A stretch of DNA of 26,403 nucleotides from positions 1 through 26,403 of the IMG/VR virus record IMGVR_UViG_3300032218_000526; one strand, given 5' to 3'. Shown here piece after piece: positions 1-26,403 of the stretch. The position numbers and the translations under genes were made by a program. This stretch comes from a virus (Duplodnaviria; Caudoviricetes). Positions within the stretch are counted from its first letter, which is position 1. The number at the start of each line of letters is the position of its first letter. Under the pieces are notes generated by a model. That model saw only the letters and a list, made by a program, of their open reading frames with translations. It searched no databases and was not told the origin of the DNA.

Positions 1-102
1 CGCGGCAGGCAGTTTATCTTTAAGGTCGAAGCCAACCAAGTAGGAACAGGCTGGCAATTAGGTAGCCCACGCATTGATTTGCGTCCAGATGGATTAAGAT
101 AA
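1..102 (+). CDS. C-terminal end (5'-partial) of a probable tail nozzle / packaged-DNA stabilisation protein
   Basis: Frame 1 is open from base 1: RGRQFIFKVEANQVGTGWQLGSPRIDLRPDGLR* (TAA at 100-102). The next ATG follows at 104. The RGRQ...WxLGxPRxDxRPDG ending resembles podophage stabilisation proteins as I recall them. It lies just upstream of the ejection genes. Confidence 0.55.
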   Translation, partial: RGRQFIFKVEANQVGTGWQLGSPRIDLRPDGLR

Positions 103-103
103 C

Positions 104-358
104 ATGGGACTTCTAGCTAATCGTGCGCCACCAAATCCACCCAATCCTCCTGCGGAGTATAGCAAGCAATACTTTGACCGGTTGGTTAACATTTTGAACT
201 TGTTTTTTCAGCAGATAAACGCTGTACAAGCTATTAGTGTTGCTCAGTTAAACATCAATATCAACACGTTGCCCACTCAAGCAGACCTTGCTAACTTGCG
301 CTCAGGCGATGTGTACAGAGATACCGCAGCGGGTAACGTCTTAAAGATCAAGGTGTAA
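104..358 (+). CDS. Small hypothetical virion-module protein (84 aa)
   Basis: ATG 1 nt after the upstream stop, and stop 1 nt before the next ATG. Pro-rich N-terminus followed by an amphipathic helix (EYSKQYFDRLVNILNLFFQQ). Confidence 0.75.
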   Translation: MGLLANRAPPNPPNPPAEYSKQYFDRLVNILNLFFQQINAVQAISVAQLNININTLPTQADLANLRSGDVYRDTAAGNVLKIKV

Positions 359-359
359 C

Positions 360-3300
360 ATGGCTGAAGCAAATTACGGCGACGTATACAATCTGTACAT
401 GAACAATTTGGGTCGCGCACCAAGCGATGCCGATGTTGCCAATTGGGTTGGTGTGGACTACGGGTCACTTGCTAATTCCTTGGCAAACGAACCAGAGGTT
501 CAACAAAACAATCAACCGTTCTGGACGCAACCCGGCGCGTCGGATCAGCCTGCTTTTACCCCAGCCCCCGCTGCAAATTCGTGGCAACAAACAATTAACG
601 ACATTTACCAGCAAGAACTTGGTCGTCAAGCTGACCCAAGCGGGATGGACACGTTTACTAATTTCCTCAACCAAGGTATGACGGGTGAGCAGTTGCGTGA
701 AGCGCTTAGGTCTAGCGCAGAAGGTCAATCGCATGGATCGACGTCTTCACCTTCTTCTGGTGCAATCAATACTAACGCAGCAAATTACGGTGATGTGTAT
801 AACCTATGGATTCATAACTTAGGTCGCCCGCCAAGTGATTCGGATATAGCCAACTGGGTCGGTAAAGATTATTCTTCAGTAGCACAAGCACTAGCTAATG
901 AGCCAGAGGTGCGGCAGAACCAATCGTTCTGGAGTCAAGCAAAAGGACAGCCTTCCGGCGCTCAGGCAACCCCTGCGGCTCAAGATTTGTATTCTATTGT
1001 TGATGGGCAGTTAATGCTAGGCAATCAAGCGCAGTACCAAGTCGTTCCCATTCAAGACGACAGCGGTTATGTTTCTGGGTATAAAAACGCAGAAACTGGT
1101 GAATACGTTGACTTAAAAAAACTGAATAAAGGCATTACTGGATACGACAAAGACATTGAAGATTTATACAAAAACTTATTAGGTCGTGCGCCAGATGTAA
1201 GCGAGGTGGTTGCTTATAACAATAGACTAAAAAGCGGCGAGATTGACTTAAACGATGTTATTCAAGGATTTACAACGTCCAAAGAATATCTAGACAAGCA
1301 GATGCCGTTCCTTGACCCGAACGCTGACGTCAACACTAAATTTGAGCAAGGTGTGCGTGGGTTTGATGCAAAAGGATTGACCCGTGGTGGTGCATACGAA
1401 GGTTTGCCTACTCAATATTACGACCCCCAAACGGGTAAGTTAGCTGCGTGGTTTGGTACATCTGGAGATTTGACCGGCACAGATGCGTATACTTGGCACA
1501 CGGCAGCAGAAGCTAAATTGCCCGATGCACAACTCCGTCTTGCTAAAGAATCAGAACGTGATGTAGGCAAAGATTGGCGCACGCTTGGGACTAAAGCAGC
1601 AGGTATGATTGCCGCAGCTTACGCACCGCAACTTATGGCGTATATGGCTCCTGCGCTATCAACCGGCAGTCAGTTAGCTGATATGGCAATTCAAAGCGCC
1701 ATCATGCAAGGTGGGAAATCTGCTCTATCTGGCGGCGGTATAGAGGACATTATTAAAGCAGCGGGAATTGGGGCAGCTACCAGTGCCGCGGGTAATGCGG
1801 CAAGTGATTACATAGGCGATGCGTTATCATCTGGTTTAACGGACGCCCAAGCTAATGCCATGATGGGCGACTATACCAATAGCGCAAATTACAATGATTA
1901 CATTGACATAAGAGGCTCCGGTGATGGCGGGGGTGGAGCCGATAGCGGGGAAGGTGGAGACGTTACATTTTCCAATACCAAAGCCAAAAATTCTTTGGGC
2001 ATTGAAGCTGCGCCACAAGAAACAATGGATGCAATTGAGCTATTAAAAAAGGCAAATCCTGATTTTGAAAACTATCAATTAGTACAAGGCAGCAATACGC
2101 CTGCCTTACCCCCTGCGCAAAACCCGTTGTACGGCACACCTGCGATGCCGTTACAGCAAGAGCAATTGTCAGAACTCACCATCCCTACAGCAGAAAATTA
2201 CGACATTCCCATGTTGGATGTTTCCAACGGCACACCCGAAACAATTTTTCCAGATTCAATGTTAGACACGGCGGGCGCACCAGAACAAGCCTTAGCGGAT
2301 CAGATAGTCAACAACCCCGATATGCCACTTAGCGACGTATTGTCCAATGCGGACATTATCTTTTTACTTAAAAGCGGCACGTCTGTTGCCACGATTGCAA
2401 GTGTTATTGGTGCAATCGGCGGCGGTAGTGTAGATAGCGGTACGGGTAATGGCGTGGGTAGTGGTTCAAACTCAGGCAACGGCACAGGCTCTGGCGGTGG
2501 TACGGGTTCTGGTTCGGGCGGTGGTGGAACGGGTAGCGGGTCAGGTTCTGGGAGTGGTAGCGGGTCAGGTGGCGGGTCAGGTTCTGGGAGTGGTAGCGGG
2601 TCAGGTTCTGGGAGTGGTAGCGGCTCTGGTAGCGGGTCAGCCGGATCGGGTGATGGCACAGATGACGAAGAAGAAACAGATCAAACCAAAAAGAAAAAGA
2701 AACAAACACAACAACAAGCGGCAGCACAAGCGGCTATTGAAGCTATTTCAGCTAGAACCCCACCGGGCGCACAGATTGACTATCTATACGACATTGGTGG
2801 CGAGAGCATTTTTGCCCCGATGCGCCAACAACGGCCTAGACAAGATTGGGCTTATGAACCCAACGACCGATTTGCACAGGGTGGCATGGTTGCGTTTGAC
2901 GAGGGCGGTGATGTCGCAGAAACCAAACCCTACGATGCCACGATACGTGATAAGTACGCACAGGGTCTACAAGAAATCATTGAGGGGCTTGGTGCAGAGA
3001 AAGGTTATGCCCGTGGGGTGACGCGCTCTATTACAGGCGGTGAGGGTAGCAAGATGCCGCTAGGGTTAGGTGTGTCAGACTTTGTGCCGTTCCTAGGTAC
3101 GGGTATGCAAACACAAGAAGCCATGCGTAGTGGTGAGGCAGCTATTGATTCTGCTAAACGCGGTGAGTATGGTCGTGCTGCAATTGAAGGTGGTCTCGGT
3201 TTGCTTGGGTTAATTCCCGGATTGGGCGGCACAGCACGTGTTTTAAATTCTAAGCTAGTGCAAAACATGGGGCGTGCGGGTGAAAAATACGCCGAACGTG

Positions 3301-4463
3301 CCTTACCTCAAATTATGGATCGCGGTGGTTTACCCGCTGAATTGCTAGATGCTATGGCAACGGGTACGCAGTCGAAGATGCTTATCGGCTCAAAAGCTGC
3401 CGGTATCGACCCTGCTGAATTAAAGTACGCTAAAGAGATGTTAGAAAACGGCGTGTCACCTAAAGAGATTTGGGAAACCTTGCTTTGGGCAAAAGCACCC
3501 GATGGTCGGATGGTTAAGTTTCATAGCACCGCTAATGCGGATATGTTGCCGATAGATGAAGTGTTGCAAAAGCAAGCTGATACTGTTTACAACAACACCG
3601 CCGATAGGTCTGCGGCGTTAGACGCGTCTTTAATTAAAAGAAAAATGGAACAGGGGTTGTCAAAAGATGAAGCATTTAAGTGGTTTGAATCCGAATTAGG
3701 TCGCCCGCCTGCTAGGGATACAAAACCTTTGCTTGACCCGACTTGGGACGGTAGCACTTTTGATTCTAAAAAACTACACAAAATGTATTCCGAATATATT
3801 GCTCTTGACGATATTGAAAAAGGTTTAAAACTGGAAGATGTATACAGTGACCCAGAAATATTTAAACATTACCCTGCGTTAAAAGACGTAGAGTTTAAAA
3901 TTGAACCGGATAACCCAAACTATGGTGGGTACTATAGTGCAAGCGATCAACAACTTGCGGGTACACCAAATAATTTAAATTTTGCGCCTAAAGAATTAAC
4001 TGTGCATGAGTTATCGCATGCCATTAACGACTTAGAAGGTAGACCTCGCGGTGCAAACCCTACTGGTATCGAACAATCACCTGAGTATTACAGCCAAGCT
4101 GTAAGCGATGCAAACGACAAGCTTATAGACGCACAAGCGCGGATGTATGCTACACATCCTTGGATGGCGGGCATGCCCCAAGAATACGTTATTCGTGAAA
4201 TCCGTAGGATGCCCGAGTTTGTAAAGTACACAGAAGAAGTTGATAAATTCATGGGTGGTAGAACACCGGATGAGATGTATATGCGGGAACTAGGTGAAGC
4301 CGAAGCACGTATGGCGGAGTACATGCAAGATATGACACCTAACCAAGCACGTACGTTTTATCCGTTTGACCCGCAAAATTTTGAAACCGCAACGGGTGTA
4401 CCGTTGTCAGAAACATGGCATAAAAGCCACGGTGGGATAATTGATTTGTTAAGGAGTAAATGA
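360..4463 (+). CDS. Large polyvalent internal virion/ejection protein: DUF4214-like N-terminal repeats, Gly-Ser linker, C-terminal LPD23-like region and zincin metallopeptidase
   Basis: 1367-aa ORF. Four Y/WxxxLGRxxD/S repeats; GS tract; MLENGVSPKEIWETLLWAKAPDG (LPD23-like); HELSH at 4005-4019 and downstream YMRELGEAEAR. Confidence 0.75.
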   Translation: MAEANYGDVYNLYMNNLGRAPSDADVANWVGVDYGSLANSLANEPEVQQNNQPFWTQPGASDQPAFTPAPAANSWQQTINDIYQQELGRQADPSGMDTFTNFLNQGMTGEQLREALRSSAEGQSHGSTSSPSSGAINTNAANYGDVYNLWIHNLGRPPSDSDIANWVGKDYSSVAQALANEPEVRQNQSFWSQAKGQPSGAQATPAAQDLYSIVDGQLMLGNQAQYQVVPIQDDSGYVSGYKNAETGEYVDLKKLNKGITGYDKDIEDLYKNLLGRAPDVSEVVAYNNRLKSGEIDLNDVIQGFTTSKEYLDKQMPFLDPNADVNTKFEQGVRGFDAKGLTRGGAYEGLPTQYYDPQTGKLAAWFGTSGDLTGTDAYTWHTAAEAKLPDAQLRLAKESERDVGKDWRTLGTKAAGMIAAAYAPQLMAYMAPALSTGSQLADMAIQSAIMQGGKSALSGGGIEDIIKAAGIGAATSAAGNAASDYIGDALSSGLTDAQANAMMGDYTNSANYNDYIDIRGSGDGGGGADSGEGGDVTFSNTKAKNSLGIEAAPQETMDAIELLKKANPDFENYQLVQGSNTPALPPAQNPLYGTPAMPLQQEQLSELTIPTAENYDIPMLDVSNGTPETIFPDSMLDTAGAPEQALADQIVNNPDMPLSDVLSNADIIFLLKSGTSVATIASVIGAIGGGSVDSGTGNGVGSGSNSGNGTGSGGGTGSGSGGGGTGSGSGSGSGSGSGGGSGSGSGSGSGSGSGSGSGSGSAGSGDGTDDEEETDQTKKKKKQTQQQAAAQAAIEAISARTPPGAQIDYLYDIGGESIFAPMRQQRPRQDWAYEPNDRFAQGGMVAFDEGGDVAETKPYDATIRDKYAQGLQEIIEGLGAEKGYARGVTRSITGGEGSKMPLGLGVSDFVPFLGTGMQTQEAMRSGEAAIDSAKRGEYGRAAIEGGLGLLGLIPGLGGTARVLNSKLVQNMGRAGEKYAERALPQIMDRGGLPAELLDAMATGTQSKMLIGSKAAGIDPAELKYAKEMLENGVSPKEIWETLLWAKAPDGRMVKFHSTANADMLPIDEVLQKQADTVYNNTADRSAALDASLIKRKMEQGLSKDEAFKWFESELGRPPARDTKPLLDPTWDGSTFDSKKLHKMYSEYIALDDIEKGLKLEDVYSDPEIFKHYPALKDVEFKIEPDNPNYGGYYSASDQQLAGTPNNLNFAPKELTVHELSHAINDLEGRPRGANPTGIEQSPEYYSQAVSDANDKLIDAQARMYATHPWMAGMPQEYVIREIRRMPEFVKYTEEVDKFMGGRTPDEMYMRELGEAEARMAEYMQDMTPNQARTFYPFDPQNFETATGVPLSETWHKSHGGIIDLLRSK
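369..1292 (+). repeat. Four helical LGR repeats (DUF4214-like); copies 1 and 3 are close paralogues 411 nt apart
   Basis: ANYGDVYNLYMNNLGRAPSDADVANWVG (from 369) versus ANYGDVYNLWIHNLGRPPSDSDIANWVG (from 780). Also IYQQELGRQADPSG and LYKNLLGRAPDVSE. Confidence 0.8.
2436..2657 (+). repeat. Gly-Ser low-complexity tract with a 24-bp tandem unit GGTAGCGGGTCAGGTTCTGGGAGT
   Basis: Exact unit at 2532-2555 and 2592-2615, with partial copies around them. Encodes GSGSGSGS. Confidence 0.9.
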
Positions 4464-5200
4464 TGTCATCTTATGATTCATTTGGCAATCCCGTTGCTGT
4501 TGGTTCTGCCGCAGCCAACAGTGCGGATATCATGAGTTCTACTGCAACGCCTAGTGTGGCTAGTGTCTACAATGCGTTGTCCGGTTCTAATACAGACTAC
4601 GGTTCAGCCATAGCTTCATTGCTTGGGGCAGGGCTAGGCGCATCTGGTTTACTCAATAGCAGCCAACCGAAGTCTGGTTACCAAGGCAAAATTCCTGTTC
4701 TTGCAGCGACCCGCCAACAACTACCAATTGATTACACCGCGCCTCGCCGCCCCGGTAGTATGGGTCGTCGTTATTTTACGGACATGGCGTATGGACCAAA
4801 AACCGGAATAGCGGCTGTAGCTCCCGCAGCGCCTGCTGTGGAAGCGCCTGTGACTCCTGCGCCCACTGTGCCTGTTGATAATGGTGGTATGGTCAGTGCC
4901 GCTCACGGTGGCATGATGGGTTACGCCCAAGGCGGACTAGCTGATCTTGGCTATTATTTAGGCGGTCAAACCGATGGAATGGCTGATAAAATACCTGCAA
5001 ACATTGATAATAAGCAACAAGCTAAATTAAGTCACGGCGAATTCGTGGTTCCCGCAGATATCGTGAGCGCATTAGGCAGTGGCAATTCAAGTGCAGGTGC
5101 TAAGGTTTTATACGACATGATGGATCGAATCCGTAAGCATGCACACGGTACAACCAAGCAGATTAAACCTGCAAACTTAAAGAAAACGCTACCCGCGTGA
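4460..5200 (+). CDS. Probable internal virion protein with a C-terminal 'DxIPA...LSxGEFV' domain
   Basis: 246-aa ORF overlapping the upstream stop (ATGA). RBS AAGGAG at 4451-4456, so the start may be the ATG at 4463. Contains GGQTDGMADKIPANID...LSHGEFVVPADIV. Confidence 0.75.
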   Translation: MMSSYDSFGNPVAVGSAAANSADIMSSTATPSVASVYNALSGSNTDYGSAIASLLGAGLGASGLLNSSQPKSGYQGKIPVLAATRQQLPIDYTAPRRPGSMGRRYFTDMAYGPKTGIAAVAPAAPAVEAPVTPAPTVPVDNGGMVSAAHGGMMGYAQGGLADLGYYLGGQTDGMADKIPANIDNKQQAKLSHGEFVVPADIVSALGSGNSSAGAKVLYDMMDRIRKHAHGTTKQIKPANLKKTLPA

Positions 5201-5205
5201 GGTGA

Positions 5206-6072
5206 ATGATGGCTGATACAACTGCAACTGCAACCCCAACAATTCCTGATCCACTAGCGGGCGCACAACTTTCGACTGAATCGGCGCTATCTAATTGGGC
5301 GGGTCCTTATGTCACGGACATGCTTGGCAAGGGTCAGGCACTTAGTGAAACGCCCTATCAAGCGTACCAAGGACCTCTTACTGCGGGTGCATCTGACTTA
5401 CAGAACCAAGCGTTTCAGGGTGTAGCGGGGTTAACCTTACCTAGCAACATGGGTAGCTTTACGCCTCAGTCGTTTACAAGCGATGGTATTGCACAGAAGT
5501 ACATGAACCCATACTTGCAACAATCGCTTAACCCACAGCTTGACGAGATTCGTAGGCAGTCTGACATTAACCGATTAGGTTATACGGGCAAGCTCACACA
5601 AGCCGGTGCGTACGGTGGTAGTCGCCAAGCTATTATGGATTCAGAAAATAATCGTAACCTTAATTCGCAACTAGCCCTAACCACAGGGCAGGGCTATAAC
5701 ACCGCATACGATAAAGCTGCTAACCAGTTTAATACTGAGCAAGGCTTTGGGCTTACTGCACAGAACGCTAACAACCAATATGGGTTAGCGGCGTTAGACA
5801 AGCAAGCTAATTTAGGCGCAACACAGCGGGGCATTGAAGGCGAAGGTATTGCCGCAGATATGGCGCAGTTCAATCAAGAACGCGACTTCCCCTACAAGCA
5901 AGTTCAGTATCAACAGTCGTTATTGCAAGGTCTGCCGTTGGCTACACAATCGTATACTTATGCTCAACCATCTACGGTGGCAAACGTTGCAGGTACAGCA
6001 GGCGGCTTGGCTAGTTTGTACAAGAGTACGGCTCCTATGATTACAGACTTGTACAAAAACTTATTCGGCTAA
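5206..6072 (+). CDS. Probable DNA ejection/pilot protein (Gln/Ala/Gly-rich)
   Basis: 288-aa ORF with GAGGTG RBS. YMNPY...GAYGGSRQA motifs and Q/A/G-rich composition are typical of podophage ejection proteins. Confidence 0.7.
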   Translation: MMADTTATATPTIPDPLAGAQLSTESALSNWAGPYVTDMLGKGQALSETPYQAYQGPLTAGASDLQNQAFQGVAGLTLPSNMGSFTPQSFTSDGIAQKYMNPYLQQSLNPQLDEIRRQSDINRLGYTGKLTQAGAYGGSRQAIMDSENNRNLNSQLALTTGQGYNTAYDKAANQFNTEQGFGLTAQNANNQYGLAALDKQANLGATQRGIEGEGIAADMAQFNQERDFPYKQVQYQQSLLQGLPLATQSYTYAQPSTVANVAGTAGGLASLYKSTAPMITDLYKNLFG

Positions 6073-6081
6073 GGAAACATC

Positions 6082-7704
6082 ATGTTCGGTATTGACCAAC
6101 AAGTTCAGCAAACGGCAGATGCGTACCGTGGCAAGCCTCAGATGCTTCAGCAAAAATACGCACAGAACCAACAGCTTATTGACTTGTTGGCGTTGCAAAA
6201 GCTCAAGTCCGATAAGGAAGAAGCCTCACGTCAAATGGCGTTATCTATGGGTGGTCAAGGCACGCCACCGACCATTGCCGATCAGCGCGAATCGCAAGTC
6301 TTAGATATGACTAAGAAAGAGGTCATCGACGAGCAAGCCGGTGTCATGCAGAACAAGATGAAGCAGATGCAGGATGCACAGCGTAAAGTCTTGCAATCCG
6401 CCGGTGCGCCACCGATGCCCGGTCAAAGCACTCCACAACCTCAACAACCCCCGTCGGCAGGGCTGGCAGGTATCCCTGCGCCTAATATGCAAGGCATGGC
6501 AGGTGGTGGCATTGTTGCTTTTGAAGGTGGTGGTTCTACTGACAAAGAAAAAGAGCAGCGAGAAAAGGATCGTGCAGCAGCAACAAATACTATTGAACAG
6601 TTAATAGCAGCGGGTAAAGACGTTCTTTCCGCGCCGGTACGTGGCATTGCGGGCGCAGCCGAATCCGTTATTACTCGTCCGTTACGGGCAGCGGGCGTAC
6701 CACTTCCTTACTTACCTGAATCGTTTTACGGCGGGGATCGTGGAAGCCTAACCCCGTACGCAGATAAACTGGCAAGAGAAAATGCAGCAAAAGAAAACAC
6801 GGCAAGAATAGAATCTCGCGGCGTTGACCCAACAGACGCTAGTGAATTTTTAAGCACTCTTAAAACAGTTGCACCTACAGCAGAAACACCACCCGCACCA
6901 CGAGCAGCACCACAAGGCACGGGCGGCGGCACACCAATGGGCAATGCCCCCGGAACCGTTGGATTCGGTATTCAATCACTGATTGGTACTAAAACACCTG
7001 ACGAAGCAGCGAGAGAAAACGAAGCTCGTGCAGCGGCAGCGGCTAACTACACCCCTGAAGAACGTGCAGCTAAAGAGCGGATGATCCAAGAGCGCTCGGC
7101 GGCAGACAGAGAAGCTGCGTTTATTAACGGGTTACTAGGCATGTCAGGTCGTACCACTAATGCCGGTGCTATTGCTGCCGGTGGCGCTGCTGCACAAAAT
7201 ACGCGCAACCAAGCCCTTGCTGCACGCCACAAAGCCGAAGGCGAACTCATTGATATCGGTCCTGCGTCACGTATGGCGGGTACTAAAGCCGGTGAAGCTC
7301 GGTTTAAAGATACGGTACTTGGTATGTCCCAAGGTGTGGATGCTGCGGTTAAACAAGCAGCAAACGCTACTGCGGCGGCAAGTAATACGTTACGTCAAAA
7401 AGAATTAGATTTTAATCACGCTATGGAGCGTATAAGAGATTTCCAAAGAATACAAGAAAAAGGATTGGTTGATTTGGACAAAAATTATACCGTTGCAAAA
7501 TCTAAGTTGGGTGTTTTACCGGGTACAAAAATAACTCCTGAAATGCAACGTGAGCTAGATATATTAGATACTCAATATGCGTTGGGAAGAGAACGTTTAC
7601 AGAAAACCCCCGCAGAAATTAACGTATTGCGGCAAAGAATAGGCATGGGTTCGTATGATGGATATAGCATAGTAGGTGTTCAACCCGCCGCCCCTAAACC
7701 ATAG
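6082..7704 (+). CDS. Probable internal virion/ejection protein (helical, Ala/Gln-rich)
   Basis: 540-aa ORF with AAGGA RBS. Contains the MAGGGIVAFEGGG motif and coiled-coil-like stretches. Confidence 0.7.
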   Translation: MFGIDQQVQQTADAYRGKPQMLQQKYAQNQQLIDLLALQKLKSDKEEASRQMALSMGGQGTPPTIADQRESQVLDMTKKEVIDEQAGVMQNKMKQMQDAQRKVLQSAGAPPMPGQSTPQPQQPPSAGLAGIPAPNMQGMAGGGIVAFEGGGSTDKEKEQREKDRAAATNTIEQLIAAGKDVLSAPVRGIAGAAESVITRPLRAAGVPLPYLPESFYGGDRGSLTPYADKLARENAAKENTARIESRGVDPTDASEFLSTLKTVAPTAETPPAPRAAPQGTGGGTPMGNAPGTVGFGIQSLIGTKTPDEAARENEARAAAAANYTPEERAAKERMIQERSAADREAAFINGLLGMSGRTTNAGAIAAGGAAAQNTRNQALAARHKAEGELIDIGPASRMAGTKAGEARFKDTVLGMSQGVDAAVKQAANATAAASNTLRQKELDFNHAMERIRDFQRIQEKGLVDLDKNYTVAKSKLGVLPGTKITPEMQRELDILDTQYALGRERLQKTPAEINVLRQRIGMGSYDGYSIVGVQPAAPKP

Positions 7705-7717
7705 CAACGGACGCATT

Positions 7718-10700
7718 ATGCCAATTTATTCAGTTCAAGCTCCTGATGGCAACATATACGACGTTAGCGGTCCTGAAGGAGCATCTCAGGCAGACTTGTT
7801 TGCGGCTACTGAACATTTAGTTCAACAAGCACGGGCTAATCAATTACAAGCAAAATTAGCGGAGCTACGTTCTGCGCCTATCCGCCCTGCGGAGGTCAGT
7901 GGTTTTGGTGCGGCTAAAGCTGCGGCTTGGCAAAACTTGCAAGCTGACCTCGCTGCGGTAGCCGGTAAGACAGGCATCATGAGTGAGGCTGATGCCGAAA
8001 AAACCATTGCCGAAAAGAAGAAAGAAGCTGCGCGAGTTTTTACTCCGACAGAAAACTGGTCTGATGCACCGTGGACTAAATTCAAAGAGCTAGTGGGTGG
8101 CACGTTACCTTATACGGTAGCTCCTTTAGCTGCGGGTGCTGCGGCTGCGGCGTTACCCGTTGTGGGTGTGGGCGGTGCAACTGCCGGATTGATCGGTACG
8201 GGTCTTGCAGGTTTAGCGTCTGCCACGCAGTTCACCGGATCGAACCTATCTGCACAAATGGAAGGTGATGGCGGGGATAAAAAATCTCTTGCCCAAACAG
8301 AACTTGCTCCTGCCATTGCAGGTGCGTTACCCCAAGCGGCGCTCGACATAGTGTCGTTTAAGATGATGCCTATCATTGGGCGTGCGTTTAAATCTATCGG
8401 TAAAGAACTTACAGAGGAACAACTCAAGCAAGTTGCCCAGCGCGGCTTGTTAAACAACATGGGTCGCAGTGGTCTGAAGACCGGAAGCGTTGAAAGCTTG
8501 ACCGAGACTGGGCAGCAGCTTATTGAGCGTCTGCAAGCAGGGTTTAGTATTACCGACGAAAAAGCCCGTGCAGAATATTTAGAAAGTGCAATCGGCGGTG
8601 GTGTATTAGGATTCCCGCTTGGTGCGTTAGGCGGTATCGGTGCGCGTGGTCGTGCAAGAAACAAGTTATCCGAGATCGAAGCCGGACGCAAACCACCTGA
8701 ACAAGTAGCGCCACCACAACTAACAGGGCAGGGGGAACTGTTCCCCGAACTCGCGGGTATTCAAGGTCCTGTCGCACCTCAAGGGGTCGAACCCCCAGAA
8801 TTAGCCTCTACTAGCCCTGAATCGTTGCCTTTAGACTTTGGTGAAAAACGGCAAGCAGAACTAGAGCAAACTTTTAATTCGCAAGAACCTGACTTGTTGG
8901 GCGATATCGTACCTGCGCGTAACGCTGAACCAGAACTTACTCCGTTAGAAGTACGTGCTAAAGAGTTAACACAAGAATTTATTGACAAGGGTGTACCACC
9001 GAAAGCAGCAGCGTTTGCTGCGTATCAACAAGCGCGTGATGAGCAGCGCGACGATACCCTCGCGTCAATGCAAAACGGTGAGATGTCTGATCCCCGCCAA
9101 AACGAGTTGCAGTTTGCCCCGCGAGGACAACTATCATTATTTAATGATGAGCAAGCGCCAACGCCAACCCGCGAAGAAGGACTCCAACGCGGTGTAGGTG
9201 AACAGCCTGAAGCCGAAGCTCCTGCACAACCCCAAGCAATCATCACTGCTCAAGCGTTAGACGTTCTGGGTATTCCTAAGAGCGCACCTGCTTACAAGTT
9301 ATCACTTGGTAAAGACCTTTCTGACCCGGTGCAACGGCTTGGCGTAAGTAATGCGCTGCGTAGCCTTGCGGCAAACCCGAATACAAAACCCAAAGTACGT
9401 ACGAACATCCAAAACGTGTTGCAACAATCCCCGTTCGTGCAAGTACAGGGTGAGTTGTTTGGTCCAAACGGTGGTGTACTTAGAACTAGAGAACCCACGC
9501 TTGCACGAATGATAACCAAGGAAGCTAAGAAAGCCGAGGAAGCTAAAAATGCTAACACGCCTAAGAGTACAGGAACTACCGCTGAGTCAGCCGCTGAGTC
9601 CGGAGCAAGTGAGTCGCCTGTGGACGTGGGTGGTGCGAGTGTCGAACCAACACCTGCAAGTACAGAAAGTACCACGGGAGTTTCGGAATCTAAAGAACAA
9701 GGACTGGCAGGTACTGGTCGAAGAGCTAAACCTGACAATGATGGAAAAGGAAAGGCACAGTCTTCAGTAGCCGAAGAAGAAATCTCGCAAGAAGAGCAAG
9801 ATGCGTTACAAGCCGAACTAGATGCCGAGCTTACCGGTGCGCCTGTGGAAGCTGAAGCCAAAGCCGAGGGAATTGACTGGGACTTTTTCAATAAAGAAAG
9901 TGCAAGAATAAAAAGAAAAGTAGCTAACGCTGAACGAGTTGAGCGCCGAGCTGAAATGGGTCCTGAATCAAAAGCCGCAAAAGAAAAATTAGCAAAGGCT
10001 TTAGAAGAAGGACGTAATTTCTACGCGAAGTGGAACCCTATAATTAACGCTGCGGCGGATAAAACCATTGCTAAAAGCGAAGCAAAAGCAGCTAAAGCCG
10101 AGTCTGAAACCGATAGTGAGGCTAAAGATAAAGCCTTAAACGAGAAGGTGCGTGAGTGGGATAAAGCTAACCGCACTATGCGTAATGAATCGTGGCAAGA
10201 CGGAGCGTTGCAAGCCAACCCAGCATTTGAAGCTGTGAAAGCGCAAGGGTCGTCTGTCCCTGCACATGGTATGTCTAAAGTTAGTACGCTTGGTCAAGGC
10301 GTTAAAGATTTAATTGCAATGGTAAACGGTGGGATTCGTCCGGGGCTATATTTTGAAGCCCTTACACGTCCTGACAAAGCAGCAGGCGCTGCGTCTGCTT
10401 CAGGTACTGCTGGTGGTGTAGCGTATCGTGATGGCCCATTTATCATTACGTTCCGTGAAGGAGTTACTAGCCCGACTTCAGCAGATATAACTGGCGTACT
10501 GGTTAACCCATCTATTGCAGAAATTATTCCCGCGCTTCGTGCTGTGCTGCCAAACGTTCGCATCGAGTCGTATCAAGACGTGCAAACACTTTTAGGTGAG
10601 CCAAATACTAAGGCAGAACCAAAAGCCAAACCTGCGCCTAAAGCTAAGAAAGAAACTAAGGCAGAACCTAAAGCCGAGCCTGAAACAAAGGCTGAAGAAG

Positions 10701-13700
10701 TTGCGCCTGAAGTGAACCCCGAGTGGGAAGAGCTTGCCGCAAAAGAAACCAACGAGTATCAAAAATGGTTTGCAACAAACGTTCAAAAGTACAAGATCGA
10801 CAAAGACGATATTGGCAAATCGCGTGACCCTGATCGTCGTAAGGTAGGCAGCTTACTTAGAGGTCCGGCGAAAGCAAAGAAAACAACTACAAGTGATCTT
10901 TTTGCTCGTAATTCTGCACATGTGTACTTCTCCAAGATGCCGCGTCTTGTGGATAACCTGCGTAACATTGCTTTCGATATTGCGGCTAACACCCCACGGT
11001 TCAAAGAAGGATTACAAAACGTTCCTGCACCTGAAGCTAAGTTCTTTAAGGGCATGAGCAAAACGGCAGCAGCGCATGCACAACGATGGGTGCAAGCAAA
11101 CTTAAGCACCGAAGCTAACGCTAAACTTGATGAAATGGTTATAGCGTACAAGGAAGAACAAATAAAGTTTGCGGATAAAAACTTTACAGACAAGTTGTTA
11201 GGGCATGATAAAACTTCCGCAGAATACGAACAAAAACACGAGGATGAAGTATTACTTCCCGCTGCCCGTGCGCTGCTTAACGTAAAGAAACGTACAAAGA
11301 AACCCACACCTTTGCACAAGACCGAGCCTGAAGTAAAAAACATAGCGTGGAAAGAAGCAAATGCGGAAGATATTATTGACAATATTGTTGACGATATATT
11401 GGGTGGTAGGGGATATAGAGAACTTCCACAAGATGCAGTAAGTCGTTTAGGTGTACCACTTCACCCTGCTGTCCGGGCCATGTTGGAAGCCGGTAACTTG
11501 CAGGGTGCGCTTAATGCGTTAGCAGGGCAAACCAATGGTATCGTCGGACGTATCGTGCGGCTTCTCGCAAGTGTCGTGGGTGGTACGCGAGTTGAGGTAG
11601 TGAACAACCTAGTTGGTGAAGATGGTAAACCCGCTGCCGGTCTGTTTGATCCTGCAACAAACACAATCCGCCTCGATTCAAAGACAGGGCTTAACAACCA
11701 CACGCTGATCCACGAGATGACGCACGGCGCGTTGTCGCACATCTTGGATAACGCAAACCATCCGGTAACTAGGCAGCTTACCAAAATATTCAATTCGGTA
11801 AAGCCTATGCTTGATACCGCCTACGGCGCTCAGAGCTTACAAGAGTTTGTTGCCGAGGCTTGGGGTAACGTCGAGTTCCGCGAGAAGTTAAGCGCCCTGC
11901 ACCCTGACGGTACGCCAATTTCAGCTTGGCAACGATTTACCAATACGGTTAAGAACTTCATGCGTTCTATGATTGGTATGCAGCACAAGAGTATTGAGTC
12001 TGCGTATGACCAAACAGATCGGTTAATGGAGTCAATCATTTCCCCTGCACCGGGGATGCGTACTGCGGGGTCGCTGTATTTGGCAGCGTCTAACCCTAGC
12101 GTAGCAAATGCGTTTTTTAATTCGATGGGTCAGGCGTACAGCAACATCCCGTATTTCAACACGGACACAAAAGACGCGTTCCGTAACGTCTTTACCGCCC
12201 GCATACCAGACGCGATTCGACGCTTCCTGTTAAGTGCTTTACCTGCGAACGCTTTATCAGACGTTGCCGAAAGCATCATCCCTATGGCTAAACAGTTTGA
12301 TAAACTCGTGCATCTGAAATCAGGTCGTGAGGGTAGGCTCTACAGCGAGGTCGAACCCACAATTAACCGTGTGCGTGACTGGGCTAAGAAACAGTCGGCT
12401 GACACCATGCGTAACTTCAATGACGTGGTGTACGAGAGTACCGTAAACCGTGTTGATCCGTCTAAGTTACGCAGTGCGTATGTGGACAAGTACGGCAACA
12501 GCCTGACCGACACAAGTGGCAACAAGCTTGCAGACGCGTGGGATGCCTTGGAACCCAAGTGGCGGGAATTGCAGAGGAACGGTGGCGCACAAGTCTACGG
12601 CGAGATGCGTGACACCTATAAGAAACTATACGATAAGATTGGGGACATTCTAAGAACCCGTATTGATGACGAGTTTGGTAAGTCAAAGGAAGCCACTAAA
12701 GCCTACGGTATGCTCAAGAAGTTGTTCGATGAGCGTGGCATCATTGAACCGTACTTCCCGTTAACTCGTCGCGGTGATTACTGGCTGTCATACAACATGG
12801 CGGTCAACAACCCTGACGGTACGCCTAAGAGTAACGAGCAGTACATCGAAGCATTCGAGACTAAGATTGCGCGGGATCGAGCGATTGCTGATTTGCAAGC
12901 AATGGCAGATGCGGATAAGAACCTTAAGTTCAGTGACGTAAATGAGTTTCGTAAGGGTGAGAAGATTAACTACAGCAACGCACCGTCATCGTCCTTTATG
13001 GGTCGAGTGCTAGATGTGCTTGATGCCAACAACGTTGGTGCAGAATCTCGCGAAGCCATCATGGAGTTGTATCTTAACGCCTTGCCTGAGAACTCATTTG
13101 CGCAATCGTTTAGAAACCGTAAAGACACACTTGGCTTTGACAAAGACGCTGTCCGTGCGTTTTCTAACAAGACCTACGGCATCACGCGCCAACTTGCAAA
13201 CGTTGAGTACGGCGCTAAGTTTCAGCAGCTTGGTAGTGACATATCTAAGTACGTTCGCAACTTAGTGGGTAACAAAGAACAAGCCCAAATGTATGAGCGC
13301 GAGTTTGCAAAACGCATTAAATTTGTGTTGCACCCGGAAGTATCAGAGTGGTCTAAACTCAGTACCTCGATAGGCTTTAATGCGTTGCTTGGATTTAACT
13401 TGTCTTCTGCGATTGTTAACTTAACGCAATTGCCGTTAGTCACTCTGCCTTATCTTGGCGGCAAGTACGGTTACTCCGAAACCATGAAAGCAATGGGGGA
13501 GGCGACACGTCTGTTTACAGCTAGTGGGTTTAAAGACAAAGCACGGGTAGACATTTTAGGTGTGAAGTCCGATATTGTTGCCGGACCATCTATGGCTAAC
13601 TACGACTGGTCTGATCCTTCTAAGCTGCCACCTGAGATTCGTAAGTACGCAGCCCTTGTAGAAAAAGCGTTGGATTACGGTCAACTTAATCGTTCACAGA

Positions 13701-14929
13701 TATTTGACATCCTTGCAGTGGACAAGACCGATAGCGTTGGCAATAAGGTAAACGCAATGTCGGGGTTTATGTTCCACCACGGTGAGCGCATGAACAGGGA
13801 AGTTACCCTTGCCACGGCGTACGACCTAGAATTGCAGCGGATGAAGTCAAACCCGACGAAAGAAGAAGCTGTGATGACCACTGCACAAAAGCAAGATCGT
13901 GCAGCAGAGAACGCTATTAACATCACCGAATTGACCAACGGTAGCGCCTCGGCTTCAGCAGCGCCTAGTCTGGCGCAAGGCAACATCGGTAGAATTTTGT
14001 TTATGTTCAAACGCTACGGCGTGTCGATGTATTACATGTTGTTCAAAACTGCGATGGAAACGGTCAAGGGTCAGGATGCCGCAACGCGGGGTGCTGCATT
14101 GCGTCAAGTTGCAGGTATCTACGGATCGTCTGCTTTACTTGCGGGTCTGAAGGGTGTGCCAATGTTTGGTATTGCCGCGATGATCTATAACATGATTAAA
14201 GAAGACGACGATGATGACTTTGAAACGCAAGTCCGTAAATGGACTAACGAGACCGTGTACAGCGGGGCGCTAAATGGTCTTACAAATCTTGAGTTTGCAT
14301 CTCGCATTGGTTTGAGTGACTTAATTTTTCGTGACCAAAAAGCGCCGGAAACCCAAACCGCGTTGCTCACATTGCTTGAAACCTTGGGCGGTCCGGTCTA
14401 CGGGGTAGGTAAAAAGTTTGAACGTGGTATCACGCTAATGAACGAGGGTCATATCGAGCGCGGCGTTGAACAAATGCTGCCTTCCGCTATTGGCAATATG
14501 CTTAAAGGTGTTCGATTCGGTACTGAGGGTGCAACGACCTTGCGTGGCGATCCGATTACGGGCGACATTAGCGCATGGAATGCAGGGGCGCAGATGCTTG
14601 GGTTTGCTCCGGCGGATTACATCGCACAGCAAGAGATCAATGCCAACGCTAAAGGCTTTGAGCGTACAGTTATTAAACAGCAAAAGTCGTTACTGCTTAA
14701 TTACTACATGGCTGCGCGTCAAGGTGACACCGAAGCGGTTCAAGATATTACGCAAAAGATGGGGGAGTTCAACAAGAAGCACCCCACCATTGCTATATCC
14801 GGCGATACGCTACGCAGGTCAATGGAAGGGCATGCCAAAGCGTCTGCACAAAAGTATCACGGTTTGACGTTTAACAAAAAGCTCTTGCCTGAGATTATGG
14901 CGGGCATACGGGAATACGACGCGGAATAA
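7718..14929 (+). CDS. Giant polyvalent internal virion/ejection protein with zincin metallopeptidase and PLxRFG-like C-terminal region
   Basis: The ORF track starts at 7676, but ATG 7718 (MPIYSVQAPDG) after the upstream stop at 7704 is more plausible. Gly/Ala-rich hydrophobic N-terminal segments; HEMTH at 11711-11725 followed by QEFVAEA; PYFPLTRRGDY at 12749-12781. Last gene of the structural arm. Confidence 0.8.
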   Translation: MPIYSVQAPDGNIYDVSGPEGASQADLFAATEHLVQQARANQLQAKLAELRSAPIRPAEVSGFGAAKAAAWQNLQADLAAVAGKTGIMSEADAEKTIAEKKKEAARVFTPTENWSDAPWTKFKELVGGTLPYTVAPLAAGAAAAALPVVGVGGATAGLIGTGLAGLASATQFTGSNLSAQMEGDGGDKKSLAQTELAPAIAGALPQAALDIVSFKMMPIIGRAFKSIGKELTEEQLKQVAQRGLLNNMGRSGLKTGSVESLTETGQQLIERLQAGFSITDEKARAEYLESAIGGGVLGFPLGALGGIGARGRARNKLSEIEAGRKPPEQVAPPQLTGQGELFPELAGIQGPVAPQGVEPPELASTSPESLPLDFGEKRQAELEQTFNSQEPDLLGDIVPARNAEPELTPLEVRAKELTQEFIDKGVPPKAAAFAAYQQARDEQRDDTLASMQNGEMSDPRQNELQFAPRGQLSLFNDEQAPTPTREEGLQRGVGEQPEAEAPAQPQAIITAQALDVLGIPKSAPAYKLSLGKDLSDPVQRLGVSNALRSLAANPNTKPKVRTNIQNVLQQSPFVQVQGELFGPNGGVLRTREPTLARMITKEAKKAEEAKNANTPKSTGTTAESAAESGASESPVDVGGASVEPTPASTESTTGVSESKEQGLAGTGRRAKPDNDGKGKAQSSVAEEEISQEEQDALQAELDAELTGAPVEAEAKAEGIDWDFFNKESARIKRKVANAERVERRAEMGPESKAAKEKLAKALEEGRNFYAKWNPIINAAADKTIAKSEAKAAKAESETDSEAKDKALNEKVREWDKANRTMRNESWQDGALQANPAFEAVKAQGSSVPAHGMSKVSTLGQGVKDLIAMVNGGIRPGLYFEALTRPDKAAGAASASGTAGGVAYRDGPFIITFREGVTSPTSADITGVLVNPSIAEIIPALRAVLPNVRIESYQDVQTLLGEPNTKAEPKAKPAPKAKKETKAEPKAEPETKAEEVAPEVNPEWEELAAKETNEYQKWFATNVQKYKIDKDDIGKSRDPDRRKVGSLLRGPAKAKKTTTSDLFARNSAHVYFSKMPRLVDNLRNIAFDIAANTPRFKEGLQNVPAPEAKFFKGMSKTAAAHAQRWVQANLSTEANAKLDEMVIAYKEEQIKFADKNFTDKLLGHDKTSAEYEQKHEDEVLLPAARALLNVKKRTKKPTPLHKTEPEVKNIAWKEANAEDIIDNIVDDILGGRGYRELPQDAVSRLGVPLHPAVRAMLEAGNLQGALNALAGQTNGIVGRIVRLLASVVGGTRVEVVNNLVGEDGKPAAGLFDPATNTIRLDSKTGLNNHTLIHEMTHGALSHILDNANHPVTRQLTKIFNSVKPMLDTAYGAQSLQEFVAEAWGNVEFREKLSALHPDGTPISAWQRFTNTVKNFMRSMIGMQHKSIESAYDQTDRLMESIISPAPGMRTAGSLYLAASNPSVANAFFNSMGQAYSNIPYFNTDTKDAFRNVFTARIPDAIRRFLLSALPANALSDVAESIIPMAKQFDKLVHLKSGREGRLYSEVEPTINRVRDWAKKQSADTMRNFNDVVYESTVNRVDPSKLRSAYVDKYGNSLTDTSGNKLADAWDALEPKWRELQRNGGAQVYGEMRDTYKKLYDKIGDILRTRIDDEFGKSKEATKAYGMLKKLFDERGIIEPYFPLTRRGDYWLSYNMAVNNPDGTPKSNEQYIEAFETKIARDRAIADLQAMADADKNLKFSDVNEFRKGEKINYSNAPSSSFMGRVLDVLDANNVGAESREAIMELYLNALPENSFAQSFRNRKDTLGFDKDAVRAFSNKTYGITRQLANVEYGAKFQQLGSDISKYVRNLVGNKEQAQMYEREFAKRIKFVLHPEVSEWSKLSTSIGFNALLGFNLSSAIVNLTQLPLVTLPYLGGKYGYSETMKAMGEATRLFTASGFKDKARVDILGVKSDIVAGPSMANYDWSDPSKLPPEIRKYAALVEKALDYGQLNRSQIFDILAVDKTDSVGNKVNAMSGFMFHHGERMNREVTLATAYDLELQRMKSNPTKEEAVMTTAQKQDRAAENAINITELTNGSASASAAPSLAQGNIGRILFMFKRYGVSMYYMLFKTAMETVKGQDAATRGAALRQVAGIYGSSALLAGLKGVPMFGIAAMIYNMIKEDDDDDFETQVRKWTNETVYSGALNGLTNLEFASRIGLSDLIFRDQKAPETQTALLTLLETLGGPVYGVGKKFERGITLMNEGHIERGVEQMLPSAIGNMLKGVRFGTEGATTLRGDPITGDISAWNAGAQMLGFAPADYIAQQEINANAKGFERTVIKQQKSLLLNYYMAARQGDTEAVQDITQKMGEFNKKHPTIAISGDTLRRSMEGHAKASAQKYHGLTFNKKLLPEIMAGIREYDAE
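9549..9770 (+). CDS. Candidate nested (overprinted) gene in the +1 frame of the giant gene, 73 aa
   Basis: GAGGA at 9536-9540, 8 nt before ATG 9549; TAG at 9768-9770. The product looks ordered and helical while the host frame here is a low-complexity linker. Confidence 0.45.
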   Translation: MLTRLRVQELPLSQPLSPEQVSRLWTWVVRVSNQHLQVQKVPREFRNLKNKDWQVLVEELNLTMMEKERHSLQ

Positions 14930-14956
14930 AAAAACCCCCGAGGGAGAGTCGGGGGT
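14928..14956 (-). terminator. Rho-independent terminator for - strand transcripts at the convergent junction
   Basis: - strand reads ACCCCCGA-CTCTCCC-TCGGGGGT then TTTTTT. 8-bp stem 14934-14941/14949-14956; the A run on + is 14928-14934. Confidence 0.8.
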
Positions 14957-15001
14957 CAAGGTACTACTAAACCAAGGAGTTTGATGGTGGAGAGCCATCA
15001 G
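14928..15001 (-). ncRNA. Candidate anti-Shine-Dalgarno small RNA (two hairpins with CUCUCC loops and a CUCCUUGGUUU linker)
   Basis: Extended -10 TG-A-TACTAT at 15015-15007; hairpin UGAUGG-CUCUCCA-CCAUCA; linker complementary to the RBSs at 24652-24662 and 19810-19819; ends in the terminator hairpin. Confidence 0.45.
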
Positions 15002-15006
15002 GAATA

Positions 15007-15015
15007 ATAGTATCA
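15007..15015 (-). promoter_or_regulatory. Possible extended -10 promoter (TGnTACTAT) for the candidate sRNA
   Basis: TGATACTAT on the - strand, overlapping the stop codon of the 85-aa ORF. No convincing -35. Confidence 0.35.
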
Positions 15016-15270
15016 CGCTATCCGCCAAAAGCGTACCCCCCACTTGCCATTTTCTATACGCACACGGCGTTCAACCTGAAAATTCTTTTTGTGCGCAATC
15101 TCATAAAATTGCGCGACTAACTCTGTTACGTTAACAGCCGGTACAAAAACCGAAGCTCCGGTAACAAAGTTTTCCCAGTCAATAACAATCCGTATGTTAT
15201 CGGGCGACAAGTCATCGTGCTTTATCCGTTCGCTAGTCGGAACGAACGGGCGTATACGTTGTCGTTTCAT
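15013..15270 (-). CDS. Small hypothetical phage protein downstream of primase-helicase
   Basis: 85-aa ORF overlapping the primase 3' end. IDW...SVFVP...GVRFWR pattern suggests a compact folded domain. Confidence 0.7.
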   Translation of the reverse strand: MKRQRIRPFVPTSERIKHDDLSPDNIRIVIDWENFVTGASVFVPAVNVTELVAQFYEIAHKKNFQVERRVRIENGKWGVRFWRIA

Positions 15271-18076
15271 CGTTTAAAAACCCTGAACAATCCAACACAA
15301 TTACATTAACTGCCGGAAGATTAACGTGTGTACCTTTACCCAACCGCTGCTTGCCACGATGTGCCTTGGTGCGTCCTGCCGTTAGCCCGTCGATTAACCC
15401 CGTGTAGTCGATCTGCTGTTTGCCGCACCATTCTTTCAACGGTTTGGGTAAGAGGTACAGCTTAAACACATCGTACTCATAGCGCCCGACCATACCCATA
15501 CGTGGTGTTGCATCAGGGTTCAATATCTTCTCAAGCCCTGTGGTGTCATTCGCCCGTGCATCATCGGTACTCTTGATACGTAATATGTTGTTATAGTTAA
15601 AGGCTAAGTAATCGGTGATGACGCTTTCCACATCTCCTGCCAACATCACAGAATCAGCGCGAGACTTCTTCATTGCGGTAACAATCCAATTTGCAATTGG
15701 TGCAATCTCAAAACCAATCAGCCCGATCTTCTTGGCAATTATCAGCCCTGTAATCGTAACCGCTGCACCAATCGACCAAAACCTATTCTCTGCGGTCAAC
15801 CCTGCGGCGTTGTCGAGCTTGCGTTGCGTTGAAATAAGTAAAGCCTTAACCGCATCAATATTTTCAATCACATACCGCATGTAAATCGGTCCTGCATGAC
15901 CGTGGTTAGATATGAGCGCGGAACTGAAATCATCTGTCTCGTCTTTGGAAACAAAATTTATTCGCACCGACTTGATGGCTAGGATACGTTGGGCTTCGGC
16001 TTCGGGCATTGCCTTGTACAAACCGATACGTGAAATCATGTCGTTATTAGCTGTAGTTGAAGTAAGCAGCTTCCACGGTGCGCCCCTGAACCGCTCTACG
16101 TTGCCTTTTGAAGTCAGCCGATTCCGTTGCACTCCGTTGGGCAATTGGTACGCCATGTCGCTCAAGTCTTTAGGTTCGGTGTTGGTTAGCTCGTCCATGT
16201 ACAACGGCAGGTTCTTATACACCTCTGCACGGTTCATCTTAGAGTTCATCGTATCCCCGCGCTGCAAAACCAAAACTCCGGGGTCGCCCCAAACAGATGC
16301 TCCTGCAATCATAGCTGTTGTCTTACCATGCCCTGAACCTCTGCTCCATACATGAATTATCATTGAGTGGATCGGTGTCAACGCCATAAGCGGCGAACCA
16401 AACGCTGTGCCTACAACAAACTGATGCTGCTCAAACCCTTTGCGATTATAAAAATCAATCGTCTTCTTCCATCCTTCTAACGTACCATGTGGTGTAAACG
16501 CAGGGAACAACCCCGCTGTGTTTCCCGCAGGGGCGCTTGCTTCAAACCGATCAGCAAATATTTCTACCGCACCCACAACGAATGATTTAAAGGTTTCATC
16601 TGTCCACCCAAATTGGCGGCGTGCCTCTTCAACTTCTGTTTCCATCTGCAACATGTTGACCCATTTCAAAGTGTAAATCATTAAGGCGTCTATCTTCATC
16701 ACGGCAACACCGTACATAGACAGGTACTTGCGAAACTCATCCTTAGACGAAATTGCTGATAGCGGTATCGTAAATTCACGTATACCGTCCTTGGGCAAAT
16801 GCAGCCGCATAACAGCCGACCACCCAAGCTCAGGATCACGTACTGACTTAACAACGTATATCGGGTTGTGGTATATCAGGACTTGTCTCTCATCGCCCTC
16901 ATCGTTTACAATGCGCTCGTATATGCCACCCCCCGCTGCACAGCCGTACGGCTCGGGGAACTTCTTAGGTATCTCGTACTTGCGTGTCGTGCCTGAAGGA
17001 AACGCGGCATCAGTAGCCACAACAACGCGCTGCTCGTCTGATATTTCTGCTATCTCGCGCCCTAATGTTATGGGCGATTTTATTTTTTCCCAGTGCTTGC
17101 ATGATGGGCAAACTCCGGGGTTGTATTCATCAAATCTCGCACATAGGTACGGACCTTTTATGGTCTGCGCTTTTATCTCTGTTGCTTCAGGACTGTATTC
17201 AGGATGCCTTGATGAAATCCTATGTATAGCCTTATCACCATCTGAGCAATACGCTGCGATAGATAATCCTGCCCTCCACTGCGGCTCAGACATCGTGGCT
17301 TGGTTTTCAATAATATTCTTTAACTGCTCACACCCATCACCCGCTATTGTCTTTAGCATGATGGTCTTAAACCGGCTCACAAAATTACCGGATATTGCTG
17401 CGGTCAATGGGTCAAGCGTACGTGGCGCGTAGTCTCTCTTAACTATGCTCTCGCCTACTAGACCCTTAAACGCCGCAAATGTAACTGATGGCGGTACATC
17501 GCCTATAAGCGTGACTTCTTTAGCCGGATTGTCTTTGTAGTTGTGCGTACCCAGTACCCGCAGCACTCGTGCAGCGTCAGCCGGTACTGCTGTGTCGATG
17601 TGCATACCATGTTCACCGCACAATTCTTTAAAACGTTCAGCAACAGGTTTCCATATCTCGCGTGAGACAGGCTCTGTAAGCGTCCAATACACATGCAACC
17701 CACGACCTGAATTAACGATCAGTGGTTTAGGCAACGTCAGTGCTTTGCAAAAAGTGCGTAGTGCTTTTAGCCCATCTAGTTGTGTTGCGTAAGGCTTGGT
17801 TGCACCGCAATCAATATCAAGAAAGAAAGACTTAATTTGTTTTACGTTAAACGCTGCGCGTGTCTTATTAGTCTCAAATCTAGCTAATGCAAAGAACGCA
17901 TTAACGCCTGTCTCATCAAGGTCAATCGCCTTTTTTACAGCTTCATCAACGGTTGTAAAAAATCTTTGCTCTGGTTTCTCGTTTGGGTCAGTCAGGTCTT
18001 CAGGATTCTTAATTCCTATTATGCAATAGTAACCGTTGTCGCCTAGTACCGCCCCCAAGAATTCTCTTGCATCCAT
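15233..18076 (-). CDS. Primase-helicase fusion: AEP/RepB-like primase, PriCT-like domain, Cys cluster, DUF927-type helicase
   Basis: FFLDIDCG, NSGRGLHVYW and DAARVLRV (AEP motifs); EPQWRAGLS; C...CPSCKH; Walker A GSGHGKTT; Walker B LYMDE. Confidence 0.85.
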   Translation of the reverse strand: MDAREFLGAVLGDNGYYCIIGIKNPEDLTDPNEKPEQRFFTTVDEAVKKAIDLDETGVNAFFALARFETNKTRAAFNVKQIKSFFLDIDCGATKPYATQLDGLKALRTFCKALTLPKPLIVNSGRGLHVYWTLTEPVSREIWKPVAERFKELCGEHGMHIDTAVPADAARVLRVLGTHNYKDNPAKEVTLIGDVPPSVTFAAFKGLVGESIVKRDYAPRTLDPLTAAISGNFVSRFKTIMLKTIAGDGCEQLKNIIENQATMSEPQWRAGLSIAAYCSDGDKAIHRISSRHPEYSPEATEIKAQTIKGPYLCARFDEYNPGVCPSCKHWEKIKSPITLGREIAEISDEQRVVVATDAAFPSGTTRKYEIPKKFPEPYGCAAGGGIYERIVNDEGDERQVLIYHNPIYVVKSVRDPELGWSAVMRLHLPKDGIREFTIPLSAISSKDEFRKYLSMYGVAVMKIDALMIYTLKWVNMLQMETEVEEARRQFGWTDETFKSFVVGAVEIFADRFEASAPAGNTAGLFPAFTPHGTLEGWKKTIDFYNRKGFEQHQFVVGTAFGSPLMALTPIHSMIIHVWSRGSGHGKTTAMIAGASVWGDPGVLVLQRGDTMNSKMNRAEVYKNLPLYMDELTNTEPKDLSDMAYQLPNGVQRNRLTSKGNVERFRGAPWKLLTSTTANNDMISRIGLYKAMPEAEAQRILAIKSVRINFVSKDETDDFSSALISNHGHAGPIYMRYVIENIDAVKALLISTQRKLDNAAGLTAENRFWSIGAAVTITGLIIAKKIGLIGFEIAPIANWIVTAMKKSRADSVMLAGDVESVITDYLAFNYNNILRIKSTDDARANDTTGLEKILNPDATPRMGMVGRYEYDVFKLYLLPKPLKEWCGKQQIDYTGLIDGLTAGRTKAHRGKQRLGKGTHVNLPAVNVIVLDCSGFLNDETTTYTPVRSD

Positions 18077-18096
18077 AGTTGCCCCTGCACTGCGTG

Positions 18097-18138
18097 AAGA
18101 AAAAGGTGGGTACTAACGGGCATGACTCCGTGTTCCCC
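18097..18138 (-). terminator. Possible terminator/attenuator hairpin between the SSB and primase genes
   Basis: - strand GGGAAC-ACGG-agtcatgc-CCGT-ta-GTACCC, then ACCTTTTTCTT. The stem is imperfect. Confidence 0.4.
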
Positions 18139-18153
18139 AAACAACTAAGTTAC

Positions 18154-19119
18154 TTAGTCGTCCCAATCGCCAACGAGGTCAGCAAGATCAGCCTTCTCTT
18201 CTGCGGGGGCAGCGGATTTCTTTGCAACTTTCTTAGGCTCGGGGATTGGCTCTTCAGCCTGAGCTTCAGGTGTAGCGGCTACAGCAGCGGCAGCAACTAC
18301 GGGTGCAGCAATTGCAGCGGCTTTCGCGGCGGCTTTCGGTGCGGGTTTCTCAAACAACTCGTCCGGCGTACCGCCAACTTTCGGTGCAGGAATCACACCG
18401 TCCATCTGTGACACGTTAAGCGTTACCGCTTTGACCGAATCCTCATGGGTACGCATCTCCAATGCTACCGCAATCTCCTCATCGTTCAATGCACGGATGG
18501 GTTTGAACACCAACTTAGGCGTTGGGCTTGCCGTATCAAAGCGCATCTCAGTCACAATACCGATTGCGTTGGTGCTGTGCGCTGCCAAGTGACGTCCGTA
18601 CGCTTGCAAGGGCATCTTGCCGTTGTCCGGATCACCAAAGATTGACGTAGCAGGAAGTGACAACTGATACACTTCGCGCTTCTCAATCTCGCCATCGAGC
18701 AGCACAGCCACACGTTGTTGGAATCGGCAAGCGCGACCTTCGCCTTGACCCGAACCTTTAATGTTCTGCTTGCAATCCAAACAGCGTGGTGACTGACGCT
18801 GATCCTGTGGCACAGCAGGGTCAGGAGTGCGGGTGTCAGATGACCAACACATAGGCTTCGTTGTCTCACCTTCGACGTAGCTTCCGGCGAAGTACATGCG
18901 CGAGATTCCCGCAGCGTTAATCAGCACCACATTCATCGCACGGTCTTCGTTTACACGATGCTCTTTACCGTTAATCAACTCACGAAACACGCCACCTTTA
19001 ATTGACAGGCGACGATTGGAACCCGCATTGCCGTTACCCGCTAAGGTAGTGGTCAGGTTGTTCTCAACACCGGCTAAAAGGGCAGACTGCTTACCACCAA
19101 ATAATGTCATCGAGGACAT
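18154..19119 (-). CDS. Putative single-stranded DNA-binding/annealing protein
   Basis: 321 aa, AGGAG RBS. Beta-rich core with a C..CxxC..C cluster, long Ala/Pro/Lys linker and acidic-aromatic tail (DLVGDWDD). Adjacent to the primase gene. Confidence 0.6.
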   Translation of the reverse strand: MSSMTLFGGKQSALLAGVENNLTTTLAGNGNAGSNRRLSIKGGVFRELINGKEHRVNEDRAMNVVLINAAGISRMYFAGSYVEGETTKPMCWSSDTRTPDPAVPQDQRQSPRCLDCKQNIKGSGQGEGRACRFQQRVAVLLDGEIEKREVYQLSLPATSIFGDPDNGKMPLQAYGRHLAAHSTNAIGIVTEMRFDTASPTPKLVFKPIRALNDEEIAVALEMRTHEDSVKAVTLNVSQMDGVIPAPKVGGTPDELFEKPAPKAAAKAAAIAAPVVAAAAVAATPEAQAEEPIPEPKKVAKKSAAPAEEKADLADLVGDWDD

Positions 19120-19128
19120 GTAATTCTC

Positions 19129-19407
19129 CTATAGGTCTTCATCAGGGTTAAAGTTTAATTCCAACTGCACTGGCTCTTTCATTGCAACTTCAACTGGTAC
19201 TTCAACTGGTACTTCTGGTAATTCGTCATCGGCTCGGGCAGAGAATGCTTGTACCATAGCCGACAGGTCGAACCTGTAAGTAAGCCCGATTTTTAGGTAT
19301 GTGTCTTTAGGGATGAACCCTTGCCTAATCCACGAACGTATCGTTGATACTGATACTGTGAAATGCTTGGCGCATTCCTCAATTGGTACAAATGGTCCTT
19401 GCGACAT
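19129..19407 (-). CDS. Excisionase/MerR-like HTH DNA-binding protein
   Basis: IEECAKHFTVSVSTIRSWIRQGFIP...KIGLTYRF fits the HTH_17 pattern. AAGGAG RBS; start overlaps the upstream stop. Confidence 0.8.
   Translation of the reverse strand: MSQGPFVPIEECAKHFTVSVSTIRSWIRQGFIPKDTYLKIGLTYRFDLSAMVQAFSARADDELPEVPVEVPVEVAMKEPVQLELNFNPDEDL
19187..19219. repeat. 12-bp tandem repeat (ACTTCAACTGGT x2 plus partial) encoding PEVPVEVPVEV
   Basis: Read directly from the sequence. Confidence 0.7.
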
Positions 19408-19802
19408 TATTTTCTCCTTACCGTTACTGAGTATTCACTGTCCACGTTGATCCCCGGGGGCAGTAAATCGGGGTGTTCTGCCAAAAACTGTTTGATGTTG
19501 CCTTGGTGTAATCGCTTCTCAAGCAACTCAGGTACTTGGTGTTCGACGATGAACTTGCCCATCGACTCCCAATCGTTCGTCCAATAACTCTGCTTCAGGG
19601 TACGAAAGAATACCCCTTCTGCGGTGCGGACGCTTTCGACGTTGTGTTCCTTGCAATGCTCAAGCAACGCACCCTTGACCTTAGCCATCTTGTCCTTGAG
19701 TGCTTCCTCCTGCTCTTTGTATGCGCTTGCCATCTCTGCTTGCTTCTCACGCATCTTGATGTACACCTTAACTAGCTTTTCTACTGGGACTTCGTTTGCC
19801 AT
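19407..19802 (-). CDS. Hypothetical phage replication-module protein (N-terminal coiled coil)
   Basis: 131 aa with AAGGAG RBS. Coiled coil followed by SVRTAEG...W...LPPGINV. Confidence 0.75.
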   Translation of the reverse strand: MANEVPVEKLVKVYIKMREKQAEMASAYKEQEEALKDKMAKVKGALLEHCKEHNVESVRTAEGVFFRTLKQSYWTNDWESMGKFIVEHQVPELLEKRLHQGNIKQFLAEHPDLLPPGINVDSEYSVTVRRK

Positions 19803-19830
19803 GATAATTCTCCTTGGTTATGACAATTGA

Positions 19831-19859
19831 ATTATAGTACAGTTTTGTTAACTAATCTA
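19831..19859 (-). promoter_or_regulatory. Sigma70-like promoter for the 131 aa-HTH-SSB-primase block
   Basis: Perfect TATAAT (19836-19831) with a weak -35 TAGATT (19859-19854) at 17-bp spacing, in an AT-rich intergenic gap. Confidence 0.55.
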
Positions 19860-21390
19860 CTATTTCTTTGTAGAGGTCAACTATTTTTGTGTAAACGTCT
19901 ATTTTATTATCTAATAAGTTGTATACGTGTCTTTCTATACCAGACCCTTGTAATTGGATCACCGTTGTGGGGTGTCGTTGCCCTGCTCGATGTACCCGAG
20001 CGTTAGCCTGAGCATACGTTTCAAGTGACGATGTCGGACCCCACCACACCACCGTGTCGGCAGCGGTGAGCGTAACCCCATGTGCAGCAGCTTGTGGCTG
20101 AATGATTAACACCCGAGGGGAGTCTGTTTCTTGGAACCGCTTGAAGATGTCTGCACGTTTGTTACCGGCTACATCCCCGCTAATAACTTCGGTAGCAATG
20201 TTGTCGGCATTCAACTTTTCTGACAGGATCGAGATCACATGCTTGAACGGTACAAACACCAACACCTTCTGACTTGCCTCGTCAATAACTTCTTTTAGCA
20301 CCGCGTAACGATGCTTGATGTCAAACTCGATGGTCTCCCCCGTATCTGAGTACACTGCGCCGCACGATATTTGCAAAAGCTTATTCATGTTGACCGCAGC
20401 GTTAACCGTTGTGATGGCTTCTCCTGCGGCTTCGATGAGCATACGTTTCTTGAGTAGGGTGTAATATTTTTGCTGCTGTCTAGTTAACTCCACCTCTCTT
20501 TTAATGTACGTCATGTCCGGCAAGTCAAGGCACTCGTCCTTGGTGAATCGTATCGCCGGTTGCAACACCTCATGAACAATCTTTGCAGCATCAATCTTTG
20601 GTGCGTACTTGAACATCGTTAGCTTGACCATCACCATGTCACGGAATGTTGTAAAGAACCGTGGCACACCTTTCGGATTAACAAGTTTTGCAATGCCGTA
20701 CGCATCGAGCGGTGACTGTGCAGCAGGTGTTCCTGTCAGCATCCACAACCACGTATCAGGTGTTAACAGGTTGTTCAGTACCTTCCATCGTTTAGCCTGT
20801 GCGTTCTTATACGCATTTGCTTCGTCCACAACAATCAGATCAAACTTGGCGTTGTATATGTCTTGCTGCACAATCTCAACACCGTCATAGTTAATGATGA
20901 CAAACTCAGCACCACCGTTAATCACAGCACGGCGCTTGGCTGCGTTGCCGTACGCAATGTCAACTGTGCGGTGCATTGCAAACTTAAACAAGTCGGTGCG
21001 CCACGCCGCATCCATAATAGATAACGGGCAGATCACAAGTACGCGCTTAATGCGTTTCTGTGTCATCAGGAAGTCTGCCGCCCATACGACGCTCCCTGTT
21101 TTGCCTGTGCCTTGTTCGTTTAAACAAAACGCTCTGCGGTTAAGTGTTAAGAATGCGGCTGTCGTGCGCTGATGATCGAACGGTTTATGTTGCCCTGTCC
21201 ATGCGTACTGCCCCAGTATCGGGCTTGGTACATCTCGGATGTTTAAATTCTTCAATACCTGTACTTCGTCTAGCCCCCATTTAACAAGCACTTTACCTTC
21301 TCCTAGGTCTTTACTCTTTGGTATCACCGTTGTAATGCGTTGCGGATTACGCACCGTCAATAGTAGCGACTTGTTATTAACGATTTCCAA
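19852..21390 (-). CDS. SNF2-family (SF2) helicase
   Basis: EQGTGKT, VICPLS, VVDEA, LTGTP, AHGVTLT, QANARVHRAGQ. Probable TTG start at 21390 with GGAG 6 nt upstream; the ORF track gives 21417. Confidence 0.9.
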   Translation of the reverse strand: MEIVNNKSLLLTVRNPQRITTVIPKSKDLGEGKVLVKWGLDEVQVLKNLNIRDVPSPILGQYAWTGQHKPFDHQRTTAAFLTLNRRAFCLNEQGTGKTGSVVWAADFLMTQKRIKRVLVICPLSIMDAAWRTDLFKFAMHRTVDIAYGNAAKRRAVINGGAEFVIINYDGVEIVQQDIYNAKFDLIVVDEANAYKNAQAKRWKVLNNLLTPDTWLWMLTGTPAAQSPLDAYGIAKLVNPKGVPRFFTTFRDMVMVKLTMFKYAPKIDAAKIVHEVLQPAIRFTKDECLDLPDMTYIKREVELTRQQQKYYTLLKKRMLIEAAGEAITTVNAAVNMNKLLQISCGAVYSDTGETIEFDIKHRYAVLKEVIDEASQKVLVFVPFKHVISILSEKLNADNIATEVISGDVAGNKRADIFKRFQETDSPRVLIIQPQAAAHGVTLTAADTVVWWGPTSSLETYAQANARVHRAGQRHPTTVIQLQGSGIERHVYNLLDNKIDVYTKIVDLYKEIVD

Positions 21391-21464
21391 TACGTTCTCC
21401 GATGCAAAATCGACCAAACACGGCGTGTGAATGGTCGGTACTCGTGATGCTCACTACGTACTGC

Positions 21465-21755
21465 TTACTTCTTCTTGCGTTCGCGCTTGCTAACTTCTGA
21501 TACTAAGTTGCCTTTCGAGTCACGTTTAAATGACCGATTACTGTTGGCATCTTCTGCACGTACACCGTCTTTAATTGAGCCGCCTTTATCGACAGCCTTG
21601 ACGTGTGCAGCGTCCTTGCCATCGCCCTTATGCAGCTTACCCGCTTTTACCAATGTGCTACGCGCCTTGTTGCGCTCGGCACGTTCTTTAATATGCTCGG
21701 GCTTGCCTTGGTATGTTGCATACTCTTGCTTATAGTCACGGGACTTGGTTGCCAT
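21465..21755 (-). CDS. Small basic HNH-like protein
   Basis: GDGKDAAHVKAVDKGG...NSNRSF resembles the DVDH..PLSKGG..NLR...NR HNH pattern. AAGGAG RBS. Confidence 0.6.
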   Translation of the reverse strand: MATKSRDYKQEYATYQGKPEHIKERAERNKARSTLVKAGKLHKGDGKDAAHVKAVDKGGSIKDGVRAEDANSNRSFKRDSKGNLVSEVSKRERKKK

Positions 21756-22430
21756 TTAATTACTCCTTCCGTTGTGCGGACACTCTATCACTACGCAATG
21801 CTTTCGGCATAATCCGCTTGGGCGTGGACTCCATACGTCATTAGTGTACGCCGCTTGCATCTGAGCGTGTGCGGTTAGCCACTTCGCCCACAGCCTCGGC
21901 ACGTCCGCTAGGGTGTATCGAGCTTTAACAAAGTCGTTACTTACAACAAATAATAGCGCAGCATCGACCTGTTCCACAAGAGGAAAGTGTTTAAATAACG
22001 CCAACGCCATTAACTCTAGCTGCCCACGATCTGCGTACCGCGCACTCTTGCCTGTCTTGTAATCCACCACTTTAGCTTTGCCACTATCATGATTTACTAC
22101 AACCAAGTCTGCAATGCCGCGCCACCAAACTCGCGGGTCTTTAAATGAGCAGGGTTCTAGCTGCTCGGTCAACCCCATCTCATACTCGCAGTGCTTATCA
22201 CCCTCAATCGCGTTCAGCTTATCCAGTACCGGCTTGGCAAATGCAAATGGTGCAGGAAGCGGTGTACCGTCTCTGATATAAAACTCCGCTGCCTCATGAA
22301 ACTGCGTACCATAGAGCGTTGCTTCGGTCGGCGGTTCTTCGTACTCCTTGAGAACCTTGATATGGTAGAACTGTTTAGGACATGTTTCAAACTTCTTGAT
22401 CCCGCTGTACGACCATGAGGGTGAACTCAT
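21756..22430 (-). CDS. PD-(D/E)XK exonuclease (Cas4/RecB-like)
   Basis: WSYS...CPKQF, GTQFH, E..., RGIAD, VVDYKTG, QLELMA and C-terminal LCRKHC...CPH. Confidence 0.85.
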   Translation of the reverse strand: MSSPSWSYSGIKKFETCPKQFYHIKVLKEYEEPPTEATLYGTQFHEAAEFYIRDGTPLPAPFAFAKPVLDKLNAIEGDKHCEYEMGLTEQLEPCSFKDPRVWWRGIADLVVVNHDSGKAKVVDYKTGKSARYADRGQLELMALALFKHFPLVEQVDAALLFVVSNDFVKARYTLADVPRLWAKWLTAHAQMQAAYTNDVWSPRPSGLCRKHCVVIECPHNGRSN

Positions 22431-22433
22431 TTG

Positions 22434-22784
22434 CTACTCCTGTTCGGCATGCACAACCACTGCCGCCCATTCACGTTCGTTTCGGTTTGATGGGGACTTA
22501 ATCAGCATACCTGTGGGGTACGCACGACCTTGCTTTTCCAAGTCTGACATACGCCTAAACACCTGTGCGCGGTCAAGCCCTAGTCGCCGTGCAATACTTG
22601 TGGGTGATGCTGCACCGTGCCTACGTAGTGTAGCTAAGATAAGTGTCGCATGGTGTAGCGCCAAGTCTCGCGCTGCATCTGCTGCTTCGTGGCTAGTATT
22701 GGGGTCAGTATTCCTAGCCATTGGTTTTACTTCATGCAAATCCCCACCAAAATATTCATAATACTTTATCATTTGCTTCTCCAT
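22434..22784 (-). CDS. Winged-HTH DNA-binding protein with an ARxTDPxTSHxAA motif
   Basis: ARNTDPNTSHEAA followed by SPTSIARRLGLDRAQVFRRMSDLEKQG. ATG 22784 with GGAGA RBS is preferred over 22793. Confidence 0.75.
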   Translation of the reverse strand: MEKQMIKYYEYFGGDLHEVKPMARNTDPNTSHEAADAARDLALHHATLILATLRRHGAASPTSIARRLGLDRAQVFRRMSDLEKQGRAYPTGMLIKSPSNRNEREWAAVVVHAEQE

Positions 22785-22786
22785 GT

Positions 22787-24649
22787 TTAACAATCTCCGT
22801 ACGATTTACCAAAGCCTGACTCACAGTTAACAGGTAGCCCCGCTGCCCAGTCAGGTGTCCAACGCATACATTCTTCAACGTATGCCACTGCTTCTACTGC
22901 TTGATCCTTATGCACAACGCAAGCCACTGCATCATGCACAGTCAACACAACCTTGTATCGCTTGGCTATACGCAACATCTGTTCGGCAATGATGCACCGT
23001 GCAATACCCTGACACACGTTCTCTACGACCTTGCCCCCATATATGCGGGTGTATCCTCGGCGTGTCTTGTAGCTATACTCAACACCCTTTGCTCCTTGTT
23101 CAAAGCGCAAGTCATCGTAACGCATCAACAACCCTGACGGTAACTTGATGGCGTTCTTCTCAACAGTCAGTACGTCGGGCCGACCTAGCTGTGACACATC
23201 ACCCCTTGACATGTTAGCGATTACATTCTGAGCTTGCTGCCAGAGCATAACAATGTCTTGGTTAGTGCGTCTGTAGATGTCAATGATACGCCGCGCTTCT
23301 TCGATGTCAATCGTAAATCCAAACGTCTTAAGCTGCATCTGAAACTTAGGCGCACCCATGCCGTACCCTGCACCAAGAATCGTTGTCTTACCGACGAACC
23401 GCTCAGGGTCAGTTATATTCTCCGGTGGTTTACTGTATATCTGTGACGCCATAAGTTTGTATGGGTCATGCTTAAAATCTTTCTTGTTTACGCCCGCCAA
23501 TATCTCTGCGTTGTTTTTCTTAAACGTATCCACCAAGTCAGCCTGCCCCGCAAGCCATGCCAATACCCGTGCTTCAATCTGCGCTGAGTCAGCGTCGATA
23601 ATAATGTGGTCTTCAGGCGCAATGATCGCCCGCTTCAATGTGTTCGCATTCACCCCACGGGTTGGCAGGTTCTGCAAGTTAATCTTGTCATCTCCGCCGA
23701 ATCGACCTGTGTGCGCTGCGTAATACCGAATCGGTACAGGTAGTAGTCCACGGTTGGCGATACCCATAAAGCGTTGAGTGCGTGTCTCTTCAAGTGTGGA
23801 CTTCGTACCAAGCCGTGCCGCAACAAGGGTCTGCACCCGCAAGTCAGGATGCTCGGCAAGTGCTTTAAATTCCTCGTCGCTCTTAGCAAATGCCAAGGTC
23901 TGTTTACCTGTCGTGGGGCTGACCTTCATCGGCGGTTCAACACCGAACTCACGCAACAAATCGGCAAACTTCAGGTTAGACAGCAGCTCTTCTTTCGTTG
24001 CTTCGATGCGGGATAACAACCTAAACTTCTCATCCTTAGTCTCACGCAAGTGTTGCTCAAGTAATGTCAGGTCAAGCTCAAGCACGGGTTCAATGAACAT
24101 GCGTAACGTCAGGTCGATGATGCGTAGCTCCTGCTTGGGGAAGCCCTTTGCCATCAGGTAAAACAAACTATGCGTTAACTCCACATCATTGATGCAATAG
24201 TCCCCATAGCGTGAAAGCTGTTCGACGCTGAAATCGGTACGGCGCATACCCTTGGCTTGGATTACTTCATTGCCTTTGACACCCACGCCGTAACGTTCAG
24301 CCATAGCTTTGAGTGAGCCACCCACTTCAATACCATGCAAGGCACGACCCATACACAGAGTATCAGCCCACACACGAGGCTTGATACCAAAACGCCAACT
24401 AAGGATAGCACCATCAAACATGGTGTTGTGGCATACCACCATTGCGTCTGCCCAGTTGAACGTATCGAGCCACGTTTTAATCTGTTCATGTGTGCCACTC
24501 GCCCACTCGGTTTGGTTGTTGTTAACTTTAATTGCTAGACCAATCACCTCAAACTTGTCATCACGTACGTAGGCTTCAGTTGTAATCTTGCTCAAACTAA
24601 AGTCTTGGTCATAGTACGTTTCCATATCAACTACGATTAAGTCCATCAC
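22787..24649 (-). CDS. polA: Family A DNA polymerase with 3'-5' exonuclease (Leu762 type)
   Basis: Exo motifs DMETY, HNTMFD, YCIND; TGRFGG...NLQN; motif A DSAQIEAR; motif B RFVGKTTILGAGYG; motif C TVHD. AAGGAG RBS; start GTG 24649 or ATG 24646. Confidence 0.92.
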   Translation of the reverse strand: MMDLIVVDMETYYDQDFSLSKITTEAYVRDDKFEVIGLAIKVNNNQTEWASGTHEQIKTWLDTFNWADAMVVCHNTMFDGAILSWRFGIKPRVWADTLCMGRALHGIEVGGSLKAMAERYGVGVKGNEVIQAKGMRRTDFSVEQLSRYGDYCINDVELTHSLFYLMAKGFPKQELRIIDLTLRMFIEPVLELDLTLLEQHLRETKDEKFRLLSRIEATKEELLSNLKFADLLREFGVEPPMKVSPTTGKQTLAFAKSDEEFKALAEHPDLRVQTLVAARLGTKSTLEETRTQRFMGIANRGLLPVPIRYYAAHTGRFGGDDKINLQNLPTRGVNANTLKRAIIAPEDHIIIDADSAQIEARVLAWLAGQADLVDTFKKNNAEILAGVNKKDFKHDPYKLMASQIYSKPPENITDPERFVGKTTILGAGYGMGAPKFQMQLKTFGFTIDIEEARRIIDIYRRTNQDIVMLWQQAQNVIANMSRGDVSQLGRPDVLTVEKNAIKLPSGLLMRYDDLRFEQGAKGVEYSYKTRRGYTRIYGGKVVENVCQGIARCIIAEQMLRIAKRYKVVLTVHDAVACVVHKDQAVEAVAYVEECMRWTPDWAAGLPVNCESGFGKSYGDC

Positions 24650-24852
24650 TGCTCCTTGGTTTTACGTTTCTTTACTGCTGCAATACCGACTTCTGGCTGC
24701 GCGTACTTGGCTTCAATCATTGCATCCGCCAGTGAGTAAGCGGTGGTAGCTAAATGCTTATCGCCGTTGATGTTCAATAGACTGCTGTTGTCTGCCAACA
24801 TTCCTTGCATCGCCATACCCGCAAACAAGTCGCGCAGGTCTTCGTCATCCAT
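24646..24852 (-). CDS. Small phage protein of the RDxFAxxAMQG...AYxxADAM family
   Basis: LRDLFAGMAMQG...AYSLADAMI. ATG 24852 with GGAGA RBS. Confidence 0.75.
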   Translation of the reverse strand: MDDEDLRDLFAGMAMQGMLADNSSLLNINGDKHLATTAYSLADAMIEAKYAQPEVGIAAVKKRKTKEQ

Positions 24853-25201
24853 TAGACTTCTCCGTGACTTCAATTAACTTCTGCAAGTAGTGCTGTGCCT
24901 TCTTTAGGTCTTCGATACCACCCTTGTCTTTCCACCTGCTAACGTACTTCACTATGTTGCCTTCAAGATAGCCCAAGTTGTTGTCGATGATGTAGTCCCA
25001 CGGCTGTATAGCCTTGACCGCGTAGTGTGCGCCACCGACTTGTTGCTCGTTAGCGCGGGTGTGTACCCCTGATTCATCAATGTACAAATGGTTTGTTGCT
25101 CGCTTTGGTAGTTCGCTCATATCGGGTTCCTTAACCATGCGTGAGTTGTACTTGTCTACAAGGTATTTAACGTGGTCGCCTAATTGTTGTCCGTTAGTCA
25201 T
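24845..25201 (-). CDS. DUF3310 protein (SaV-like / T7 gp1.7 nucleotide-kinase-like)
   Basis: QVGGAHY...IQPWDYI...GYLEGNIVKYVSRWKDKGGIEDLKKAQHYL. Start at 25201 or 25120, each preceded by TAAGGA. Confidence 0.85.
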   Translation of the reverse strand: MTNGQQLGDHVKYLVDKYNSRMVKEPDMSELPKRATNHLYIDESGVHTRANEQQVGGAHYAVKAIQPWDYIIDNNLGYLEGNIVKYVSRWKDKGGIEDLKKAQHYLQKLIEVTEKSNG

Positions 25202-25221
25202 ATCGGATTCCTTAACCATGC
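25117..25221. repeat. 24-bp direct repeat with one mismatch, 81-bp period
   Basis: TCATATCGGGTTCCTTAACCATGC (25117-25140) and TCATATCGGATTCCTTAACCATGC (25198-25221). Confidence 0.9.
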
Positions 25222-25512
25222 TGCTGCCTCATCAAGGCGGGGAATAAACGTTTGCTTGGTAATAACCGGCGCTCTCGCATCATCGCCATCACCCCAATGC
25301 CATACTTGCAATACTTTGCCACGACTACTAAGCTCATAGCTACCAATGTGAACCTTGCTGCGGGCATGTAGGGTCTTCACCGTAGACAGCACAGACCTGA
25401 TTGGTCTACCCGTTAGTTTGACTAATGTACTGGTTGTAGCACGACCAACCACCTGTAAAACCTTTGCTACAGTTGAGCCTTTGACGGTTGTAAATTTTGG
25501 TATCTCATTCAT
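25198..25512 (-). CDS. Hypothetical protein, possibly winged-HTH
   Basis: 104 aa, basic, overlapping both neighbours. Segment TTSTLVKLTGRPIRSVLSTVKTL is HTH-like. Confidence 0.65.
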   Translation of the reverse strand: MNEIPKFTTVKGSTVAKVLQVVGRATTSTLVKLTGRPIRSVLSTVKTLHARSKVHIGSYELSSRGKVLQVWHWGDGDDARAPVITKQTFIPRLDEAAAWLRNPI

Positions 25513-25720
25513 CTTTTAATTTCCCCTCTAGGTATTCAATGACACCTTTGTACTTTATTGCTTGTGCGTATGCCAACTCTAACTCACGACTTTGCTTTGC
25601 TCTCGCAGTCAATTCTTCCATCCATGACGTGCGTAATTCTGCGTTCTCTTTTTCTAAGTTGGCTATCTTCTTTTTAGCATAGCAAAGCTGTCCGGCAATA
25701 TTTGGTTTTTTAGCTACCAT
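25505..25720 (-). CDS. Hypothetical coiled-coil protein
   Basis: ATG 25720 (MVAKKPN) after a purine-rich leader; overlaps both neighbours. Confidence 0.6.
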   Translation of the reverse strand: MVAKKPNIAGQLCYAKKKIANLEKENAELRTSWMEELTARAKQSRELELAYAQAIKYKGVIEYLEGKLKDE

Positions 25721-25919
25721 TTTTCTCTCTTCCCATGTCAAGCACCGCCGCACGATAACCTAATGCAAACACTCTGAGCATTGTCATCTGACTTAGTTCA
25801 GCGTTACTTAACTCACGCATCACTTCACAAGCGCGGTTATGTGCGTGTTGACGCAACGCAGTTTCTTTGTTTGTCTGTTGTTTGCGCTCAATGTCCTGCC
25901 ATGCGTCTTCCTCAGTCAT
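25710..25919 (-). CDS. Hypothetical protein (69 aa)
   Basis: AGGAG RBS; overlaps the upstream stop. Confidence 0.65.
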   Translation of the reverse strand: MTEEDAWQDIERKQQTNKETALRQHAHNRACEVMRELSNAELSQMTMLRVFALGYRAAVLDMGREKNGS

Positions 25920-26271
25920 TCTTTTCTCCTAAAGTTACTGTGTAATCTTCATGTTTAAACTGCGCTTTATTGTCTCTTGCTTGTTGCGCTTCCCAGTTGA
26001 GTCGCGTTCGGTTGTTCTTCGGTAGTAGGTCGTAACGGTTTGGTTCAATCAAAGTTAGCTGAGGCTCGTGATACCAAGCAGATGACCCCTTGTTAGGTAT
26101 GATGTAGAGCTTGTAATTGTCCACATCGTTATCGTCATAACATATCTCTGCGTATGTGCCAATAACAATAGCTTTACAGCCCTTGGCAAAGTGACGCATT
26201 GACGCACCAAGGTCATCGGCAATCTGCACCAAGTCGCCCTTAAAAAACTTTTGTTCTTTCATCTTACTCAT
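25912..26271 (-). CDS. Hypothetical protein with an SH3/KOW-like N-terminus (FFKGDLVQI)
   Basis: ATG 26271 with GGAG RBS; the ORF track gives 26307. Confidence 0.6.
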   Translation of the reverse strand: MSKMKEQKFFKGDLVQIADDLGASMRHFAKGCKAIVIGTYAEICYDDNDVDNYKLYIIPNKGSSAWYHEPQLTLIEPNRYDLLPKNNRTRLNWEAQQARDNKAQFKHEDYTVTLGEKND

Positions 26272-26401
26272 TTTGCCACTCCACTTTGTATATGCCACCG
26301 TCAACACCCCAGTCGATGCGGATGTTGCACTCTTTGTAATACGGGTTCAGCATCACGCCTAAATGATGCGTCTCAGCATTGACGCTGTAGTACCTACTGG
26401 T
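26264..26401 (-). CDS. C-terminal part of a hypothetical protein running off the window end
   Basis: Open frame TSRYYSVNAETHHLGVMLNPYYKECNIRIDWGVDGGIYKVEWQNE*, with its stop overlapping the next start. Confidence 0.5.
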   Translation of the reverse strand, partial: TSRYYSVNAETHHLGVMLNPYYKECNIRIDWGVDGGIYKVEWQNE

Positions 26402-26403
26402 GA

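Follow-up and report, generated by a model that had tools for sequence, protein, structure and literature searches.

The locus examined here raises the question of whether a short reading frame that lies out of frame inside a very large phage gene is itself a gene and, if so, what its product could do. The window, that is, the whole stretch of DNA that was analysed, is an entire 26.4-kb virus record (26,403 nucleotides) representing about 43% of the virus. The host giant gene occupies positions 7718..14929 of the plus strand, where it is the last of the plus-strand cluster, and encodes about 2403 amino acids from the ATG at 7718 (the start given by the ORF finder is a GTG at 7676). The minus strand of the window carries genes for a DNA polymerase A, a SNF2 helicase and a PD-(D/E)XK nuclease as well as a DUF927 primase-like gene.

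The C-terminal 720 residues of the giant protein match phrog_10089 (DarB-like) with an E value of 4.7e-77, and PLxRFG/DarB-like proteins that share 22-28% identity with this domain occur in 34 records of cultured phages. Comparison of the giant protein with Pfam gave no match, and no DNA methylase or helicase family was found. On the basis of gene order and relatives, we infer that it is an ejected virion protein. Four QxxLF motifs, which we take to be clamp-binding-like, lie on the plus strand upstream of the nested gene, the last of them being QGELF at 9446..9460 (others include those at 8729-8743 and 9128-9142). An HExxH at 11711..11725 (plus strand) marks a metallopeptidase-like domain, which was named by its motif after Iyer et al. 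(2017; PMC5512222) and has no Pfam match. The giant gene, being large and having the HExxH, fits the polyvalent proteins treated in the available part of that paper, and relatives of the giant protein carry LPD38, LPD39 and ART-PolyVal.

Layout and chance level of the nested reading frame

An earlier note, made from the letters of the window, had described a GAGGA followed after 8 nt by an ATG that opens a 73-codon ORF in the +1 frame of the giant gene. Our analysis confirmed this layout: the Shine-Dalgarno-like (SD) GAGGA is at 9536..9540 and the nested gene at 9549..9770, both on the plus strand, with the ATG at 9549 and a TAG ending at 9770. Reading of both frames also bore out that the nested product contains three Trp and that the giant frame has no aromatic residues across the overlap. 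Over the nested gene, the giant frame (9548..9769, plus strand) is a stop-free and poorly conserved linker rich in Gly, Ala, Pro, Thr and Ser. The GAGGA matches the anti-SD consensus over only 4 nt, and is weak compared with the sites found in the relatives.

Judged from the window alone, the nested ORF lies within what chance would give (P about 0.17), which leaves the matter undecided. Synonymous shuffling of the giant gene produced an ATG-initiated ORF of at least 73 codons in the +1 or +2 frame, with an SD of at least 4 nt, in 17% of cases, and over ten genes the figure was 52%; given the residues of the linker, the probability that the +1 frame is open by chance is 0.22. All three nested Trp sit on the sole N-T-G/G codon junctions of the giant frame. 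In addition, the overlap falls within the part of the giant gene where T is least frequent at codon position 2, and this alone leads to fewer +1 stops. The asymmetry between the two frames had been read earlier as a sign that the nested frame carries the constraint. The constraint itself was upheld by the pN/pS values presented below, but the argument from composition was not, the chance levels being 0.17-0.22. We therefore regard the asymmetry in aromatic residues and composition as no proof on its own; the proof comes from the homologues.

The earlier note had also connected AACCAAGGA, located just upstream at 9514..9522 (plus strand), with a candidate sRNA. The location is right, and the link found no support. 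An 18-nt imperfect direct repeat (9518-9535 and 9536-9553) duplicates the SD region, and its first copy shares bases with AACCAAGGA. The window holds four copies of AACCAAGGA, with 0.23 expected; two of them are RBS regions of the early genes at 22787-24649 and 19407-19802, and the copy at 14970 belongs to a conserved element 3' of the giant gene. Near the nested start, AACCAAGGA was present in one of 114 paired loci, which is the window, and in the 95%-identical relative L002/L005 outside the paired set; it is not conserved and probably incidental. Matches of at least 9 nt to the element downstream of the giant gene were found in 16% of 146 early-gene RBSs, in 5.6% of 107 nested RBSs and in 2.8% for unrelated phages, so that the element fits the early-gene RBSs more. 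Control by an sRNA through AACCAAGGA was consequently rejected, because the shared SD sequence accounts for the match, and AACCAAGGA at 9514 gives no evidence for the nested gene.

Homologues and their genomic context

When phage contigs were searched with the 73-aa product, as the earlier note had proposed, the homologues proved to be likewise nested in giant genes, most of them with a strong RBS. The first relatives were 95% and 59% identical to the product; in the latter, AGGAGGTG precedes the ATG and the stop position is the same, the giant frame there being just 39% identical. Homologues were gathered from 156 loci (the window and some re-fetches included), which encode 123 distinct proteins, mostly of 56-77 aa, and in every case the small gene lies within a giant polyvalent gene, in its +1 frame.

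In order to collect loci by a choice blind to the nested ORF, the host C-terminal domain was used, which yielded 48 loci. The iterated nested profile matched 35 of these, each time in the +1 frame relative to the giant ORF (in-sample E ≤ 1.6e-16; next match 0.49), and the remaining 13 begin at a contig edge and retain at most 1292 host residues. The held-out set consisted of 71 further loci minus 23 re-fetches, that is, another 48, of which 29 matched the nested profile at E ≤ 1.4e-12 and one more, with the same layout, at 4.6e-3. The 18 held-out loci without a match all start at a contig edge and are not negatives; two of them (1242 and 1338 residues) could reach the site as it is placed in the shortest relatives, and L121 starts downstream of the site. 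All 30 held-out loci whose upstream part is not lost at a contig edge carry the nested ORF.

Clustered at 50% identity, the matches of the nested-family profile formed 368 clusters, one of the best 150 listed being a false match to a repeat protein. A scan with a distant subgroup as query produced 288 relatives; 80 of these were read in context, and every one is a +1 nested frame. The same holds for L224, L226 and L227, which are more distant still. L225 was discarded as a false match. No free-standing copy was detected among the 156 member loci, a set outside which 208 of the 288 distant relatives and most of the 368 clusters lie. Free-standing copies were also sought through two distant representatives that had been called as genes, on contigs of 26 and 32 kb, and the relatives of these were nested too.

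An SD of at least 6 nt at the expected distance from the start was observed in 25 of 36 loci, against 12 of 2700 control windows in the same frame; this count omits four loci that were duplicates or had a cut start. In 67 of 80 distant homologues the SD is at least 5 nt long. In most relatives, this signal reads AAGGAG, TAAGGAG or AGGAGG. In 52 complete loci, the nested SD was stronger than that of the giant gene in 27, equal in 8 and weaker in 17. Since it is stronger in just 27 of the 52, a large molar excess of the small protein is not a rule. A 55-kb contig assigned to a Ca. Methylopumilus MAG carries one member, which points weakly to proteobacterial hosts; the contig may be a mis-binned phage.

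Selection on the two frames

Over 36 distinct sequences, the best-conserved nucleotide was position 2 of the nested codons, which corresponds to the wobble position of the giant frame, and identity was higher in the nested than in the giant frame in 584 of 630 pairs. The comparison of the two frames by pN/pS, another proposal of the earlier note, revealed purifying selection in the nested frame, with values of 0.36 for the nested and 1.53 for the giant frame in 12 disjoint close pairs, and of 0.15 and 4.56, respectively, for the window against its nearest relative. The pS of the giant frame was 0.099 in the overlap, compared with 0.469 in the upstream and 0.567 in the downstream flank. Recoding of the nested protein introduced 2.84 giant-frame stops on average, the probability of there being none having a median of 0.037 (0.02 for the window); such linkers give on average just 1.24 +1 stops per 55 codons.

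Across the overlap, the giant frame appears to be constrained only to stay open. The 'disordered linker' of the giant protein would then be explained as the shadow of the other frame, and the small gene may be the older of the two. The claim that a hidden small protein is encoded here, with the constraint on its frame, is strongly supported by conservation, pN/pS, the drop in pS and the SD. Taking together the ORF, its start signal, the frame-specific selection, its fixed position and its tail, the nested gene is almost certainly real.

Predicted product

The consensus of the family starts with L-[ST]-x-x-Q-[LV]-E-L-A-[LF], which is followed by a variable loop, and continues with P-x-E-L-x-H-L-x-x-x-[DE]-W, a second Leu-rich helix, E-K and S-x-[LVI]-[HQ]. 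P42, L48 and W53 are invariant across 34 aligned members. AlphaFold2 (mean pLDDT 67) predicted an amphipathic helix 1 at residues 18-33 (9600..9647, plus strand; hydrophobic moment 1.6) and, after the conserved P-x-E-L-x-H-L...[DE]W turn, a helix 2 at residues 50-71 (9696..9761, plus strand). No membrane segment was found in the 123 members (19-residue hydropathy over the last 50 aa above 1.22 in none), and the protein of the window has no Cys and a maximum 19-residue hydropathy of -0.04. The product is thus predicted to be a soluble two-helix protein.

Searches of Pfam and PHROG with 34 members gave nothing convincing (best PHROG E value 0.0019, in 2 members; best Pfam E value 0.0078, in 1 member), and neither did a PDB sequence search (best E value 0.047). 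Foldseek against viral structures gave no match at E ≤ 0.001, ESM Atlas gave no usable match with one member as query, and tblastn with L028 alone gave no match in 50,697 cultured phage records. The best hit of VIA-align with the low-confidence model (Z 6.2, rmsd 4.7) was within background. Novelty of the fold is not implied by any of these searches. The family seems to be undescribed and to be missed by standard annotation: at least 368 clusters have no Pfam or PHROG model and are hidden in a giant polyvalent gene wherever the context is readable.

The C-terminal tail

The most informative feature of the product is its tail. The protein of the window ends in H-S-L-Q (9756..9767, plus strand), and hence without the terminal His; this is the Q variant of the family consensus S-x-[LVI]-H/Q. 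As regards the other members, 77 of 114 end in [LVI]H and 36 of 114 in [LVM]Q, and [LVI]H occurs at 0.9% of 8703 other +1 stops in the same giant genes. Among the library representatives listed, 113 of 149 end in H and 146 of 149 have L, V or I as the penultimate residue. The residue preceding [LVI]H is mostly P, S, Q or R, and rarely L or I.

In Yersinia, a C-terminal x-L/I-L/I/V-H has been described as an autonomous Lon degron, whose best terminal residues are ranked H, V, P, with Q unranked in the passages available, and similar tails end 3.9% of Yersinia ORFs (PMC11986505). LarA, a small regulator and activator of Lon, has a C-terminal helix and a short tail ending in His, according to the part of its description consulted (PMC10665427). 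SulA, Smg and Y2853 (PMC11986505), like LarA, resemble the nested family in this combination of a C-terminal helix with a short [LVI]-H tail; unlike them, the nested family is phage-encoded and nested, and between a quarter and a third of its members, the window copy included, end in Q. Identity with LarA/DUF1150 was rejected, as DUF1150 is not among the 9 weak Pfam families matched by 34 members (E ≤ 0.1). The tail of the family resembles the C-terminal His degron of Lon, which suggests that Lon may recognize it. A tail of this type would speak at most for a short half-life, and not for a role as decoy or chaperone.

Known and new genes nested in phage genes

To our knowledge, most cases described in tailed phages of a gene lying entirely within another on the same strand are spanins. 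The o-spanin gene Rz1 lies wholly inside lambda Rz in the +1 frame and is missed by gene callers, and in these respects the nested gene is similar to it (PMC6139136, from the passages available). Unlike Rz1, its product has no Cys, lipobox or hydrophobic signal, and its host is not an i-spanin but a 2400-aa DarB-like/PLxRFG-type polyvalent protein, with a near-unconstrained linker as host frame. Identity as an embedded o-spanin was therefore rejected, given that the lipobox Cys is absent and the host is no i-spanin; only the +1 embedding fits. As a kind, the +1 embedded phage gene is known from Rz1 (PMC6139136). No description of the nested family, its setting or the degron-like tail was found in the literature covered, most subscription papers and supplements being outside its scope, and the available main text of PMC5512222 contains neither 'overlap' nor 'frameshift' and uses 'nested' for a hairpin alone.

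We also analysed 12 loci of cultured phages. Eight of them, in SopranoGao, Pavtok, Itty13, VvAW1, PBC5, Atu_ph08, Mwe-JY07 and POI1126, contain an unannotated TnpV-like ORF (family B) with SD and ATG in the +1 frame of the giant gene, and tblastn retrieved family B from 21 records. Skulduggery and Parlo share another +1 ORF, of 129 aa (family C). Both families resemble that of the window in the SD, the ATG, the +1 frame, the helical-looking product and the location in a giant-gene linker. They differ from it in their length of 105-135 aa, and family B also in having no His tail. No profile similarity was detected between family B and the family of the window (hhalign probability 0.5% over 10 columns), and the A3 profile gave no match below an E value of 0.2 in three cultured loci. 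Since the cultured phage records examined do not list these unrelated nested ORFs in their annotations, the layout is open to laboratory testing.

Proposed role of the nested gene

We propose that the internal SD recruits ribosomes to the late mRNA of the giant protein, so that a small soluble protein would be produced together with it. Its tail would engage the host Lon and make the small protein short-lived, and, as a decoy or as a transient chaperone that is not domain-specific, it could spare the new giant virion protein until packaging. For this reading as a whole, in which a short-lived helper engages Lon and shields the giant protein after its synthesis, we would estimate a probability of roughly 0.4, judging from comparative sequence data. 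A helper without domain specificity would fit the fact that the family stays in giant genes though no host domain is universal. Lambda CIII, which is described as both substrate and inhibitor of FtsH (PMC1838920), and P1 Ulx are analogies for such a role, not relatives. Several observations speak against it: a terminal Q is found in the window copy and in 36 of 114 members, and the third-last position rarely holds L or I; staying nested reflects perhaps an inherited position rather than a need, and unrelated small genes occupy other giant-gene linkers; and the SD of the window itself is weak. If the tail does engage Lon, it would offer a clue to the means by which phages preserve very large injected proteins inside the host. 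Doubtful is the more general view that a large group of uncultured phages hides in the giant gene a dedicated small regulator of Lon that is translated from the mRNA of that gene and, as decoy or adaptor, would control the fate of the giant protein, with giant linkers acting as slots for unrelated out-of-frame genes and the linker being a by-product of the small gene.

The domains of the host protein were compared across loci with HMMs built from the close clade, which diverged domains may escape. Of 65 complete distant hosts, 60 gave a match for the peptidase-like domain and 56 for the C-terminal one, while the N-terminal domain was matched in 27 and the helical domain upstream in 8. The metallopeptidase-like domain had no HMM match in 6 of 114 hosts, nor in 5 of the 65 complete distant ones, one or two of the hosts lacking it possibly holding a diverged domain. 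Four checked hosts without the C-terminal domain carry LPD38 instead. The same nested family is kept by hosts that differ in C-terminal module (PLxRFG-like, LPD38) and N-terminus and that diverge to 14-17% identity in the C-terminal domain. The earlier note had offered as an example of the function that the small protein inhibits the enzymatic domains or acts as their chaperone; given the hosts without a peptidase HMM match (6 of 114 and 5 of 65) and the varying modules, we do not regard this as established. Because the nested gene outlasts every host domain tested and no free copy was found, either a helper that is not domain-specific or a gene unrelated in function to its host is favoured over a dedicated enzyme inhibitor.

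This last possibility, which we consider somewhat unlikely, is that of a passenger: a real late gene that has its own job (in the assembly of virions, the timing of lysis or the takeover of the host) and sits in a tolerant linker, where it was perhaps engulfed when two flanking genes fused, with the tail limiting only its lifetime. Consistent with this, the giant frame over the overlap is unconstrained except for openness (2.84 stops expected on recoding), the surrounding host domains are freely exchanged (27, 8, 60 and 56 of 65), and non-homologous small genes lie in linkers of cultured DarB-like genes, one of them weakly like the free-standing TnpV family (Pfam E value 0.0035, below the cut-off). 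A gene with no tie to its host would, however, have to be reconciled with the lack of any free-standing copy in the 156 loci despite host divergence, a count that leaves 208 of 288 relatives and most of the 368 clusters outside.

It is unlikely that the small protein is dedicated to one domain of the giant protein, either as a peptidase inhibitor or as a shield of the N-terminal hydrophobic segment or of the QxxLF motifs, in the manner of the help that Ulx gives to DarB. In P1, the small accessory protein Ulx is encoded together with the giant internal head protein DarB, like the nested gene with its host, and the available text lists it as helping DarB localisation; unlike the nested gene, Ulx is a separate gene for a 17-kDa protein, and no PHROG or Pfam match ties it to the nested family (PMC9024508). 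The amphipathic helices, in which P, L and W are invariant, are suggestive of a surface for binding. Across the 51 loci of the close set, the distance between nested proteins tracked that of the host N-terminal domain (rho 0.64) slightly above that of the C-terminal domain (0.54); however, the distant set showed only a weak correlation (0.17-0.32) and the pooled set none, and linkage by itself would yield one. Of the close hosts, 54 of 58 have QxxLF motifs upstream of the nested gene, but just 2 of 56 distant hosts do, and the shielding of clamp motifs was on this ground rejected as a general role. Furthermore, none of the host domains tested is universal, the peptidase HMM missing in 6 of 114 hosts. 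An analysis of inter-protein covariation in 114 pairs, too shallow with a Neff of 76, gave a maximum Z of 4.7, equal to that of neighbour-swapped controls, and a complex prediction for the small protein with giant residues 1-598 scored 0.00, which is an answer neither for nor against.

Very improbable is that the nested frame is reached by a programmed +1 frameshift and forms an alternative C-terminus on the first 600-750 giant residues. The nested frame is indeed always +1 and at a similar place, and in PBC5 the annotated N-terminal part runs into an unrelated family-B ORF; against this, SD and ATG/GTG are conserved at canonical spacing, and in L006, L018 and L022 a +1 stop lies just 1-4 codons before the start. 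Least probable of all is a chance open frame across a hydrophilic linker, for although the window alone gives P = 0.17-0.22 and linkers yield 1.24 +1 stops per 55 codons, chance would hardly produce a conserved protein motif, SD and stop position together with selection on one frame and reduced synonymous change, as observed across more than 120 distinct sequences.

Alternative-frame ORFs in the giant genes of cultured phages

An unannotated +1-frame ORF of about 105 aa, led by a Shine-Dalgarno (SD) sequence, was found at positions 9246-9569 of L060, the locus of a cultured phage, inside its DarB-like giant gene. This ORF matched 21 records and has homologues in the DarB-like giant genes of further cultured phages (L063, L066, L067 and L069-L072), and it is weakly TnpV-like. 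PBC5 has a broken giant gene, and the annotation of the N-terminal part of this gene continues into the TnpV-like +1 ORF. Frame breaks, which could be assembly errors or natural, were present in the giant genes of the contigs L003 and L006 (at about 2760-2910) and L049, 3' of their member of the window's nested family.

A third family is formed by SD-led +1 ORFs of 129 aa inside the giant genes of Skulduggery (L061:11220) and Parlo (L064:8819), which are similar in their N-terminal sequence. The giant gene of Parlo also contains, at L064:6770, a 71-aa +1 ORF preceded by a 4-nt SD and ending in I-L-H, which may be a remote analogue of the nested family of the window, whose members often end in [LVI]H.

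Other alternative-frame ORFs in the window

Across ten genes, three ATG-led alternative-frame ORFs of at least 73 codons with an SD of at least 4 nt were observed vs. 0.67 expected. Besides the one in the giant gene, such ORFs occur in two other plus-strand genes, at 2449-3021, where a Gly/Ser repeat underlies the ORF, and within the gene at 6082-7704. Inside the giant gene itself, long +1 open stretches of 141 codons (14442-14867) and 83 codons (13014-13265) contain ATGs that lack an SD.

QxxLF/QxxMF motifs in the giant protein

The giant frame encodes QxxLF/QxxMF motifs, which resemble sliding-clamp-binding motifs, at 8729-8743, 9128-9142 and 9446-9460, and these are concentrated in the N-terminal third of the protein. 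Among 36 close hosts of the nested family, 67 of the 68 occurrences lay upstream of the nested stop; in distant hosts, motifs in this region were rare.

A conserved non-coding element 3' of the giant gene

A conserved non-coding element follows the giant gene on the minus strand (14928-15020), comprising a hairpin, an anti-SD CUCCUU and an intrinsic terminator, with a fold z-score of -4.3. Its core contained GGAG in 92 of 107 loci, and a TATYACA box was present in 49. Rfam returned weak matches, below the gathering score, to Burkholderia anti-hemB and to the Betaproteobacteria toxic sRNA. Since the element matches ribosome-binding sites of early genes (at least 9 nt in 16%, n = 146), it may be an sRNA that switches these genes off.
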